A stretch of 64,000 bases of DNA from Escherichia phage vB_EcoM-ZQ3. A program made the translations under genes and the position numbers. Below are positions 1-64,000 of the stretch, one piece after another. Below the pieces are notes generated by a model. The model had not been told where the DNA came from and ran no database searches. It worked only from the letters and a program-made list of their open reading frames with translations. The stretch lies in the sequence record MW630116.1. The stretch is one strand, 5' to 3'. The number at the start of each line of letters is the position of its first letter. Position 1 is the first letter of the stretch.

Positions 1-1
1 A

Positions 2-643
2 ATTCCTTGGATGTGCGAAGAAAATACTGGTGAAATTCTTGAACATATCAAAACTTCATCTGCTTCTTTTTGTGTTGGGCACTGGGAACTGAATGGTTTT
101 TATTTCTATAAAGGAATGAAGTCTCATGGGCTTGAACCTGATTTCTTAAAGACCTATAAACAAGTCTGGTCTGGCCACTTCCACACAATCTCTGAAGCTG
201 CTAACGTCAAATATATTGGGACACCATGGACCCTTACTGCAGGTGATGAAAACGACCCGCGCGGATTCTGGGTATTTGACACCGATGTTGAACGTATGGA
301 ATTTATTCCTAATGAAACAACATGGCATCGACGAATCACTTATCCGTTTAAAGGCAAAATCAATTATTCTGATTATACTAATCTAGCCGTACGTGTTATA
401 GTATCAGAAATTGATTCAGAGTTGACTAAGTTTGAATCTGAACTTGAAAAAGTAGTTCACTCTCTTCGTATGGTTTCTAAAGTTGATAACAGTGTTGAAT
501 CTGATGACGACCAGGAAATCGAGATTAAATCACTTCAAGATATCATTAAAGAATATATTGACGCGATTCCAGATATCTCAGACGAAGACAGAGAAGCGCT
601 GGTCAAATATTCCAACGAACTTTATATTGAGGCAACACAATGA
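2..643 (+). CDS. 47: recombination endonuclease subunit gp47 (Mre11-like), C-terminal part; 5-prime end lies upstream of the window
   Basis: ORF open to window start; GHFH phosphoesterase motif; sits directly upstream of gene 46 as in T4. Confidence 0.85.
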   Translation: MPWMCEENTGEILEHIKTSSASFCVGHWELNGFYFYKGMKSHGLEPDFLKTYKQVWSGHFHTISEAANVKYIGTPWTLTAGDENDPRGFWVFDTDVERMEFIPNETTWHRRITYPFKGKINYSDYTNLAVRVIVSEIDSELTKFESELEKVVHSLRMVSKVDNSVESDDDQEIEIKSLQDIIKEYIDAIPDISDEDREALVKYSNELYIEATQ

Positions 644-897
644 CTTTAGATGAATTTAACAATGCTGGACTCAGGCTTGAAGTTGAAATGGACGTTAAAG
701 ATGATGATGGATTCGAGAACACTATCAAGTATTGGATTGAGCCATTACGCGTTGAAGGCAATGAAGTTAAAGCAGTTCATGTCTGCACCGACTGGGCTAT
801 TGAATTTAGCTTTAATATAATGGACAACGATACTCCTGGCTCTATTCTTAAAATGGCTGAAGCGTGTATTGAGGACGCGTATAATGACGAAAACTGA
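640..897 (+). CDS. hypothetical small early protein (46.x-like)
   Basis: 85-aa ORF; ATGA overlap with gene 47 stop. Confidence 0.55.
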   Translation: MTLDEFNNAGLRLEVEMDVKDDDGFENTIKYWIEPLRVEGNEVKAVHVCTDWAIEFSFNIMDNDTPGSILKMAEACIEDAYNDEN

Positions 898-1123
898 TTA
901 TGAAATCCATCGTCATGAATTTAGTATTGGTGACGGTTATATTGGTGTCGTTGAATGGACTGAGAATTACGAGGAATCAACTCCTCGTTTCTTTGGAACA
1001 ATGTATGTTACCTGTGAGTACGCACCAGGTGTTGTTATGTATGCAGAACTAGATGAATATTTTGCTGATAGAGATGACATGTTAAAATATGTAGAGGACT
1101 TCATTCGAAGAGAATACATATGA
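884..1123 (+). CDS. hypothetical small protein
   Basis: in-frame ATG at 884 within track ORF 869-1123; ends in ATGA overlap with gene 46. Confidence 0.5.
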   Translation: MTKTDYEIHRHEFSIGDGYIGVVEWTENYEESTPRFFGTMYVTCEYAPGVVMYAELDEYFADRDDMLKYVEDFIRREYI

Positions 1124-2808
1124 AATCATTTAAATTAAATCGTGTTCGTTATCAAAACATCATGTCGGTAGGTGGGAATCCTATTGACATCCAATTAGAT
1201 AAAGTCCAAAAGACATTAATCACTGGTAAAAATGGTGGTGGTAAATCTACGATGTTAGAAGCCATTACTTTCGGACTTTTCGGTAAACCATTTCGTGATG
1301 TTAAGAAAGGGCAAATCATTAATAGCACGAACAAGAAAGAGCTCTTAGTTGAGCTTTGGATGGAATTCGATGGTAAAAAATACTTCATTAAACGTGGCCA
1401 AAAGCCCAATATTTTCGAAATCTCCGTTGACGGTGTTCGTCTTGATGAATCTGCCAGCAGTCGTGACTTCCAAGAAGAATTTGAACGTAGCATCGGAATG
1501 TCATACGCGTCTTTTAAACAAATCGTTGTGCTTGGGACGGCAGGGTATACCCCTTTCATGGCTCTTAGCACCCCTGCTCGCAGAAAACTTGTCGAAGACC
1601 TTTTAGAAGTTGGCACACTCGCTGAAATGGATAAAATCAATAAGTCTCAAGTTCGAGAACTTAATTCACAGGGACAAGTTCTCGATGCCAAGAAAGATGG
1701 TGTTATCCAACAAATTAAGATTTATAACGAGAATATCGAACGTCAAAAGAAATTATCTGGTGATAATGTAGCGCGTCTACAGAATATGTATGACGACCTA
1801 GCCAAAGAAGCTCGTTCATTAAAAGCAGAAATCGAAGAAGCTAATGAGCGACTACTTAATATCGTTCTTGACGAAGACCCTACTGAGGCATTCAACAAGA
1901 TAGGACAAGAAGCATTCTTGATTAAATCTAAAATCGACTCGTATAACAAAGTTATTAAGATGTATCATGATGGTGGTACATGTCCTACTTGTGCATCGCA
2001 GTTGCACCAGGGTGATCCTATTGTCTCTAAGATTACCGATAAGCTTCATGAATGTAATCACTCATTCGAGCAACTTACATGTCACAGAGATAATCTGAGT
2101 GTCCTAGTGGACGAATATAGAGCTAATGTTAAGACTAAACAGGACCTTGCATCTGATATTCGTACCAAGAAACAAGCAATGATTGCCACTATTGATAAAG
2201 CTAAGAAAGTTAAAGCTGCAATAGAACAAGCCTCAGCTGAATTTATCGACCATGCTGATGAGATAGCTTTGCTTCAAAAAGAACTTGATAAAATCATTAA
2301 AACAAAATCTGATATCGTTCTTGAAAAATACCATCGTGGTATTATCACAGATATGTTAAAAGATTCTGGTATTAAAGGTGCTATCATTAAAAAATATGTG
2401 CCTCTGTTCAACAAGCAGATTAACCATTATCTTAAAATCATGGAAGCTGATTACGTGTTTTCTATTGACGAAGAATTCAATGAATCTATAAAATCACGTG
2501 GCCGTGAAGAGTTCAGTTATGCTTCATTTAGTCAAGGTGAAAAGGCACGTATCGATATCGCATTGTTGTTTACATGGCGAGATATTGCTGAAAAGGTCTC
2601 TGGTGTTAGAATCAATACATTAATTATGGACGAAGTCATGGATTCCGCGACTGATTCTGAAGGTATTAAAGCTATTTCAACAATTCTTAACTCTCTAACC
2701 GATGCAAACGTGTTTATAATTAGTCATAGAGACCATGACCCACAAGCTTATGGACAACATCTTCAAATGAGCAAAGTTGGACGATTTACGGTAATGACTG
2801 TTTCATAA
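1120..2808 (+). CDS. 46: recombination endonuclease ATPase subunit gp46 (Rad50/SbcC-like)
   Basis: 562 aa; Walker A GKNGGGKST, CPTC zinc hook, SQGE signature, LIMDEV Walker B; T4 gp46 size and position. Confidence 0.93.
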   Translation: MKSFKLNRVRYQNIMSVGGNPIDIQLDKVQKTLITGKNGGGKSTMLEAITFGLFGKPFRDVKKGQIINSTNKKELLVELWMEFDGKKYFIKRGQKPNIFEISVDGVRLDESASSRDFQEEFERSIGMSYASFKQIVVLGTAGYTPFMALSTPARRKLVEDLLEVGTLAEMDKINKSQVRELNSQGQVLDAKKDGVIQQIKIYNENIERQKKLSGDNVARLQNMYDDLAKEARSLKAEIEEANERLLNIVLDEDPTEAFNKIGQEAFLIKSKIDSYNKVIKMYHDGGTCPTCASQLHQGDPIVSKITDKLHECNHSFEQLTCHRDNLSVLVDEYRANVKTKQDLASDIRTKKQAMIATIDKAKKVKAAIEQASAEFIDHADEIALLQKELDKIIKTKSDIVLEKYHRGIITDMLKDSGIKGAIIKKYVPLFNKQINHYLKIMEADYVFSIDEEFNESIKSRGREEFSYASFSQGEKARIDIALLFTWRDIAEKVSGVRINTLIMDEVMDSATDSEGIKAISTILNSLTDANVFIISHRDHDPQAYGQHLQMSKVGRFTVMTVS

Positions 2809-2834
2809 ACGCTTTAACACGATGTGGTTATAAT
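2808..2834 (+). promoter_or_regulatory. putative MotA-dependent middle promoter; -10 TATAAT sits in the loop of a perfect 8-bp hairpin (2821-2843)
   Basis: Mot-box-like aacGCTTTA 2808-2816, 12-nt gap, TATAAT 2829-2834; inverted repeat gatgtggt/accacatc. Confidence 0.4.
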
Positions 2835-2850
2835 GACCACATCAAATTAA

Positions 2851-3051
2851 ATGGAGAACAACATGGAGTATTCAACTGGCCAACATCTTCTCGTTGTCCC
2901 TGAAATTAAAAAATATGTTTTGACCAATACGTTTTCAGGTGAAGAACATATTGTTACTGAACAAATGCTCAAATCTGCTTTTAAAGATGAGTATAATAAA
3001 ATAATGTCTAATCGCAATTCCGCATGGACAGTTACCGACTTCTACGAATAA
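2851..3051 (+). CDS. hypothetical small protein (alternative start 2863)
   Basis: 66-aa ORF between genes 46 and 45; RBS-like ggaga before the ATG at 2863. Confidence 0.5.
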   Translation: MENNMEYSTGQHLLVVPEIKKYVLTNTFSGEEHIVTEQMLKSAFKDEYNKIMSNRNSAWTVTDFYE

Positions 3052-3063
3052 GAGAGAAATAAT

Positions 3064-3480
3064 ATGTTTACTACTGCTAAAGGTTTCACTGCTGCTGATC
3101 TGAAAGTTACTTCTATCCGTACTGACGCTAACCCACATAACCATAATCGTGTTCGTAAAGCATGGGTCCTGCATTGTGATGACGTAAGTGCTAAAAAACT
3201 CCAATCTTTGCCACAAGAAACTCGTTTTATGATTTATGGTTTTATTGATAACGATGTATCTGATATGTGGATTCATCTGATGCGTAAGCACTATAAAGAT
3301 TCTATTGAAGCCGGCGGAAAAATCGTTCTTGATAAAGATGGTTCTGAGCGTCTGGAAGATTTCTACTGTGTTGATGCCGACGAACAGCTAATTGCAGCTG
3401 GCGAAATTGTTGCTTCTAAAATTCCAGAATATATTGAATCACTGCCTGAAGCTATTAAAAAGCAAATGGTTGCTGCATAA
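3064..3480 (+). CDS. hypothetical early protein at the position occupied by rpbA in T4
   Basis: 138-aa ORF with RBS agagag; highly-expressed-type codon usage; synteny only. Confidence 0.65.
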   Translation: MFTTAKGFTAADLKVTSIRTDANPHNHNRVRKAWVLHCDDVSAKKLQSLPQETRFMIYGFIDNDVSDMWIHLMRKHYKDSIEAGGKIVLDKDGSERLEDFYCVDADEQLIAAGEIVASKIPEYIESLPEAIKKQMVAA

Positions 3481-3522
3481 TAAATTTGTTATAAACTTTG
3501 AATTGTCTTGAAAGGAAATAAA

Positions 3523-4209
3523 ATGAAACTGTCTAAAGATACTATCGCTATTCTGAAAAACTTTGCCTCTATTAACTCCGGCATTCTGCTGAGTCAAGGT
3601 AAATTTATTATGACTCGTGCAGTTAATGGCACCACTTATGCGGAAGCAAATATCTCTGATGAAATTGATTTTGACGTAGCACTTTATGATTTGAATAGCT
3701 TCTTAAGCATTTTGAGTCTAGTGTCTGATGATGCCGAAATTTCAATGCACACCGATGGCAATATTAAAATTGCAGATACACGTTCCACGGTTTATTGGCC
3801 TGCCGCTGACAAGAGCACCATTGTTTTTCCTAATAAGCCAATTCAATTCCCAGTGGCTTCTGTGATTACTGAAATTAAAGCCGAAGACCTTCAACAATTG
3901 CTTCGAGTTTCACGTGGTCTTCAGATTGATACAATTGCTATTACAAATAAAGATGGTAAAATTGTTATCAATGGCTATAATAAAGTTGAAGATTCTGGAC
4001 TAACCCGTCCTAAGTATTCTTTGACTCTTACCGATTATGACGGTTCTAACAATTTTAACTTCGTAATCAATATGGCTAATATGAAAATCCAGCCAGGTAA
4101 CTATAAAGTAATGTTGTGGGGAGCTGGTGATAAAGTTGCAGCCAAGTTTGAAAGCCCTCAAGTAAGTTATGTTATTGCGATGGAAGCCGATTCTACTCAC
4201 GACTTCTAA
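3523..4209 (+). CDS. 45: sliding clamp gp45
   Basis: 228 aa from ATG 3523 (RBS aaaggaa); N-terminus MKLSKDT... matches recalled T4 gp45. Confidence 0.93.
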   Translation: MKLSKDTIAILKNFASINSGILLSQGKFIMTRAVNGTTYAEANISDEIDFDVALYDLNSFLSILSLVSDDAEISMHTDGNIKIADTRSTVYWPAADKSTIVFPNKPIQFPVASVITEIKAEDLQQLLRVSRGLQIDTIAITNKDGKIVINGYNKVEDSGLTRPKYSLTLTDYDGSNNFNFVINMANMKIQPGNYKVMLWGAGDKVAAKFESPQVSYVIAMEADSTHDF

Positions 4210-4212
4210 GTC

Positions 4213-4239
4213 AAAGCTTTACGTTTAATGTAGTACTAT
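4213..4239 (+). promoter_or_regulatory. putative MotA-dependent middle promoter upstream of gene 44, followed by a GGAGGA-gaaa-TCCTCC hairpin (4243-4258)
   Basis: aaaGCTTTA box, 12-nt gap, tactat -10. Confidence 0.4.
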
Positions 4240-4284
4240 TATGGAGGAGAAATCCTCCAGTTTAATGATAATGAGGAAAATTAC

Positions 4285-5247
4285 ATGATTACTATCAATT
4301 CCAAAGAACACATTCTAGAACAGAAATATCGTCCTTCTTCCATTGACGAATGTATTCTGCCTGCGTATGACCATGAAACATTCAAGTCTTTAGTATCTAA
4401 AGGAAAACTTCCTCATATTATTTTGCACTCTCCTTCTCCTGGCACAGGTAAAACAACAGTAGCAAAAGCATTATGTAATGATATCAATGCCGAAATGATG
4501 TTTGTCAACGGTTCTGATTGTAAGATTGATTTTGTGCGTGGTCCGTTAACCGCATTCGCTCGTTCAGTCTCAATGGAAGGCAAGCCTAAAGTTATTGTTA
4601 TTGATGAATTTGACCGTAGTGGCCTCGCCGAATCACAACGTCACCTTCGTACGTTTATGGAAGAATTCTCTAGTAACTGCTCTATTGTTATTACTGCTAA
4701 CAACATCGATGGAATTATTGAACCATTACGTAGTCGTTGTCGAGTTATCGAATTCGGACGTCCAACCGAAGAAGATAAAATCTCGATGATGAAGAAAATG
4801 ATTCATCGTATGGTTGAAATCTGTAAGAACGAAAATATCGAAATCGCTGATATGAAAGTTGTTGCAGCTCTTGTTAAAAAGAACTTCCCGGACTTTCGTC
4901 GCACAATCGGTCAATTAGACCAGTACTCGTCTAAAGGTGTTCTTGATGCGGGTATTTTGTCTATCGTAACTAATGACCGTGGCACAGTCTCTGATGTTAT
5001 CGAAGCAATGAAGAACAAAGATATCAAACAGCTTCGTGCATTAGCTCCAAAATATGCCGCAGATTATTCATGGTTCATCGATAAATTAGTTTCAGAATGT
5101 TATGACCAAGTTGCACCTGGTAAAAGTATTATTTCGCTTTATGAAATTGCAGGCGAAAACAATAAGTTTCATGGATTAGCAAGTAATATTGAATTACATG
5201 TTATGTATATGCTTCTTCAACTGACCTGCGAACTGACTTGGAAATAA
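4285..5247 (+). CDS. 44: clamp loader large subunit gp44 (AAA+)
   Basis: 320 aa; Walker A GTGKTT, Walker [12 protein letters not shown] motif. Confidence 0.95.
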
Positions 5248-5248
5248 T

Positions 5249-5812
5249 ATGAACTTATTCGATGATGACGTCCAGCTTAACGAGCACCAAATTGCATGGA
5301 AGTCTAATGACGCTGATGCGATTCAAAAATGTGCTGATATGTTTAAAGAAAAACCTGAGAATGAATTCTTTAAAATCATTAATGCTATTAATGAAAAGAA
5401 ATCTATGTCAATTGCTCAGGTTGACTACTCAAAATTTATGGTTGAGAACTCATTATCCCAGTTCCCAGAATGTATGCCAGCTGTTTACATGATGAACTTA
5501 GTCGGTTCTGAATTAAGTGATGAAGCGCACTTCAACTATATGATGGCGGCAATTCCGCGTGGTCGTCGATTCTCTAAATGGGCTAAACTAGTCGAAGACA
5601 CTTCAGAGTTACTAGTTATCAAACTGTTGATGAAACATTACACAATCAACATGAATGATGCTACCGAGTATAAGCGGCTCCTTGAAAAAAATAACAAGTT
5701 GCCAATAGTCCTTAAAGAACTGAAGGCCATGGTCACTGATGAGTTTCTCAAAGAAGTTACAAAAAATGTGAAAGAACAAAAACAATTTAAAAAATTAGCA
5801 TTGGAATGGTAA
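5249..5812 (+). CDS. 62: clamp loader small subunit gp62
   Basis: 187 aa, same size as T4 gp62, directly after gene 44. Confidence 0.88.
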
Positions 5813-5814
5813 AA

Positions 5815-6183
5815 ATGATTGAAATTAAATTGAAGAACCCTGAAGATTTTCTAAAAGTCAAAGAGACTTTGACCCGTATGGGCATCGCTAATAACAAGGA
5901 TAAAGTCCTTTACCAGTCTTGTCATATCCTCCAAAAGCAAGGTAAGTACTATATCGTCCACTTTAAAGAAATGCTGCGTATGGACGGACGTCAGGTTGAT
6001 ATTGATGGTGAAGACTATCAGCGACGTGATTCGATTGCTCAGTTGCTTGAAGACTGGGGATTGATTGTTATTGAAGACTCTGCTCGTGAAGATCTGTTTG
6101 GCCTGACTAATAACTTCCGTGTTATCTCTTTTAAACAGAAAGATGACTGGACTTTGAAAGCAAAATATACAATTGGTAATTAA
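5815..6183 (+). CDS. regA: translational repressor RegA
   Basis: 122 aa from ATG 5815 (MIEIKLK...), matches recalled T4 RegA; TAA/ATG adjacency with gene 62. Confidence 0.88.
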   Translation: MIEIKLKNPEDFLKVKETLTRMGIANNKDKVLYQSCHILQKQGKYYIVHFKEMLRMDGRQVDIDGEDYQRRDSIAQLLEDWGLIVIEDSAREDLFGLTNNFRVISFKQKDDWTLKAKYTIGN

Positions 6184-6235
6184 AGCAATGGGACTTCGGT
6201 CCCATTTGGAGTATAATAAGTTCATCAACAAACAA

Positions 6236-6264
6236 AAGACAATAACTCGTCTAAAGGAAATTAA
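6236..6264 (+). promoter_or_regulatory. putative gp43 translational operator (small hairpin with AAUAACUC loop plus SD)
   Basis: gac-aataactc-gtc then aagga SD before the gene 43 ATG; resembles the recalled T4/RB69 gene 43 operator. Confidence 0.4.
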
Positions 6265-8976
6265 ATGAAAGAATTTTACTTAACGGTTGAACAGATTGGT
6301 GATTCAATTTTTGAACGTTACATCGATTCTAACGGCCGTGAACGTACTCGTGAAGTAGAATATAAACCATCACTGTTTGCTCATTGTCCAGAAAGTCAGG
6401 CTACGAAATATTTCGATATCTACGGTAAGCCGTGTACTCGTAAGTTGTTCGCCAATATGCGTGATGCCTCACAATGGATTAAACGCATGGAAGATATCGG
6501 ACTTGAAGCACTTGGCATGGACGATTTCAAATTGGCGTATTTGTCTGACACTTATAACTATGAAATCAAATACGACCATACAAAAATTCGTGTGGCTAAC
6601 TTCGACATCGAAGTAACATCTCCAGATGGGTTCCCTGAGCCGTCACAAGCAAAACATCCGATTGATGCTATCACCCATTATGACTCAATTGATGACAGGT
6701 TTTATGTATTTGACCTTTTGAATTCTCCATATGGTAATGTAGAAGAATGGTCTATTGAAATCGCTGCTAAGCTTCAAGAACAAGGCGGTGATGAAGTTCC
6801 ATCCGAAATTATCGACAAAATCATTTATATGCCGTTCGATAACGAAAAAGAATTGTTGATGGAATATCTCAACTTCTGGCAACAGAAAACTCCTGTCATT
6901 TTGACTGGATGGAACGTTGAGTCATTTGATATTCCATATGTGTATAACCGAATCAAGAATATTTTTGGCGAATCTACTGCGAAACGTTTATCACCACATC
7001 GCAAAACTCGTGTTAAAGTTATCGAAAACATGTATGGTTCTCGTGAAATCATTACATTGTTCGGTATCTCTGTTCTTGATTACATTGATCTTTACAAAAA
7101 ATTCTCTTTTACCAATCAACCGTCGTATTCTCTGGATTACATTTCAGAATTTGAATTGAACGTTGGTAAACTGAAATATGACGGCCCTATTTCTAAGCTT
7201 CGTGAAAGCAATCACCAACGATATATTTCTTATAACATTATCGACGTATATCGTGTATTGCAAATTGATGCTAAGCGTCAGTTCATCAACTTGAGTTTGG
7301 ACATGGGTTATTATGCTAAAATTCAGATTCAATCTGTGTTTAGCCCAATTAAAACATGGGATGCTATTATTTTTAATAGCCTTAAAGAGCAGAACAAGGT
7401 GATTCCACAAGGTCGTTCTCACCCGGTTCAACCTTATCCAGGCGCTTTTGTTAAGGAACCTATTCCAAATCGATACAAATATGTAATGAGTTTCGACCTT
7501 ACATCCCTGTATCCAAGTATTATTCGCCAAGTGAATATTAGCCCAGAAACAATAGCAGGAACGTTTAAAGTAGCTCCATTGCATGATTATATTAACGCTG
7601 TTGCTGAACGTCCTTCTGATGTGTACAGTTGTTCTCCTAACGGCATGATGTATTATAAAGACCGTGATGGTGTAGTTCCAACTGAAATCACTAAGGTCTT
7701 TAATCAACGTAAAGAACATAAAGGTTACATGCTTGCAGCTCAACGTAATGGTGAAATAATTAAAGAGGCATTGCATAATCCTAATCTTTCTGTTGACGAA
7801 CCATTAGATGTTGATTATCGTTTCGACTTCAGTGATGAGATTAAAGAAAAGATTAAAAAGTTGTCTGCTAAATCTCTTAATGAAATGTTGTTTAGAGCTC
7901 AACGTACTGAAGTTGCAGGTATGACTGCCCAAATTAACCGTAAATTGCTTATCAACTCACTTTATGGTGCACTTGGCAACGTTTGGTTCCGTTATTATGA
8001 TTTGCGTAATGCTACTGCAATCACAACATTTGGTCAAATGGCTTTACAGTGGATTGAACGTAAAGTTAATGAATATCTGAATGAAGTTTGTGGCACAGAA
8101 GGTGAAGCTTTCGTTCTTTATGGTGATACAGACTCTATTTACGTATCTGCTGATAAAATTATCGATAAGGTTGGTGAATCTAAATTCCGTGATACCAACC
8201 ATTGGGTAGACTTCTTAGATAAGTTTGCACGTGAACGTATGGAACCAGCTATTGATAGAGGTTTCCGTGAAATGTGTGAATACATGAACAATAAACAACA
8301 CTTAATGTTCATGGACCGAGAAGCTATCGCTGGGCCTCCACTCGGTTCTAAAGGTATTGGTGGATTCTGGACTGGTAAGAAACGTTATGCATTAAACGTG
8401 TGGGATATGGAAGGTACTCGTTACGCTGAGCCTAAACTCAAAATCATGGGTCTAGAGACTCAGAAATCTTCGACTCCTAAAGCAGTACAGAAAGCTCTTA
8501 AAGAATGTATTCGTCGTATGCTTCAAGAAGGTGAAGAATCATTACAAGAATATTTTAAAGAGTTTGAAAAAGAATTCCGTCAATTGAATTATATTAGCAT
8601 CGCGTCGGTATCTTCTGCGAATAACATTGCTAAATATGATGTAGGTGGATTCCCTGGTCCCAAATGCCCGTTCCATATTCGTGGAATTCTGACGTATAAC
8701 CGTGCTATCAAAGGTAATATCGATGCACCGCAAGTTGTAGAAGGTGAAAAAGTATATGTTCTGCCTTTACGTGAAGGAAACCCATTCGGTGATAAATGTA
8801 TCGCATGGCCTTCTGGTACTGAAATCACAGATTTAATTAAAGACGATGTACTTCACTGGATGGACTACACTGTTCTCCTTGAGAAGACATTTATTAAACC
8901 ACTTGAAGGATTCACATCAGCAGCGAAACTCGATTATGAGAAGAAAGCATCTCTGTTCGATATGTTCGATTTTTGA
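6265..8976 (+). CDS. 43: DNA polymerase gp43 (family B, with 3-prime to 5-prime exonuclease)
   Basis: 903 aa; exo motifs FDIE/YNIIDVY, pol motifs SLYPS, KILLNSLYG-like, YGDTDS; sequence matches my recollection of RB69 gp43. Confidence 0.97.
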   Translation: MKEFYLTVEQIGDSIFERYIDSNGRERTREVEYKPSLFAHCPESQATKYFDIYGKPCTRKLFANMRDASQWIKRMEDIGLEALGMDDFKLAYLSDTYNYEIKYDHTKIRVANFDIEVTSPDGFPEPSQAKHPIDAITHYDSIDDRFYVFDLLNSPYGNVEEWSIEIAAKLQEQGGDEVPSEIIDKIIYMPFDNEKELLMEYLNFWQQKTPVILTGWNVESFDIPYVYNRIKNIFGESTAKRLSPHRKTRVKVIENMYGSREIITLFGISVLDYIDLYKKFSFTNQPSYSLDYISEFELNVGKLKYDGPISKLRESNHQRYISYNIIDVYRVLQIDAKRQFINLSLDMGYYAKIQIQSVFSPIKTWDAIIFNSLKEQNKVIPQGRSHPVQPYPGAFVKEPIPNRYKYVMSFDLTSLYPSIIRQVNISPETIAGTFKVAPLHDYINAVAERPSDVYSCSPNGMMYYKDRDGVVPTEITKVFNQRKEHKGYMLAAQRNGEIIKEALHNPNLSVDEPLDVDYRFDFSDEIKEKIKKLSAKSLNEMLFRAQRTEVAGMTAQINRKLLINSLYGALGNVWFRYYDLRNATAITTFGQMALQWIERKVNEYLNEVCGTEGEAFVLYGDTDSIYVSADKIIDKVGESKFRDTNHWVDFLDKFARERMEPAIDRGFREMCEYMNNKQHLMFMDREAIAGPPLGSKGIGGFWTGKKRYALNVWDMEGTRYAEPKLKIMGLETQKSSTPKAVQKALKECIRRMLQEGEESLQEYFKEFEKEFRQLNYISIASVSSANNIAKYDVGGFPGPKCPFHIRGILTYNRAIKGNIDAPQVVEGEKVYVLPLREGNPFGDKCIAWPSGTEITDLIKDDVLHWMDYTVLLEKTFIKPLEGFTSAAKLDYEKKASLFDMFDF

Positions 8977-9016
8977 TATAATGTCATGGACGGTAAACTA
9001 ATTAAATGAGAGAAAT

Positions 9017-9652
9017 ATGAAAACTACTCCTATTACTATCGCTATTGACGCAATCATAAAACAAGCTTCTTCTTTGGCCGCTATGGCCAAAGTAATTAGT
9101 CAAAACCCTGCTCGTTATAATGCTATTCTAGAAACTCTTCGACGCCCAGGACTTAGTAATTATGAAAGCCGAGTAATTATTACAGGTGTTGGTAAGAATG
9201 CTAATATTGCAACTAAAGCTTCTGAGACATTTGCTTCACTCGGTATCCCGAGTATGTACTTGAACACTGGGCATTATTCTCACGGTGATGCAGGATTCAT
9301 TGCGCCTAATGATGTGTTGATTCATATTAGTCGTTCTGGTAAAACTGAAGAAATGATAGGCGTGGCTAAGCATCTTAAAATGATTCGTCCGAACGTCAAA
9401 CAGATTCTGTTGCATTGTAACCCGGACATTCCACAAGAATACGAAGCTCTTTTTGATTATACGTTCTGTACAGGCATCGCAGTAGAGGTTGATGAGAATT
9501 CTCTGGCTCCGACCATGTCCACTACATTGTTGTTAGCGCTTATCGATACGTTTGCTATCAACCTTTCGTCTGAACGTGGATTTACCTCTAATGACTTCCT
9601 TAAGTTCCACCCTGGCGGTGCACTAGGTGCCATGTTACGAGGCGAACAATGA
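9017..9652 (+). CDS. SIS-domain sugar-phosphate isomerase, KdsD/GutQ-like D-arabinose-5-phosphate isomerase (no CBS domains)
   Basis: VGKNANIATKASETFASLGIPS...HGD...ISRSGKT and LAPTMSTT...FHPGGALG closely parallel the KdsD SIS core, including conserved Lys and His. Confidence 0.8.
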   Translation: MKTTPITIAIDAIIKQASSLAAMAKVISQNPARYNAILETLRRPGLSNYESRVIITGVGKNANIATKASETFASLGIPSMYLNTGHYSHGDAGFIAPNDVLIHISRSGKTEEMIGVAKHLKMIRPNVKQILLHCNPDIPQEYEALFDYTFCTGIAVEVDENSLAPTMSTTLLLALIDTFAINLSSERGFTSNDFLKFHPGGALGAMLRGEQ

Positions 9653-9792
9653 AAGCAATAACAATAGGACTTTTACTATTGATGCTTGTCATGACTATCT
9701 ACTGGAGCTTAACGGCTCCAGTAATGATTCCGACTCTTATAATCGGATGGATTATGATTGGACTACAAGCAAAGTATGAATGCTTTAACTAG
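9649..9792 (+). CDS. possible 47-aa small membrane protein
   Basis: ATGA overlap with upstream stop; hydrophobic sequence; below the track size cutoff. Confidence 0.35.
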   Translation: MKAITIGLLLLMLVMTIYWSLTAPVMIPTLIIGWIMIGLQAKYECFN

Positions 9793-9833
9793 AATAGTGT
9801 ACAATACTCCTACTTACCAATGAGGACCACAAC

Positions 9834-11522
9834 ATGAAAAAAGCTGTTATTCTTGGTGCTGGACTGGCAACTCGTTTGTATCCAATAACGCATCATATTC
9901 CTAAGGTGCTTGTTAACTATAAACAAGACACTATTCTGAGCAATTTGTATACAATTTATTCTGACCTTGGCGCAGACGAAATTATTGTAGTAGTTCATTC
10001 AAAATTTGCTGAAACTGTTCGAGCTTATTGTGAGCAAGAAGGGTTCAATGTGACTATTCGTACAGTTGATGAAGCGTATGGTTCTGCTTATGCTCTTGCT
10101 AAATTACACAAAGATTTAAACGGCCATAATGTAATTGTTAACTGGTGTGATATTATTCCTGATTTTGGTTCGTGGTCTTGGAATGTTAACGCAATCTATG
10201 TTAAGGGTGACGAATGTCGATATAATTTCGACGGTGAAAATATCACTAATGTAGGTTCAACAGGTGGTAATGTTGTAGGAATTTATCAGTTCAAAGACTG
10301 GGAATTCTATATGGGTTCTACTGATGAGGAAATTCATGAATACTGCAAAGGACGTGATTTCGTAGAATTCCTTTACGGCAGCGCATTCAATAAATCAGAG
10401 CTTATGAATATCATCGACCTTGGTGATATGCCTAAACTTGAAAAAGCTCATGAAGTTCGTGAACTTAATCGTAGTTTTAATGCAGTTGAAATTGGCGAAG
10501 AAACGGTAACAAAGATTGCTTTAACAGAACAGGGCGTTGCACTTCAAAAAGATGAAGTCAATTGGTATAAGAAAGTTAAATCAGATTCAGTTCCACGGAT
10601 TGTAAGTTATCATCCTGGCGGCCACTTTATTATGGAACGTATTAAAGGTAAGCCGGCATTTGAATATATTAAATCCAAATCAAGTCTTGCTCGTCCACAA
10701 ATTGTTGATGCAATTTTAGATGCACTGAAATTCAGCACAGACACTTATTTTGTAAGTCCTGAAACTGTTCGTCGTGATTTCACTAAAGAGTTCTATACGA
10801 AAGTTATTGATCGTTGTGAAAGTATTCAACCATTGATTGATTCATTTGGTAAAATCACACATGTGAACTACACTAAGATTGGGCGTCTGAAGCCAATGCT
10901 GAAACAAGCTTTAGAACACCTTATTCGTTATCATAACCGTTCTCAGGGACAGTACTCTGTTATTCATGGTGACCCGAACTTCAGTAATACTATGATTACT
11001 GATAATGGTGAAGTCAAGTTTATCGACCCTCGTGGATATTTTGGTGAAACCAAGATTTATGGGCCAAAATTGTATGATGAAGCTAAAGTGCTTTATGCTG
11101 TTTCAGGTTATGATGAATTCAACGCTAATCCGACTTGGGGACAGTTTACTATTGATGAAACAACTTGTAATGTGACTATTAACATCAATCCGTTAGTTTA
11201 CAAATATGGAAAGATGAGTTCGTTTAACGAGTATCATCATTTGGCAGTGGCAATTATCTGGATTGCATTGGGTGGTTATTTCAAGAATAATCCACTTAAA
11301 GCGGTAGCCGCATATTATAAAGGTATGGAACTTCTGACTAAGCAATTACGTAACATGGGCCGTGTACTTCAGGACGGCTCTATTAGTTATGACGTAGCAG
11401 AACCTGTAACGGCTACTCTGATTACAAAAAATCCTGGTAAATGGGTACTAACTGATAAAGAAACTGGTGTTTCTTATCGTCCAATCGGTGGCGATATCAC
11501 TCATCAATGGGAACGAATCTAA
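9834..11522 (+). CDS. bifunctional sugar kinase / sugar-1-phosphate nucleotidyltransferase
   Basis: N-terminus AVILGAGLATRLYPIT (RmlA/GlmU-type NTase motif); C-terminal HGDPNFSNTMIT and KFIDPRG (APH/choline-kinase-like Brenner motif). Confidence 0.8.
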   Translation: MKKAVILGAGLATRLYPITHHIPKVLVNYKQDTILSNLYTIYSDLGADEIIVVVHSKFAETVRAYCEQEGFNVTIRTVDEAYGSAYALAKLHKDLNGHNVIVNWCDIIPDFGSWSWNVNAIYVKGDECRYNFDGENITNVGSTGGNVVGIYQFKDWEFYMGSTDEEIHEYCKGRDFVEFLYGSAFNKSELMNIIDLGDMPKLEKAHEVRELNRSFNAVEIGEETVTKIALTEQGVALQKDEVNWYKKVKSDSVPRIVSYHPGGHFIMERIKGKPAFEYIKSKSSLARPQIVDAILDALKFSTDTYFVSPETVRRDFTKEFYTKVIDRCESIQPLIDSFGKITHVNYTKIGRLKPMLKQALEHLIRYHNRSQGQYSVIHGDPNFSNTMITDNGEVKFIDPRGYFGETKIYGPKLYDEAKVLYAVSGYDEFNANPTWGQFTIDETTCNVTININPLVYKYGKMSSFNEYHHLAVAIIWIALGGYFKNNPLKAVAAYYKGMELLTKQLRNMGRVLQDGSISYDVAEPVTATLITKNPGKWVLTDKETGVSYRPIGGDITHQWERI

Positions 11523-11908
11523 TGCACCGTGTAGAAAACATGCTTAATCTTTGTTTTGATGTCGATGATTGTATAACAGAGTGGAATAACAATCGTGATT
11601 ACGTGAACTTCAAACCAGACGTCGAAATGGTGTCTGCCATTAATGCCCTGTATGATGCAGGGCATACCATAACGCTTTACACTGCTCGCGGTATGAAGTC
11701 AGTCGGTCCTGGTCGTATAGCAATTGACATTCTCCCAAGTCTGATTCAGAACTTGGCAAACATTGGATTGAAGTACCATAATTTGCTAACACATAAACCA
11801 GTATATGATTGGATTATCGACGATAAAGCTATGCGTCCTGACGAATTCAAAGCTCTTATGAATAAAGGCGAATTCGAAACATTTAAATCATATAAACCGA
11901 ATCTATAA
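11522..11908 (+). CDS. small HAD-superfamily phosphatase
   Basis: TAATG overlap; candidate HAD motifs FDVDD (I), LYTARG (II), K in THKPVYD (III), IIDDK (IV). Confidence 0.65.
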   Translation: MHRVENMLNLCFDVDDCITEWNNNRDYVNFKPDVEMVSAINALYDAGHTITLYTARGMKSVGPGRIAIDILPSLIQNLANIGLKYHNLLTHKPVYDWIIDDKAMRPDEFKALMNKGEFETFKSYKPNL

Positions 11909-11964
11909 TAATTTAAGTAAGACCTGCAAAAACCATCGCGTCAATTAACGTGAGATGCAAAAAA

Positions 11965-13125
11965 ATGAATACCTTTAAAATCGGAACGAATTTTGATTTA
12001 GCTCTTCTTGATAAAATCGTAGAGCTCAATAAAACTTATCCTAATAGCTTGATAAATGAAGTATACGGCTCTACAAGAGAAATGGCTTTTGTAGCAGCCA
12101 GACCTGATTTTAGGCTTCCTGACGTTGACAAAAAGATGTTAGAAGATTATGTTAAACGTTGTAACGAATTAGGTATTTGCTTTAACTATACACTCAACAC
12201 GATAAATCCTGGTTCAAAAAGAGAACTAGTTGAGTGGAAGAAGAAAGCTATTCAGGATTATGTTCAGTATCTTTGGTCAATAGGCGTATGGCGTATTACT
12301 ATCGCTAACCCTGTTGTTATGGAAATTGTTCGTGAAGTCAATAAAGACATTGAGATTGAAGTTTCAACAATTCTACATGTTGATGCTGTAACTCAAATCA
12401 AATACTTGCATGACCAGTATAATATCAAAAAGGTCTGCTGTGGAATTCATAAGAACCGTTCAGTTTCTTTCCTGAAGCGTGCAGCAGAGTTTTGCAATAA
12501 GAACAATATAATATTTGAAGTTCTCGTAAATGAATTCTGTTCTAATGCCGGTAAAGGGTATACAACACATTGTAGCTATCGTGACTCTTGCTATATTTTC
12601 CATAGCACAGATGTTACAGTAGATGATGCTAAATCCTTAAATGGATATCCAATGCAACACTGCATTAAAGCTCGTGATACAGACCCATTTAACTGGTTGA
12701 GAACTCGTTTTGTTCGTCCTCAAGATTTGAAACTTTATAATGATATTGGTATCACTCAATTCAAAGTTTCAGGACGTACAGGTAGCACAGACTACATTTT
12801 GAAAGTTCTTGAAGCTTATGCTTCTGAAAAATTTGAAGGTAATTTGTTGGAATTGTGGAAGCCTTTAGAGACCATTTTCACTCTTGAAAATGAGACCGAG
12901 TTTTCACATACGGTAAATATTGAAACCTCTTTGTTAGATGGCTTTTTAGAAAAAAGGTGGTTCAAACATCCAGATTTCGATTGTGCTAATGAAATCTGCG
13001 GGACGACGTGTACATATTGTGAAAGATATTATAAACGTCAGTTATCTAAAAATGGGTTATCAGAAAACTCTATATCTATTATTGATATAACTAACTCTGA
13101 CGACGCTTTGAGGTACCCAGAATGA
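11965..13125 (+). CDS. Cys-rich enzyme of uncertain family (possibly peptidase-U32-like Fe-S TIM-barrel protein)
   Basis: 386 aa from ATG 11965; cysteine clusters EFCSNAGKGYTTHCSYRDSC and C-terminal CANEICGTTCTYC; QFKVSGR resembles the U32 KIEGR-type motif; assignment tentative. Confidence 0.75.
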   Translation: MNTFKIGTNFDLALLDKIVELNKTYPNSLINEVYGSTREMAFVAARPDFRLPDVDKKMLEDYVKRCNELGICFNYTLNTINPGSKRELVEWKKKAIQDYVQYLWSIGVWRITIANPVVMEIVREVNKDIEIEVSTILHVDAVTQIKYLHDQYNIKKVCCGIHKNRSVSFLKRAAEFCNKNNIIFEVLVNEFCSNAGKGYTTHCSYRDSCYIFHSTDVTVDDAKSLNGYPMQHCIKARDTDPFNWLRTRFVRPQDLKLYNDIGITQFKVSGRTGSTDYILKVLEAYASEKFEGNLLELWKPLETIFTLENETEFSHTVNIETSLLDGFLEKRWFKHPDFDCANEICGTTCTYCERYYKRQLSKNGLSENSISIIDITNSDDALRYPE

Positions 13126-13283
13126 TTTCTAGAAAAACTTTTAACCACCAACTTAATGAAGAGATTTTGACTACGAAAATTAACAGCAACGAACAAATTC
13201 TTAAAAAGGCCCTGATGGGCCTGTTTGAAACTAAAGCGGCTAAAGTGATTAAAGAAACCTGTTCAACTAGAATACTATGCTGA
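13122..13283 (+). CDS. possible 53-aa small protein
   Basis: ATGA overlap with upstream stop; no homology recognised. Confidence 0.3.
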   Translation: MISRKTFNHQLNEEILTTKINSNEQILKKALMGLFETKAAKVIKETCSTRILC

Positions 13284-13359
13284 TGCATTTCTTCATAGTG
13301 TTCTTGGAAGTATCGATGCTGAAGCTTTACGTTATATCAACATTGTCAAGAAATTCAAA

Positions 13360-13385
13360 TAAGCTTTACGAATTGAGTATATAAT
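13360..13385 (+). promoter_or_regulatory. putative MotA-dependent middle promoter
   Basis: taaGCTTTA box, 11-nt gap, TATAAT 13380-13385; aagctttacg also at 13322. Confidence 0.45.
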
Positions 13386-13404
13386 AAATTGTATTGAGGT
13401 AAAC

Positions 13405-14121
13405 ATGGGAAAACATAACACAATGAAATATATCAAAGCCGCAGATTTTCAAACCGCATTTAAAGCAGTCAATCGTGAAATTTTAGAAAACCCGGAATTC
13501 GTAACTGATTCTCGTATTGGACGTTGTAATGAAATTGGGTCTATGACAGTAGTTGTTGATACCCCTTCATCATTCAAAATGACCGACCCACGTATTAATC
13601 GCATCTCTTATGAATATGCTGAAGATTTCTGGAAGTTTATGATTTCTGGTGGTACCAACGCAGAAGAAGCGTTTAAGGCATATCCTAATGTCGCTAAATT
13701 TATTTCTAAACCAAAATCAGATGTTTTGCCTGCAAACTTCAACACTTTCTATGGTCCACGAATTGCGGCCCAGTTACCAGCTCTTCTAAAAGAACTTAAA
13801 GAGAAGCCTAACTCTCGAAGAGTTGTGTTCCAAATTCTAGAAAGTTCTGATCAGGCTTTGCTTGATTCAGACGAAACGCTTGAATATCCATGTACTGACT
13901 CAGTGACTTATTATATTCGTGATGGTAAGCTTTATACCCACTGTCATATGCGTTCTCAGAACTGTGCTGTTGTTATGCAGTTGGATTTTTATCTCCAAGG
14001 AAAATTACTTCATTATATCGCTAACGAATGCGGTGTAGAAGTTGGTGATTATACTCATACCATGGTAAGTGCCCATGTGTTTGAACGTGATTTTGATTAT
14101 GTTAAAGGATTCCTTGACTAA
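13405..14121 (+). CDS. thymidylate-synthase-fold pyrimidine-modifying enzyme, divergent dCMP hydroxymethylase (gene 42)-like
   Basis: 238 aa; NSRRVVFQI, YPCTDSVTYYIRDGKL and SAHVFERDF parallel the T4 gp42/TS motifs SRRGIMIY, FMCTNTVQYLIRDKKI, SLHVYSRHF. Confidence 0.8.
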   Translation: MGKHNTMKYIKAADFQTAFKAVNREILENPEFVTDSRIGRCNEIGSMTVVVDTPSSFKMTDPRINRISYEYAEDFWKFMISGGTNAEEAFKAYPNVAKFISKPKSDVLPANFNTFYGPRIAAQLPALLKELKEKPNSRRVVFQILESSDQALLDSDETLEYPCTDSVTYYIRDGKLYTHCHMRSQNCAVVMQLDFYLQGKLLHYIANECGVEVGDYTHTMVSAHVFERDFDYVKGFLD

Positions 14122-15020
14122 TGGCTATTTTCCGCGTACCTATCTTGAGTATGCGGTCTTATGAAACTGGACAGTATGCTATCCTTAAGGATGGCAACTT
14201 CCAACTTCATTTGCACCGTGCTAATCCGGGTGATGTGATTACATATCCACGTAATGCATCTGATATTAAAGAATGCGAACGTCTTTTTCCAGAATTTAAG
14301 TTTGTTCCATTATGGTATAAAGATAACGCGTATAACACTCGTAAATATTTCTGGTCTGAAAATGAATTTGTGGTTGATTCATTAATTGCTTATTATGATT
14401 GTGATTTTCTAATCACAGATATCACTGGATATGACGGTGCTTTTGATGTGGAATTCAATTTCAATATCACTGCAGACCCTAATAAACCACGTTTTTATAT
14501 TGACGAATTCTTAAAAACCGATATGTTGTCGGTTAATCGTTCACTTCAAACTACTGTGTTGAATAAACGTCAAAAGGAAGTGCTGGTTAACGCTGGTGCC
14601 GATGGTAATAAGATTATCGTAACCCAGAAAGTTATACGTCCTTCCATCATGCAGCGTCTTGTAGGTGATTTGGCTCCTATTCATCTAGATGGTATTTTTC
14701 ATCCATTTCGAATTAGTGACCCGTGCTATCGTTTTGAACAAGTGGTTGAATGTGCAATTCAATTAGGCCAACCGCTTTATATAACCGATCCAAATAATAG
14801 CTTCGACAGAAATAAGTATCCTGAAGAAGCGCTGATTCGAATTTTTAAACCAACTAAAACCGAGTACTATCAAATTCTTAAAGGACGTCCAAAGATTCAA
14901 TATTTCGAAAATCCTGAAGAAGTATTCCATCCAGGTCTTGGTGAGTTCATCTACTTTAATGCTTTAATTTCTTCGCCGTATAATATACCTAAATACGAAG
15001 ATGTCGTAATCGAGGAATAA
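14121..15020 (+). CDS. hypothetical protein (299 aa), function unknown
   Basis: TAATG overlap with the TS-like gene; no recognised motifs. Confidence 0.75.
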   Translation: MAIFRVPILSMRSYETGQYAILKDGNFQLHLHRANPGDVITYPRNASDIKECERLFPEFKFVPLWYKDNAYNTRKYFWSENEFVVDSLIAYYDCDFLITDITGYDGAFDVEFNFNITADPNKPRFYIDEFLKTDMLSVNRSLQTTVLNKRQKEVLVNAGADGNKIIVTQKVIRPSIMQRLVGDLAPIHLDGIFHPFRISDPCYRFEQVVECAIQLGQPLYITDPNNSFDRNKYPEEALIRIFKPTKTEYYQILKGRPKIQYFENPEEVFHPGLGEFIYFNALISSPYNIPKYEDVVIEE

Positions 15021-15021
15021 A

Positions 15022-15570
15022 ATGGCTAAAATTATTTTAGTAGATGGCCCGGATAATGCCGGTAAAACAACTTTCATTAATGACATAATGGAAATTAGTG
15101 AAAGATATGTAAAGATTGATTTCCCTAAACGAACAGTTGACGGACGTTTCGATGTTAAGTCTCGAAATGAAGTTGGCTGTTTCGAAACGATGTTGAATTA
15201 TTTAGACCCTACTAAGATTTATCTGTTAGATCGTGGATATATTAGTAACTGGGTTTACGGACGTATTCGACAAGATGCGGACTCGGTTCTTGACGTTTAT
15301 GAACAGGATTATGTTCGTCTTTGCCAAAACCATGATGTGTTCACAATTATTTTAACACGTAACGAAATGACTGAAAGTTTTGAAGACGACCTTATTACTT
15401 TGTCTTCATTCGGTTTTAATACAGTAATTTCATATTTTGAAGAGTTTGCAATCCATAACGAAATCCAAACGTATCAATTACTTAATCATGATGGTGCTAA
15501 CAAAGTTATAGGATTTAATGCAAGCGAACGTAATAATTTGATTACAGAAATTATCAAATGGGCTCGTTAA
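15022..15570 (+). CDS. P-loop kinase (nucleotide/nucleoside kinase-like)
   Basis: Walker A GPDNAGKTT near N-terminus; LDRGYISNWVYG resembles dNK/TMK-type motif. Confidence 0.8.
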   Translation: MAKIILVDGPDNAGKTTFINDIMEISERYVKIDFPKRTVDGRFDVKSRNEVGCFETMLNYLDPTKIYLLDRGYISNWVYGRIRQDADSVLDVYEQDYVRLCQNHDVFTIILTRNEMTESFEDDLITLSSFGFNTVISYFEEFAIHNEIQTYQLLNHDGANKVIGFNASERNNLITEIIKWAR

Positions 15571-15590
15571 GAGCCTGTTTAAAGTTTTAA
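15561..15590 (+). terminator. possible weak terminator hairpin spanning the kinase stop codon
   Basis: ggctc-gttaa-gagcc followed by T-rich tract. Confidence 0.35.
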
Positions 15591-15616
15591 ATGCTGTATA
15601 ACCCTTAGTATATAAT
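15589..15616 (+). promoter_or_regulatory. possible middle promoter upstream of uvsX
   Basis: aaaTGCTgtA box-like, TATAAT at 15611-15616. Confidence 0.35.
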
Positions 15617-15669
15617 CGTCTTATCTTTTAAACATGAGTAAAATATAATGATGCCTATGGAAAAATACA

Positions 15670-16842
15670 ATGTCTGATTTAAAATCTCGTCTGATTAAAG
15701 CTTCTACTTCTAAAATGACTGCAGACTTGACTAAGTCTAAGTTGTTTAATAATCGCGATGAAGTCCCTACTCGTATTCCGATGTTGAATATTGCATTAGG
15801 TGGTGCACTGAATGCTGGGTTGCAATCAGGCTTAACTATTTTTGCTGCTCCTTCTAAACACTTTAAAACGTTGTTTGGACTGACCATGGTTGCAGCATAT
15901 ATGAAGAAATATAAAGATGCAATTTGTTTGTTCTATGATTCAGAATTTGGTGCTTCAGAATCTTATTTTCGTTCGATGGGTGTTGATTTAGACCGTGTAG
16001 TTCATACTCCGATTCAATCTGTCGAACAACTTAAAGTTGATATGACTAATCAGCTTGACGCGATTGAACGCGGTGATAAAGTTATTATCTTTATCGATTC
16101 AATTGGTAATACTGCATCTAAGAAAGAAACCGAAGATGCGTTGAACGAGAAAGTTGTAGGTGATATGTCTCGTGCTAAGGCACTTAAATCTCTGTTCCGC
16201 ATTGTGACTCCTTATCTGACTATTAAAGATATTCCGTGTGTTGCAATCAACCATACAGCAATGGAAATTGGCGGACTATATCCTAAAGAGATTATGGGTG
16301 GTGGTACAGGTATTCTTTACTCTGCTAACACTGTATTCTTTATCTCTAAACGTCAGGTTAAAGAAGGTACAGAATTGACCGGTTATGACTTCACGTTGAA
16401 AGCAGAAAAATCTCGTACAGTTAAAGAGAAATCTACTTTCCCAATCACAGTCAATTTCGATGGCGGTATCGACCCATTCAGTGGCTTGTTAGAAATGGCA
16501 ACTGAAATTGGTTTTGTAGTTAAGCCTAAAGCCGGGTGGTATGCTCGAGAATTCCTTGACGAAGAAACAGGCGAAATGATTCGTGAAGAGAAATCATGGC
16601 GTGCTAAAGCTACTGATTGTGTAGAATTCTGGGGACCGTTGTTTAAACACAAACCTTTCCGAGATGCAATTGAAACTAAATATAAACTAGGTGCTATCTC
16701 TTCTATTAAAGAAGTCGATGACGCTGTTAACGACCTTATTAATTGCAAAGCAACAACTAAAGTTCCGGTTAAAACTTCTGATGCTCCGTCTGCAGCAGAT
16801 ATAGAAAACGACCTTGACGAAATGGAAGATTTCGATGAATAA
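15670..16842 (+). CDS. uvsX: RecA-like recombinase UvsX
   Basis: 390 aa; RecA-fold ATPase; T4 UvsX size and position. Confidence 0.93.
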   Translation: MSDLKSRLIKASTSKMTADLTKSKLFNNRDEVPTRIPMLNIALGGALNAGLQSGLTIFAAPSKHFKTLFGLTMVAAYMKKYKDAICLFYDSEFGASESYFRSMGVDLDRVVHTPIQSVEQLKVDMTNQLDAIERGDKVIIFIDSIGNTASKKETEDALNEKVVGDMSRAKALKSLFRIVTPYLTIKDIPCVAINHTAMEIGGLYPKEIMGGGTGILYSANTVFFISKRQVKEGTELTGYDFTLKAEKSRTVKEKSTFPITVNFDGGIDPFSGLLEMATEIGFVVKPKAGWYAREFLDEETGEMIREEKSWRAKATDCVEFWGPLFKHKPFRDAIETKYKLGAISSIKEVDDAVNDLINCKATTKVPVKTSDAPSAADIENDLDEMEDFDE

Positions 16843-17176
16843 TCTCGATGATTTAAATCTAGAAATCGTTGATGAATCCCCTTCTTCGGAAGGGGAAGAC
16901 ATTCGCAAAGAACGAGTGTTTAATGAATCTCTTAAAATTGTCCGTTCAGCAATGGAAAATGTCATTCAAGAGATTCTGATTACGCTTGAAGATGGTTCTC
17001 ATCATATAGTCTATATTACAAAACTAGACTGGGTTGATGGTAAAATCGTAATGGACTTTGCAGTTCTTGACCAGGACAGAAAAGCAGAACTTGCACCACA
17101 TGTTGAAAAATGTGTTACAATGCAAGTACAACAAGCTTTTAATGAACGGGCCAAGAAAAAATTTAGATTCTTTTAA
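16814..17176 (+). CDS. 40: gp40-like protein
   Basis: 120 aa between uvsX and 41 (synteny and size). Confidence 0.7.
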   Translation: MTKWKISMNNLDDLNLEIVDESPSSEGEDIRKERVFNESLKIVRSAMENVIQEILITLEDGSHHIVYITKLDWVDGKIVMDFAVLDQDRKAELAPHVEKCVTMQVQQAFNERAKKKFRFF

Positions 17177-17185
17177 GGAGTTATC

Positions 17186-18628
17186 GTGGTAGAAATTATT
17201 TTGTCTCATCTAGTATACGACCAGGCTTATTTTTCTAAGGTCTGGCCTTATATGGATTCTGAGTATTTTGAGCGTGGACCGGCAAAAAATGTCTTTAAAA
17301 TTATAAAGAGCCACGTTAACGAATATAATGCAATGCCGTCTATCAATGCATTAAAGGTGGCTTTAGATAACAGTTCTTTAACTGAAGCCGAATATAAAGG
17401 AACTTCAGACCTAATTGAAAAATTGGCTGATACTCCTGAAGACCACGAATGGTTGGTTAAAGAAACTGAGAAATATGTCCAGCAAAAAGCGATGTATAAT
17501 GCTACATCCAAAATCATTGAGATTCAGTCTAATGCTGAACTACCTCCAGAACAACGTAACAAGAAAATGCCTGATGTAGGAGCTATTCCTGATATTATGC
17601 GTCAAGCACTTTCAATTTCGTTTGATAGTTATGTTGGACACGACTGGATGGAAGACTACGAAGCACGCTGGCTTTCTTATCTGAACAAAGCACGTAAGGT
17701 CCCGTTCAAATTAAACATTCTGAATAAAATCACTAAAGGTGGTGCTGAAACCGGTACACTGAATGTTTTAATGGCTGGTGTTAACGTTGGTAAATCTTTA
17801 GGCCTTTGTTCACTTGCTGCAGATTATCTTCAAACAGGTCATAATGTTCTTTATATTTCTATGGAAATGGCTGAAGAAGTTTGTGCTAAGCGTATAGATG
17901 CAAACATGCTTGACGTATCACTTGATGATATCGATGATGGTAACGTATCTTATGCTGAATATAAAGCCAAGATGGAAAAATGGCGTTCAAAATCCACATT
18001 AGGACGTTTAGTAGTTAAACAGTATCCTACTGGCGGAGCTAATGCTAATACATTCCGTGCATTGCTTAATGAATTGAAACTCAAGAAGAACTTTGTGCCA
18101 TCTGTAATCATGGTTGATTACTTAGGTATTTGTGGGTCTTGTCGTATCAGAGTTTACACTGAAAATAGTTACACATTAGTTAAAGCTATCGCAGAAGAAC
18201 TTCGTGCATTAGCAGTAGAATCTGAAACAGTTCTATGGACTGCAGCTCAAGTAGGACGTGCAGCATGGGATGCTTCGGATATGAACATGAGCGATATTGC
18301 AGAATCAGCAGGTTTACCAGCAACGGCAGATTTCATGTTGGCCGTAATTGAAACCGAAGAACTTGCACAAGCTGAACAACAACTTATCAAACAAATCAAA
18401 TCACGATACGGTGATAAGAATAAGTGGAATAAATTCCTGATGGGTGTACGTAAAGGCAACCAGAAATGGATTGAGATTGAGCAAGAAGGCATGAACACAC
18501 CTAACACAGTAAATGAAAACGCAGGTGCTCAGATGCGTCAGGCAGAGGTGAATCGTACGGAACGCGTAGGTAGAGCCAAAGCAACACGGGCTGACCTAGA
18601 TAGCTTAGCTAATGAGTTAAAATTTTAA
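17186..18628 (+). CDS. 41: replicative DNA helicase gp41 (DnaB-like)
   Basis: GTG start; 480 aa; Walker A GVNVGKS; N-terminus VEIILSHLVYDQAYFSKVWPYMDSEYFE matches recalled T4 gp41. Confidence 0.95.
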   Translation: MVEIILSHLVYDQAYFSKVWPYMDSEYFERGPAKNVFKIIKSHVNEYNAMPSINALKVALDNSSLTEAEYKGTSDLIEKLADTPEDHEWLVKETEKYVQQKAMYNATSKIIEIQSNAELPPEQRNKKMPDVGAIPDIMRQALSISFDSYVGHDWMEDYEARWLSYLNKARKVPFKLNILNKITKGGAETGTLNVLMAGVNVGKSLGLCSLAADYLQTGHNVLYISMEMAEEVCAKRIDANMLDVSLDDIDDGNVSYAEYKAKMEKWRSKSTLGRLVVKQYPTGGANANTFRALLNELKLKKNFVPSVIMVDYLGICGSCRIRVYTENSYTLVKAIAEELRALAVESETVLWTAAQVGRAAWDASDMNMSDIAESAGLPATADFMLAVIETEELAQAEQQLIKQIKSRYGDKNKWNKFLMGVRKGNQKWIEIEQEGMNTPNTVNENAGAQMRQAEVNRTERVGRAKATRADLDSLANELKF

Positions 18629-18634
18629 TAAAAA

Positions 18635-18655
18635 GGAGACTTCGGTCTCCTTTCG
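18635..18655 (+). terminator. hairpin terminator after gene 41
   Basis: ggagac-ttcg-gtctcc then T-containing tract. Confidence 0.5.
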
Positions 18656-18716
18656 GGGTTTACATCTTCCTCTAGGCATGATATGATGTACTTACACCGA
18701 CCAAGAGGAGAACAAA

Positions 18717-19034
18717 ATGAAAACCATCGATTGTAAAGCAGAATTTAAGATTTTTTATCACGGTTCAAGTAGTTCAGCTAACATCGAAAACATGCTTTGT
18801 CCTCCTGAAGAAACAGGAGTTCTGTCTGAAACTGGACGTAAGAAAAACTTGGATCGTGTATTCTTTACTGAAGATATCGGTTTAGCAAAGATTTATGCAG
18901 GACGAGCAGCACGCTCTTATGGAGGTGAACCACGTCTCTATCGAGTAATTTCTCCGGTAGACGTAGTTCAAATGAATGATACTAAAGGTGCTACAGTTTA
19001 TCACGCTGAATGGGCATTTTGCGAGGAAATATGA
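18717..19034 (+). CDS. hypothetical protein
   Basis: 105-aa ORF with RBS agaggag. Confidence 0.6.
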   Translation: MKTIDCKAEFKIFYHGSSSSANIENMLCPPEETGVLSETGRKKNLDRVFFTEDIGLAKIYAGRAARSYGGEPRLYRVISPVDVVQMNDTKGATVYHAEWAFCEEI

Positions 19035-19219
19035 ACAAATTAACTAAAGTTACTTTTATCGGTTGGTTTAAAAGCGGTGAGATGTTCACTAAAGATATCA
19101 TGTTATCAGGTGATCGCGAAGAAATCGAGTGGGTTACGGTACAACTTGCTGAAGTGAACAACGCATTAGTTAAAGCATTTGTTAATGACGAGAAAGTTTT
19201 CGAGGCAGATTTTCAATAA
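19031..19219 (+). CDS. dmd: Dmd antitoxin-like protein (inhibitor of RnlA/LsoA toxins)
   Basis: 62 aa; FIGWFKSGEMFTKDIM...AEVNNALVKAF resembles recalled T4 Dmd. Confidence 0.8.
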   Translation: MNKLTKVTFIGWFKSGEMFTKDIMLSGDREEIEWVTVQLAEVNNALVKAFVNDEKVFEADFQ

Positions 19220-19232
19220 TTTTAAAATAACT

Positions 19233-19262
19233 GTTTACAAGCCCCACATACTGTGTTACTAT
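19233..19262 (+). promoter_or_regulatory. T4-type early promoter
   Basis: GTTTAC 19233-19238, 18-nt spacer, TACTAT. Confidence 0.45.
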
Positions 19263-19290
19263 CTTTCTATCAACTACAGAGGAAATTGAA

Positions 19291-19659
19291 ATGAAAAAAT
19301 TAATCGCTTTAGCAATGGTATTTGGATTAACCGGATGTGGTGCCCACGGCTTTATCCCTAATAACGTTGGCCAACTGATTTACAATCCGAATGTTAAACA
19401 ATATGAACAACCTAAAGTTGAAGTGGAAGACCCGGTTACTGTAGGTAATCGAATGATTCAAGCTGATGCTCATGCTCAACGTTATCGTGATTCTGATACC
19501 GTAGCTATGTCAAAAGAACAGCGCGTTAAAGAACATTGCTTACAGGCTACTGAAATCGCATTCATTCGCTATGTTGAAACAACCGGTAAAGAGCCTACCC
19601 AGAAACAAATCGCGAATAACTACGTCCGGTGTATTGAACGTTTAAACAAATTTAATTAA
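19291..19659 (+). CDS. lipoprotein
   Basis: signal peptide with lipobox LTGC (MKKLIALAMVFGLTGC). Confidence 0.75.
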   Translation: MKKLIALAMVFGLTGCGAHGFIPNNVGQLIYNPNVKQYEQPKVEVEDPVTVGNRMIQADAHAQRYRDSDTVAMSKEQRVKEHCLQATEIAFIRYVETTGKEPTQKQIANNYVRCIERLNKFN

Positions 19660-19720
19660 TTGGTTTACGCCAAAGTTAAAACAAGATATTATAAACATAA
19701 CAAATCAAGAGGAAATTAAC

Positions 19721-19969
19721 ATGGAATTATTCGTAGCTAGTTCAGTAGCTGTTTTAATCGCAGGTATTGGTTCAATCATCATTTACATGTTGCCTTGGGT
19801 AATCGCACTTATTCGTGGCACAAAAAACACAACAGCAATCTTCTTTGTATCTTTACTCTTTAACTGGACGATGATTGGTTGGATTGGAACTTTAATTTGG
19901 TCTATCGTTGCCGAAAAGAAATCTGCTCAGCAGCCTCAACAAGTAATTATTATTCGCGAAAAAGAATAA
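19721..19969 (+). CDS. small inner-membrane protein, superinfection-immunity (Imm)-like
   Basis: 82 aa, two hydrophobic segments; LPWVIALIRG...WTMIGWIGTLIWSI resembles the Imm superinfection-immunity family pattern as I recall it. Confidence 0.6.
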   Translation: MELFVASSVAVLIAGIGSIIIYMLPWVIALIRGTKNTTAIFFVSLLFNWTMIGWIGTLIWSIVAEKKSAQQPQQVIIIREKE

Positions 19970-19973
19970 ACTT

Positions 19974-20003
19974 GTTTACATTATAGATGGACTATAGTAT
20001 AGT
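19974..20003 (+). promoter_or_regulatory. T4-type early promoter
   Basis: GTTTAC, 18-nt spacer, TATAGT, then conserved cctatcaa leader. Confidence 0.45.
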
Positions 20004-20034
20004 AGTCTCCTATCAAATCAACTAAGGAGTTAAA

Positions 20035-20328
20035 ATGAAAAAGTTATCATTGGCAGCAATCTTACTTGCAGTATCATGTGCACCGGCTCCAGTTACAGCA
20101 GGTTATGATAAAGACCTATGTGAGTGGTCAATGACTGCAAATCAAGAAGATGTTGAACAACAAATCTTCTCTGATATCATGAACATCACTAAACGAGACC
20201 GTCCTAATATGGTTAATAAAGTTGTTGAACAACTTAAGTCTGGTGGTATCATGCAGTACAATTATGTTTTGTATTGTGACCCTAATTTCGATAACAAAGA
20301 TATCGTAACCGAAATCACAGGTGAATAA
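20035..20328 (+). CDS. sp: Spackle (periplasmic superinfection-exclusion protein, lysozyme inhibitor)
   Basis: 97 aa with signal peptide; GYDKDLCEWSMTA...QYNYVLYCD matches recalled T4 Sp. Confidence 0.88.
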   Translation: MKKLSLAAILLAVSCAPAPVTAGYDKDLCEWSMTANQEDVEQQIFSDIMNITKRDRPNMVNKVVEQLKSGGIMQYNYVLYCDPNFDNKDIVTEITGE

Positions 20329-20329
20329 T

Positions 20330-20980
20330 ATGATTTATTATATGCACAAAAATGCGCCATTTAAATATGGTAAATTTCCTAATGCACAATGTTATAATAT
20401 AACGCCGAATGAAAATAATAACGGATACCATATTGGTGTAATTTTTGTAATTGTTAAAGATAACGAAATCGTTGCCTGGGCAGATTTTAAAGGTACAACA
20501 TATGATGTTAATCCGGTGCCTTTCACATATTACAATATAATGGATTTGGCATATGATTATAATTGGTTTAATCATGACGCGTTGGCTCATATTGAAGGTG
20601 TAGGATTTGACATCTCATATTCTAGCTATTCATTATGCCCTATGAGCCGAGCTCACGGTAAAGATGCATCATATCTTTCATTTCGGAAACGTGTAAACTT
20701 CAAACGTAGTACAGAGTATGTCGGTGGACTCTTTGTTAAAGATAATAAAATAACCCGTATTAGTTATCCTTTAAGTGTAGGTCAAAAAGATGTTGTTGTT
20801 GATTTAGACTTAACCGAAAATAACATTAATCATATTGCTTCTGTATATTTTGATATTGATGAAAAAATTGTAGTGTGTGGATACGAATTACCGCCTGAAG
20901 AAAAGGCTGAAACAATTGAAGTCGAATTAGAAATTTCTGTTGATGACCAAATATTTAATGCATTTATGAATCGAGGTTAA
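20330..20980 (+). CDS. hypothetical protein in a low-GC segment
   Basis: 216 aa from ATG 20330; AT-rich coding sequence. Confidence 0.6.
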   Translation: MIYYMHKNAPFKYGKFPNAQCYNITPNENNNGYHIGVIFVIVKDNEIVAWADFKGTTYDVNPVPFTYYNIMDLAYDYNWFNHDALAHIEGVGFDISYSSYSLCPMSRAHGKDASYLSFRKRVNFKRSTEYVGGLFVKDNKITRISYPLSVGQKDVVVDLDLTENNINHIASVYFDIDEKIVVCGYELPPEEKAETIEVELEISVDDQIFNAFMNRG

Positions 20981-20981
20981 A

Positions 20982-21179
20982 ATGAATACTGCAATTTGCA
21001 CTGGTTCTAAAATTAGTGTTTTTACAAGTTTTGAAGATTATGAAGTTGTTTCAAAACACCAATACCATATTAGCGTAAAAGCTAATGATGGTGTAATTTG
21101 GAATATTCCACAGTATGAAGGCACTACATATGAAGTCACAGATATAAATGGTGACAAAGCAATCTTTGTAATTGATTAA
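20982..21179 (+). CDS. hypothetical small protein
   Basis: 65 aa; RBS gagg. Confidence 0.5.
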   Translation: MNTAICTGSKISVFTSFEDYEVVSKHQYHISVKANDGVIWNIPQYEGTTYEVTDINGDKAIFVID

Positions 21180-21198
21180 ATATACTCAGGAGGTACCT

Positions 21199-21666
21199 AT
21201 GGGTATTATTAACACTGCAATAGATTCTGTTTATGCATATAAGTTTATTCGACTAATGCAAAAACCTTTTACCGAATGGAAAGCATACGAAGCCAAAATC
21301 ATCGATGACCGTGGAAGTGTTCTTAAACGTCCTTCTACTCCAGAAGAGAAAGCTGCGTATACACCTTTTCATGCTTCAGTTCGTTCAATGAAGCGAATGA
21401 TGAGCACTGTTCCAGGTCTTAATGGAATGGCCTCAATGATGTCTGCCTGGAGTGCTGTAGCTTCACGCTATAACATTACGGAAGAACAACAGAAAGAAAT
21501 ATTTAAAGAACTCCCTTTATTTGAGGATATGGTTGCTGGTGATTCAGGTGGCAGCCCTCAAGCTATTGCATCAGGAACAACTACAGGTGCAGTAGTAAAT
21601 AAAGGTCCAGAACAAATTCCTTCCAAGAAAAGAAAGCGAATTAAAGTAAATATTAATAAGTTGTGA
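21199..21666 (+). CDS. hypothetical protein
   Basis: ATG 21199 preceded by aggagg; basic C-terminal tail. Confidence 0.6.
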   Translation: MGIINTAIDSVYAYKFIRLMQKPFTEWKAYEAKIIDDRGSVLKRPSTPEEKAAYTPFHASVRSMKRMMSTVPGLNGMASMMSAWSAVASRYNITEEQQKEIFKELPLFEDMVAGDSGGSPQAIASGTTTGAVVNKGPEQIPSKKRKRIKVNINKL

Positions 21667-21707
21667 TAAGATGGCCCCTTATTAATTTAAGGCCTCTGGA
21701 GAATACT

Positions 21708-22730
21708 ATGGCTGAATGGATAGATAATGAATTTGCTTATCGCGCGTTTTCTCACCTACCTCGTTTTAGACAAATCAATAATTCAAGCACATTTAAATTA
21801 ACATTTCGATGTCCAGTTTGTGGCGACTCCCAGACAGATGCAATGAAAGCTCGCGGATGGTATTATGGCGGTACTCCTGGTAATGTACATTGTTATAATT
21901 GCCAATACCACAATACAATTTCCGGATACTTAAAAGAGTATGATGAAGAGCTTTATCGCGAATATCTAATGGAAGTTCGTAAAGAAAAAGCTAGAATGGA
22001 ACCAAAGATTGAAAAGGTTCCTGAAGCTAAGCCGGAGCCAGAGAAAAAGACTATAAATTCTTTGCCGTCTTGTTCTCGCCTGGACAAGCTGCCTGAAGAG
22101 CATCCTATTGTGAAATATGTTAAGTCTAGATGCATTCCTAAAGAATCATGGAATAGACTATGGTTCACATTAGAATGGCCTAAATTGGTCAACAAGATTC
22201 AACCTGGTACGTATAAGAAAGAGATTCCAGAACCACGTTTGGTGATTCCTATTTTTAATAAAGACGGGAAGGCTGAGTCATTCCAAGGACGTGCACTTCG
22301 TAAAGATGCTCCTCAGAAATATATCACTATTAAAGCGTTTGAGTCTGCAACAAAAATTTATGGTGTTGAACGTGTTAAGGAAGGAGACGTCTGGGTAATG
22401 GAAGGCCCTATTGATAGTTTATTCATACCCAATGCAATCGCTATTACAGGCGGCTCAATAGATTTAGATGTGGTACCATTTAAAGAACGTCGGGTATGGG
22501 TAATGGATAATGAACCTAGGCACCCGGATACTATAGCTCGCATGAAGCGATTAGTTGACGCAGGCGAACGTGTCATGTTCTGGGACCGAGCTCCATGGAG
22601 ATCAAAGGATGTGAATGATATGGTAATGAAAGAAAATGCAACACCACAAGAAATTTTAGAATATATGAAACAGAATATTTCAAGTGGGTTGCATGCTAAA
22701 ATGAGATTATCTCGTTATTCTAAGATTTAA
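21708..22730 (+). CDS. 61: DNA primase gp61
   Basis: zinc ribbon CPVCGDS...HCYNC; toprim MEGPIDS and VMDNE; ATG 21708 with ggag RBS. Confidence 0.9.
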   Translation: MAEWIDNEFAYRAFSHLPRFRQINNSSTFKLTFRCPVCGDSQTDAMKARGWYYGGTPGNVHCYNCQYHNTISGYLKEYDEELYREYLMEVRKEKARMEPKIEKVPEAKPEPEKKTINSLPSCSRLDKLPEEHPIVKYVKSRCIPKESWNRLWFTLEWPKLVNKIQPGTYKKEIPEPRLVIPIFNKDGKAESFQGRALRKDAPQKYITIKAFESATKIYGVERVKEGDVWVMEGPIDSLFIPNAIAITGGSIDLDVVPFKERRVWVMDNEPRHPDTIARMKRLVDAGERVMFWDRAPWRSKDVNDMVMKENATPQEILEYMKQNISSGLHAKMRLSRYSKI

Positions 22731-22924
22731 ACAAGCCCTATAATAGCAAAGGCCAAATCAACTACAGTATCCAATGGAACAGAAGGAACAATAACACCAT
22801 GGGCAACTAACAATGGCGCAATCACGAAGTTCCACGAAATAATGCCACCTACAACTATTGCAGCGATAGCAGTTTTCTTTTTATTGCCTTTAATAGCGTT
22901 GATTAACGATGGAAGTTTAAACAT
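22727..22924 (-). CDS. small membrane protein (65 aa) encoded antisense to the flanking early genes
   Basis: strong RBS aaggag 5 nt upstream of ATG on the - strand; hydrophobic two-segment sequence. Confidence 0.55.
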   Translation of the reverse strand: MFKLPSLINAIKGNKKKTAIAAIVVGGIISWNFVIAPLLVAHGVIVPSVPLDTVVDLAFAIIGLV

Positions 22925-23014
22925 AATATCTCCTTAGTTACCTTATTATTTATTACGCTTTATAAAATTAATGTTAGAATTAACTTCTCTTATACTGAAT
23001 TGAAAGGAAAAATA

Positions 23015-23536
23015 ATGGCACACTTTAACGAATGTTCACAACTTATTTCTGGTGTTGATAAAGCAGAAGAAGCTTATTTTAATGCTCTGATTCACGAAGA
23101 TAAAGACCCACTGCAGGTAATGCTTGATATGCAGAAATCTTTACAGGTTCGTCTGGCAAATGACAAGCCTGAACATAACAAACATCCTGATGAATTGGCT
23201 ACTGCTGGTGATGTTGTTGATTGGCTGCGTAATCAGAAAGATTATATTGATGATGAATTCCGTGAACTGCTGACTTCACTTGGTGGTATGAGCAATGGTG
23301 AAAAGGCCGCTAGCTCTGTATGGAAGCCGTGGAAGGCCCAGCATGCTGAATATCGAAATCGTCGTATCGATGAACTGTCTCCTGAAGACCAGCTTGAAAT
23401 TAAATTCGAGATGATTGATATTCTGCATTTCGTTCTAAATATGTTCCAAGGTCTAGGACTTTCTGCTGAAGAAATCTTCAAACTGTATTACCTGAAAAAC
23501 CAACACAACTTTGAACGCCAGGATAATGGTTACTAA
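23015..23536 (+). CDS. 56: dCTP pyrophosphatase gp56 (MazG-like)
   Basis: starts MAHFNEC; DPLQVMLDMQ, ETAGDVV, EIKFE and FKLYYLKN match recalled T4 gp56. Confidence 0.9.
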   Translation: MAHFNECSQLISGVDKAEEAYFNALIHEDKDPLQVMLDMQKSLQVRLANDKPEHNKHPDELATAGDVVDWLRNQKDYIDDEFRELLTSLGGMSNGEKAASSVWKPWKAQHAEYRNRRIDELSPEDQLEIKFEMIDILHFVLNMFQGLGLSAEEIFKLYYLKNQHNFERQDNGY

Positions 23537-23542
23537 TTAAGT

Positions 23543-23550
23543 TATAAATA
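23543..23550 (+). promoter_or_regulatory. late promoter TATAAATA upstream of soc
   Basis: exact TATAAATA about 32 nt before the soc ATG. Confidence 0.6.
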
Positions 23551-23581
23551 CACCTGTAATTAAACAACAAAGGAGTTAATT

Positions 23582-23818
23582 ATGGGTGGTTATGTAAACA
23601 TCAAAACCTTTACGCATCCTGCAGGTGAAGGCAAAGAAGTTAAAGGTATGGAAGTTTCTGTACCGTTTGAGATTTATTCAAACGAACATCGGATTGCAGA
23701 TTCTCATTATCAGACTTTCCCGTCTGAAAAAGCTGCTTATACAACGGTAGTAACTGATGCTGCTGACTGGAAGACCAAGAACGCAGCAATGTTCACGCCT
23801 ACACCAGTAAGCGGTTAA
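23582..23818 (+). CDS. soc: small outer capsid protein Soc
   Basis: 78 aa; GYVNIKTF...HYQTFPSEKAAY matches recalled T4 Soc. Confidence 0.9.
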   Translation: MGGYVNIKTFTHPAGEGKEVKGMEVSVPFEIYSNEHRIADSHYQTFPSEKAAYTTVVTDAADWKTKNAAMFTPTPVSG

Positions 23819-23826
23819 ATAATTTA

Positions 23827-23855
23827 AGGAATCCTTCGGGATTCCTTTTTTTTTG
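23827..23855 (+). terminator. rho-independent terminator
   Basis: aggaatcc-ttcg-ggattcct followed by T9. Confidence 0.8.
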
Positions 23856-23863
23856 TTTCTACA

Positions 23864-23893
23864 GTTTACAACCACTAAAAACTGTGTTAAGAT
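23864..23893 (+). promoter_or_regulatory. T4-type early promoter
   Basis: GTTTAC, 18-nt spacer, TAAGAT. Confidence 0.45.
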
Positions 23894-23921
23894 ATTCTTA
23901 CTTACTCAAGAGGAGAACAAT

Positions 23922-24149
23922 ATGTTAAATCGTTGGATTAAACCTAATAACACATTAGGTGCTTTGATTGCTCAAGAAGTTTCGTTGAAATACGGTCTTG
24001 GATATTACGATGATGTAGTCGTACACTCATTCATGATGGATGGCGAAGACGTCAAATTTAATGCCGAAATCCGCTGGGATGACGGCGGTGTTCGTTTTGT
24101 TCGAGGAACAATTAATGCTTACGATGCTGAAGAAGTTGTTTGCTGTTAA
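23922..24149 (+). CDS. hypothetical small protein
   Basis: 75 aa from ATG 23922 with RBS gaggag. Confidence 0.5.
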   Translation: MLNRWIKPNNTLGALIAQEVSLKYGLGYYDDVVVHSFMMDGEDVKFNAEIRWDDGGVRFVRGTINAYDAEEVVCC

Positions 24150-24162
24150 ACCAGGCGAAGGT

Positions 24163-24363
24163 ATGATGCCTATTCCTGATACACACGAAAAAAGTTGGGA
24201 ATACATCGGCGACGGAATGATGGAAGAAGTTGTTCGTCCAAAAACAAAACAGGTTAATGCTTCAAGCTCTTCCGATTATAATCATTCATACGTATCGTCT
24301 TGGCCTGGTGATTCTGGGTCAAGTTATTCTGATTGTGGTTCAAGCTCATGGAGCTGTGAATGA
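24163..24363 (+). CDS. hypothetical small Ser-rich protein
   Basis: ATG 24163; start choice uncertain. Confidence 0.4.
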   Translation: MMPIPDTHEKSWEYIGDGMMEEVVRPKTKQVNASSSSDYNHSYVSSWPGDSGSSYSDCGSSSWSCE

Positions 24364-24539
24364 GCAAAATAGTAAAATGGTTTAAAAGCTGGAATGATGG
24401 AGTCGAACCAGAAGATTGGCTGGATGTTCTTGAAGAGAATATGGCTAAAGAATTCCAGAAACACGAAGAGAAGCTCATCGAAGATGAAGGCGAACGTATC
24501 GTAAAACTTTATATGGGTGAACCATCGAGGAAATTATAA
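24360..24539 (+). CDS. possible 59-aa protein
   Basis: ATGA overlap upstream and TAATG overlap downstream; below track size cutoff. Confidence 0.4.
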   Translation: MSKIVKWFKSWNDGVEPEDWLDVLEENMAKEFQKHEEKLIEDEGERIVKLYMGEPSRKL

Positions 24540-25003
24540 TGGATGCTATGTTATTTAAAATGTATTTGCTTGAAGCCAAATCGTTTAAACATATACCAGT
24601 AGAAGATAAGACTCCACTAGAAATAGCTATTCTCATTAACAAAAGTCTAAATAATCCGCAATATATCGTAGAAGAATTCTGTAAATTGCAGATTCCTAAA
24701 GGTTACAAAATTCGTGTAGAGCGAGTTGGAGCTATTACTCATTCTAAAAATTCTCCGTTTAGTCTTGAAGAAGGCATAAAGGACTTAGGTTATGAATCTA
24801 CGGAAAATGCAGTTTATGTGAATCCTGAAAAGCGTTTAGACTTGTTTGAAAAGCGAGACCATAAGTATTTTGCTAAAAAATACTTTATTACGTCATTAGC
24901 AGATTTAACACATTTGCAACGAGCTATTTGGAAATTTTTTAAGACAAAAGGTGTAGCGCTAGAAACATTCTCTGAACCTGCTAGTTTTTATCTCGGTGAA
25001 TAA
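24539..25003 (+). CDS. hypothetical protein
   Basis: 154-aa ORF. Confidence 0.6.
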   Translation: MDAMLFKMYLLEAKSFKHIPVEDKTPLEIAILINKSLNNPQYIVEEFCKLQIPKGYKIRVERVGAITHSKNSPFSLEEGIKDLGYESTENAVYVNPEKRLDLFEKRDHKYFAKKYFITSLADLTHLQRAIWKFFKTKGVALETFSEPASFYLGE

Positions 25004-25004
25004 T

Positions 25005-25184
25005 ATGGACTTGATGAGTATGTTTGATGAGCCCGAAGTTGAGGCTCCTAAAGTGCATCGTAGTGAACTTGTTGATGAACTAGATAGTATTATACAACGA
25101 CATGGCTTTAGTTTACCTGTTGAAGCCCTGAAAGACCTTGCCTCTTATTATGACGACCCTCCACCATGGAGTCCTTGGAAATGA
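25005..25184 (+). CDS. hypothetical small acidic protein
   Basis: ATG 25005 adjacent to upstream TAA. Confidence 0.45.
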   Translation: MDLMSMFDEPEVEAPKVHRSELVDELDSIIQRHGFSLPVEALKDLASYYDDPPPWSPWK

Positions 25185-25345
25185 AAGAGAAATTTAAAGA
25201 GAAATTCTTACTAGAAATCAAGGAAAAAGACTTTGAGACATGGTATCGAATGGTGAAAGGGTTGACATTGCTTTTTAAAGCATCCTTATTCATGTTAGAA
25301 CAACCTGGTCCTGATGGACCTTTAGTAGGAAAACTTAAAAAGTAG
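25181..25345 (+). CDS. possible 54-aa protein
   Basis: ATGA overlap; below track size cutoff. Confidence 0.35.
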   Translation: MKEKFKEKFLLEIKEKDFETWYRMVKGLTLLFKASLFMLEQPGPDGPLVGKLKK

Positions 25346-25373
25346 TTTACATTCCCTCCTCTCGTGTTATGAT
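25345..25373 (+). promoter_or_regulatory. T4-type early promoter
   Basis: GTTTAC, 17-nt spacer, TATGAT. Confidence 0.45.
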
Positions 25374-25474
25374 AGGCTTATCTTTAAATGGAGGTCTATC
25401 ATGACATGTCAATCTGAACTTCAAGAACGCGAATACCTAACAAAATCATTCATTTGAAAATGTTGAATTTTTAG

Positions 25475-25506
25475 TGTACAAACTCTACTGACGATGATAC
25501 TATACT
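25475..25506 (+). promoter_or_regulatory. T4-type early promoter
   Basis: GTGTAC then TACTAT/TATACT region. Confidence 0.4.
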
Positions 25507-25531
25507 TTTATCAACCACAGGAGAAACCTAA

Positions 25532-26089
25532 ATGTTTATGCCGTATAATGAATGTGAAATTGAAGAAATGGTTCGTCGTGCTCAAAACCCCGAATATCAA
25601 GATGTATTGCAGTACGAAATTGATAGTCAATTCAGCGACATTGAACAAAGTGTACTGTGGCAGTGTATGGAAAACAAGCCTGATAGCATCCAACAAGATT
25701 TAAGTGCAATTGTTCGTAGAAATTGGACGTCTTCTGTTCCTGAGACAATGTATCGTGGAATCTCTAAGAAAACTATGGCCACACTCGATGATAAAGGCAT
25801 TGGTAGTATTATTAAATTTGACAGAGTAATGAGCTTCAGTCCGGTGTTTGGTGTAGCACGTAACTTCGCTTCATATAATTTTTATGGAACATTTAATATG
25901 TTCTGCATCAAAGATGCACCATCTTGCGAGTTCAATGGAGCTTTCCCTGAAGCGACAAGACGGTCTAATGCTAGACTTATATCTGACGAATGTGAATTTA
26001 TGCTCCCTATAGGGACTACACTGCGTGTAGATTCTATTATTCAGGATGGACGTTATACAATCTGGAATCTGTCTATTGTCAGTTACTGA
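25532..26089 (+). CDS. ADP-ribosyltransferase (ModA/ModB family)
   Basis: R-S-E triad: MYRGIS, MSFSPV (S-x-S), DECEFMLP (E-x-E); position between soc and srd. Confidence 0.8.
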   Translation: MFMPYNECEIEEMVRRAQNPEYQDVLQYEIDSQFSDIEQSVLWQCMENKPDSIQQDLSAIVRRNWTSSVPETMYRGISKKTMATLDDKGIGSIIKFDRVMSFSPVFGVARNFASYNFYGTFNMFCIKDAPSCEFNGAFPEATRRSNARLISDECEFMLPIGTTLRVDSIIQDGRYTIWNLSIVSY

Positions 26090-26163
26090 CTGAATTGGAA
26101 TAACCGGATGGAACTCAGAACCATTATAACACATAAAAAATTAAAGCATTTTATGAAAAAAGA

Positions 26164-26192
26164 GTGTACACTACCTGAGGGCATGATATTAT
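26164..26192 (+). promoter_or_regulatory. T4-type early promoter
   Basis: GTGTAC, 17-nt spacer, TATTAT. Confidence 0.45.
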
Positions 26193-26242
26193 AAGCTTAT
26201 CAGCTAAATGACCTTAACGTCCGTAAGACAGAGGAAAATATT

Positions 26243-26989
26243 ATGTTATCAAATAATAAAATTAACAAAATCAATCGTCGTCTTGACCACACCAGAGCTT
26301 CTGCGAAGAGACGCTCTAAGGATTTTAACTTAGACTTTAATTACCTTAAAAACATTCTTGATCAAAAGGTCTGCGCTTACTCAGGTGAATCTTTCAATAA
26401 CTCTGTTGAAGGTGAGAAATTATCCTTAGAACGTTTTAATAACGATATCGGCTACATTAAAGGTAATGTTATCCCGGTTAAGAAAAAATATAACACGGCT
26501 CGTTCTGATTTAACATTAGAAGAACTTATTGAAAAACGTGATGCCATTGCAAGACGTATCGCTAATCCTTCTGCCCGTAAAGTAGAGAAACTTAATCTCG
26601 ACGAGAAGAAATGGGCCCAAATTAAAAAGGTTTATGGTACTATTTTAAAAATCCGAGCAAAACGTGAAAACCGTGTTAAGCATATGGCGAACATGATGAA
26701 AAATCAACCTTTATCTAACGAATCTAAACTTAGAATTGTTGCTTTGAAAGCACGCATTAATGGCTCACATCAAGCAGAAGGCCATGAACTTACTAAACTC
26801 AACGTTCTTCTTAAAGGCTCTGACTGGAAAACTAAAACTAAATTAACTGACGCTGAATCGCTTTTCGATACATATGATAAAGTTATCCAAGGTCTGCAAC
26901 GTTTTGAAAAGATTGGTTTCATTGGTAAATTAAAATTGAAACGTGGCTTACCACTTAGCGCATCATTATTCCAACTGATTAAAGGTTAA
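26243..26989 (+). CDS. srd: Srd-like protein
   Basis: 248 aa directly upstream of dda (size and synteny). Confidence 0.7.
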   Translation: MLSNNKINKINRRLDHTRASAKRRSKDFNLDFNYLKNILDQKVCAYSGESFNNSVEGEKLSLERFNNDIGYIKGNVIPVKKKYNTARSDLTLEELIEKRDAIARRIANPSARKVEKLNLDEKKWAQIKKVYGTILKIRAKRENRVKHMANMMKNQPLSNESKLRIVALKARINGSHQAEGHELTKLNVLLKGSDWKTKTKLTDAESLFDTYDKVIQGLQRFEKIGFIGKLKLKRGLPLSASLFQLIKG

Positions 26990-26991
26990 TT

Positions 26992-27303
26992 ATGGTTTAT
27001 GTATATGCAATAGTTTATCGAGATATGGAAGGATTTACTGTCCCGGTTCCACTTGATGAGCATCGTCCTGCAGTATTTTTTAGAAAAGATATTGCAGATA
27101 AAGTTTTCGATACTTTGAAAACACAGTATAAAACAGATTTAAAAATGGGAGTTCTAAGAATGGTCGAAACTCCGCGTAAGTTCTGGTTTAATAAGCTTGA
27201 AATGAAACGCATTAAACTAGATGCGGAGACGCAAAAATTGTATCAACGAATCCTGGACACAGGCCGTATTGTTAGTATTCCAATTGCAGGGACTTTACGA
27301 TGA
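26992..27303 (+). CDS. hypothetical protein (dda.1 position)
   Basis: 103 aa; ATGA overlap with dda. Confidence 0.65.
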   Translation: MVYVYAIVYRDMEGFTVPVPLDEHRPAVFFRKDIADKVFDTLKTQYKTDLKMGVLRMVETPRKFWFNKLEMKRIKLDAETQKLYQRILDTGRIVSIPIAGTLR

Positions 27304-28613
27304 CATTTGATGATTTGACTGAAGGCCAGAAAAACGCCTTCAACGTTGTTATGAACGCTATTAAAGAAAAGAAACATCACGTAACTATTAATGGGCCTGC
27401 TGGTACAGGTAAAACAACCCTTACTAGATTCATCGTTGAAGCCCTTATTTCTTCTGGAGAATCAGGTATTATTTTAGCAGCCCCTACACACGCCGCTAAA
27501 AAGGTTCTAAGCAAACTTGCAGGTCAAGAAGCATCGACTATTCATAGCATTCTTAAAATCAACCCAACTACATACGAAGAAAACGTATTGTTTGAACAGA
27601 AAAAGGTTCCCGACTTAGCCTTGTGTCGTGTACTGTTATTTGATGAAGCGTCAATGTGCGACCGTTCTCTGTTTAAAATAATGTTAGCTAGTATCCCTAA
27701 ATGGTGCACAGTAATTGGAATCGGCGACCGATGTCAAATTCGACCGGTAGACCCAGGCGAATCAACTGCGTATCTAAGTCCTTTCTTCACTCACAAAGAC
27801 TTCGTGCAATGCAACCTTACAGAAGTTAAACGTAGTAATGCACCAATTATTGATGTTGCGACTGATATTCGTAATGGCAAATGGATTTACGATAAAGTAG
27901 TTGATGGACACGGTGTTCATGGATATACAGACCTTAAATCGTATATGATGAACTATTTTAACGTCGTTAAAACTCCTGAAGACCTTTTCGAAAATCGAAT
28001 GATGGCATTCACAAATAAGTCGGTGGACAAGTTAAATTCAATTATTCGCCGAAAACTTCTTGAAACAGAAAAACCATTTATTAAAGACGAAGTCATTGTT
28101 CTACAAGAGCCGTTTACTAAGACATATAAGCTAGATGGTAAAAATATGACCGAAATGCTTTTCAATAACGGCCAATTCGTTCGTATTCGAGATGCTGTAG
28201 AAACGTCTACATTCGTTAAAGCACATGGTGTTTCAGGCGAATATATGATACGATACTGGAATCTTACAGTAGAAACATATGGGGATGATGAAGAATACAT
28301 CCGCGAAGATATAAAGGTTATTTCTTCTGAAGAAGAGCTTTATAAATTCAATTTGTTTTTGGCTAAGACCGCAGAAACATACAAATTTTGGAATAAAGGT
28401 GGTAAAGCTCCATGGAGCGAATTCTGGGATGCTAAACGTATGTTCACTAAGGTGAAGGCACTACCAGTATCGACCTTCCATAAGGCCCAGGGTATGTCTG
28501 TTGACACGGCCTTTGTTTATACACCGTGTATCCATTACGCCGATTCAGAATTAGCTAAACAGTTATTGTATGTCGGCACAACTCGTGGTCGGTTTGACGT
28601 CCATTTTATTTGA
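27300..28613 (+). CDS. dda: SF1 DNA helicase Dda
   Basis: 437 aa; Walker A GPAGTGKTT; N-terminus matches recalled T4 Dda. Confidence 0.95.
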   Translation: MTFDDLTEGQKNAFNVVMNAIKEKKHHVTINGPAGTGKTTLTRFIVEALISSGESGIILAAPTHAAKKVLSKLAGQEASTIHSILKINPTTYEENVLFEQKKVPDLALCRVLLFDEASMCDRSLFKIMLASIPKWCTVIGIGDRCQIRPVDPGESTAYLSPFFTHKDFVQCNLTEVKRSNAPIIDVATDIRNGKWIYDKVVDGHGVHGYTDLKSYMMNYFNVVKTPEDLFENRMMAFTNKSVDKLNSIIRRKLLETEKPFIKDEVIVLQEPFTKTYKLDGKNMTEMLFNNGQFVRIRDAVETSTFVKAHGVSGEYMIRYWNLTVETYGDDEEYIREDIKVISSEEELYKFNLFLAKTAETYKFWNKGGKAPWSEFWDAKRMFTKVKALPVSTFHKAQGMSVDTAFVYTPCIHYADSELAKQLLYVGTTRGRFDVHFI

Positions 28614-28622
28614 GAGAAAATT

Positions 28623-29300
28623 ATGAGCACTGATGTTATTATAGATTTTGAAACATTCGGCAATACATCAAAAGCGGCTGTTATTGACCTTGCGGTTATT
28701 GCATATAATTCCGACCCTGAAGTTGTTGAATCATTTGAAGAACTTGTTCAACGAGGTAAGCGAATTAAATTTAATTTAGCTTCTCAGAAAGGGAAGCGAG
28801 TTTTCGCTAAATCCACTATGAAATGGTGGAAAGAACAATCGGCTGAAGCACGTAAAAACTTGGCTCCGTCTGAAGACGATGTCACTACGCTTGAAGGCAT
28901 TAAAATCTTTTTAGATTATTGCCGAGCTAATAAAGTTGACCAATGGAAATCACAGATGTGGTGCCGTGGTATGAGCTTTGACTTCCCGATATTGGTCGAT
29001 TTGATTCGTGACCTCTATCGTGATGAAGGTGTTCCTGAACCAGAGATTGATACTGATAAATTAGAACCGGTTAAATTCTGGGCTCAACGTGATATTCGTA
29101 CGGCAATCGAAGCTTACTCGTTGACACGAGGATTAAGTATGTGTCCATTACCGATGGGTACGCTAAAAGGATTCGTTGCCCATGATAGTATTCATGATTG
29201 TGCTAAAGATATTTTGATGTTAAAATATGCTCAGCGTTATGCGCTTGGCCTTGAAGATGTCCCTGAGAATCCTGACCCGTTAAGTGTAAAACAGCGATAA
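28623..29300 (+). CDS. dexA: exonuclease A (DEDD family)
   Basis: 225 aa; DFETFG exonuclease motif; position after dda. Confidence 0.85.
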   Translation: MSTDVIIDFETFGNTSKAAVIDLAVIAYNSDPEVVESFEELVQRGKRIKFNLASQKGKRVFAKSTMKWWKEQSAEARKNLAPSEDDVTTLEGIKIFLDYCRANKVDQWKSQMWCRGMSFDFPILVDLIRDLYRDEGVPEPEIDTDKLEPVKFWAQRDIRTAIEAYSLTRGLSMCPLPMGTLKGFVAHDSIHDCAKDILMLKYAQRYALGLEDVPENPDPLSVKQR

Positions 29301-29305
29301 AATCA

Positions 29306-29335
29306 GTTTACAACCAAGGATGGTTGGAGTATAAT
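29306..29335 (+). promoter_or_regulatory. T4-type early promoter
   Basis: GTTTAC, 18-nt spacer, TATAAT. Confidence 0.5.
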
Positions 29336-29366
29336 CTTTCTATCTTAACCAAACAGGAAAAACATT

Positions 29367-29861
29367 ATGAATATCAATACTATGGCTACTTACATCCTGA
29401 AAGACGAAAAACAAATCAACTGGTACGGTGCTTCAGTGCGAGCTTATGAAAAGTTTTGTGAAATTTTAGGTGCCACTCAAGGTAATAGTTTCACTATTGT
29501 TAACTTCATCAAACAAGTTGAAGGCCCTTGGTTATTCTTAGAAATTAAAAATTCATATGGTACAATTTCTACTACCGCCCTTCCAAGCACCGACTTTGAA
29601 CTGTTGATTGAAGAAGCACCTGTTAAAGATGGTCTCCACTTTGATATGGATATCGCTTGTATGTACGGTACTCTGATTAAGCCTATTGAGCCTACTGATT
29701 TGTTGTGTAAAGCTGTTTCAATTCGACGACCATTCGCTGGACCGGTAAGTGGCTGGGTAACTGACCAGTGGATTGAAGATGGGGTTGAACTTCTGAACGT
29801 TGTTCATGCCGGTGATTTTAGTGTGGTTCCACGTAGTGCAGTAGTTAATATTCTAAATTAA
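29367..29861 (+). CDS. early protein, paralog family member 1
   Basis: C-terminus SGWVTDQWIEDGVELLNVVHAGDFSVVP shared with the next two ORFs. Confidence 0.75.
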   Translation: MNINTMATYILKDEKQINWYGASVRAYEKFCEILGATQGNSFTIVNFIKQVEGPWLFLEIKNSYGTISTTALPSTDFELLIEEAPVKDGLHFDMDIACMYGTLIKPIEPTDLLCKAVSIRRPFAGPVSGWVTDQWIEDGVELLNVVHAGDFSVVPRSAVVNILN

Positions 29862-29864
29862 TGT

Positions 29865-29893
29865 TTTACATCCAAGGATGGATGGAGTATAAT
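29865..29893 (+). promoter_or_regulatory. T4-type early promoter (near-duplicate of 29306-29335)
   Basis: TTTTAC, 17-nt spacer, TATAAT; spacer ccaaggatggatggag nearly identical to the upstream copy. Confidence 0.5.
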
Positions 29894-29922
29894 GAATTCA
29901 ATTTAACAAAGAGAGAAAAATT

Positions 29923-30378
29923 ATGATTACTATTGGTGAAATTAAGCGTGTATCAACTGCATCCCGGTCTAAAGCCACAGGTCGTCTGGTTGAAGTGGTA
30001 GGACTTCGCACAAATGGCATGGGACGCATTAAAGAAGTTAAAGTTCGAATCATTCCTAGTTTTGGACGTCAGGATACTCAGCACGCTTACGTAAGTCCTA
30101 AATTCTTGGAAACTCCTGTGAGCGCTCATTTTGCTTCTACTGAACCTAATGCACAGTTCAAATGGGCCTTGTGTAAAGGTGTTGAATTCCAGACTGATAA
30201 AGAATTTGACTTCATCGATGAATACGGTTATCCAAGCAAAACTGATACTATGTGTGGCTTCATTAGTGACCAATGGGTTGAAGATGGTGAAAAGTTATAC
30301 AATATCGTATTCTTAGGTGACTTCCGAGTTGTTAAAGAATCTGAAATCACTCGTTATGTGTCTCCTCGTAAAGCTTAA
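29923..30378 (+). CDS. early protein, paralog family member 2
   Basis: ASRSK..G.LVEV, FKW.L and FISDQWVEDG.KLYNIVF motifs shared with member 3. Confidence 0.75.
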   Translation: MITIGEIKRVSTASRSKATGRLVEVVGLRTNGMGRIKEVKVRIIPSFGRQDTQHAYVSPKFLETPVSAHFASTEPNAQFKWALCKGVEFQTDKEFDFIDEYGYPSKTDTMCGFISDQWVEDGEKLYNIVFLGDFRVVKESEITRYVSPRKA

Positions 30379-30387
30379 GGAATTATT

Positions 30388-30807
30388 ATGAATATTGTAA
30401 ATCTCTCTACAGGTGATTACGTATATGTATCTGTTGCTTCTCGCTCTAAAGTTGCCGGGAAGTTGGTTGAAGTTCTTTCTGTGAGTGATCCGGTTTTTGG
30501 TCGTAACCAAGTTAAAGTTCGTGACGCCGATGGTAACATTGGTTACGTTAAAAGCCAGTTCATCGAGCCAGAAGAACGCGCGTTCAAATGGAAACTGGGC
30601 AGATCAGTTTTAGTTGTAAAAGACTACGAGTTCACCATTGCCGCTGCGACAGATGGAACACCGTGGACAACGAATCAAGTTGCTGGTTTTATTTCGGACC
30701 AATGGGTAGAAGATGGTGTTAAGCTTTATAACATTGTTTTCGCTGGGCAGTTCATGGTAGTTCCTGAGTTCCAAATCAAAAAATATTGTCCAGCATCTTT
30801 TGCATAA
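30388..30807 (+). CDS. early protein, paralog family member 3
   Basis: same motifs as member 2. Confidence 0.75.
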   Translation: MNIVNLSTGDYVYVSVASRSKVAGKLVEVLSVSDPVFGRNQVKVRDADGNIGYVKSQFIEPEERAFKWKLGRSVLVVKDYEFTIAAATDGTPWTTNQVAGFISDQWVEDGVKLYNIVFAGQFMVVPEFQIKKYCPASFA

Positions 30808-30811
30808 AGTT

Positions 30812-30840
30812 GTTTACTTCTCCTCCGGTTTTGATATTAT
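30812..30840 (+). promoter_or_regulatory. T4-type early promoter
   Basis: GTTTAC, 17-nt spacer, TATTAT. Confidence 0.45.
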
Positions 30841-30866
30841 AACCATATCAACCAGAGGAGAATAAT

Positions 30867-31391
30867 ATGTTAGTTTACCGCGTAGAACGTAGTTTTTGTA
30901 CTCAACGTGAATCATTACCAGGAATTGCTATCGAAGATGGTAAAGCCGTCAGAATTTGGGAAACCTCTTGGAATAAAGAACCTCGTTCGCCGTATGGTTG
31001 GTCGGGCACCGACAACTCTGAAGAAACATGGGAGTTCCTTGATAAGCATGGAATACTCTCAGGTAACTTCTACCATCACGGCGACAACTATAATGTCCCT
31101 AATCGTCCTACAGTAAATGAAGACAAACTCCTTGAACAAAATATCTTAAGATACTATAGAATTGAGCACACATTTGAATTGAGTGAAGATTGGGCCCAAG
31201 GGTTCTATTTTGGATTTGAAAGTGTTGACGCGGTTTATGCATGGTTTGATGACCAGGTGGATGTTGAACTCTTGAAAGCTAAAGGATACTACATCGCGGT
31301 CTATGAAGCACCTGATTTCATCCTCGGAAGTTGTCAATTAATGTTTAGACGTTCATTGGCAGAACAAGTTGATTTTATTTTGCTAAAATGA
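30867..31391 (+). CDS. hypothetical protein
   Basis: 174 aa with RBS gaggag. Confidence 0.65.
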   Translation: MLVYRVERSFCTQRESLPGIAIEDGKAVRIWETSWNKEPRSPYGWSGTDNSEETWEFLDKHGILSGNFYHHGDNYNVPNRPTVNEDKLLEQNILRYYRIEHTFELSEDWAQGFYFGFESVDAVYAWFDDQVDVELLKAKGYYIAVYEAPDFILGSCQLMFRRSLAEQVDFILLK

Positions 31392-31392
31392 T

Positions 31393-31422
31393 GTACAACA
31401 ACTATGGTCTATGATACTATAG
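31393..31422 (+). promoter_or_regulatory. T4-type early promoter
   Basis: TGTACA then gatactatagacctatcaaaac leader. Confidence 0.4.
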
Positions 31423-31448
31423 ACCTATCAAAACAAGAGGAGAATATT

Positions 31449-31676
31449 ATGAAACGTCAAATCATTAAAAACGTAACTACTGATTCAAACATCGATGAGT
31501 TTGAAGATGTTCTGTTTAATCCTGATTTAGTTGTTGTACAGAAAAACTGGACCGAATTTTTATGCTACACTGAAGTGGTTTACGTTTACGAAAAACTCGG
31601 CGATGAAATGCCTATCTATGGTATCTTCCGTGAAATCACTGAAAACGGTACAACTTATTGGAAGGAAACTTACTAA
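31449..31676 (+). CDS. hypothetical small protein
   Basis: 75 aa from ATG 31449 after RBS gaggag. Confidence 0.55.
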
Positions 31677-32089
31677 TGGCTAATAAATTCCGCGTTAACT
31701 CATGGTACCAATTTATAGATAAACGTGCCCAAGAAGAGTTTATTAAAGACCACACTGATAATGGGATTTATGCACGACGTCTTGGCATGGAACCATTTAA
31801 AGTATTAGATGTTGACCATCTTGGTCGTCCTACTAAAATTGTGACATCTACTGGCACGGTTGGATACGCAACAGGTGGTGATATCCTTGATGAAAACTTT
31901 ATCTGGCTCTCCACGAATGAAGCAGAGTTCTTTGACGAAGTTGAAAATCCATATCAAGCGTCCGAAGAGCAAGATTCTGGTGAACTTGAAGAATTGTCTG
32001 AATTTCCGGTGATGACGATTACTATCGAAAATAACGACCAGGCATGGTCTTTGTATCAAATGTTGAAAGCTCACTTTAAGGAACAATAA
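31676..32089 (+). CDS. hypothetical acidic protein
   Basis: TAATG overlap; 137 aa. Confidence 0.6.
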
Positions 32090-32268
32090 TGCCGTTATAC
32101 GACTATAAATGTCAATCTGAAGATTGTGGTCATGAATATGAAAAAATTAAAAGGATTTCTGAACGAGAAAACGATGTTTGCCCTGAATGTCATCGTCTGT
32201 CTACTCGTCGGGTTTCTGCTCCTAAACATGTGAACGGTGGTTTTTACGACTTACTTAAGAAGGGTTAA
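32089..32268 (+). CDS. small zinc-ribbon protein (FmdB-like, CxxC...CxxC)
   Basis: 59 aa, [15 protein letters not shown]...CPECH; TAATG overlap; below track size cutoff. Confidence 0.55.
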   Translation: MPLYDYKCQSEDCGHEYEKIKRISERENDVCPECHRLSTRRVSAPKHVNGGFYDLLKKG

Positions 32269-32270
32269 TT

Positions 32271-32696
32271 ATGGCTTTTAAAGGTTTTGAAGTTGGTAAG
32301 AAATATCGTATTATCAAAGGACAGGAAGATAATTTCTTGAGAATTCTTAATACGACTGGTAAACGTCTTAATACTAATCTGCATACTACTTTATTGTCCA
32401 AAGATTTTATTGTGGAAGAGATGATTGGTTACGGCGTTTCTGTGATTGCTGTAGAAGCCGTAGGCGATTATGGCCGAACTATTCATAGTATGCAAGGTGA
32501 TATTCTGCTTTATGGTGCAGAATTTAAATTCTTTGAAGAAGTTCCGGAACCAGATACAGCTGTCGATTTCAAAAAAGGCTCTATAGAATTTGTTGATGGT
32601 TCGGTGATCGTATCAGGCGATGTGGTCATTACAGTTAAAAGTGAACAAGGGCGTTTGGCTGCAATTGATGCACTTCAGAAAATTAAATTTAAATAA
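32271..32696 (+). CDS. hypothetical early protein (141 aa, same size and position as T4 goF)
   Basis: synteny immediately upstream of gene 39. Confidence 0.65.
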   Translation: MAFKGFEVGKKYRIIKGQEDNFLRILNTTGKRLNTNLHTTLLSKDFIVEEMIGYGVSVIAVEAVGDYGRTIHSMQGDILLYGAEFKFFEEVPEPDTAVDFKKGSIEFVDGSVIVSGDVVITVKSEQGRLAAIDALQKIKFK

Positions 32697-32714
32697 GGGC
32701 TTCGGCCCTTTTTG
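32697..32714 (+). terminator. rho-independent terminator
   Basis: gggc-ttcg-gccc followed by T5. Confidence 0.75.
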
Positions 32715-32737
32715 CTTTAGATTTCGGATGATAGAAT
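32711..32737 (+). promoter_or_regulatory. MotA-dependent middle promoter upstream of gene 39
   Basis: perfect Mot box TTTGCTTTA 32711-32719, 12-nt gap, TAGAAT -10. Confidence 0.55.
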
Positions 32738-32759
32738 ACCTTCATAACGAGGAGACAAC

Positions 32760-34577
32760 ATGATTAAAAATGAAATTAAGGTATTGTCAGATGTAGAACA
32801 TATTAAGAAACGCAGTGGCATGTATATTGGTTCTTCGGCCAAAGAAGCCCACGAGCGTTTTTTGTTTGGTAAATATCAACAAGTTGAATATGTTCCTGGT
32901 CTGGTTAAATTAATCGATGAGATTATTGACAACTCGGTTGATGAAGCTATTCGTACATCATTTAAGTTTGCAAATAAAATTGATGTGCAAATTAAAAATA
33001 ATCAAGTTTCGGTGGAAGATAACGGACGTGGTATTCCTCAAGGTTTAGTTACCGACCAAACAGGTGAACAAATTCCTGGGCCTGTAGCAGCCTGGACTAT
33101 TCCAAAGGCTGGTGGTAACTTTGGCGATGACTCTGAACGCAAGACTGGTGGTATGAACGGCGTCGGGAGTAGTTTAACTAATATCTTCTCTACGTTGTTT
33201 ACAGGCATCACGTCAGATGGCGAAAATGAAATCACTGTTAACTGTTCAAACGGAATGGAAAACAAATCATGGTCTTCTAAGAAATCTAAAGGTAAAGGCA
33301 CTAAAGTAATCTTCACTCCTGATTTCACTTCATTTGAAGAGCATAATTTATCTCAAATTTATTTAGATATTACTTTAGACCGACTTCAAACATTGGCAGT
33401 CGTTTATCCTGATATCAAGTTCACATTTAATGGTAAAAAGGTTGATGGTAATTTTAAACGATTTGCTAAACAATTTGGTGAAGATAACATCATTCAAGAA
33501 AATGATAAAGTCTCTATAGCATTCACAACATCACCAGATGGCTTCCGTCATTTAACTTATGTGAATAACATCCATACTAAAAATGGTGGTCATCATGTTG
33601 AATGTGTAATGGATGATATCTGCGAACATCTTTTGCCCGGCATTAAAAAGAAATATAAGGGTATTGAAGTCACTAAAGCTCGTGTTAAAGAATGCCTCAC
33701 AATGTTGATGTTTATTAGAGACATGAGCAACATGCGTTTTGATTCTCAGACTAAAGAACGTTTAACGTCAACGTATGGTGATATTCGTAATCATATCCAA
33801 TTAGATGCTAAGAAAATTGCTCAGGCACTTCTTAAAAACGAAGCCTTGATTATGCCTATTGTTGAAGCAGCATTAGCTCGTAAATTGGCGGCAGAAAAGG
33901 CTGCAGAAACTAAAGCAGCTAAAAAGGCAACTAAAGCTAAGGTTCATAAGCATATTAAAGCTAACCAATGTGGTAAAGATGCAGATACGACATTGTTTTT
34001 AACAGAAGGTGATTCGGCAATTGGTTATCTCATTGATGTTCGTGACCGTGAACTACACGGCGGATTCCCATTACGTGGTAAGGTGATGAATAGCTGGGGT
34101 ATGTCATATGCTGATATGATGAAGAACAAAGAGCTCTTTGATATCTGTGCTATCACAGGTCTTATTCTTGGTGAAAAGGCAGAGAATACAAACTATCGTA
34201 ATATTGCAATTATGACCGATGCCGATCATGACGGTCTTGGAAGTATTTATCCGGCTTTGCTTGCTTTCTTTAGTAATTGGCCTGAATTGTTTGAACAAGG
34301 ACGTATTCGCTTTGTTAAAACGCCTGTAATTATTGCACAAATTGGCAAAACTCAAAAATGGTTTTATACTGTAGCTGAGTATGAAGAAGCTAAAGATACA
34401 CTGCCTAAGCATAGTATTCGATACATCAAGGGATTAGGCTCCCTTGAAAAGTCAGAATATCGTGAAATGATTCAGAACCCTGTGTACGACGTAGTTAAAC
34501 TTCCTGAAAATTGGAAAGAACTCTTTGAAATGTTGATGGGTGATGATTCAGAACTTCGTAAAGAATGGATGTCCTAA
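32760..34577 (+). CDS. 39: DNA topoisomerase II large subunit, GyrB-like ATPase; uninterrupted (covers both T4 gp39 and gp60 segments)
   Basis: 605 aa; GHKL ATPase N-terminus; toprim region; single continuous ORF. Confidence 0.92.
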   Translation: MIKNEIKVLSDVEHIKKRSGMYIGSSAKEAHERFLFGKYQQVEYVPGLVKLIDEIIDNSVDEAIRTSFKFANKIDVQIKNNQVSVEDNGRGIPQGLVTDQTGEQIPGPVAAWTIPKAGGNFGDDSERKTGGMNGVGSSLTNIFSTLFTGITSDGENEITVNCSNGMENKSWSSKKSKGKGTKVIFTPDFTSFEEHNLSQIYLDITLDRLQTLAVVYPDIKFTFNGKKVDGNFKRFAKQFGEDNIIQENDKVSIAFTTSPDGFRHLTYVNNIHTKNGGHHVECVMDDICEHLLPGIKKKYKGIEVTKARVKECLTMLMFIRDMSNMRFDSQTKERLTSTYGDIRNHIQLDAKKIAQALLKNEALIMPIVEAALARKLAAEKAAETKAAKKATKAKVHKHIKANQCGKDADTTLFLTEGDSAIGYLIDVRDRELHGGFPLRGKVMNSWGMSYADMMKNKELFDICAITGLILGEKAENTNYRNIAIMTDADHDGLGSIYPALLAFFSNWPELFEQGRIRFVKTPVIIAQIGKTQKWFYTVAEYEEAKDTLPKHSIRYIKGLGSLEKSEYREMIQNPVYDVVKLPENWKELFEMLMGDDSELRKEWMS

Positions 34578-34604
34578 GCTCCTTCGGGAGCTTCATTTTA
34601 ATTT
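34577..34604 (+). terminator. terminator hairpin after gene 39
   Basis: agctcc-ttcg-ggagct then T-rich tract. Confidence 0.55.
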
Positions 34605-34619
34605 TAATAAGGCTTAATT

Positions 34620-35720
34620 ATGAAAGTTATGTTTATCCCATCTCGTGCAGTCCCATTTAATCCTGACCGTGTACAAGGTGGTCTTGAAGCAGTACATTTA
34701 AATGTGTTGAAATATCTTGTGTCCATCGGTGCTGATATTGATTATATCGGTTTTGATAATGACACATTTGGTGATTGGAAGGTTAATCATCATCCTGTTG
34801 GTCATCTGACTAAATTCAGTCTAGGTATGAGTTATACTATGGCTCGTAAGATTGTTGAACTAGCCGGCATCCATGAATACGATTTTGTTGTTACTATGGA
34901 AACGACTAAACTAACCGTTCAGGCAATTAAAGACGCAGGTCTCTCTAAAGTTCATAAGAATTTTATGGCAACACCATTTGAACCGGTATCTCGTGGCATT
35001 GTTCAAATTTGGGACCAGACTATTCAAATTCATAAGAATGGTGGTAAGAGTTATGCTCCTACTAAAGCCTTCCGTGAATTTGAACGCAAATATTGTTATA
35101 TGACTTCAGGTCTGACTGACAAAATTGATTACGATTATTGGCGAGCAAATCCGTTGTTTGAAGCCGAAGATTATCCGGTTATTTGTTTGAATGAGAAACC
35201 TGAAGTTCTTCCGGCGACTGATCTGATTATTAGTGCACAACGTTATGACACTAAAATGCGTCGTACTGATGTTGCTCTTGAAGCGATTAAAGCACTAGGC
35301 GAAAATGGTGTAGGATACTGTCCTAGTAAATGGGCACCACCGGCTAAGTATCCTGTTATTATTGATGCTCCACACAGTGAAATCATGGAACGTCTTAAAA
35401 CAGCTAAAGCACTTATCAATACGTGTCCTGACACGGGTACGGTAGAGAATAGTTCTATTGAAGCCATCTCTAAAGGTGTCCCTGTGATTCAGTTAGTTTT
35501 TAAGGATTATCCGCACGCGACATTCGAATATGACCCAGATACTGTGCGTGTAGAAATTGATTCCTCTACTCCTAAGAAAGAAGTAGTTGCGCTTTACACA
35601 AAAGCGGTATTAGAATTCACTGACACATACGAAGCTCGAGTTAAACGTGCTGAAGCAGTATGGAAGAAGTATAACCGAGATGCGGTTGTTGCGATGTGGG
35701 ATAAAATCTTCACAGCGTAA
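34620..35720 (+). CDS. putative GT-B-fold glycosyltransferase (candidate DNA sugar transferase)
   Basis: N-terminal GGLEAVHLNVLKYL; C-terminal GTVENSSIEAISKGVPVI resembles the GT4-type EX7E/donor-binding segment. Confidence 0.7.
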   Translation: MKVMFIPSRAVPFNPDRVQGGLEAVHLNVLKYLVSIGADIDYIGFDNDTFGDWKVNHHPVGHLTKFSLGMSYTMARKIVELAGIHEYDFVVTMETTKLTVQAIKDAGLSKVHKNFMATPFEPVSRGIVQIWDQTIQIHKNGGKSYAPTKAFREFERKYCYMTSGLTDKIDYDYWRANPLFEAEDYPVICLNEKPEVLPATDLIISAQRYDTKMRRTDVALEAIKALGENGVGYCPSKWAPPAKYPVIIDAPHSEIMERLKTAKALINTCPDTGTVENSSIEAISKGVPVIQLVFKDYPHATFEYDPDTVRVEIDSSTPKKEVVALYTKAVLEFTDTYEARVKRAEAVWKKYNRDAVVAMWDKIFTA

Positions 35721-35812
35721 ATCCTGAATCGCCTGAGGCACTATTACACATAAGATGATAGATTATATGGTCTTTAGTAATAGTGCCCTAGGAATCTACT
35801 GAAGAGAATATT

Positions 35813-36013
35813 ATGAGAACATATAACGTGGACTTGGAACTTTTTGATAAAGCAGTGCTCCGGGAATTCCGGCTTATCCAAAGATTTTTTGATATCGAGT
35901 CAGCAGAGTCCTTTAAAGAACGCTTTAAAGAAATTCGATATAAAATACAAACCGATACAGCTACTAAAGAAGAACTTCTTGAAGTAGCAGAAATTTTTAA
36001 ACGTAACTTGTGA
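35813..36013 (+). CDS. hypothetical small protein (rIIA.1 position)
   Basis: 66 aa upstream of rIIA. Confidence 0.55.
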   Translation: MRTYNVDLELFDKAVLREFRLIQRFFDIESAESFKERFKEIRYKIQTDTATKEELLEVAEIFKRNL

Positions 36014-36025
36014 TGAGAGAAAAAT

Positions 36026-38239
36026 ATGATTATTGAAACGGCTAAAGAAACGATTATTGGTTCAGGCGGTAAGAGCACAGCATTCACTATTCAAGGCAAT
36101 AGCAAAGTTTATAAGATTTTGTCTAATGACCTTTATACAAACAAAGAATTGGCTTGTGTACGTGAATTAATCACAAACTGTATTGATGGACAAATTCTTA
36201 ATGGTTGCACTGATAAGTTTATTGTTCAGGCTCCAGGTCGTTTAGACCCACGTTTTGTAGTTCGAGACTTTGGTCCTGGTATGAGTGATTTCACCATTAG
36301 AGGTAATGACGAAGAGCCAGGAATCTATAACTCATATTTTGCTTCAACTAAAACATCGAGTAACGATTTCATTGGTGGATTCGGACTCGGCTCTAAAGCT
36401 CCGCTAGCATATACCGATACATTTAACCTTACGTCTTATCACAACGGTGAAGTTCGTGGTTACGTAATCTACCAAGATGACACAGGTCCACAAATTAAGC
36501 CGACCTTTGTAGATAAGATGGGTCCTGATGACCGTACGGGTGTAGAAGTAGTTGTACCGGTTAACCCGGAAGATTTTGAAAAGTTCGCATCCGAAATTGC
36601 ATATGTTATGCGTCCTCTAGGTGATATTGCAGAAGTTCGTGGTGTTAAAGATATTAAATACTTCCCTGAATTTGACGATGTATATTTGGCCAAGGAAGCT
36701 CCATGGGGTGAACGCGGTAATATCATGGCTGTTTACGGTGGTATTGTATATCCAATCGGAAGTGTTATTAAAGAACAAACATGGATGATGACTCGATGCA
36801 CCACAGCTTATATTAAATTCCCTATGGGTGAACTAGACGTAGCTCCGTCTCGTGAAGCATTGTCATTTGATAAACGTACAGTAGCAAATATCCATAAACG
36901 CGTTGCAGAAATTGATGCAAAATTATTTGCTGAAGATTCTAAGAAATGGATTGATTGTAAATACCCGCGTCATGTATTCCGTGAAATTGATTCTCTTGGT
37001 TATACCGCTCGTAAATACATGGAAAAGGCTGGGTCTAATATTGAATCACTGAAATACTCTAAAGAACAACTAACTTATTCTGAGTTGTACAAACGTTTTA
37101 AAATGGGGCCTGAGTGGTGTAATCTTGGCGTCGTATATGATATCGTTGAATCCCCTCGTCTTCGTCGTATTCGTGAAAGTGGTAGCTCATCATCGACCAT
37201 TTCAATTAACAGCCTGATTGGCATTAACATTAAAAATGTTGAAATCGTTATTGACGACGTTAAGGGACGCGTTCCATTAATGCGAGCTCTTAATTCAATT
37301 GAAATGTCTAAAGACGAGGTTAAATTAACTGGTAAAGTTCCACGCGGTTTTGGTAAAAGTGTACTATTCGTTGACCCTACAGACGAAGATGCAATGAAAC
37401 TTCTGGAACGCCTTAAAGTTATCTTTGATGGCGACAACATTAACATGTACAAGACTTCAGAGCTTTTACAAATCGTTAAGCCATGGATTGAAGTCAGGAA
37501 ACGGACTAATGAGCCTCGTCCTAAATCGCCAAGTGCTCATCGATTCTTTAAGAATGAAAACGACGTTTGGGTATCAGAAGATCTCTTTATTCCAGCGAGT
37601 GAAGCAGATGAAATCCAAGGTTATGCTATAGTTCGTAATCGTTCTAATGCTGAATGTCTTGACGCAGATAAAGGTTGGTTGAACTATGACTCCAATTTCT
37701 TGACCCGTATTGCTGATTTGTCAGGTATTAAAGAGTTCACTGTAGTTCGTCCACAGATTGCTAAGAAAGTTCGTAAACTTGGTGAAGTAGAATGCTTGTT
37801 CGAAAAATCAATTAATGACTATATTACGCTAATCGATAAAGTGGATTATGATGAGTATGTATCACCAAGTCGTAGAGCACAGCCTTATTTGAATCATATT
37901 ACTCGTAATGAAGAGCTTAACTTCCTTAGTAAGTATTTTAGCTCTAAAAACAAAGAAATCAGTAAAGATTTTGCAAAACTCTCAACAGTAAATAATCGTT
38001 GGGGATGGAATCGATTCGCAGGTGCTGAAAACAGAGATCTGAACAGGAAGTTAGAATTGTGTGCTAAAATTTTCGATAAGCTTAAAGATAATGCTTACGA
38101 TAATGATGATAAAATGGTTATTGAATTCGAAACCAATTATCATATTGTGTCAGAATACATGGGACGACGTGGTACTCTTTCTAAAGAACAGGTCGCTCAA
38201 ATCGTTAAATTCATGAAGGCCGTGGAAGCGGCCAAATAA
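36026..38239 (+). CDS. rIIA: rIIA protein (GHKL ATPase-like N-terminal domain)
   Basis: 737 aa; ELITNCIDGQ and GGFGLGSK motifs; followed by rIIB. Confidence 0.9.
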   Translation: MIIETAKETIIGSGGKSTAFTIQGNSKVYKILSNDLYTNKELACVRELITNCIDGQILNGCTDKFIVQAPGRLDPRFVVRDFGPGMSDFTIRGNDEEPGIYNSYFASTKTSSNDFIGGFGLGSKAPLAYTDTFNLTSYHNGEVRGYVIYQDDTGPQIKPTFVDKMGPDDRTGVEVVVPVNPEDFEKFASEIAYVMRPLGDIAEVRGVKDIKYFPEFDDVYLAKEAPWGERGNIMAVYGGIVYPIGSVIKEQTWMMTRCTTAYIKFPMGELDVAPSREALSFDKRTVANIHKRVAEIDAKLFAEDSKKWIDCKYPRHVFREIDSLGYTARKYMEKAGSNIESLKYSKEQLTYSELYKRFKMGPEWCNLGVVYDIVESPRLRRIRESGSSSSTISINSLIGINIKNVEIVIDDVKGRVPLMRALNSIEMSKDEVKLTGKVPRGFGKSVLFVDPTDEDAMKLLERLKVIFDGDNINMYKTSELLQIVKPWIEVRKRTNEPRPKSPSAHRFFKNENDVWVSEDLFIPASEADEIQGYAIVRNRSNAECLDADKGWLNYDSNFLTRIADLSGIKEFTVVRPQIAKKVRKLGEVECLFEKSINDYITLIDKVDYDEYVSPSRRAQPYLNHITRNEELNFLSKYFSSKNKEISKDFAKLSTVNNRWGWNRFAGAENRDLNRKLELCAKIFDKLKDNAYDNDDKMVIEFETNYHIVSEYMGRRGTLSKEQVAQIVKFMKAVEAAK

Positions 38240-38248
38240 GGAAACATT

Positions 38249-39196
38249 ATGTACAATATCAAATGCTTGTCCCAAGAAGAACAGTTAGAAGCTTACGGCC
38301 TGGTTGAATCAGGCAAATGGACTCGTAAAGAAATTGCCGATTACTTCGACATTTCAACAGATACTCTTCGTAAGATTGTTAAGAATTTTAAAGCAGAAGG
38401 CGTTGTCCCTGAAGCAAACGATGCCTCTTATGTAATCGAAGAAGTTCCAGAAAATGATGAACCTATTATCGGCGGACATCGTCCTGAAATCGTATGGAAC
38501 GCGTCATCTAAATTTATTTCAATTATTGAAGGACGCGTAGCATACAATGCGACCCCATCAAGTCATGCAAATTTTGAAGAAATTAAAGCTAATCTGGTCG
38601 CAGGAAACCTTAGTAAAGCTGTCGAACTTATTAACATCAAGAAAGCTATTAGTAAGTTTGTTGATGGTAATGTTACTATTGAAGGTGGTAGTTTATTTTA
38701 TCAAGGTATAGAAATTCGTTCAGGACTGGTTAATCGTATTATTGATTCCATGGAAAAAGGCGAAGACTTTAAATTCTATCTGCCGTTCCTTGAAAACCTG
38801 TTAGAAAACCCGAGCGAAAAAGCTGTACAACGTTTATTCGACTTCTTGGTTGCAAATGATATTGAAATCACTGAAGATGGGTATTTCTATGCGTGGAAAG
38901 TAGTTCGTAAGGACTATTTAGACTGCTATAGTGGCACATTTGATAACTCCCCAGGTAAAGTTGTTTCAATGCCTCGTACTCGAGTTAACGACGATGATAC
39001 TCAAACCTGTTCTCGCGGTCTCCACGTTTGTGCTAAATCTTATATTCGCCACTTTGGTTCAAGCTCAGATAAAGTTGTTAAGGTTAAAGTTCATCCACGT
39101 GATGTTGTATCCATCCCGGTTGACTATGGTGATGCTAAGATGCGTACTTGTCGTTATGAAGTAATTTCAGACGTTACTGAATTATTTGCAGAATAA
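38249..39196 (+). CDS. rIIB: rIIB protein
   Basis: 315 aa directly after rIIA. Confidence 0.88.
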   Translation: MYNIKCLSQEEQLEAYGLVESGKWTRKEIADYFDISTDTLRKIVKNFKAEGVVPEANDASYVIEEVPENDEPIIGGHRPEIVWNASSKFISIIEGRVAYNATPSSHANFEEIKANLVAGNLSKAVELINIKKAISKFVDGNVTIEGGSLFYQGIEIRSGLVNRIIDSMEKGEDFKFYLPFLENLLENPSEKAVQRLFDFLVANDIEITEDGYFYAWKVVRKDYLDCYSGTFDNSPGKVVSMPRTRVNDDDTQTCSRGLHVCAKSYIRHFGSSSDKVVKVKVHPRDVVSIPVDYGDAKMRTCRYEVISDVTELFAE

Positions 39197-39201
39197 TAAT
39201 T

Positions 39202-39226
39202 GGGGACTTCGGTCCCCTTTTTTTCT
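39202..39226 (+). terminator. rho-independent terminator
   Basis: ggggac-ttcg-gtcccc followed by T9. Confidence 0.8.
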
Positions 39227-39238
39227 TTAGGGGTAATT

Positions 39239-39526
39239 ATGATTCATCCATTTGACGTATCAGAATCCAAAATTGCTAATCTTCGTGGTCATCATAAGTG
39301 TAAATCGGTTTATTGTGCTAAATTGGTAAAACACCCAGGTGATGCACACTATGGCTGGTTAGAATGCGACGAAGTTGTTAATGAAATTCCACCTGTAGAT
39401 GCTGAATATCTTGAAGAAGGTGACCGCATTTATTTTGGCGAACTACACATCAGAGGTATCTATGGTAAAGACGAACTTGGGATTGTTGAGACTGAAGAGT
39501 CTTCCGACATTTATCCTGTCGAATGA
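39239..39526 (+). CDS. hypothetical small protein
   Basis: 95 aa from ATG 39239 just after the terminator. Confidence 0.55.
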   Translation: MIHPFDVSESKIANLRGHHKCKSVYCAKLVKHPGDAHYGWLECDEVVNEIPPVDAEYLEEGDRIYFGELHIRGIYGKDELGIVETEESSDIYPVE

Positions 39527-39542
39527 GTTTTTGACTAGTGAA

Positions 39543-40019
39543 ATGAAGGTGAAGATTGCTGACACTGCTCGATATTCGTTGAGCCAAAATCCAGACCAAA
39601 ACAAAGAAGATGTAGTTCGACGTTGTAAGGTTGCAGTCTTTGCAGAGTATGTAGTAGCAAATTGGCTAGACGGATATGTTAATAAAGGTATTGAAGACGT
39701 AGAAGACCCGTACACGTATGCATGGGACGTGTTAGCCCATCCCAAGTATTGTGGAATTCGTGTAGAAGTCAAGACACACCAGATAGATTCTAAATGGATT
39801 TCTGTTACCACAGGATACAGTGGTGATTATCCAGGTGGCAACGGAATCAACATAGGGCCCTTCTTGAACCATCGAGTCGCAGATTGCATTATTATATTAG
39901 ATGTCAAAGAAACCTCACCTGACGTCTTCTCTTATTCTATAAAGTTCGTGGGAGACCATGAAGACCTAAAGAAAATCGTCCGCAAGAGCAACTACAACGG
40001 GTGGTATCTTCATCTTTAA
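39543..40019 (+). CDS. putative PD-(D/E)xK-type nuclease (possibly the denB/endonuclease IV equivalent)
   Basis: 158 aa; candidate D...EVK triad (AWDV ... RVEVK); sits near ndd and rIIB. Confidence 0.5.
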   Translation: MKVKIADTARYSLSQNPDQNKEDVVRRCKVAVFAEYVVANWLDGYVNKGIEDVEDPYTYAWDVLAHPKYCGIRVEVKTHQIDSKWISVTTGYSGDYPGGNGINIGPFLNHRVADCIIILDVKETSPDVFSYSIKFVGDHEDLKKIVRKSNYNGWYLHL

Positions 40020-40031
40020 TTTCATAAAAGT

Positions 40032-40062
40032 GTTTACAACTAAGTAGGTCTATGATATAGTA
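40032..40062 (+). promoter_or_regulatory. T4-type early promoter
   Basis: GTTTAC then tatgatatagtagtcctatc. Confidence 0.4.
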
Positions 40063-40087
40063 GTCCTATCTAAAAGAGGATAACATC

Positions 40088-40279
40088 ATGAAATTTAAAT
40101 TTTTCTACGCAAAACATAAAGTGACCGGTGAGTTTGTTTCAATGTACAACACCGCAGATGACGAAGGGATGATTTATACTCATTTAGGTCTATCTCATTG
40201 GGACTCAGACGTGCCTTATATGTCATCTGAAGCCGAAATAACTCGTTTAGTTAATGGACATATGAACGACCCATTTTAG
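40088..40279 (+). CDS. hypothetical small protein
   Basis: 63 aa with RBS agagga. Confidence 0.5.
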   Translation: MKFKFFYAKHKVTGEFVSMYNTADDEGMIYTHLGLSHWDSDVPYMSSEAEITRLVNGHMNDPF

Positions 40280-40544
40280 TGTTATTCTTTCTAAAGACCT
40301 TAAAGAGGTTATCAACAAAGGATATATGGAACTCGCGGAAGTTGAGATATGAGCTCTAAAATGTGGATAGGAATATGGTTGCTTAGTATCCCTATGATTT
40401 GTATAGTATTTTCAATTGTATTGAGGTACTTATGAAAAATGCACTTATTATTGTACTAAGAACAATTTGTGATACGGGTTTTTACATCGCATGTTCGTTC
40501 ACTGGAACATGGTTGGCTTTAACATATTTTAATGTAATTTAATT

Positions 40545-40574
40545 GTTTACAACAAGGTAGGATTATGGTATAGT
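40545..40574 (+). promoter_or_regulatory. T4-type early promoter
   Basis: GTTTAC, 18-nt spacer, TATAGT. Confidence 0.45.
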
Positions 40575-40602
40575 AGTCCTACTGAAACATGAGGAACACA
40601 AA

Positions 40603-40803
40603 ATGGCTAAGCTTTTTAAAGATGTTGAAATTGGTGAAAAATTTGTTCTGAATAATGGTCAGCAGCTTATTCGTGTAGCTTCTATCGCCGGACAAACTCA
40701 TAACTGTATCGCCCCAACGTGTTGGACTCGATTCTTTATTGAAGATGACACTGAATGTTTAACTGTTGAAGAGCTTTTTGAACGTTCTGATATAGCCGAA
40801 TAA
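40603..40803 (+). CDS. hypothetical small protein
   Basis: 66 aa with RBS gagga. Confidence 0.5.
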   Translation: MAKLFKDVEIGEKFVLNNGQQLIRVASIAGQTHNCIAPTCWTRFFIEDDTECLTVEELFERSDIAE

Positions 40804-40805
40804 AA

Positions 40806-40835
40806 TTGTACAAACTCTTGAGAGCAGAGTATAAT
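40806..40835 (+). promoter_or_regulatory. T4-type early promoter with palindrome around the -10
   Basis: TTGTAC, 18-nt spacer, TATAAT; gagagca...tgctctc inverted repeat. Confidence 0.45.
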
Positions 40836-40879
40836 GCTCTCATGGATTACAAAAACATTAATCAATTGAGGAAATTAGC

Positions 40880-41326
40880 ATGTCCAAATATTTAACTCGT
40901 AAAGACCTTCTGGCAGTTGGCGGTGAAGTTGTTGCAGTAGTTCGTAATGGTGAATACGGTTCTGAAGTTTCTAAAGAGTTTCGTTCTCGTGAAGGTTTTT
41001 ACTTCTTTGTTAAAGGTTCATCTGACTGGCGTCAAGTAGCAGCACGATTCTTTGTAGGACGTCAACGTTCTAAACAAGGGTTGGATGCAATTCTTTCTCA
41101 CATTCGTCAAGGCCGTTCGCAACTAGCCCGTACTATGGGCACTAACAATATTGAATATGATGTAATCTTTGTCGCAGCTAAGAACATGAAACCCCTGACT
41201 ACTGGTTATGGTAAAGGACAATTGGCTCTGGCATTCACTCGCAATCATACATCAGAATATCAAACACTCACTGAAATGAACCGTCTTCTGGCAGATAATT
41301 TCAAATTCGTTCTGCAGAGTTACTAA
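40880..41326 (+). CDS. ndd: nucleoid disruption protein Ndd
   Basis: 148 aa; [38 protein letters not shown] matches recalled T4 Ndd. Confidence 0.85.
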
Positions 41327-41378
41327 TTTATACGGGCCTATTAAGTTAGGCCTTTAATTTATTTTTGAGGTAATTAAA

Positions 41379-41528
41379 ATGGTAGCATGGATTATTGCAT
41401 TGCTGTGTTGGTCGTTTTTATTCGTTAACACTTTAGTTACAGGCGAAACAACAGTATTTCAACAGGCTGTGTCACAAGGTACCTTAGCGGTCTTAGCTCT
41501 TCTTAACGTATTAAAAGGCGAGCAATGA
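41379..41528 (+). CDS. possible 49-aa hydrophobic peptide
   Basis: RBS gagg; ATGA overlap with the next small ORF. Confidence 0.4.
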   Translation: MVAWIIALLCWSFLFVNTLVTGETTVFQQAVSQGTLAVLALLNVLKGEQ

Positions 41529-41665
41529 TTAAGAAAATCTTAGCAGGAGCCTTCGGGCTCTTGTTTTTGCTTACGGTTCTGTACTACGGTGTGATGTTTG
41601 GGCTAATCCAAGTAGTGCTTTTCATTTCAGATGTTATAATGGTTATTCGTTCATTAATATGGTGA
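41525..41665 (+). CDS. possible 46-aa membrane peptide
   Basis: hydrophobic; ends 5 nt before the gene 52 ATG. Confidence 0.4.
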   Translation: MIKKILAGAFGLLFLLTVLYYGVMFGLIQVVLFISDVIMVIRSLIW

Positions 41666-41669
41666 AAAT

Positions 41670-42995
41670 ATGCAATTGAATTCTCGTAATCTAAAAAGTA
41701 TTATTGATAACGAAGCCTTAGCATATGCGATGTACACCGTTGAAAACCGTGCAATCCCAAACATGATTGATGGATTTAAGCCGGTTCAACGTTTTGTGGT
41801 TCATCGTGCGTTAGATTTGGCTCGTGGTAATAAAGAAAAATTTCATAAACTTGCGTCAATTGCAGGAGGTGTTGCAGATTTAGGTTATCACCATGGTGAA
41901 TCTTCTGCACAAGATGCAGGTGCATTGATGGCTAACACATGGAACAACAACTATCCACTGTTAGATGGCCAAGGCAACTTTGGTTCTCGAACAGTCCAAA
42001 AAGCTGCAGCATCTCGTTATATTTTTGCTCGTGTAAGTAAAAATTTCTATAACGTATATAAAGATACTGAATATGCTCCAGCTCATGAAGATAAAGAACA
42101 CATTCCACCAAAATTCTATCTTCCTATTATTCCGACAGTTCTTTTGAATGGCGTCTCTGGTATTGCAACCGGTTACGCAACAAATATTCTGCCTCATAGT
42201 TTTAAATCAGTCAAAAAGGCTGTATTACAAGCTCTTCAAGGTAAAAATGTCACTAAGCCAAAAGTTGAATTCCCGGAATTCCGTGGTGAAGTACATGAAG
42301 TTGATGGGCGTTATGAGATTCACGGAACATATAAGTTCACATCTCGCACTCAAATGCAGATAACTGAAATCCCATATAAATTCGACCGTGAAACGTATGT
42401 GAGTAAGGTTCTTGACCCGTTGGAAGACAAAGGTCTAATCTCATGGGAAGATGATTGTGGTGAACACGGCTTTGGGTTTAAGGTGAAGTTCCGTAAAGAG
42501 TACTCGCTTCCTGATGATGAAGAGCTACGTCATGAAAAAATCATGAAAGATTTTAGTCTCATCGAACGTCGTTCACAAAACATCACAGTGATTAATGAAA
42601 AGGGTAAATTAGCAGTCTACGATAACGTAGTGGACTTAATCAAAGATTTTGTTGAAGTCCGTAAGACTTACGTTCAGAAACGTATTGACAACAAAATCCT
42701 TGAATCTGAAAAAGCATTTAAACTGGCTTTTGCTAAGGCACACTTCATCAAAAAAGTTATCAGTGGTGAAATTGTGATTCAGGGCAAGACTCGTAAAGCT
42801 TTGACTGAAGAGCTAGCACAAATCGAAATGTATAAAGAACATGTCGATAAACTGGTAGGTCTTAACATCTTCCATATCACTTCCGACGAAGCACGTAAAC
42901 TAGCAGAAGAAGCTAAAGCTAAGAAAGAAGAAAATGAGTATTGGAAGTCTACTGATGTTGTGACAGAGTACACTAAAGACTTGGAGGCACTTTGA
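41670..42995 (+). CDS. 52: DNA topoisomerase II medium subunit gp52 (GyrA/ParC-like)
   Basis: 441 aa; AYAMYTVENRAIPNMIDGFKPVQR N-terminal motif. Confidence 0.93.
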   Translation: MQLNSRNLKSIIDNEALAYAMYTVENRAIPNMIDGFKPVQRFVVHRALDLARGNKEKFHKLASIAGGVADLGYHHGESSAQDAGALMANTWNNNYPLLDGQGNFGSRTVQKAAASRYIFARVSKNFYNVYKDTEYAPAHEDKEHIPPKFYLPIIPTVLLNGVSGIATGYATNILPHSFKSVKKAVLQALQGKNVTKPKVEFPEFRGEVHEVDGRYEIHGTYKFTSRTQMQITEIPYKFDRETYVSKVLDPLEDKGLISWEDDCGEHGFGFKVKFRKEYSLPDDEELRHEKIMKDFSLIERRSQNITVINEKGKLAVYDNVVDLIKDFVEVRKTYVQKRIDNKILESEKAFKLAFAKAHFIKKVISGEIVIQGKTRKALTEELAQIEMYKEHVDKLVGLNIFHITSDEARKLAEEAKAKKEENEYWKSTDVVTEYTKDLEAL

Positions 42996-43071
42996 GTGCC
43001 ATAGCCTTAGGATTTCTCGGTGCAATAGCTGCACTAGTGATTTGGCTGTATTGGTTGGACAAACATGATTA

Positions 43072-43092
43072 GGGAGCTTCGGCTCCCTTTTG
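43072..43092 (+). terminator. rho-independent terminator
   Basis: gggagc-ttcg-gctccc followed by TTTTG. Confidence 0.7.
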
Positions 43093-43113
43093 TGCATTTT
43101 TCTCACAAAACAG

Positions 43114-43141
43114 TTTACACGTGCTTCAAACATGATATTAT
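43114..43141 (+). promoter_or_regulatory. T4-type early promoter
   Basis: GTTTAC ... TATTAT; leader nearly identical to 43435-43500. Confidence 0.5.
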
Positions 43142-43180
43142 AGACCTATCAAAACAAAACAACCAAATTGGAGAAATAAA

Positions 43181-43396
43181 ATGTCTAAAATGAAATTAAC
43201 CCAAAACACAACTACTCGTTTTGGTAAAGTTAAACCTGGTATGAATGCTCCCCGTAAAGCACTTGTTGAAGAATTAAATTTCTTAGAAGTTGAAATCAAT
43301 TCTTTAGTGGTTCGCGGTTCAAATGGACATCATTTAGAAAAGCTTCGTTCTAAAAAGGCAAAACTTATTGGCCTTATTAAAGAAATGAGTTTGTAA
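43181..43396 (+). CDS. hypothetical small basic protein
   Basis: 71 aa; shares promoter, leader and MSK start with motA. Confidence 0.6.
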   Translation: MSKMKLTQNTTTRFGKVKPGMNAPRKALVEELNFLEVEINSLVVRGSNGHHLEKLRSKKAKLIGLIKEMSL

Positions 43397-43434
43397 ATTT
43401 TACCAGGGCTTTTGGAAAAAGAGCCCAAAATAAA

Positions 43435-43463
43435 GTTTACTTTTGCTTCAAACATGATATTAT
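43435..43463 (+). promoter_or_regulatory. T4-type early promoter of motA
   Basis: GTTTAC ... TATTAT then tagacctatcaaaac leader. Confidence 0.5.
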
Positions 43464-43500
43464 AGACCTATCAAAACAAATACTAATTTGGAGAAATAAA

Positions 43501-44133
43501 ATGTCTAAAGTTACTTACATCATCAAAGCTTCTGAAAACGTTCTGAATGAAAAAACTGCTGCAATAATGGTTTATATCATTAAGAACAACTTCACCACTG
43601 CTGCCAATGTCCGTGAAGCTCTGGAAGCTGAATACAATGCATCAGTTGTTAACTCTAACATTGGTGTATTGATTAAGAAAGGTTTAGTCGAAAAATCTGG
43701 TGATGGACTTATAGCAACAGGCGAAGCAATGGATATTATCCAAAAAGCTGCAGACCTCTTTGCCCAAGAAAATGCTCCAGAACTTCTTCAGAAACGTAAC
43801 ACTAGAAAAGCACGTGGAGTTACTCCCGAAATGCATGAATTAGCAAACTTTGTTTTTGAAAATATTAAAGATAAAGTTGAAGTTAAAGAAATTGGTGAAA
43901 ACCGTAGTAACTTGGAAGTTCGATTTGCAAAACGAGTTCTAGGTATTCGTCAGATCGAAATTCGTCGAGATGGTTGTCTTAGAATATTTGCATACAACAT
44001 GTCAGAAACTGAATCAAAGCTGTTTACTTCTCTTGAAAATGATGTTAAGATTAAGATCGGTGGTAAATATACTTACATTGACTTCCCTAATGTGTCCAAA
44101 GAAATCATTACCCTTGTAACTAACGTACTGTGA
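43501..44133 (+). CDS. motA: middle-transcription activator MotA
   Basis: 210 aa; MSKVTYIIKAS...NSNIGVLIKKGLVEKSGDGL matches recalled T4 MotA. Confidence 0.9.
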   Translation: MSKVTYIIKASENVLNEKTAAIMVYIIKNNFTTAANVREALEAEYNASVVNSNIGVLIKKGLVEKSGDGLIATGEAMDIIQKAADLFAQENAPELLQKRNTRKARGVTPEMHELANFVFENIKDKVEVKEIGENRSNLEVRFAKRVLGIRQIEIRRDGCLRIFAYNMSETESKLFTSLENDVKIKIGGKYTYIDFPNVSKEIITLVTNVL

Positions 44134-44143
44134 GGAATACATA

Positions 44144-44488
44144 ATGAATAAGCTGAATATTATTAACGAACTTCGTAAATGTGCAGAACCTACTCAGGAA
44201 GGATGGGATATTTGGTACCACGGGGCTTATCTTGGAACTATAGTTAAAGTTAAAGCTGGGTTATATTTAATTATTCGCGAAAATTCTGAATTCCCTAATG
44301 GAGTAGCTCCTGGCGGTATACGTAAAAACTTTATGGCAGCTATCAGTTCATTTGTTGATGCAGCTTACGAAATCTATAAAGAAGATTATAAAGAATATCA
44401 GCAGTCACAACCGGTTATTCGTTCGATTGGTGTAAATAAACAAGCACAAAAATCTATTTGGCAACGTATTAAGGAATGGTTTAAATGA
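44144..44488 (+). CDS. hypothetical protein
   Basis: 114-aa ORF with RBS gagga. Confidence 0.6.
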
Positions 44489-44946
44489 AATCATTTAAAG
44501 AACGTTTAGAGCTATTAGATTTGGCCTTGTCTCGTGAGACCCCTGAAAGTCTAGCAGAAAAATTCCAGTCCTACGGTTATAATTATTCTGCTGATGATAT
44601 AATGAATGAAGTTCCTGAAATCTGTTGGCAAACGTGCTATTGGAATAATGACCAAAAAGTTCAACGTGTTATAGTATGTGCAGCTAATAGGTTTAAATTG
44701 AAGAGTGGTGGAACTCTGGTTATTCCTGGAGTTCGTCATTACTCTAAAGATATGGCTGAAGTACTTGATATAGTTGGTCCTCAATTAGTCTCGCAACAAG
44801 TTTGTGGTGACGACCAAGGCTTTATCGACCAATACTCTAATTACTGGACTCGTGAAGAAGCAATGATTATTGCAACGTATGCTGGACAGGTACGTATTGA
44901 ACGTGGCGGAAGTGAGAAAGAACTTTATTCAGAGGACCTTTATTAA
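44485..44946 (+). CDS. hypothetical protein
   Basis: 153 aa; ATGA overlap. Confidence 0.6.
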
Positions 44947-45227
44947 TGAATATTAAACAACTCCAGAAAGATGCTATTGAATCACGCATCCAAGATATCA
45001 AACGTCTTAATCATATGATGGAAGAAAACTATGGTATGTATGCTAATCAGCCTGGTTGGGACGCTTTAGACCATCCTTATTTGGTTAATTTATGTAAAGG
45101 TGATACGTTAGCAATTATTCGTGATGGGTTAAAACCTTTCTTACGCGACATGTATATTAAAATGAACGAAGAAATTATTAGCTCGTTGCAATATCAATTA
45201 AGGAAATTAGATGATGAGAATAATTGA
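44946..45227 (+). CDS. hypothetical small protein
   Basis: 93 aa; TAATG overlap. Confidence 0.55.
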   Translation: MNIKQLQKDAIESRIQDIKRLNHMMEENYGMYANQPGWDALDHPYLVNLCKGDTLAIIRDGLKPFLRDMYIKMNEEIISSLQYQLRKLDDENN

Positions 45228-45429
45228 TTCTAAAGCAGATTATTTTAATTCTGTTAATGATAAGAATAAAGCTTTAATTCGCCACTTTATTACTGAGATG
45301 GGATACACTGACTCTAAAGATTTGAAAGAGCACATTATCGAATGTTCTGTGGCTAAAAAGTTTTCTTTTACCGATAAATGTTTAAACGAGGTTATAAAGC
45401 ATTATGAACAATCTTGTAGCAAAACATAA
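45211..45429 (+). CDS. hypothetical small protein
   Basis: 72-aa ORF. Confidence 0.5.
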   Translation: MMRIIDSKADYFNSVNDKNKALIRHFITEMGYTDSKDLKEHIIECSVAKKFSFTDKCLNEVIKHYEQSCSKT

Positions 45430-45512
45430 TTTCAATAAGGCTTCTGTTCATAAGGACAAGAAGAAATCAGAACTTCAATCTAAACGTAAACAAAAACATA
45501 AGGGTAAAGACT

Positions 45513-45812
45513 ATGCTTATTAAAATCAAAGAAAATCCTGCAACTGAACTTGTTATTCGATGCGAAGAACTTGCAGAGCTTTATCAGGTTAACCGAGAAG
45601 TATATCGTAGTGTTGTTGCAGATATGGCAGACGAAGTATGTTCTCGTATTCCTTTTAGTGTTGATTTCAATCACATGAAGCCTGGTGAAATCACTATCGT
45701 CTTTGGTTCTGACTATACTGAAGAACGGGCTCTTAATGCCCTAGAATATGAAATGTCGTTCTTCGACATACAGGACTATATTGATAGTTATAAGGAACGT
45801 TATGAGTCATAA
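45513..45812 (+). CDS. hypothetical small acidic protein
   Basis: 99-aa ORF. Confidence 0.55.
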   Translation: MLIKIKENPATELVIRCEELAELYQVNREVYRSVVADMADEVCSRIPFSVDFNHMKPGEITIVFGSDYTEERALNALEYEMSFFDIQDYIDSYKERYES

Positions 45813-45963
45813 TCTTCAGAACGTAGTAGAGGCCGAACGTGAGCGTGAGGCTTTAGTCTATAATGAACTATTAGTTCCGTTCTTGGCCTTACACTCGTAC
45901 GAACAGGAAGACTACACCAATTACGTTAAAAGCGTAGAAAAAGCCATTTACAATCAACACTGA
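45802..45963 (+). CDS. possible 53-aa protein
   Basis: ATGA overlap with the previous ORF. Confidence 0.4.
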   Translation: MSHNLQNVVEAEREREALVYNELLVPFLALHSYEQEDYTNYVKSVEKAIYNQH

Positions 45964-46009
45964 TAATGGTACTATATCCATATCAACTAAGTGGAATGAA
46001 TAAAACGTT

Positions 46010-46282
46010 ATGAATAAAGACATTGAAATCGTACGTGAAATTATTACTATTGCTTCTATTTTGATTAAATTCTCTAGGGAAGATATTGTTGAAGACCGAG
46101 CAAGTTTCATCGGATTCTTGAATGAGATTGGAATTAAAAAAGATGGTCGGCAGCTAAATCAGAATTCGTTCAGAAAACTAATTACAAATTTAACTGCCGA
46201 AGAAAAGAAAACACTGATTAGTGAATTCAATGAAGGTTTTGAAAATATTTATCGTCATTTAGCGATGTATTCTAACAACTAA
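46010..46282 (+). CDS. asiA: anti-sigma-70 factor AsiA
   Basis: 90 aa; VREIITIASILIKFSREDIVE...LNQNSFRK matches recalled T4 AsiA. Confidence 0.9.
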   Translation: MNKDIEIVREIITIASILIKFSREDIVEDRASFIGFLNEIGIKKDGRQLNQNSFRKLITNLTAEEKKTLISEFNEGFENIYRHLAMYSNN

Positions 46283-46942
46283 TTATTTGGCCCTTCCTAG
46301 TATTCGGATTGCTTGGTTGCATATAGCCGCTAAGCGATCTTCCTCAAGTATATTACTCCCCTTATACCAATACATCGTCACAGTTCCAGCATAGATGTTA
46401 TCCAAATTAAAGTATGGGCAACTATACATATAAGAAAGTTCGGCGGTCTTAGATTTTGTAGGCAAAAATGCAAATTCTGATTTAGATGAGAAATGACGGC
46501 CACTTAAATGAATTATATATTCATTGGCCGTTTTATCCACAGGGAATCCGCCAAGGGACTTTTCAGAAATTGTGCTAGGTAGTTTGCCTTCGTAAGCTAT
46601 AAGGTCGACGAAATAATTTAAGTTTTTAGGTCTGAAAGAATACACAGCACTAAAATCTGCACCAGATGAGATATGAACTATTTGCAGTTGTTCTAGAGCC
46701 GCAGATTCAAAACGTAAAGCTCGTTCTTTTTGGATTATTTCAGTATAAGTATCATACTTAGCTCTTACATAATAATCCAGCAAAATACTTCCTTTGTACC
46801 ATATTAGTGCCATTAGGAACAAAAGAATAATTACCGCTACTCGAGACATTAAAACCTTTCCAGTAGCGTTATCTTTGAAAATACGATCTAGCAACCCAAA
46901 TAGAATATCACTAGGCGAAGATGATACTTTTGGTGTTGCCAT
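46283..46942 (-). CDS. t: holin t
   Basis: 219 aa; SPSDILFGLLDRIFKDNATGKVL... matches recalled T4 holin. Confidence 0.93.
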   Translation of the reverse strand: MATPKVSSSPSDILFGLLDRIFKDNATGKVLMSRVAVIILLFLMALIWYKGSILLDYYVRAKYDTYTEIIQKERALRFESAALEQLQIVHISSGADFSAVYSFRPKNLNYFVDLIAYEGKLPSTISEKSLGGFPVDKTANEYIIHLSGRHFSSKSEFAFLPTKSKTAELSYMYSCPYFNLDNIYAGTVTMYWYKGSNILEEDRLAAICNQAIRILGRAK

Positions 46943-46951
46943 AATACCTCC

Positions 46952-47503
46952 TTACTTAAAGATATTTATAATCGCTTTGACAATAGATTTGTTTTCAAGG
47001 TCAGGGAATTTAGGGAATTCACCGCCGAGATGTTCATGTTTTTCTAAAAGGGCAAAGAATTTTTTGAGCTCTTTAAATTTTCGTTTTTCTTCTCTATTAG
47101 CAACCTCTGCGTCAATAAGAGAACTTAAAACACTGAATAATTTATAGAGTTCATGAATTTTCTTATCACGTTGAACTACGCATTTATACGCTTCATCTTC
47201 CTTCCACCCGGCGTCGGTCCAAATGTCAAATTCACCAGGTTCTTCTGTAGTAACATTTTGAAGAGCGCCCGGAGTGTCAATAACAATTTTTTGCTTATCA
47301 TAAGTCCATACTGTTTTTCCACGATGGTCTTCAACATATACCCATTCTTGTTCGCGTTCATCAAATACAACAGCATAGCCTTCTTTAGGGTCTAAAGGTT
47401 TTTTAACTGTTGAATGAGCAGGAAGACCAAGACCTTTAATCAGTTTGTAATTTTCTTCTTTGTAAAATTCTTTTGTGTCAAAATAATAATGATAGATTTT
47501 CAT
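46952..47503 (-). CDS. 38: gp38 (long tail fiber assembly protein)
   Basis: 183 aa; MKIYHYYFDTKEFYKEENYK...EKHEHLGGEFP matches recalled T4 gp38. Confidence 0.9.
   Translation of the reverse strand: MKIYHYYFDTKEFYKEENYKLIKGLGLPAHSTVKKPLDPKEGYAVVFDEREQEWVYVEDHRGKTVWTYDKQKIVIDTPGALQNVTTEEPGEFDIWTDAGWKEDEAYKCVVQRDKKIHELYKLFSVLSSLIDAEVANREEKRKFKELKKFFALLEKHEHLGGEFPKFPDLENKSIVKAIINIFK
46963..46970 (-). promoter_or_regulatory. late promoter TATAAATA for t (inside the 3-prime end of gene 38)
   Basis: + strand tatttata, 21 nt upstream of the t start. Confidence 0.55.
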
Positions 47504-47510
47504 ATTTAGA

Positions 47511-47526
47511 AGGGGCCGAAGCCCCT
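47511..47526 (-). other. hairpin between gene 37 stop and gene 38 start
   Basis: aggggc-cgaa-gcccct; no strong U-tract. Confidence 0.35.
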
Positions 47527-47530
47527 CTCC

Positions 47531-50500
47531 TTATGCTAAACGAACGATATAGTTAAAAGCAATGTTTTTAACCGTGTTTTCTGTATTACCTGTACTATTT
47601 ACAGTGATAGTATGACCATGCGAACCAATAGCTACCGTGTGAGTATGAGCACCTATACCAACCGAATGGCTATGAGCACCAATACCAACGGTGTGGGCAT
47701 GGTTACCGGTCGTGTTGGTTACACCAGACCAGTTTCTTGAAGCGTTGAAGTTGACAGGGATACCATTAACAAAGTTATTACCAGTATACCCTCTAGAGCC
47801 TGCCTGACCACCGAGGTAGAATGCACCACTTGCTGTGTAGAAGCTACTGTTGTCACTTCTAAAGTAACCAAATGAACCAGAGATTTCCATATTACCTCTG
47901 TTGTGGTTATGGTTGCCAGTAGTGTTGGTTGTCTTAGTACCATAGTCGAAGCTACTTGTTGTCTTAGTACCATAATCAAAACTTGACGTGGTTTTAGTAC
48001 CCAAGTCAGTACTCGAAGCAGATGCGCTATGGTTATGAGCCTTAACACCGTCTGCTTCTGTACTTAATACAGCACGCCCGGATGGTTTACCTTTAATAGT
48101 TTGACCACGCATATCCGGAATAGTACCGGTAGGATATGCTATAGCGAGCTTAGGATAAGCTGAAGTATCAAAAGTCTGACCTTCCATTATGGCATAACCT
48201 TCAGGAGGTGTATCAGTAGGCCAAGGAATCGGAGCTCCAATAGGATAACTTGAAACAATATCAGTTTTAAGTGATTCAATCGTACTGTTTAAGTTAGCAA
48301 AATTACCAGAACCACCCGTAATATTGCCGTCAGTTCCTAAAGTTGTGTTGCCTACAATAATTTTACCAGGTAAGCGGAAGTCACCGGTGCGACGGAATTC
48401 CCAACTTATATCGGTGCCACCCGTACTAGTGCCTTGGTGGTAATGAACACGGAAATCTCCTTGATTAATTAATGTCCCAATAGAATAAGTGCTATCACCT
48501 TGCACATAACGCTGTTTAACAATAGGAATATATTCAGAAGTAGCAGTACGCTCTATATTCATATAAATCGGAGCTCTGACGTTTACGTCGTTCTGAGATG
48601 CAAATGAACCGCACCCTGCTGGACGAACGCCGTCAGAAGCCTGAATATCTATATAAGCGTTTTGCCCTAATTGCATATTATAATTAGGACTTATGCGAGA
48701 ATTAGAAGTCAAAACAACAAGTTTACTATCATTATCAACAGTAACCATATTGCCGCCTAACCCATCATCACCTAATGTAACAGAATGACGCATTTGCACC
48801 ATACCATTATGAAGAGCAATACTTAACGGGCGAAGATTACCTATTTCGCCATTTTCTCCTTGGTCTTTAAGAGTAGGAATAATGTGCAATGCTGTTTCTG
48901 AACGACGGAAAATAGCACCATATTCAGCGTTCCAAATTCTTAGTGCGTTTGCTGTTCCGCCAAATTTAGCTTGTCCATTTACAGTCAATCCATTATTTGC
49001 AACTAAGCTTGATTCGGTTGTAATAGAACCAGAAGCAACAATACTACCTGAAGTTAATAAACCGCCATTAACTCGAAATTGAATAGGTCCGACAGTAGAA
49101 CCCGATCCAGGAGCAACTCGCTGAGAATAAAAATGGTAACCTTGCCCATCTGATACTTCAAAAACTGTTTCACGACTACGATCACCAGATGCGTTAAATG
49201 AATTACCCCACGCTTTAACAGTTACATAGCTTTTATTCTGCCCAGCACGAGTACCGCCTTCCCACAAAATTTGCTTAGTGCCATCAACTGTAGTAGTTGG
49301 AGCGAATGTTAGCCCAGCAGTAGAATTATTAGCTGCTAAATATACACCATTATATATTGAAAGCTGCTTAACAGATGTAATACCGCCATCAGCATAAAAC
49401 ATCACATTATTTGCACCGGTTACCAATTTCAAAATACCCGGGTTAATTTCCATACCTTGTTGGGTATTGATATTCATCTGACCTGTACCGCGGAAATAGT
49501 GGTTCATTTTACCGCCAGCATTGTACCCGATATGGGTTTGACCGTCTCCAGCATTGTTATTATCAGCTTGTGTTTGAACTGATAAAAGAGCGGCGTTGGT
49601 TCCAGGCATAATCCAAGTTGTGCCTTGGTCCTCGGAACGACCAAATATACCTTTACGAGTACTACGGAAACTGTCAGGAGTAATAGAAGCGACAGATTTA
49701 CCTGAACCAACTAAATCATAAACACCGGTTTTTTTGTATGATAAACCCGTCCCGTTATCGCCTAGAGCTAAATAAGCACCGAATCCTAAAGCGCCACCGT
49801 TACCGTAATCGCTTGACGGATATCCTTCAGTCACGGTCCCAATGGCTACACTATTGCGGACGATCATTCGGCCGTCATTACGAATACCATATAGTTTAAA
49901 TAATGGTGTATTACCAGTCCACCAAGAAACTTCATCAGCCAGGCCAGTTTGAGCTGTACAAATTTCATGGTAAATAGTTCCGCCCGATTTAGCACGAACT
50001 TTACGAAGATAGTTTACACCATTTGTTTCTCCGGTTCCAGGATAAACATAGTTAACCAAAGATTGAGAATCATATTGCCCAAAGGCTTTAGAATCATGAT
50101 TAATTAAATTAACACTAATAGATGGTGTACTAATAGAAGTTAAAGCAGTTAATTTGCGTGCCTGGAAAATACCGCCATCAGTAGAAATGAAATGAAATTC
50201 TGAATTTTGAGCCCCTGCTGCGGTTCCTTGGCGAACACGCATTGTAATTACGCCTTCATTTTCAGACTGCGGTTTTGAATATAAAACACCTCTCTCTGAT
50301 CCATCTGTATTTTCAAACCAAAGATGGGCATTGGAAGTATCATTTGTTGCTCTTGTGTAAAATGACCCTCGCATAGATCTAAAAACTAAGGCGGATACGC
50401 CTTCAGTAGAACCAATAGGTCCATTTACGGTCATTCCGCCGGTTTGTACATAATCGCCGTTTAATTTCAAAAGACCATTGATAGTTACATTTCCATCAAC

Positions 50501-50671
50501 TTGGCCGCCTTTAGCAAAACCCAGATCAATGATATTTCCTGAATCGTCTTTAGTAAAAATTGTTCTATCTTTTAAGTTTATAGCCAATTCACCTTCGGCT
50601 AATACTGAAGCAGCAGGACGTGCACCTGCAGTTTTGCTTCTTTTAAATTGTATTTGTTTTAAAGTAGCCAT
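47531..50671 (-). CDS. 37: long tail fiber distal subunit gp37
   Basis: 1046 aa; C-terminal HxH repeats ([25 protein letters not shown]) typical of the T4 gp37 tip. Confidence 0.93.
47928..48017 (-). repeat. three in-frame tandem repeats of about 30 bp inside gene 37
   Basis: encodes (F)DYGTKTTSS three times; + strand gtcttagtacca... repeated. Confidence 0.7.
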
Positions 50672-50679
50672 AAGTCCTC

Positions 50680-51345
50680 TTAATAATAGCCGAAATCTTG
50701 AACAGAATCTTTAATTACAATCTGGTCGAAACGAGGAACATGATTAGCCTCAGACGCCGGATTCTGTGAGAAAAAGTTTGGTGCTGTTAAAGTACCAGCC
50801 ATGGTATCGCCAGAACGCAATACACGGGAATTTGCGTTATCTGTAACAATATTTATTCGTCCATCAACGTAATCTTTTCTTGTGAGATCATTCGCTGCTA
50901 TAGGAGCAGTAGCGTTAGAACGGACAGGTCCAGTTGCATAAACCCCGCCCTTAGTGCTGATATCACCGGTACGAGTGTTAATAACCACAGTACGTAATGC
51001 AGAACCTTGAGAAGATTTAAATCCAATGCCATACCATGAAACAATATCAATGTTTGTCATATCATATGTTGCAGCATCACCGTTGCCCGGGAAAATACCA
51101 CTTTGATTTGTGTTATTTACGGCATAAGGTATTTGCACACCATTATTAAATGTTACTCGAGAGGCATACGTACCACCATTAGCTTTAGAAACGAAATCGT
51201 TATCAGCAGCTTGTGGTTTATTATATTCTGAATAGAGTTTAAACGTTTTATACAGGACGTCATCACCTGCTGGCATTAAAGGGAAATTACCTTGATGCCA
51301 TATAACGGCACCACCAGTTGTACTACCAGCTTTTAAATCGGCCAT
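50680..51345 (-). CDS. 36: long tail fiber subunit gp36
   Basis: 221 aa, same size and position as T4 gp36. Confidence 0.9.
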
Positions 51346-51369
51346 AGTTGTCTCCTTATATGTATACCA

Positions 51370-51377
51370 TATTTATA
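51370..51377 (-). promoter_or_regulatory. late promoter TATAAATA for gene 36
   Basis: + strand tatttata, 25 nt upstream of the gene 36 start. Confidence 0.55.
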
Positions 51378-51402
51378 CAAAAATGGGAGACCGAAGTCTC
51401 CC
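51378..51402 (-). terminator. terminator hairpin after gene 35
   Basis: gggagac-ttcg-gtctccc on the - strand followed by ATTTTT. Confidence 0.55.
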
Positions 51403-51407
51403 TAAAT

Positions 51408-52535
51408 TTATTCTGATGCTTCTTTAAATTCTTGTCCAAATACCTTACCAGTATCAGTTGAAGATTGAGTAGGTAATGTCATTATGTCTGGAGCACTTAA
51501 AGATTCTGAAACATAATTTACACGAATACCATTTATACCAAACTCAGCAGGTTTTGAAACGCTTCCATTACATGACACTTCAGTGAATATAACGTTTCTT
51601 AATCCACCTTGCCCGACTGGAGCTGTACGATAACAATAAATCGTGAACCCGTCAGCACCAGCAGGAATTTCTATGTAGTCTTCATATATCTTCCATTCAC
51701 CTGCAGCCCCATCAAAGTTTATATCCTTAAATGAAATAGGTGAAGTAGAAGGAGATTTAAAGAAACGAATAGAAAGTCGTGTCGTCCCTTGTGCTAACAA
51801 ATCAGCATCGGCCATTAGTTGGAATTTCATATAAAGGAAATCTCCAGGCTTCAATTTATACCCAGCGAGAGGTGTAATAAGGGACGTTGTAGGCATCCTT
51901 TTAATTTCATTATTAGTACCTCCAACAGCAGATAAAAATGTGTCTGTCGATTCGTACGTACGACTAGGGAAGCCGGTAGCACCAATATCATCGATCGTGT
52001 CGTACACAACATCAAGTGGTGTACTATAGTCGGTTGAAGTTTTCTTATTACTATACTTAATATGTTCTAGTGCTATAGCATTCTTACCAGAAATATAAAA
52101 TGCTGAATAAGAAATGTCCACTATATTTAAAACTTGTTGAGCTAATGGAATAACAGAACTCCCAGCTTTAGTAAACCATGCGAGAACTTCGGGTGGAAAG
52201 TTTGTTTTAGCATTAGTAACAAGAGCAAATATAAAATTTGAAGCGTATGTGTCCATGTAAGTAACGAATGCGCTTGACGTGGCGTCGTTTTCAGTAGAGA
52301 AATTATATGTCTTAGATTCAACTACTGCACCTGTTGTAGGATTTATTACACGAACGTTTAATCCAACGGAAAAAACCTGGGACCCAAGTGGATTATCTTG
52401 GAACTTAATATAAGCAGGAGATGTTGATAGCGGGCAAGAGCCCGCTATGCTTAATTTAAATCGTACTGAATTGCTTTCCGATAAAAATGGCGTTTGGACG
52501 TATCCTTGTCCGAACTTAGCCATAAATTTTTCCAT
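51408..52535 (-). CDS. 35: long tail fiber hinge protein gp35
   Basis: 375 aa, size and synteny. Confidence 0.9.
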   Translation of the reverse strand: MEKFMAKFGQGYVQTPFLSESNSVRFKLSIAGSCPLSTSPAYIKFQDNPLGSQVFSVGLNVRVINPTTGAVVESKTYNFSTENDATSSAFVTYMDTYASNFIFALVTNAKTNFPPEVLAWFTKAGSSVIPLAQQVLNIVDISYSAFYISGKNAIALEHIKYSNKKTSTDYSTPLDVVYDTIDDIGATGFPSRTYESTDTFLSAVGGTNNEIKRMPTTSLITPLAGYKLKPGDFLYMKFQLMADADLLAQGTTRLSIRFFKSPSTSPISFKDINFDGAAGEWKIYEDYIEIPAGADGFTIYCYRTAPVGQGGLRNVIFTEVSCNGSVSKPAEFGINGIRVNYVSESLSAPDIMTLPTQSSTDTGKVFGQEFKEASE

Positions 52536-52543
52536 AATACCTC

Positions 52544-55500
52544 TTATTCAATCCACTCGAATTTAACAGATTTATTCACAGGATCTGGAATAATGCGGAC
52601 ATTACCAATCCTTAAGAAATCCCTTATTGTCAAGTTTCCGATTGTTGCATTATCAGAAGGTAAAGCGCCAATATCAGAAGGTTGAGGAGGGTTTCCACCA
52701 TCAAATACCTGAACAAAACTCGACCAAGAATTTTTAGTTTTCTGCCATGTACGTGTCCAACGGGTTGTACGTGCTTCTGGAGTTGTTGGATAAGTAATCC
52801 AATCTTGGTAAAGCGAATCAAGTGTGTTACCAAACTGAGTCAGTGTACCAGGAGATTTAACTTCTTCGCCACGTTCTAAGTATGGAAGTCCAGTCACTTC
52901 ATTAGTTTTTTCAACCATTTTAAAATAACCCGGGAACTGGTTATAAGTGGCTGAATCGTTAATATCTATTGACCAGAATCCGACTGTATCAGCAGTAGGA
53001 GCACGAGTGTATAAATCAGCAGTTTTAGAACCATGAGAACGAATTCTCGAGTTAACAGTTAAACCACCTGAATTTATAGTAGCACCTTTGGCAATGATTA
53101 AGCCTTCACCAATCGTTACTTGGCCGGATGCATTATTAATAGCTAAAGGACGTAATCCATTAAATCCGCCAGTCTGATCACCTGATGCAGTAAGCATAAA
53201 ATAGGTATTAACAGCATCATTACGAATAAAGAATCCGTAATTACCACTAATTGCTCTGAATGCGTTTGCACTATAGGTTATAAATTCACCCTGTGCTGTC
53301 ACCGAACGTCCAAATGTTGCCGCACCATTAGCATTCAATGTTCCGGATGCATTAACATTAATCGGCCGAACTGTACCGTTGATGCTGAAAGTAATATTAC
53401 CAAGGTTATCCCGTTGTGAATAAAAGTGGTTAGATGTTTCATCACCAACTTCAAATATCGTAGCACGAGATGTATCAGAACCGCCGGCGAATTGGTTACC
53501 CCATACACGGATATTCATCGCCTGAGCAGGGTTGTTTCCAGTTTGTGGACCTTTTTCAAATATTAAGCGAGTTGAAGCACCTGTATTAGAAATAGTTAAT
53601 GTACTATTAGCAGATACCGAACCACCAAACGTAGCCGTACTAGATGATACAAGAGGGGCACTCAGATTCGTTTGTTGGGTTAAGGTTAGTGAACCATTAA
53701 CCGTCTGTGCAATGTCCCTACGAATGAACTGAGATGAATCTAGGCCATCTAATAAATTTGCGTCAGCAGCTTTTGCTTTTAATGGCAAGTAATTTGCCAA
53801 TACACGGTTTAATTCATACGGTGATACTGCATAGCTATTTTTCTCGTATAGCTCTAAGTTTTGTGTAGAACCGACTGTATCATTACCAACGAATGTAATA
53901 GAACCGGATGAAGTTTTAACGAATCCGCGAATTGCTGTAGTAGCAGCCCATGTTGGTTCACTCTGCACAATCCATTTTAAATTCTTAGGAGATACAGCAG
54001 TGTTCGCTGACGTTCCAGTCACAGTTTCAGACTGGGTTGCAACCTTGATTACACCTTCAGACGTTTCAGTGGACTTAGTCCCTAAAAGCTTTTTAGGAGT
54101 AATAAGAACATCATCTAAAGTTCCTGCATTAGATTCTGCCTGGGTCGCTACGCGAAGTGTACCACGTTGTGTTTCATTTGCTTTAGAAATATCAAGAGTA
54201 TAATGGTTCCACAAGGTTCCTTCTTCAATAAGTCCGGAATCAGAATTAACACTGGTACGGTCAGAAGAATCAAAATGAGTTTTAATTTTCAGTGGAGTTG
54301 AGATACGAGTATCATCAGTTCCAGTATCAAATTCAACTTGCGTAGCAATTTCGGCTATGCCGGATAATCCTTCCGTAGCTTTCCTATCATTTAACGTCTT
54401 AGGCGTTACTGCACGTGTATAATCAGTCCCAGCATTAGTTTCTGTTTGCGTAGCAATTTCAATTAAACCAATACGTCCATCAGTAGAAGTTTTCTTATGT
54501 AGTGTTTCAGGAGTTACTACAGCGTGAGAATAACCTGCTTGTGATTGACCAGCAATTACTTCACTATCAACAGCTAAAATTACTGCACCTTGTTGAGCAT
54601 ACGTTGCTTTATATTGGTCAAGGGCTTTAGGAGAAATAGTTAAATTATTTACGGTTTTATTATAAACGTTAGTGCCTGCGGCCCCACGAGTTTCGGCAGG
54701 AGTAGCAGAAGTAGTTGATACATATTTAACTATACCAGATAGTGTTTCAGAACCCTGACGTGCCTGCAATTTCTTAGGTGTAATAATCGTTGTGTCATCA
54801 AGACCAGCATCGGTTTCAGTCTGAGTAGCAATTTCGGCAAGACCGCGACGAGTTTCAGTTGCTGTACGCTCATTTAGTTTTTTAGGCGTAACAATAGTAT
54901 CGTCCACAAATGATGCTGTGGAATTCTGGTTAACTTGTGCTGTTGTAGCAATTTTAGCGATACCACGTCGAGCTTCAGTTGCTGTACGATTTGCCAACGT
55001 TTCAGGAGTAATAGCAACTTCTTTAGCTGGAGTATTCTCTAAATCAACATTTGCTTGCGCTTGAGTAGCAAGAGCAATAACACCTAAACGAGCTCGTGTA
55101 GCATCAGTTCCAGCATCAACACGTTCTACCGTAGGGACGTTTTGTTGAACAACCCAATAACGTGTACCAGCAACGGTGTCTTCGATATACGATAATTCTA
55201 ATACAGGAACATATGAAGTAGTGCCATTGAATTCTAGTTCAGTAACAGAGACCCATTGAGCATCAGGTGGATATTCAGAACGTTTAGGGAACTGAAGCAA
55301 CGCAACAGAAGAAGCAATTGTATCACCTTCGGCAGCTTTAATTTTTACTGTTTGGCCTTTACGCATGTAGTTCATTGAAATTTTAACAGTGTCACCACTC
55401 AAAATTCCAGTAGGCAGCGTAAGATTAATAGTTCCGGTTGTAGCGTTATTTGTGCCAAAAATAAGAACTTCTTCATTTGGACGAATATTTGAATCAGCAC

Positions 55501-56419
55501 GGATAATACGAAGACGCGATTTCTGGCCGCCTTCCCATATACGCCATAAACTATTTGAAGCATCAAAAACAAAAAACGCGTCAGAGTCATTTCTGCCTTC
55601 GGCAATATGAGTCCCGACTTCACCAATAGACGTTGTATCATCAAATGTTTTAACAATTGTATGATACAGCGGGTTTAATTTATCTAAATCGACTAGGCTG
55701 ATTATATCACCATTGTTAGCATTACGTGGAAGTGTAATGTTGATTGGTGCTGCACTAGTAAAACGACGAATGATAAAATCATTTGCTTGTGCTTGATATG
55801 GCGCCGCAGGTGTAACAGTGATTGATTCTTTACCATAATCAATGATATACATCTGCCACAAACGATTACTAAACACAAACAATAGTTGTGAACGTGGGCG
55901 CGTCATTAAAACTGTACGAACTTGTTCACCTCTAAAGTTTAAAATACTCTGCACAGACGCGTTAATCTGTACTTTAACTGTCCCGGTTCTTCCACCAATA
56001 TCAGCCAAAACAACAGTATCACCATCAACCGGTGCACTTGGCAACGTGAAAACCATATCATTGCCGGCACCAGTGTTAACCGAAATCGATTCACCTGAAG
56101 AAAGTTGATAAGTCCCAGAAGCGACAGTTATCCATTGTGCATCAGTACGAACTGCACGCCATTGTAAAAGGTTAAATGCCCCGGAAGGAGACACGATATC
56201 ATTTATTGCTTGATATAATCGGTTGTCATAAAGAACAACAAATCCTTTGTTATATCCACGCGTAGAATCATATACTTGAACGGTGTTTTCTTGTACCAGG
56301 AAGTCAACGTTTACGCCATCAGTACCTACTGTACGGTCGGCTAATGCTACGTTAACAATCTTGTCGCCACCGGCGTCCAGACCGTCTTCGGCTCTGAACT
56401 TACGTTTGATGTCGGCCAT
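52544..56419 (-). CDS. 34: long tail fiber proximal subunit gp34
   Basis: 1291 aa; internal repeats of the R.ATE.RRG.A.IAT..E type. Confidence 0.93.
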   Translation of the reverse strand: MADIKRKFRAEDGLDAGGDKIVNVALADRTVGTDGVNVDFLVQENTVQVYDSTRGYNKGFVVLYDNRLYQAINDIVSPSGAFNLLQWRAVRTDAQWITVASGTYQLSSGESISVNTGAGNDMVFTLPSAPVDGDTVVLADIGGRTGTVKVQINASVQSILNFRGEQVRTVLMTRPRSQLLFVFSNRLWQMYIIDYGKESITVTPAAPYQAQANDFIIRRFTSAAPINITLPRNANNGDIISLVDLDKLNPLYHTIVKTFDDTTSIGEVGTHIAEGRNDSDAFFVFDASNSLWRIWEGGQKSRLRIIRADSNIRPNEEVLIFGTNNATTGTINLTLPTGILSGDTVKISMNYMRKGQTVKIKAAEGDTIASSVALLQFPKRSEYPPDAQWVSVTELEFNGTTSYVPVLELSYIEDTVAGTRYWVVQQNVPTVERVDAGTDATRARLGVIALATQAQANVDLENTPAKEVAITPETLANRTATEARRGIAKIATTAQVNQNSTASFVDDTIVTPKKLNERTATETRRGLAEIATQTETDAGLDDTTIITPKKLQARQGSETLSGIVKYVSTTSATPAETRGAAGTNVYNKTVNNLTISPKALDQYKATYAQQGAVILAVDSEVIAGQSQAGYSHAVVTPETLHKKTSTDGRIGLIEIATQTETNAGTDYTRAVTPKTLNDRKATEGLSGIAEIATQVEFDTGTDDTRISTPLKIKTHFDSSDRTSVNSDSGLIEEGTLWNHYTLDISKANETQRGTLRVATQAESNAGTLDDVLITPKKLLGTKSTETSEGVIKVATQSETVTGTSANTAVSPKNLKWIVQSEPTWAATTAIRGFVKTSSGSITFVGNDTVGSTQNLELYEKNSYAVSPYELNRVLANYLPLKAKAADANLLDGLDSSQFIRRDIAQTVNGSLTLTQQTNLSAPLVSSSTATFGGSVSANSTLTISNTGASTRLIFEKGPQTGNNPAQAMNIRVWGNQFAGGSDTSRATIFEVGDETSNHFYSQRDNLGNITFSINGTVRPINVNASGTLNANGAATFGRSVTAQGEFITYSANAFRAISGNYGFFIRNDAVNTYFMLTASGDQTGGFNGLRPLAINNASGQVTIGEGLIIAKGATINSGGLTVNSRIRSHGSKTADLYTRAPTADTVGFWSIDINDSATYNQFPGYFKMVEKTNEVTGLPYLERGEEVKSPGTLTQFGNTLDSLYQDWITYPTTPEARTTRWTRTWQKTKNSWSSFVQVFDGGNPPQPSDIGALPSDNATIGNLTIRDFLRIGNVRIIPDPVNKSVKFEWIE

Positions 56420-56449
56420 TCGTTTTTCCTTTATTGTTTCAATAATACT

Positions 56450-56457
56450 TATTTATA
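56450..56457 (-). promoter_or_regulatory. late promoter TATAAATA for gene 34
   Basis: + strand tatttata, 31 nt upstream of the gene 34 start. Confidence 0.55.
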
Positions 56458-56460
56458 CCA

Positions 56461-56490
56461 GTTTACGCTTTCAAATGAGTGTGTTACTAT
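56461..56490 (+). promoter_or_regulatory. T4-type early promoter for rnh
   Basis: GTTTAC, 18-nt spacer, TACTAT. Confidence 0.45.
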
Positions 56491-56522
56491 AGACAAGTTG
56501 ACTAACTGAACAAGAGGTTCAT

Positions 56523-57440
56523 ATGGATTTAGAAATGATGTTGGATGAAGATTACAAAGAAGGTATTGCACTTGCCGACTTTAGTAACATTGCATTGGCC
56601 GCCGCATTAAACAACTTTGAAGACGGCGATAAAATTACTGTTCCGATGGTTCGCCATGTAATCTTGAATTCAATTCGTAAAAACGTGGTGATGTTCCGTA
56701 AGCAAGGCTATACAAAATTTGTATTGTGTATGGATAATGCTACTTCAGGTTATTGGCGTCGTGACTTTGCTTACTATTACAAGAAAAATCGTAAAACCGA
56801 TCGTGAAGCTTCAAAGTGGGATTGGGAAGGATATTTTACTGCACTCCATCAAGTTGTTGATGAGATTAAGAAATACATGCCATACGTTGTAATGGATATT
56901 GACAAGTATGAAGCGGATGACCATATCGGTGTATTAACTAAATATTTGTCATTAGCTGGTCATAAGGTATGTATTGTTGCATCAGATGGTGACTTTACAC
57001 AATTACACAAATATCCTAACGTTAAACAGTGGTCGCCACCACAGAAAAAATGGGTTAAAATTAAGAACGGTTCTGCTGAAATTGATTGCATGACTAAAAT
57101 TCTTAAAGGTGACCGTAAAGATGGCGTTGCATCTGTTCGAGTTCGTGGTGACTTCTGGTTTACTCGAGTTGATGGTGAACGAACTCCGAGCATGAAAACA
57201 ACGATTATTGAAGCAATTGCCAATGACCGTTCTCAAGCCGAAGTATTATTAAGTGCAGAAGAATATAAACGGTATCAAGAAAATTTGGTTCTCATTGATT
57301 TTGATTATATCCCTGATAATATTGCTTCAACCATTATAGAGTATTATAACTCATATAAACCACAACCTAAAGGCAAGATTTATTCATACTTTGTAAAATC
57401 TGGTCTTTCTAAATTAACAAGTGTAATTAATGAATTCTGA
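56523..57440 (+). CDS. rnh: RNase H (5-prime to 3-prime exonuclease, FEN-1 family)
   Basis: 305 aa, same size as T4 RNase H; position between 34 and dsbA/33. Confidence 0.9.
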   Translation: MDLEMMLDEDYKEGIALADFSNIALAAALNNFEDGDKITVPMVRHVILNSIRKNVVMFRKQGYTKFVLCMDNATSGYWRRDFAYYYKKNRKTDREASKWDWEGYFTALHQVVDEIKKYMPYVVMDIDKYEADDHIGVLTKYLSLAGHKVCIVASDGDFTQLHKYPNVKQWSPPQKKWVKIKNGSAEIDCMTKILKGDRKDGVASVRVRGDFWFTRVDGERTPSMKTTIIEAIANDRSQAEVLLSAEEYKRYQENLVLIDFDYIPDNIASTIIEYYNSYKPQPKGKIYSYFVKSGLSKLTSVINEF

Positions 57441-57447
57441 GGTAAAC

Positions 57448-57717
57448 ATGGCTAAGAAAGAAGCAGTTGAATTTAATCAAGATGTGCATGGTGAAGAACT
57501 GGCTAAACTAGTCAAGGAAGCTTCCGATAACAAACTTAAAATTTCTGGTTATAATGAACTGATTAAAGACATTCGTACTCGTGCTAAAGAAGAGCTTGGT
57601 GTCGATGGAAAAATGTTTAATCGTTTGTTAGCTCTTTATCATAAAGACGCTCGTGACCAATTTGAAGCTGAAAACGAAGAGGTAGTCGAGCTTTATGACA
57701 CAGTTTTCACTAAGTGA
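57448..57717 (+). CDS. dsbA: dsDNA-binding protein DsbA
   Basis: 89 aa from ATG 57448 (RBS gagg), size matches T4 DsbA. Confidence 0.7.
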   Translation: MAKKEAVEFNQDVHGEELAKLVKEASDNKLKISGYNELIKDIRTRAKEELGVDGKMFNRLLALYHKDARDQFEAENEEVVELYDTVFTK

Positions 57718-58033
57718 TATTAAACCGGTTGATGAGGCCGGTTTATCTGAACAAGAATTAGCAGTAAAACACGATAAAGATGATATCGCTAAATTGCTTG
57801 ACCGACAAGAAAACGGATTCATTATCGAATCCATGGTTGAACAATTTGGTATGTCTTATTTAGAAGCAACAACTGCTTTCTTGGAAGAAAATTCTATTCC
57901 AGAAACACAATTTGCTAAATTTATTCCTACAGGAATTGTTGAAAAAATTACAAGCGAAGCAATTGACGAAAACATGCTTCGCCCATCAGTTGCTCGTGGT
58001 GAAAAAACTAATACGTTAGATTTCTTATTATGA
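57695..58033 (+). CDS. 33: late transcription co-activator gp33
   Basis: 112 aa, size and synteny. Confidence 0.8.
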   Translation: MTQFSLSDIKPVDEAGLSEQELAVKHDKDDIAKLLDRQENGFIIESMVEQFGMSYLEATTAFLEENSIPETQFAKFIPTGIVEKITSEAIDENMLRPSVARGEKTNTLDFLL

Positions 58034-58683
58034 TTAAAATACGCATGCCTCCTGATGGAGAACGTTATATTAACGGAAAATCGGTATACAAACTATACTT
58101 GATGTGCAAACAACATTTTAATGGTCGGTATGACGTAATCAAATATAACTGGTGCATGCGTGTTTCGGATAATGCGTATCAAAAACGCCGAGATAAATAT
58201 TTCTTTGAAAAGCTAGCAGAGAAATATAAATTGAAGGAACTCACCTTGATATTCATCAGTAACTTAGTTGCTAACCAAGATGCATGGATTGGTGAGATAT
58301 CAGACGCTGATGCATTAGTTTTCTATAGGGAATATATTGGACGTCTCAAACAAGCCAAGGAGACGTTTGCTGAAGATGTACGTAACATCTACTATTTCAG
58401 TAAGAAAGTTGAAGTTAGCGCGCTTCAAGAGATATTTGATTATAATAACAACGTTCAGTCGAGCTACATATTCAAATTGCTACAAAGCAATATAATTTCA
58501 TTTGAGACTTTCTTATTGTTGGACTCATTTTTGAATATTATAGATAAGCACGACGAACTTACTGACAATTTAGTCTGGCAAAATTATTCTACCAAATTAA
58601 AGGCATATCGAAAAATACTCCAAATCGATGGAAATGCTGCTAAGAAATTGTTCATAGAAACAATCAAATCATGTAAGTATTAA
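58030..58683 (+). CDS. 59: helicase loader gp59
   Basis: 217 aa, size and synteny. Confidence 0.88.
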   Translation: MIKIRMPPDGERYINGKSVYKLYLMCKQHFNGRYDVIKYNWCMRVSDNAYQKRRDKYFFEKLAEKYKLKELTLIFISNLVANQDAWIGEISDADALVFYREYIGRLKQAKETFAEDVRNIYYFSKKVEVSALQEIFDYNNNVQSSYIFKLLQSNIISFETFLLLDSFLNIIDKHDELTDNLVWQNYSTKLKAYRKILQIDGNAAKKLFIETIKSCKY

Positions 58684-58707
58684 GCTTTATTTCTTGTGTG
58701 TTAAAAT
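58681..58707 (+). promoter_or_regulatory. putative MotA-dependent middle promoter for gene 32
   Basis: taaGCTTTA, 12-nt gap, TAAAAT; a TATAAATA at 58713-58720 may be an additional late promoter. Confidence 0.4.
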
Positions 58708-58730
58708 TACTTTATAAATAAATCATACCA

Positions 58731-58797
58731 GCTACGAGGTATAAGTGTCGTAGCAACCAACTGTAAAATTTAATTAATCTAAATAAAGGCAAATAAA
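58731..58797 (+). promoter_or_regulatory. gene 32 autoregulatory leader (structured element plus A/U-rich unstructured tract)
   Basis: gctacga...tcgtagc stem followed by aatttaattaatctaaataaaggcaaataaa before the ATG. Confidence 0.5.
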
Positions 58798-59700
58798 ATG
58801 TTTAAACGTAAAAGTACCGCAGACCTCGCAGCTCAGATGGCTAAACTGAATGGTAACAAAGGTTTCTCTTCAGAAGATAAAGGTGAATGGAAGCTGAAAC
58901 TCGATGCGTCCGGTAATGGTCAAGCGGTAATTCGTTTCCTGCCGGCAAAAACAGATGACGCACTTCCGTTTGCAATTCTTGTTAACCACGGGTTCAAGAA
59001 AAATGGTAAATGGTATATTGAAACCTGTTCATCTACACACGGCGATTACGACTCTTGTCCGGTATGTCAGTACATTAGTAAAAATGACCTGTACAATACA
59101 AACAAAACAGAATATTCTCAACTGAAACGTAAAACTTCTTATTGGGCTAATATCCTGGTTGTTAAAGACCCACAAGCTCCAGATAATGAAGGTAAAGTAT
59201 TCAAATACCGTTTCGGTAAAAAGATTTGGGACAAAATCAATGCAATGATTGCAGTCGATACTGAAATGGGTGAAACTCCTGTTGATGTAACTTGCCCATG
59301 GGAAGGTGCTAACTTTGTGCTGAAAGTTAAACAGGTTTCTGGTTTCAGTAACTATGACGAATCTAAATTCCTGAATCAATCTGCGATTCCAAACATTGAT
59401 GATGAATCTTTCCAGAAAGAATTGTTCGAACAAATGGTTGACCTTTCTGAAATGACTTCTAAAGATAAGTTCAAATCGTTTGAAGAATTGAATACTAAAT
59501 TTACTCAAGTTCTTGGTACTGCCGTTCTTGGTGGTGCAGCAGCTGCCGCAGCTTCTGTTGCAGATAAAGTTGCTTCTGACCTCGACGATTTTGATAAAGA
59601 CATGGAAGCCTTTAGTTCTGCAAAAACTGAAGATGACTTCATGAGCTCTACCTCATCCTCTGATGATGGCGACCTCGATGACCTGTTAGCTGGTCTATAA
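58798..59700 (+). CDS. 32: ssDNA-binding protein gp32
   Basis: 300 aa; [36 protein letters not shown] matches recalled T4 gp32; acidic C-terminus. Confidence 0.95.
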
Positions 59701-59706
59701 TAAATT

Positions 59707-59729
59707 GGGAGACTTCGGTCTCCCTTTTG
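59707..59729 (+). terminator. rho-independent terminator
   Basis: gggagac-ttcg-gtctccc followed by TTTT. Confidence 0.8.
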
Positions 59730-59756
59730 AGTATCTGTAAATTGCCAAAAAAGATG

Positions 59757-59784
59757 TTTACTTCTTCCCTAGATGTGATATTAT
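59757..59784 (+). promoter_or_regulatory. T4-type early promoter
   Basis: GTTTAC ... TATTAT then tagttctatcaac leader. Confidence 0.45.
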
Positions 59785-59813
59785 AGTTCTATCAACAACA
59801 TGAGGAAATCAAA

Positions 59814-60218
59814 ATGGAAATCGGAAAATCTTATATCATTAACCCTTTGTTTAAAGACGACTTTGTTCAAGAAGCACCACACAATAACGCTAAGATGTTA
59901 AAATTGATTGAACTCCACGGGCCTAGTTTTGTTGTAAACGGAATGGAACCTGATTATGATGGCGATACGCCAAACGTAGTAAGTGTAACTATGGAAGATG
60001 GTACTGTATGTTCTGCCGGTGGTGAAATTGAAACTTATTTTGAGATTTATCCTGACGAGTTCAAATACTTTATTGAGTACTTTACTGAGGTAACTTTAGA
60101 AAAGCCTCAACCTACTAACGAAGGTATAACTTTAGGTGTAACAAAAATCCATTGTATCGTAGATGAAACCAACGTCGACGAAATCATCAAACTTTTGCAA
60201 AAAACTTTTAAAAAGTAG
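59814..60218 (+). CDS. hypothetical protein
   Basis: 134 aa with RBS gagga. Confidence 0.6.
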   Translation: MEIGKSYIINPLFKDDFVQEAPHNNAKMLKLIELHGPSFVVNGMEPDYDGDTPNVVSVTMEDGTVCSAGGEIETYFEIYPDEFKYFIEYFTEVTLEKPQPTNEGITLGVTKIHCIVDETNVDEIIKLLQKTFKK

Positions 60219-60247
60219 TGTACAATCAGATAGGGTTATGTTATAGT
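60218..60247 (+). promoter_or_regulatory. T4-type early promoter
   Basis: GTGTAC, 18-nt spacer, TATAGT. Confidence 0.45.
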
Positions 60248-60279
60248 AGTCCTATCAAATAAAAGTGAAGGAGAATAAA

Positions 60280-60528
60280 ATGAGATTGCAACGCCAGAGC
60301 ATCAAAGATTCGGAAGTTAGAGGTAAATGGTACTTCAACATTGTCGGTAAAGACGCTGAACTCCTTGAACAAGCCGAAGAAGCTTTACGTGAAATGGGTT
60401 GGAACGAAGAATGCGATGGATGTCCACTCTACGAAGATGGTGAAAGTGCAGGATTCTGGATTTATCATTCTGACGTCGATCAGTTTAAAGCTGATTGGAA
60501 AGTTGTTAAGAAAAATCTGAGGAAATAA
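60280..60528 (+). CDS. hypothetical small protein
   Basis: 82 aa from ATG 60280 (RBS gaaggaga). Confidence 0.55.
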   Translation: MRLQRQSIKDSEVRGKWYFNIVGKDAELLEQAEEALREMGWNEECDGCPLYEDGESAGFWIYHSDVDQFKADWKVVKKNLRK

Positions 60529-60530
60529 TT

Positions 60531-60779
60531 ATGAATGTTGTTGTTGAATACTCTCAAGGCGCTGATGTCGGATATGAAGTTTATACTTCAGTTAATTTAG
60601 ACCATCCGGATTTGGCCGAATTCATTGGCGACGCATTTGATTTGTCTGGGCGATACACAACAAAACCTCGCGTTTGTGTTATAACATTTGACCCGACCGA
60701 CGGCTGTCAAATCCAGACTGATTTGGTTTCTTCTAAATCACAAATCCAAAAAGTTATTAAAGGACTTAAAAATGCTTAA
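60531..60779 (+). CDS. hypothetical small protein
   Basis: 82 aa; overlaps the frd start by 8 nt. Confidence 0.55.
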   Translation: MNVVVEYSQGADVGYEVYTSVNLDHPDLAEFIGDAFDLSGRYTTKPRVCVITFDPTDGCQIQTDLVSSKSQIQKVIKGLKNA

Positions 60780-61359
60780 ATTAGTATTCGCATGTGCTCC
60801 GACTAAAACAGTTGATGATAAGCTGGAATATGCTTTTGGATTAGGTGATGGACTTCCATGGAAGCATATCAAACAAGATATGAGTAACTTTGTTGCTCGC
60901 ACTAAAAACACTGTAATGGTTATGGGTGCTAAGACTTTTGCATCATTACCTCGTCTACTACCAGATCGCACTCATGTGGTTGTCACTGATATGGCCAGAA
61001 AACTGCCTAGGACTAAAACCAACGAACTTGCACGGTTCTATATCACCCAATCTGAATTTATTACCTTGGTAACAGGTGGTGAAATTAACCTGTTTAGACC
61101 TGCAACTGACGTACCGTTTAAACTTTCTACTGAACATGTTAATGTCTCGGTTATTGGTGGTCCTGCTTTATTAAAACAAGCACTGCCTTATGCCGATGAA
61201 ATCGTGATGACTAAAATCATTAAGAAATGTCGTGTTAATTCCGATGTTCAACTTGATAAAGATTTCGTCCAAGATATTATGCTTCAACGTTCTATGGTAG
61301 AATCTCATTACTACAGAATCGATGAACTCACCGAAATTACTGAGAGCGTTTATAAATGA
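60772..61359 (+). CDS. frd: dihydrofolate reductase
   Basis: 195 aa from ATG 60772; FGLGDGLPW and VMGAKTF motifs match recalled T4 Frd. Confidence 0.88.
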   Translation: MLKLVFACAPTKTVDDKLEYAFGLGDGLPWKHIKQDMSNFVARTKNTVMVMGAKTFASLPRLLPDRTHVVVTDMARKLPRTKTNELARFYITQSEFITLVTGGEINLFRPATDVPFKLSTEHVNVSVIGGPALLKQALPYADEIVMTKIIKKCRVNSDVQLDKDFVQDIMLQRSMVESHYYRIDELTEITESVYK

Positions 61360-62216
61360 AACAATACCAATACCTAATTAAAGATATCTTAGAAAATGGC
61401 TACGAAACAGACGACCGTACAGGTACCGGCACTATTGCCCTGTTCGGAACTAAATTACGTTGGGATCTGACTAAAGGATTCCCTGCGGTAACAACTAAGA
61501 AATTAGCATGGAAAGCTTGTATTGCCGAGTTACTGTGGTTCATGTCCGGTTCTACTAATGTTAACGAATTACGTCTTCGTACCCATGGTAGTCTAATTGA
61601 AGGTAAAACTATTTGGGACGATAATTACGAAAATCAGGCAAAAGACCTTGGGTACCATAGCGGTGAACTTGGTCCTATATATGGTAAACAATGGCGTGAT
61701 TTCGGCGGTGTAGACCAATTAGTTGAAACAATCGACCGTATTAAAAAATTACCAACTGATCGTCGTCAAATTGTTTCTGCCTGGAATCCAGCTGAAATAA
61801 ATCAAATGGCACTTCCTCCTTGCCATATGTTCTACCAGTTCAATGTGCGTAATGGTCATCTTGATTTACAATGGTATCAACGCAGTGTAGATGTTTTCTT
61901 GGGCCTGCCGTTCAACATTGCCTCGTACGCTGCCTTGACGCATATTGTAGCGAAGATGTGTAACCTTATCCCAGGTGATTTAGTGTTCTCAGGCGGCAAC
62001 ACGCATATCTACAGCAATCATGTAGAACAATGCAAAGAAGTTCTTCGTCGTGAACCTAAAGAGTTGTGTGAATTAGTTATTAACGGATTACCATACAAAT
62101 TTAGACATCTATCAACCGAAGAACAAATCGAATATGTATTAAAACTTCGTCCTAAAGACTTTATTCTTAAAAATTACGAATCACATCCAGCTATCAAAGC
62201 TAAAATGGCGGTATAA
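61356..62216 (+). CDS. td: thymidylate synthase, uninterrupted
   Basis: 286 aa continuous ORF; PPCHMFYQF active-site motif; ATGA overlap with frd. Confidence 0.93.
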   Translation: MKQYQYLIKDILENGYETDDRTGTGTIALFGTKLRWDLTKGFPAVTTKKLAWKACIAELLWFMSGSTNVNELRLRTHGSLIEGKTIWDDNYENQAKDLGYHSGELGPIYGKQWRDFGGVDQLVETIDRIKKLPTDRRQIVSAWNPAEINQMALPPCHMFYQFNVRNGHLDLQWYQRSVDVFLGLPFNIASYAALTHIVAKMCNLIPGDLVFSGGNTHIYSNHVEQCKEVLRREPKELCELVINGLPYKFRHLSTEEQIEYVLKLRPKDFILKNYESHPAIKAKMAV

Positions 62217-62217
62217 A

Positions 62218-62472
62218 ATGATTTTACGTTTTATTAATTCATATGGCACCACAATTTTTGAAATGAAAAATCCTACAGAACTAGATATCCCTTCGCCAAA
62301 TAGTGAAATCACAGTTAAAGGTGAACGATTCATTTGCTATTCACATGAACGAATTTATGACTATCGTGAATTTTGTGGTGGTTACGGTATAGAAAAAGAA
62401 CCGTTGGTTTATTTCGATATCACAGTCTTGACACCTAAAGAATACGAAGAAATTATTGCTGAGGATAATTAA
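62218..62472 (+). CDS. hypothetical small protein
   Basis: 84-aa ORF between td and nrdA. Confidence 0.55.
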   Translation: MILRFINSYGTTIFEMKNPTELDIPSPNSEITVKGERFICYSHERIYDYREFCGGYGIEKEPLVYFDITVLTPKEYEEIIAEDN

Positions 62473-62496
62473 CGCTTCAGTTTAAAAGTGTATAAT
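62471..62496 (+). promoter_or_regulatory. putative MotA-dependent middle promoter for nrdA, followed by a leader hairpin (62502-62523)
   Basis: aacGCTTCA box, 11-nt gap, TATAAT 62491-62496. Confidence 0.4.
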
Positions 62497-62559
62497 AAAT
62501 TAACGGGATAAATACTATCCCGTTTGGAGTAATGTCTATCAACCTATACTGAGGACTAT

Positions 62560-63984
62560 ATGCAAGTAACTAAGAGCAGTGGTGTATCCCAAAATTTTGA
62601 TGCACAGAAAATTATTCAAGTCTTAACTTGGCAATGTGAAGGAACACAAATTGACCCATATGAATTGTACGAAGAAATTAAGACCCATCTTGTTGACGGG
62701 ATGAGCACCAAAGATATCCAGAAGATTTGTATTAAAGTTGCAGCTAACTCGATTTCTGTCGAAGAACCTGATTATCAGTATGTCGCCGCCAAAGGGCTAA
62801 TGTTTGCACTCCGTAAAGATGTATACGGACAGTTTGAACCGCCTGCTTTTATCGACCATATTTCTTATTGTGTTAATGAAGGCAAATACGACCCTGAGCT
62901 GTTGTCTCAATATTCAGCAGAAGAAATCATTTATCTCGATTCACAGATTAAACATGAACGAGACTTTGACCTGACTTATGCTGGTGCTATGCAGCTTAAA
63001 GAAAAATATCTAGTTAAAGATAAAACAACTGGGAAGATTTATGAAACTCCACAGTTTGCTATCATGGCTATTGGTATGGCCTTACATCAAGACGAAACTC
63101 ATGACCGTTTGAAACATATTATTCGTTTTTATGATGCCGTTTCTACTCATCAAGTTTCATTGCCTACCCCAATTATGGCAGGTGCTCGTACTCCGACTCG
63201 CCAGTTCTCTAGTTGTGTAGTTATTGAAGCAGGTGATTCGTTAAAATCTATTAACAAAACTTCAGCATCAATTATTGAATATATTTCTAAACGAGCTGGT
63301 ATCGGTATCAACGTTGGTATGCTTCGTGCAGAAGGTTCTAAGATTGGTATGGGTGAAGTTCGACATACAGGTGTTATTCCATTCTGGAAACATTTCCAAA
63401 CTGCAGTAAAATCTTGTTCTCAAGGTGGTATTCGCGGTGGTGCTGCTACAGCGTATTATCCGATGTGGCACTTAGAAGTAGAGAACCTATTAGTTCTGAA
63501 AAATAACAAAGGTGTGGATGAAAACCGTATTCGACATATGGACTACGGAATTCAGATTAATGACCTTATGATGGAACGCCTTGGTAAAAATGATTATATT
63601 ACTTTATTTAGCCCTCACGAAATGTCAGGCGAACTATACTACTCGTTCTTTGAAGATCAAGATAAATTCCGTGAGCTTTATGAGAAAGCTGAAAAAGACC
63701 CGGCAATCAGAAAGAAAAGAATCAAAGCACTAGAACTCTTTGAATTGTTCATGACTGAACGTTCTGGCACTGCTCGAATTTATCCACAGTTTGTTGATAA
63801 CACGAATAACTACACTCCATTTATTCGTGAAAAAGCTCCAATTCGTCAGAGTAACTTATGTTGTGAAATCGCTATTCCAACTAATGATGTGAATAGCCAA
63901 CAAACCCGTTTAATCAAAATTAAGAAGTCGGATGTAGCTAAGTTTTATGAAGCTAATCCTGGCGGTATAATTCAAAGCAAATAA
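62560..63984 (+). CDS. nrdA: ribonucleotide reductase large subunit NrdA, N-terminal 474 codons; frame stops shortly after the catalytic NLCCEI motif
   Basis: ATP-cone N-terminus; NLCCEI active-site motif about 34 codons before the stop; a full class Ia alpha subunit is about 750 aa. Confidence 0.8.
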   Translation: MQVTKSSGVSQNFDAQKIIQVLTWQCEGTQIDPYELYEEIKTHLVDGMSTKDIQKICIKVAANSISVEEPDYQYVAAKGLMFALRKDVYGQFEPPAFIDHISYCVNEGKYDPELLSQYSAEEIIYLDSQIKHERDFDLTYAGAMQLKEKYLVKDKTTGKIYETPQFAIMAIGMALHQDETHDRLKHIIRFYDAVSTHQVSLPTPIMAGARTPTRQFSSCVVIEAGDSLKSINKTSASIIEYISKRAGIGINVGMLRAEGSKIGMGEVRHTGVIPFWKHFQTAVKSCSQGGIRGGAATAYYPMWHLEVENLLVLKNNKGVDENRIRHMDYGIQINDLMMERLGKNDYITLFSPHEMSGELYYSFFEDQDKFRELYEKAEKDPAIRKKRIKALELFELFMTERSGTARIYPQFVDNTNNYTPFIREKAPIRQSNLCCEIAIPTNDVNSQQTRLIKIKKSDVAKFYEANPGGIIQSK

Positions 63985-64000
63985 AGTACACAGACCGTTA

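Follow-up and report, generated by a model that had tools for sequence, protein, structure and literature searches.

The window, a 64,000-nt stretch of the Escherichia phage vB_EcoM-ZQ3 genome (MW630116.1), belongs to an RB69/HX01-like Mosigvirus. Downstream of its gp52/motA.1-like unit lie two genes on the same strand, ORF71 and motA, each preceded by a stem-loop and by one copy of a regulatory cassette (Table 1). The product of motA matches the N-terminal activation domain of MotA (PF09114: 1.8e-40, 137 bits, cut-off 26), its C-terminal double-wing DNA-binding domain (PF09158: 3.2e-8, 34 bits, cut-off 25) and phrog_1345 (7.8e-90). It begins with MSKVTYIIKAS as in T4, and the same gene is annotated motA in relatives. 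ORF71 also starts with MSK and encodes a basic protein (14 K+R vs. 6 D+E) that matches phrog_6200 (4e-40) and has no Pfam match. Judging by its dN/dS of 0.20-0.25 between genera, ORF71 is a real gene under purifying selection. Single copies of it are present in 93 phage records, of which 76 are Mosigvirus-like and 17 Dhakavirus, and a search of 5.8 billion proteins found only 8 close clusters. The AF2 model of the protein (pLDDT 76) has a disordered basic N-terminus and two helices, which predicts a basic helical-hairpin protein; a Foldseek search of the PDB with this model had no hit at E ≤ 0.001 and listed nothing but generic designed helical hairpins. The initial annotation had read the locus as a basic 71-aa ORF followed by motA, both starting MSK, a reading that the composition, the dN/dS of ~0.2 and the motA Pfam matches bear out.

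Table 1. Genes, stem-loops and cassette elements at the gp52-motA locus (window positions)
Feature	Position	Strand	Description
Hairpin 1	43071-43102	+	stem-loop AGGGAGC-UUCG-GCUCCCU (43071-43088), then T-rich run; stem-loop part of cassette A
Cassette copy A	43104-43189	+	precedes ORF71; repeat alignment, promoter scans
A, -35	43113-43118	+	GTTTAC
A, spacer motif	43122-43128	+	TGCTTCA
A, extended -10	43133-43135	+	TGn
A, -10	43136-43141	+	TATTAT
A, putative transcription start	43148	+	A
A, Shine-Dalgarno	43170-43173	+	GGAG
A, first codons	43181-43189	+	ATG-TCT-AAA
ORF71	43181-43396	+	71 aa; phrog_6200; cargo gene between the cassettes
Hairpin 2	43406-43426	+	GGGCUUUU-GGAAA-AAGAGCCC; stem-loop part of cassette B
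Cassette copy B	43426-43509	+	precedes motA; repeat alignment, promoter scans, folding
B, -35	43435-43440	+	GTTTAC
B, spacer motif	43444-43450	+	TGCTTCA
B, extended -10	43455-43457	+	TGn
B, -10	43458-43463	+	TATTAT
B, putative transcription start	43470	+	A
B, Shine-Dalgarno	43490-43493	+	GGAG
B, first codons	43501-43509	+	ATG-TCT-AAA
motA	43501-44133	+	210 aa; starts MSK; activator of middle-period transcription; Pfam and phrog matches

According to promoter scans, both cassettes have the elements of a T4-type early promoter, GTTTAC, a 17-nt spacer, TGn and TATTAT, with A-rich stretches upstream (CACAAAACA and CAAAATAAA). The transcription starts were placed by T4/RB69 early-promoter numbering (PMC1524935). 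The leaders of 31-33 nt are A-rich and unstructured relative to shuffled controls (z = 0.2 for A and 0.6 for B). In both copies GGAG lies 7 nt 5' of the ATG and the identity extends through codon 3, so that the proposed duplication of a promoter-leader-start cassette holds for the promoter elements, the GGAG spacing and the first three codons alike. Strong RegB sites follow GGAGRAYARAA (PMC3014915), and GGAGAAATAAA, located in the unpaired leader, agrees with this consensus at 9/11 positions. Rfam at a permissive threshold gave only a chance miRNA match for 42900-43600 (E = 0.89). Parts of the cassette recur elsewhere. GTTTAC, TGn, TATTAT/TATAGT and, further downstream, an AG-CCTATCAA motif are common to many early promoters of the window. 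At 31411-31436, a third site agrees with the cassette -10 element and leader at 25/26 nt, and the TATAGACCTATCAAAACAACAGAGTGAA leader is also found on other promoters in Dhakavirus genomes. The matches listed for an IMG/VR scan with the 15-mer TATAGACCTATCAAA were mostly unrelated chance hits, plus a handful of T4-like contigs.

The two stem-loops fold with similar energies (hairpin 1, -12.9 kcal/mol, z = -2.65; hairpin 2, -12.2 kcal/mol, z = -2.83), but only hairpin 1 is followed by a U-run. Hairpin 1 is a predicted intrinsic terminator that would end the gp52/motA.1-like unit; its equivalent is annotated as a rho-independent terminator in SA79RD and corresponds in RB69 to the TransTerm prediction 'motA<--52' (Nolan 2006 supplement). 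Hairpin 2 is kept in six genomes of three genera, where one pair shows a compensatory change from G-C to A-U via a G-U intermediate and two more vary by one-sided change to wobble (C-G/U-G, G-C/G-U). Since it has no U-run, hairpin 2 is at most an attenuator or an RNA-end structure, and transcription started at promoter A probably continues into motA.

The Mot-box-like TGCTTCA in the promoter spacer had been described as mis-spaced relative to the -10, and this proved correct. In both copies the motif ends 7 bp 5' of the -10 (motif ends 43128/43450, -10 starts 43136/43458), whereas the MotA box, (a/t)(a/t)(a/t)TGCTTtA, is required 12±1 bp upstream of a TAnnnT -10, replacing the -35 (PMC2988021). 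No TAnnnT lies 11-13 bp from TGCTTCA in either cassette, and the 15 sites of the window that do have the correct TGCTTYA-N11-13-TAnnnT spacing (1.8 expected) all lie outside the two cassettes. A canonical MotA box, and with it a MotA-dependent middle promoter, was rejected on the spacing, the intact GTTTAC -35 and the absence of the motif in T4. Alternatively, TGCTT(C/T)A might be a working MotA site despite its position, so that the cassette would double as early promoter and MotA operator; MotA bound there, together with AsiA-modified polymerase, would shut off or modulate the early promoters of motA and ORF71. The motif does match the MotA-box core, and several early genes are over-expressed in motA mutants (PMC2988021). 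In addition, it keeps the same spacer position in both Mosigvirus and Dhakavirus cassettes and in the motA-proximal cassette of KarlGJung (Tequatrovirus), while TGCTT occurs in 0/13 other early-promoter spacers of the window. Beyond its off-register spacing, however, the motif is missing from the spacer of T4's own motA promoter and from the motA-proximal cassette of IME08, and O157 typing phage 6 reads CGCTTCA. Sister promoters carry CTCCTTTAAACATGA at this place, so that the motif looks like a variant of a spacer sub-family; bare TGCTTYA occurs 59 times in the window, and repression of early promoters by MotA DNA binding is not described in the reviews. We therefore consider a MotA operator improbable, and think it just as improbable that such an off-register operator silences both promoters with ORF71, which shares motA's promoter, leader and RegB-type site, acting as a non-essential partner in the switch from early to middle transcription or as its modulator. 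If that were the case, the frequent loss and gain of ORF71 by cassette recombination would tune the switch between hosts.

The two cassettes form a direct repeat with 87.2% identity over 86 nt (75/86). It contains an exact core of 37 nt (43122-43158 = 43444-43480), for which shuffles of the window give an expectation of 0 chance matches, and a second exact block of 22 nt at its 3' end, TTGGAGAAATAAAATGTCTAAA; the 80-nt flanks on either side fall to the background level of 47-50% identity. A segment of roughly 60 bp had initially been reported to occur twice, at 43125-43189 and 43447-43509, with at least about 80% identity expected between the copies. Base-by-base alignment of these segments gives 92.3% (60/65, one 2-nt indel), which confirms the repeat but not its extent, as it begins further upstream, at 43104 and 43426. 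Among the 15 early-promoter cassettes of the window, the A/B pair reaches a local-alignment score of 63; the runner-up pair scores 40, and the mean is 19 (sd 6.7; z = 6.6). Local alignment was used because the 2-nt indel reduces the pair to only 66% in an ungapped identity matrix, which understates the likeness. The repeat is not an artefact, because the arrangement recurs in 93 independent phage genome records.

Comparison with relatives shows that the flanked gene comes and goes. ORF71 is present in ~76 of ~155 Mosigvirus-like records matching the locus, a count that includes duplicate GenBank and RefSeq records, and about half have one cassette and no ORF71. The single cassette is joined straight to motA in RB69, ChristianSchoenbein, FL31, AV112, PTE-Eco05, O157tp6, p000y, JM10, mar007P3 and phiE142. 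Single-cassette junctions fall at at least three different points inside the repeat. Among the 11 single-cassette Mosigvirus-like genomes sampled for this comparison, 10 combine the A promoter with the A leader and have the crossover in TTGGAGAAATAAAATGTCTAAA, while RB69 joins A upstream sequence to the B leader by a crossover in the 37-nt core. In the Dhakavirus contig L006 the hairpin is that of A, whereas spacer and leader are those of B, and in T4 a B-like ribosome-binding site is joined to the promoter found in the first cassette of its relative KarlGJung. In other genera the site is filled by other small ORFs: one of 75 aa (phrog_10955) in KarlGJung and, as an extra, one of 73 aa (phrog_13302) in IME08, which comes with a cassette copy of its own. 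The junction class common to 10/11 genomes could be a single event spread by recombination of flanking genes and not the sign of a high excision rate. A search of IMG/VR with three 35-36-nt junction-type patterns gave 0, 2 and 0 loci, from a collection with too few Mosigviruses for counting. Deletion and insertion are indistinguishable from the junctions alone. Between genera, the synonymous divergence of ORF71 (dS 1.11) equals that of motA (1.12), so the two-cassette arrangement is old, and the single-cassette genomes are most simply deletions.

The copies also change together within genomes. Both Mosigvirus copies read TGCTTC/TATTAT, and the dhabil and VR5 copies read TGCTTT/TACTAT; TGCTTT occurs with TATTAT in IME08, and ACGTGT-TATTAT stands in both IME08 copies. 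Likewise, both VR5 copies have TTA and both SA79RD copies have TTT. These genome-specific substitutions common to both copies indicate gene conversion. In Mosigvirus the conversion reaches codon 3, overwriting the first codons of ORF71 with those of motA. ORF71 starts with MSK in Mosigvirus and with MNK in Dhakavirus, so the MSK start common to ORF71 and motA is a later conversion. Strong functional constraint at the promoter could nevertheless underlie some of the likeness between A and B: between genera only 2/37 core positions differ, against a dS of ~1.1 in the neighbouring coding DNA.

Could a strong T4-type early-promoter consensus, held in common by both cassettes, account for their likeness with neither duplication nor recombination between the copies? 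GTTTAC, TGn, TATTAT/TATAGT and AG-CCTATCAA are indeed spread over many promoters of the window, 25/26 nt match at 31411-31436, and the TATAGACCTATCAAAACAACAGAGTGAA leader is found on other Dhakavirus promoters. The A/B pair nevertheless stands far above all other cassette pairs in alignment score, and its identity takes in spacer bases outside the consensus as well as the leader, ribosome-binding site and three codons. Together with the substitutions common to both copies and the deletion junctions of relatives inside the repeat, this already largely refutes the consensus as the sole cause, which we regard as very unlikely. Hardly credible at all is a tandem duplication of the motA 5' end with ORF71 as a diverged motA remnant, as the MSK starts and the start codon within the repeat might suggest: ORF71 as a diverged motA fragment was rejected with a BLASTP E of 1.1, there being no similarity to MotA past three residues, the downstream flanks are 50% identical as is the background, Dhakavirus ORF71 starts MNK, and ORF71 belongs to a separate conserved family, phrog_6200.

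Instead, the copies are most probably T4-type regulatory cassettes resembling promoter-early stem-loops (PeSLs) that bracket a 322-bp single-gene module made up of ORF71, a hairpin and a promoter. The presence or absence of the module, the junctions inside the repeat and the homogenisation of the copies point to a shuffling cassette of the PeSL type, not to a one-off duplication. In this process, seen from the comparison of relatives, homologous recombination acts on the ~86-bp direct repeats. ORF71 is lost as a 320-322-bp unit when the repeats undergo unequal exchange or looping-out, and a single chimeric cassette is left behind; the ORF71 module could be inserted by the reverse reaction. Gene conversion, a non-reciprocal exchange, keeps the copies alike within each genome.

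What follows on expression in this phage (promoter activity, start sites, RegB cleavage and read-through of hairpin 2) we infer from its sequence and from what is known of T4. As in T4, each cassette would act as a strong sigma-70 early promoter, giving ORF71 and motA the same immediate-early expression burst. Hairpin 1 would insulate the locus from gp52 transcription, and read-through of hairpin 2 would provide motA with two tandem early promoters. RegB cleavage in GGAG probably shuts off both genes, as for T4 motA mRNA. Since motA is the master switch of middle transcription, it may matter that phages with the module could have two early motA promoters and those without it one. In addition, the two kinds of phage differ in the presence of an unknown co-expressed early protein. 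The locus also accounts for the one 'hypothetical protein' more that annotations of about half of the RB69-like genomes list between gene 52 and motA.

PeSLs were described by Arbiol, Comeau, Krisch and colleagues in 2010 (PMC2839356) for RB49 and phi1, where flanking PeSLs were shown to recombine, with the crossovers falling from the -10 to the Shine-Dalgarno/ATG region, and to yield excised mini-circles. Comeau, Arbiol and Krisch extended the model to T4/PST in 2014, with the promoter consensus TTTACW-N17-TAYWAT (PMC4122927). Like PeSLs, the cassettes here combine a stem-loop, an A/T-rich stretch, an early promoter, a Shine-Dalgarno and a start codon in one composite intergenic motif. Both hairpins lie 10-25 nt 5' of the -35 element, both promoters, with A/T-rich sequence upstream, agree with the PeSL form (in the hexamer framing of that paper, TTTACA-16 nt-TATTAT for copy A and the hexamer TTTACT for copy B), and both copies end in a Shine-Dalgarno and a start codon. 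As with PeSLs, repeated copies flank small ORFs of unknown function that are present, absent or replaced in close relatives, with junctions within the motif, between the -10 and SD/ATG, where those of the sequenced RB49 mini-circles also fall. Unlike PeSLs, the pair adjoins an essential core regulator, motA, and not a large hyperplastic region; the motA locus is mentioned in neither paper. Homogenisation into coding sequence is likewise described in neither, and the similarity of A and B far exceeds that of typical PeSL pairs. Hairpin 2 is without a U-run, so that the terminator half of the PeSL is weak for copy B.

The T4 motA gene itself provides a second comparison, for which we rely on the reviews of Hinton 2010 and Uzan 2010. 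It is an early gene whose mRNA is cut by RegB within the Shine-Dalgarno (PMC2988021); for its early promoter and RegB-sensitive Shine-Dalgarno we follow Uzan et al. 1990 as cited in PMC2988021, and the RegB review PMC3014915. As in the window, the T4 early promoter is directly upstream of motA, after a terminator hairpin behind gp52/motA.1, and GGAG lies in an A-rich context, the Mosigvirus RegB site being a predicted one. T4, however, has a single cassette with another spacer (no TGCTT) and another leader, in contrast to the two cassettes and the extra gene of the window. In RB69, an early promoter had already been predicted in the single equivalent cassette (Pe:162713; Nolan 2006 supplement). 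Like MotA-dependent middle promoters, the cassettes have a good extended -10 and a TGCTT(C/T)A core, with T's before it in copy B, but the box is 7 bp from the -10 and the full GTTTAC -35 is present.

A further parallel is found in the variable internal-protein (IP) loci of T-even phages (Repoila et al. 1994), as far as they are discussed in PMC2839356. In both cases, repeated elements composed of a T4-type early promoter and a weak stem-loop separate small swappable genes at a fixed locus, and, depending on the phage, the ORFs found in the gp52-motA gap belong to phrog_6200, phrog_10955 or phrog_13302. The locus and its cargo differ from the IP loci as discussed there, and the gp52-motA gap is only one to two modules deep. 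Taken together, these comparisons make the locus an ordinary but clear case of known repeated regulatory cassettes, and no new kind of element. It is a compact, well-sampled natural example of cassette-driven gene gain, loss and replacement in T4-family phages, with several independent junctions and a within-genome homogenisation that rewrites the first codons of a gene.

The initial annotation described a segment of roughly 60 bp, carrying a promoter, leader and start codon, that occurs once before a basic 71-aa ORF (ORF71; cassette A) and again before motA (cassette B). That claim was set to fail below 80% identity; aligned base by base, the segments agree at 60/65 positions (92.3%) with one 2-nt indel, and the duplication stands. 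The repeat is longer upstream than first noted, with 75/86 positions (87.2%) identical over the full cassettes of the table and a background 47-50% in the 80 nt flanking it on either side. Its exact core of 37 nt (43122-43158 and 43444-43480) had no chance equivalent in shuffles of the window. Among the 15 early-promoter cassettes in the window, the A/B pair has the top local-alignment score (63; runner-up 40, mean 19, sd 6.7), and at z = 6.6 the repeat goes beyond the likeness that T4-type early promoters share as a family. An assembly artefact is ruled out because the two-cassette arrangement recurs in 93 phage records. Over gp52-motA, identity is 98-99% with the Escherichia phages HX01, ST0, JS09 and APCEc01 and with many other members of the genus Mosigvirus, the RB69-like coliphages of the T4 family.

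Features of the gene 52-motA locus (window positions)
Feature	Position	Strand	Remark
gene 52, topoisomerase II medium subunit	41670-42995	+	
26-aa hydrophobic ORF	42992-43072	+	TTG start overlaps gene 52 stop
Hairpin 1	43071-43088	+	
Cassette A	43104-43189	+	
ORF71 (71 aa)	43181-43396	+	
Hairpin 2	43406-43426	+	
Cassette B	43426-43509	+	
motA	43501-44133	+	PF09114 and PF09158

A third, partial copy (31411-31436, +) lies upstream of the ORF at 31449-31676. It comprises the -10 element and leader (25/26 nt identical, GATACTATAGACCTATCAAAACAAGAGGAG) with a different -35 region (TGTACA), and its leader block also precedes several further early ORFs of Dhakavirus genomes (L016, L031, L087, L089). 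The neighbouring early-promoter pairs 29306/29864 and 40032/40545 (+), each bracketing a small ORF, also resemble each other more closely than the average pair (scores 39 and 38 against the mean of 19), so the pairing of cassettes around small modules seems to be a general trait of this genome.

Both copies are promoter-leader-start cassettes, as proposed, and contain GTTTAC, a 17-nt spacer, TGn, TATTAT, GGAG and ATG. In T4-type early promoters, GTTTAC occupies -36 to -31 with an A-rich stretch upstream (PMC1524935); from this numbering and the preference of RB69 for C at -3 to -1, transcription is predicted to start at A43148 and A43470. The leaders of both cassettes are A-rich, 31-33 nt long and no more stably folded than shuffled controls, with GGAG 7 nt before the ATG. 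GGAGAAATAAA fits GGAGRAYARAA, the consensus for strong RegB sites (PMC3014915), at 9/11 positions; RegB cuts T4 motA mRNA within the Shine-Dalgarno sequence (PMC2988021). Hairpin 1, the stem-loop upstream of cassette A (-12.9 kcal/mol, UUCG loop, then a T-run), is a predicted terminator and is annotated as one in SA79RD; a 2006 supplement gives RB69 an early promoter shortly before motA as well as the equivalent terminator ('motA<--52'). Hairpin 2, upstream of cassette B (-12.2 kcal/mol), is kept in three genera, one pair passing from G-C to A-U via G-U. Because it has no U-run, transcription from promoter A probably runs on into motA.

The loop of the gene 52 terminator hairpin (window 43078-43081) is reverse-complemented between close relatives, the stem being unchanged: GGGAGC-TTCG-GCTCCC in the window versus GGGAGC-CGAA-GCTCCC in RB69 (L127, about 2730) and JM10 (L133), and ...CCGAGG... 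in T4 (L126) versus ...CCTCGG... in KarlGJung (L005). This looks like a hairpin flip-flop inversion. Phage HY126 (L135, 600-740) has a mosaic intergenic region, in which a promoter and leader of Mosigvirus type come after a Dhakavirus-type terminator hairpin (GGAACCTTCGGGTTCC); the two parts meet between this hairpin and the A/T-rich stretch. The 26-aa ORF (MSAIALGFLGAIAALVIWLYWLDKHD; TTG start within cTTTGA) sits where T4 has motA.1 (49 aa, 'predicted periplasmic protein') and where Dhakavirus has a hydrophobic ORF of 34 aa; it falls below ORF-list length and is unannotated in most relatives. Following motA, ORFs of 114 aa (44144-44488, +; phrog_1594, unknown function) and 153 aa (44485-44946, +) match T4/RB69 arn.4 and arn.3, hypothetical proteins, by position. 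Several relatives annotate them as 'anti-restriction nuclease', a label that seems to have drifted from the nearby arn gene.

The Mot-box-like TGCTTCA is indeed mis-spaced, ending 7 bp upstream of the -10 element, whereas a MotA box lies 12±1 bp from it (PMC2988021); no TAnnnT occurs at 12±1 bp from TGCTTCA in the cassettes. Correctly spaced TGCTTYA-N11-13-TAnnnT occurs at 15 sites in the window against 1.8 expected from shuffles (for example 14960, 24258, 26148-, 54179 and 57323), so the phage uses canonical MotA geometry elsewhere; bare TGCTTYA occurs 59 times against 24 expected. The motif also varies: neither the spacer of T4's own motA promoter nor IME08's motA-proximal cassette contains TGCTT, the form in O157 typing phage 6 is CGCTTCA, and related promoters have CTCCTTTAAACATGA at this position. 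Given the mis-spacing and this variation, TGCTTCA is best read, as first suggested, as part of the early promoter, and an off-register MotA operator is unlikely.

ORF71 is basic (14 K+R against 6 D+E) and, like MotA, starts MSK, yet the two proteins proved unrelated on comparison. It belongs to phrog_6200 (unknown function) and has no Pfam match, and a search of 5.8 billion proteins brought up just eight clusters, each with 72% identity or more. Its AF2 model (pLDDT 76) shows two helices and a basic, disordered N-terminus, and a fold search with it returned only generic helical hairpins. A dN/dS of 0.20-0.25 between this phage and Dhakavirus relatives marks it as a real gene. Recent import is rejected, since its synonymous divergence between the genera (1.11) equals that of adjacent motA (1.12); ORF71 and motA have thus diverged side by side since before the Mosigvirus/Dhakavirus split.

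Of the records with ORF71, each of which has a single copy, 76 are Mosigvirus-like and 17 are from Dhakavirus; the Mosigvirus-like records matching the locus number about 155 in all. In RB69 and at least ten further genomes sampled, gene 52 and hairpin 1 are followed by a lone cassette and motA, and one species holds both states (PhAPEC2 with ORF71; ChristianSchoenbein, assigned to the same species, without). ORF71 reads as a dispensable early gene next to motA. The junctions lie inside the repeat, at differing points among relatives. In ten single-cassette Mosigvirus-like genomes, the A-type leader (…CAACCAAATTGGAG…) is joined to motA, placing the exchange within a 22-nt block, TTGGAGAAATAAAATGTCTAAA; RB69 combines A-type upstream sequence with a B-type leader (…ATACTAATTTGGAG…), placing it within the 37-nt core. 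In a Dhakavirus contig (L006), hairpin 1 is accompanied by the B-type spacer and leader, and in T4 the promoter known from KarlGJung's first cassette leads to a B-like ribosome-binding site. Other cargo also occurs. Tequatrovirus KarlGJung carries at the same site a 75-aa ORF (phrog_10955) that has a promoter of its own and shares a leader block with the motA cassette, and in IME08 (L004, 1633-1854) an extra 73-aa ORF (phrog_13302), preceded by an almost exact copy of the spacer and leader of cassette A, separates ORF71 from motA. The motA-proximal cassette in IME08 has a degraded -35 element, and the annotated motA there (L004, 1854-2561) is too long by 75 nt, with the conserved ATGTCTAAA start at about 1929.

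The two copies also change together. ACGTGT-TATTAT is common to both in IME08, TTA follows the -35 element in both in VR5, and SA79RD has TTT in both where window copy A has ACG. In Mosigvirus both copies read TGCTTC/TATTAT, against TGCTTT/TACTAT in those of dhabil and VR5, while IME08 mixes TGCTTT with TATTAT. The shared Mosigvirus tract takes in the ribosome-binding site and ATG-TCT-AAA, which is why ORF71 starts MSK there, as MotA does, versus MNK in Dhakavirus. Together with the junctions within the repeat, these shared substitutions point to gene conversion and repeated unequal exchange between the copies. Such exchange would remove the 320-322-bp module and could re-insert it.

Such behaviour is that of the promoter-early stem-loop (PeSL) cassettes of T4-type phages, in which a stem-loop and an A/T-rich stretch are combined with an early promoter and SD/ATG, and which flank ORFs differing between close relatives (PMC2839356). 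In RB49/phi1, inverse PCR detected excised mini-circles, and PeSL crossovers fell in the interval from the -10 element to SD/ATG (PMC2839356); the model was extended to T4/PST, with promoter consensus TTTACW-N17-TAYWAT (PMC4122927). Neither PMC2839356 nor PMC4122927 mentions the motA locus or copy homogenisation. The locus is a clean, well-sampled illustration, with multiple junction classes and conversion running into coding sequence. Otherwise near-identical phages probably differ in motA transcript structure, and they do differ in whether an unknown, probably co-expressed protein is present. The motA-locus cassettes have every sequence-testable PeSL feature and are classed as a PeSL-type pair flanking ORF71 next to motA.

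Follow-up and report, generated by a model that had tools for sequence, protein, structure and literature searches.

The closest described system is that of Aeromonas phage Aeh1, whose nrdA gene is split by mobE to give a 'genes-in-pieces' ribonucleotide reductase (RNR), as the work of Friedrich et al. (2007) is cited (ref. 8 in PMC3045599). The split Aeh1 enzyme is fully active, and tail deletion lowers the activity about 2000-fold (Crona et al., 2011, PMC3045599). The C-terminal tail of the upstream half (NrdA-a) has a pI of 10.4 and the N-terminal head of the downstream half (NrdA-b) has a pI of 3.8, and mass spectrometry found that these extensions stay on the mature proteins (PMC3045599). 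Splicing does not occur in the Aeh1 element (PMC3045599; PMC3653736), and its mobE is repressed by RNA structure (PMC2988022; PMC3045599, Fig. 5 legend). Such a mechanism lets a selfish endonuclease occupy the active-site region of an enzyme without being lethal, and it does so with neither an intron nor an intein. So far, it is based on Aeh1 as the one experimentally studied case. In 2010, Crona et al. reported no database match to the Aeh1 tails (PMC3045599). Aeh1 was still the single case cited in a survey from 2013 and in a paper from 2023, and a 2022 preprint mentions the occurrence in coliphages as an unpublished observation. Within the literature that we searched, this kind of arrangement is already known, and its presence in coliphages has been remarked on, though no analysis of it is given.

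Other endonuclease genes are described in or near nrdA, or within other genes. In phage T4, mobE lies between nrdA and nrdB, its start codon sharing bases with the stop of nrdA (UAAUGA), and nrdB is reported to be its target (PMC2790892, PMC2988022). The mobA cassette of T4 splits the gene for topoisomerase's large subunit into genes 39 and 60 (bioRxiv 10.1101/2022.08.31.505936; PMC3045599). Finally, in the 'fractured genes' described for nrdA (Dassa et al., 2009, PMC2677866), split inteins lie on either side of free-standing endonuclease genes.

We analysed a stretch of 64,000 nucleotides from Escherichia phage vB_EcoM-ZQ3 (MW630116.1), which we will term the window; the nrdA features that we locate in it are all on its plus strand. 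Very probably, the window ends in an Aeh1-type genes-in-pieces cassette, in which a MobE-type HNH endonuclease gene splits nrdA into halves that would be translated separately and would reassemble. The DNA of the window matches hundreds of T4-like coliphages, and its best 20-kb match is to pEK20 (96.4% identity), which does not have the insert. Upstream lie frd, a td gene that has no intron (61356-62216), and an ORF that resembles nrdA.2, which is the T-even gene order. The next gene, nrdA-a (62560-63984), is the N-terminal gene for a split large subunit of class Ia RNR: it starts with ATG and encodes 474 amino acids, including a foreign tail of 29 amino acids. No contig on record encodes exactly this protein. 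In Pfam, the protein matches the ATP-cone and RNR all-alpha domains, but only positions 1-221 of the 523-position barrel domain.

The frame breaks off in the active-site region. The FSSC motif (63205-63216) contains Cys219, which is presumed to be the counterpart of Cys219 of Aeh1 NrdA-a and Cys225 of E. coli and thus a partner in the redox-active pair; this equivalence comes from PMC3045599 and from the overall alignment to Aeh1 NrdA-a (60.6% identity). The active-site motif NLCCEI (residues 432-437, 63853-63870) supplies the equivalents of N437, C439, and E441 of E. coli, and NDVN (residues 442-445) follows at 63883-63894. Codons 1-445 (ending in NLCCEIAIPTNDVN, to position 63894) match uninterrupted T-even NrdA, and the 29 codons after them are foreign. 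In particular, 62560-63894 is 98.4% identical at the nucleotide level to the uninterrupted nrdA of PhAPEC2 (L003), which encodes an NrdA of 752 amino acids, and neither BLAST nor a codon-level alignment finds any DNA or protein homology to PhAPEC2 NrdA past 63894. Also, when the last 1 kb of the window is compared by megablast to about 200 insert-less phage records, the match ends at query positions 894-899, or 63893-63898 of the window. The left (5′) junction of the cassette is at 63894/63895, with 63894 as the last base that derives from nrdA and 63895 as the first base of the cassette. The break follows N453 in E. coli numbering and lies in the loop between the C439/E441 strand and the C462 strand, so Cys462 and everything C-terminal to it are left to a second gene. 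The other cysteine of the redox pair (the equivalent of Cys462) is presumably encoded by nrdA-b, beyond the window.

The foreign tail of NrdA-a, SQQTRLIKIKKSDVAKFYEANPGGIIQSK, is encoded at 63895-63981 and has a net charge of +4 and a pI of 10.0. It includes a conserved core (LIKIKKSDVAKF, 63910-63945) and is followed by the stop codon TAA (63982-63984). The remaining 16 nucleotides (63985-64000) are the beginning of a spacer of 45 nucleotides and are 100% identical to positions 5106-5121 of phage PTE-Eco05 (L001). A preliminary description of the window had noticed the early stop and the divergence immediately after NDVN, and both of these are real: homology ends exactly at codon 445, and the final 121 nucleotides of the window, stop included, recur at 97.5-100% identity in 34 public phage records. 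Its distance of about 34 codons from NLCCEI to the stop was slightly off, as there are 37 residues in between (8 conserved and 29 foreign). It had also placed the downstream part of the gene outside the window, which is correct, as the window ends 16 nucleotides past the stop.

With GenBank/RefSeq duplicates counted once, the 34 accessions represent 27 distinct phages, and their hosts are E. coli, Shigella, Yersinia, and Salmonella (about 27 T-even phages). The tail, the endonuclease gene, and the region for the head of NrdA-b were each recovered from these same 34 accessions, so the three always occur together. We checked six of the relatives ORF by ORF: PTE-Eco05, which is 100% identical to the window over the 121 nucleotides, e11/2 (L002), and HY01, Manna, BYEP01, and F2 (L009-L012). 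In all six, the NrdA-a tail has the same amino acids as in the window, and the differences in the DNA are only synonymous. The spacer after the nrdA-a stop has 45 nucleotides in the relatives examined (48 in BYEP01), and it leads to an ORF of 236 amino acids that is intact in 6 of 6. In Pfam, this ORF has HNH and I-HmuI NUMOD-like domains, and it matches PHROG 655, homing endonuclease. nrdA-b begins 11 nucleotides before the end of the endonuclease ORF (again in 6 of 6) and encodes 329 amino acids. The protein begins with MNIDYEFVDEFYEDDEYTTIKVIENK and continues with NrdA residues 449-752; its head, which comes from a new start codon and 26 acidic codons, has a net charge of −7 and a pI of 4.05. 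The GenBank record of e11/2 already labels the three genes as NrdA, MobE, and NrdA. Because the window ends 16 nucleotides into the spacer, we infer the endonuclease and nrdA-b of vB_EcoM-ZQ3 from these relatives, and its genome probably continues as theirs do, with the endonuclease gene and then nrdA-b.

As measured by BLAST, the insert is 928 nucleotides long (5016-5943 of PTE-Eco05) and takes the place of 24 nucleotides of the intact gene; the whole cassette is about 950 nucleotides. The cassette also includes a recoded stretch: the first 39 nucleotides of the nrdA-b core (GEVGLCTLSAFV, about 12 codons) differ from the intact allele at 11 positions, almost always synonymously. By analogy with the 'HomR' of the mobA cassette, these recoded codons are plausibly an altered target that shields carriers of the cassette. 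A frameshift, or an error of sequencing or assembly, deserves almost no credence as the cause of the early stop. The stop itself is what such an error would produce, but nothing else fits: the 928-nucleotide insertion is present in 34 independently sequenced records at 97.5-100% identity, and no other frame continues NrdA.

A group I intron that carries a homing-endonuclease ORF would also interrupt nrdA, and T-even phages do have such introns in neighboring genes of nucleotide metabolism; relatives that bear the cassette have them in td and nrdB. Yet a search of PTE-Eco05 3600-9300 with Rfam finds a group I intron (Intron_gpI, RF00028) in nrdB only (8371-8611, 33.9 bits, E = 6e-6), and the insert in nrdA (5016-5967) has no Rfam match at E ≤ 1. 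The reading frames argue against an intron as well, since the upstream frame stays open for 29 conserved codons before its stop, and an ATG of its own begins the downstream half. Furthermore, 24 nucleotides of the exon are replaced and the next ~39 nucleotides are recoded, so that cutting the insert out precisely would fail to restore nrdA. Given that the homologous Aeh1 element does not splice either, we consider an intron to be highly improbable. Instead, the two halves of nrdA appear to be independent ORFs with no signature of an intron or an intein, and they are predicted not to be spliced. The preliminary description had offered an intron, a homing-endonuclease insertion, or a frameshift, and so it was right in part: a homing-endonuclease gene and nrdA-b lie directly downstream in 34 of the 34 relatives that share the tail, and the same locus in which Rfam detects the nrdB intron has none in the insert. 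In place of a frameshift there is a conserved insertion in 27 phages, and the remainder of NrdA is not recovered in frame by correcting an error.

The coliphage cassette and that of Aeh1 (L005) have the same gene order, lie in the same loop between the Cys439/Glu441 and Cys462 strands, and have nearly the same dimensions. NrdA-a has 474 amino acids in the coliphage relatives and 473 in Aeh1; the spacer has 45 and 46 nucleotides; the endonuclease has 236 and 237 amino acids; the overlap between the endonuclease gene and nrdA-b is 11 and 14 nucleotides; and NrdA-b has 329 and 323 amino acids. NrdA-a is 60.6% identical and NrdA-b is 52.7% identical to the Aeh1 proteins. The coliphage endonuclease is 45% identical to Aeh1 MobE over 227 amino acids (E = 1e-57). 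Among 50,697 phage records, the nearest full-length relatives of Aeh1 MobE are exactly the 34 described above (44.5-47.6% identity), and the next-nearest, at about 31%, adjoin a helicase gene. By this measure of similarity, the two endonucleases are orthologous and are each other's closest full-length relatives in the phage collection.

The extensions of the two halves also correspond. The NrdA-a tails of the coliphages and of Aeh1 share L[IF]K[IV]KKS[DE]V[AD]KF, nine residues past a conserved Pro-Thr, and the NrdA-b heads share YED[DE]EYTT[IV], eleven residues ahead of LCTL. In a shuffle test against Aeh1, the observed score was reached by 3 of 20,000 shuffles for the tail and by 0 of 20,000 for the head. 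Judged by these alignments, the coliphage and Aeh1 tails and heads are homologous, not merely analogous. A second resemblance is a hairpin of 13 bp at the translation start of the endonuclease. In the coliphages, it covers the AUG (ΔG = −19.2, z = −2.6), whereas in Aeh1 it covers the Shine-Dalgarno sequence (ΔG = −27.1, z = −3.6). The presence of hairpins at both starts agrees with the published repression of Aeh1 mobE by RNA structure.

A scan of the locus for sigma-70 promoters and terminators did no better than shuffled sequence. Separately, the T4 late-promoter octamer is TATAAATA, and the spacer contains AATAAATA, which matches it at 7 of 8 positions; a late transcript from there would start in the 5′ arm of the hairpin. 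In AT-rich DNA this match is too weak for us to claim a promoter.

Could the tail and head be the N- and C-terminal fragments of a split intein, whether a relic or one that still functions, possibly by trans-splicing? This alternative origin was raised by Crona et al. (PMC3045599), and a few observations are in its favor. The tail starts with Ser, true split inteins do cut nrdA at a nearby catalytic Cys (L030 and L035-L040, which are uncultivated viral contigs with fractured-type nrdA), and in L032 nrdA is split in the same loop and has a tail that looks, on visual inspection, like the end of an N-intein. However, at E ≤ 10 the coliphage and Aeh1 tails match no intein or Hint profile, and although this search has low power on such short peptides, the same profiles score the two halves of L030 at 2e-9 and 2e-4. 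The extensions are only 29 and 26 amino acids long. Similarly, Pfam finds RNR domains only, and no Hint or intein domain, in the two halves. The head ends in ENK or ENR and then Gly, instead of His-Asn followed by Cys, Ser, or Thr, and the retention of the tails on the mature Aeh1 proteins is not what splicing would give. Overall, an intein origin seems very unlikely, and our data give no positive support to the idea that the tails are all that is left of a split intein.

The cassette has moved between nrdA alleles. The insert is ~99.4% identical (99.35%) between backgrounds that share only 78-80% identity in their nrdA cores, and the borders of this identity are sharp (near 5000 and 5960-6000 of PTE-Eco05). 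Similarly, when a single endonuclease variant is considered, pS in the cassette is at most 0.06, versus 0.14-0.7 in the flanks. A nearly identical cassette in diverged nrdA backgrounds implies a recent spread across alleles that already existed, as is expected for homing.

We also asked how selection acts on the split genes. When split alleles that share a background are compared, the nrdA-a core has a dN/dS of 0.00-0.02 and the nrdA-b core has one of 0.03-0.11 (pS of about 0.14-0.28). This indicates strong purifying selection, although part of the divergence in the flanks is older than the insertion, and much of the synonymous divergence may likewise be older or stem from recombination with intact alleles, so that these ratios do not strictly isolate selection after the split. 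For the endonuclease gene, dN/dS is mostly 0.06-0.26, and the tail has synonymous changes only.

These data bear on the possibility that nrdA has been inactivated: the two pieces would be a pair of pseudogenes, the tails would be meaningless read-through, and the phage would rely on the host's NrdAB and/or the anaerobic NrdD. T4 can do without its nrdA in laboratory hosts, so a loss of function would be tolerated for a while. Also, the split versions are a minority (34 of the 248 nrdA-matching records), and in a collection of 5.8 billion proteins, where a search with NrdA-a is dominated by full-length NrdAs, there are two clusters of split NrdA-a (P0002 and P0003, 477 amino acids) with 75 members, as compared to thousands of full-length proteins. 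Moreover, the RefSeq record of HY01 annotates neither piece. Nevertheless, both ORFs are intact in 6 of 6 genomes examined and both pieces are detectable in 34 of 34 records, and this, together with the low dN/dS, argues against pseudogenes. Meaningless read-through would also not be expected to remain conserved with Aeh1, as the tail and head have, with identical spacing to the active-site motifs, despite a divergence of ~55% in the endonuclease. Finally, the homologous split enzyme of Aeh1 is fully active and depends on its tails (PMC3045599). Inactivation is therefore improbable in our view, and the split coliphage enzyme is probably active.

As to the distribution of the cassette outside of these phages, a profile of the split-type MobEs matched 80 loci in IMG/VR, of which only Aeh1 has the endonuclease inside nrdA in this way; the other loci are intergenic, as in T4, or are intein-type splits at another site. 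A scan of the IMG/VR DNA for degenerate encodings of YED[DE]EYTT found Aeh1 and two chance matches in unrelated proteins only. In a tblastn search with the head of NrdA-b, the low-complexity filter removed the acidic first 17 residues, so that beyond the 34 records already known this search had no discriminating power.

We propose that a free-standing MobE-type HNH gene inserted into the loop of nrdA between the Cys439/Glu441 and Cys462 strands, as part of an element of ~950 nucleotides that would bring along five parts. First, 29 codons and a stop are fused to the upstream half, to form nrdA-a, the part that the window shows. Next would come the 45-nucleotide spacer, with a hairpin over the start of the endonuclease, and then the endonuclease gene. 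On the other side, a start codon and 26 acidic codons would be fused to the downstream half, to form nrdA-b, along with a recoded copy of the next ~12 codons of nrdA. The halves would be translated separately and would join NrdB in an active, non-covalent (NrdA-a/NrdA-b)2 NrdB2 complex, with no splicing of either RNA or protein. The oppositely charged tails would be the assembly domains, and we expect, from the analogy, that the coliphage tails work like those of Aeh1. The endonuclease presumably cuts the insert-less nrdA of co-infecting phages, with cleavage of the intact allele expected near GGTCCTGATGCTGAAATTGGTTTATGCACTCTTTCTGC, and repair would then copy the whole cassette, tails included.

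If the tails travel with the endonuclease, then they might be more than an adaptation of one enzyme. We somewhat favor the view that tail and head form a portable, endonuclease-borne module for complementation, which would restore function in nrdA alleles that differ by ~20% in their DNA. If this is true, then the module is an 'antidote' that travels with a selfish element and not a one-off adaptation of Aeh1, and the hypothesis of Crona et al. comes within reach of T-even and E. coli genetics. The presence of homologous tails in about 27 T-even phages, in a cassette that moves between nrdA alleles, supports the tails being part of the mobile unit. This evidence, which comes from comparing genomes, points to the tails as conserved components of a cassette that is mobile at present, and we view it as useful but not surprising. 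On the practical side, the T-even phages offer a far more tractable experimental system than Aeh1. The split also explains a recurrent problem of annotation, in that such phages are given two 'ribonucleotide reductase alpha' coding sequences, or none.

How does the coliphage cassette compare to the known systems? Relative to Aeh1, it differs in lineage: it is found in Tequatrovirus and in phages with a Mosigvirus-type nrdA, whereas Aeh1 is a Cinqassovirus. The two have diverged substantially, with the core of the tail about 45-50% identical and the nrdA cores 53-61% identical. Also, many genomes carry the coliphage cassette, and they do so against two nrdA backgrounds, which is direct evidence of a recent spread, whereas Aeh1 is the only Aeromonas-phage record with the element. 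Conversely, the split enzyme of Aeh1 is known biochemically, while we know the coliphage version from its sequence.

The fractured nrdA genes are likewise cut in two close to the active site, and an endonuclease gene separates the pieces. However, their halves carry recognizable N- and C-intein domains, have an HN|C junction, and presumably trans-splice, in contrast to the coliphage cassette, which has no intein signature. T4 MobE is related in its N-terminal HNH domain (46% identity over residues 1-133) and is from the same neighborhood, the RNR operon; past residue 133 it does not align with the cassette endonuclease, whose C-terminal half has no detectable similarity to it. T4 mobE is intergenic, adds no tails, and splits no gene, whereas the coliphage cassette is inside nrdA. 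The mobA cassette of T4 has another target gene and has a translational bypass element of 50 nucleotides, to which nothing in the nrdA cassette is comparable. But, as in the nrdA cassette, a related HNH endonuclease of the Mob family sits inside the gene for an essential enzyme, and the mobA cassette likewise adds C- and N-terminal extensions, swaps a short stretch of the target for its own homologous version, and leaves products that reassemble.

The cassette, an element of about 950 nt that splits nrdA around a MobE-type HNH endonuclease gene, is not uniform among the phages that carry it. In HY01 and F2, a patch of about 200 nt has only 64-74% identity to the other cassettes, while the remainder of the element is about 99% identical. 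In the alignment of the cassettes, the patch spans roughly nt 550-750, in the middle of the endonuclease gene, and it alters the linker/NUMOD region (protein identity of 89-93%), which suggests that endonuclease variants have recombined. Both nrdA pieces of HY01 are intact ORFs (1272-2705 and 3451-4440 of NC_027349). That RefSeq record annotates the endonuclease and leaves both nrdA pieces unannotated because the gene is split.

The spacer between the stop codon of the first nrdA piece and the endonuclease gene is 48 nt in BYEP01 as compared to 45 nt, due to an extra TAA in an AT-run just upstream of the hairpin that covers the endonuclease start codon. This AT-run holds AATAAATA, which matches the T4 late-promoter octamer at 7/8 positions. 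Judging by position, a late transcript, if one started from here, would lack the 5' arm of the hairpin.

The mobile-element load of each of the neighboring loci varies independently of the others. In the window, td is uninterrupted (61356-62216, 286 aa), and across the full length of the window there is no Rfam match at or above the gathering score. In PTE-Eco05, e11/2, Manna, and BYEP01, which all have the identical nrdA cassette, td is split by an intervening sequence, and this contains a homing-endonuclease gene in PTE-Eco05, e11/2, and Manna. All four phages also have an nrdB intron with an endonuclease.

Elsewhere in the window, genes for a SIS-domain protein (9017-9649) and a 562-aa nucleotidyltransferase (9834-11519) lie just downstream of a 903-aa ORF that is presumably the DNA polymerase (6265-8976). 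These two genes resemble the sugar-nucleotide genes that are tied to arabinosyl-hydroxymethylcytosine in RB69-type phages. Also, a 219-aa ORF (20321-20977) is an anti-defense gene: it matches the Pfam family AdfA (anti-DarT factor A) over the full length, at E = 9e-120.

In uncultivated viral contigs L030 (3-2998) and L035-L040, nrdA is "fractured" by a split intein at the catalytic cysteine, with junctions …SNLC/CVTG… and …ILVHN/CEI…. (The two halves in L030 match Pfam Intein_splicing at 2e-9 and 2e-4.) A free-standing ORF lies between the halves, and a MobE-like gene lies 3' of the fractured nrdA.

Another locus, L032, also has a split nrdA (401-2941). Its N-half ends in a tail of about 40 aa, which looks by eye like the terminal part of an N-intein, and its C-half begins with an 18-aa head that lacks the HN junction. 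Possibly, this split intein has degenerated and is in transition towards the "tails" solution, if it is indeed an intein. The intervening 241-aa ORF has a GIY-YIG-like motif (by eye) and no match in Pfam. As with the MobE cassette, the split lies in the C439-C462 loop (E. coli NrdA numbering), but the ORF is unrelated.
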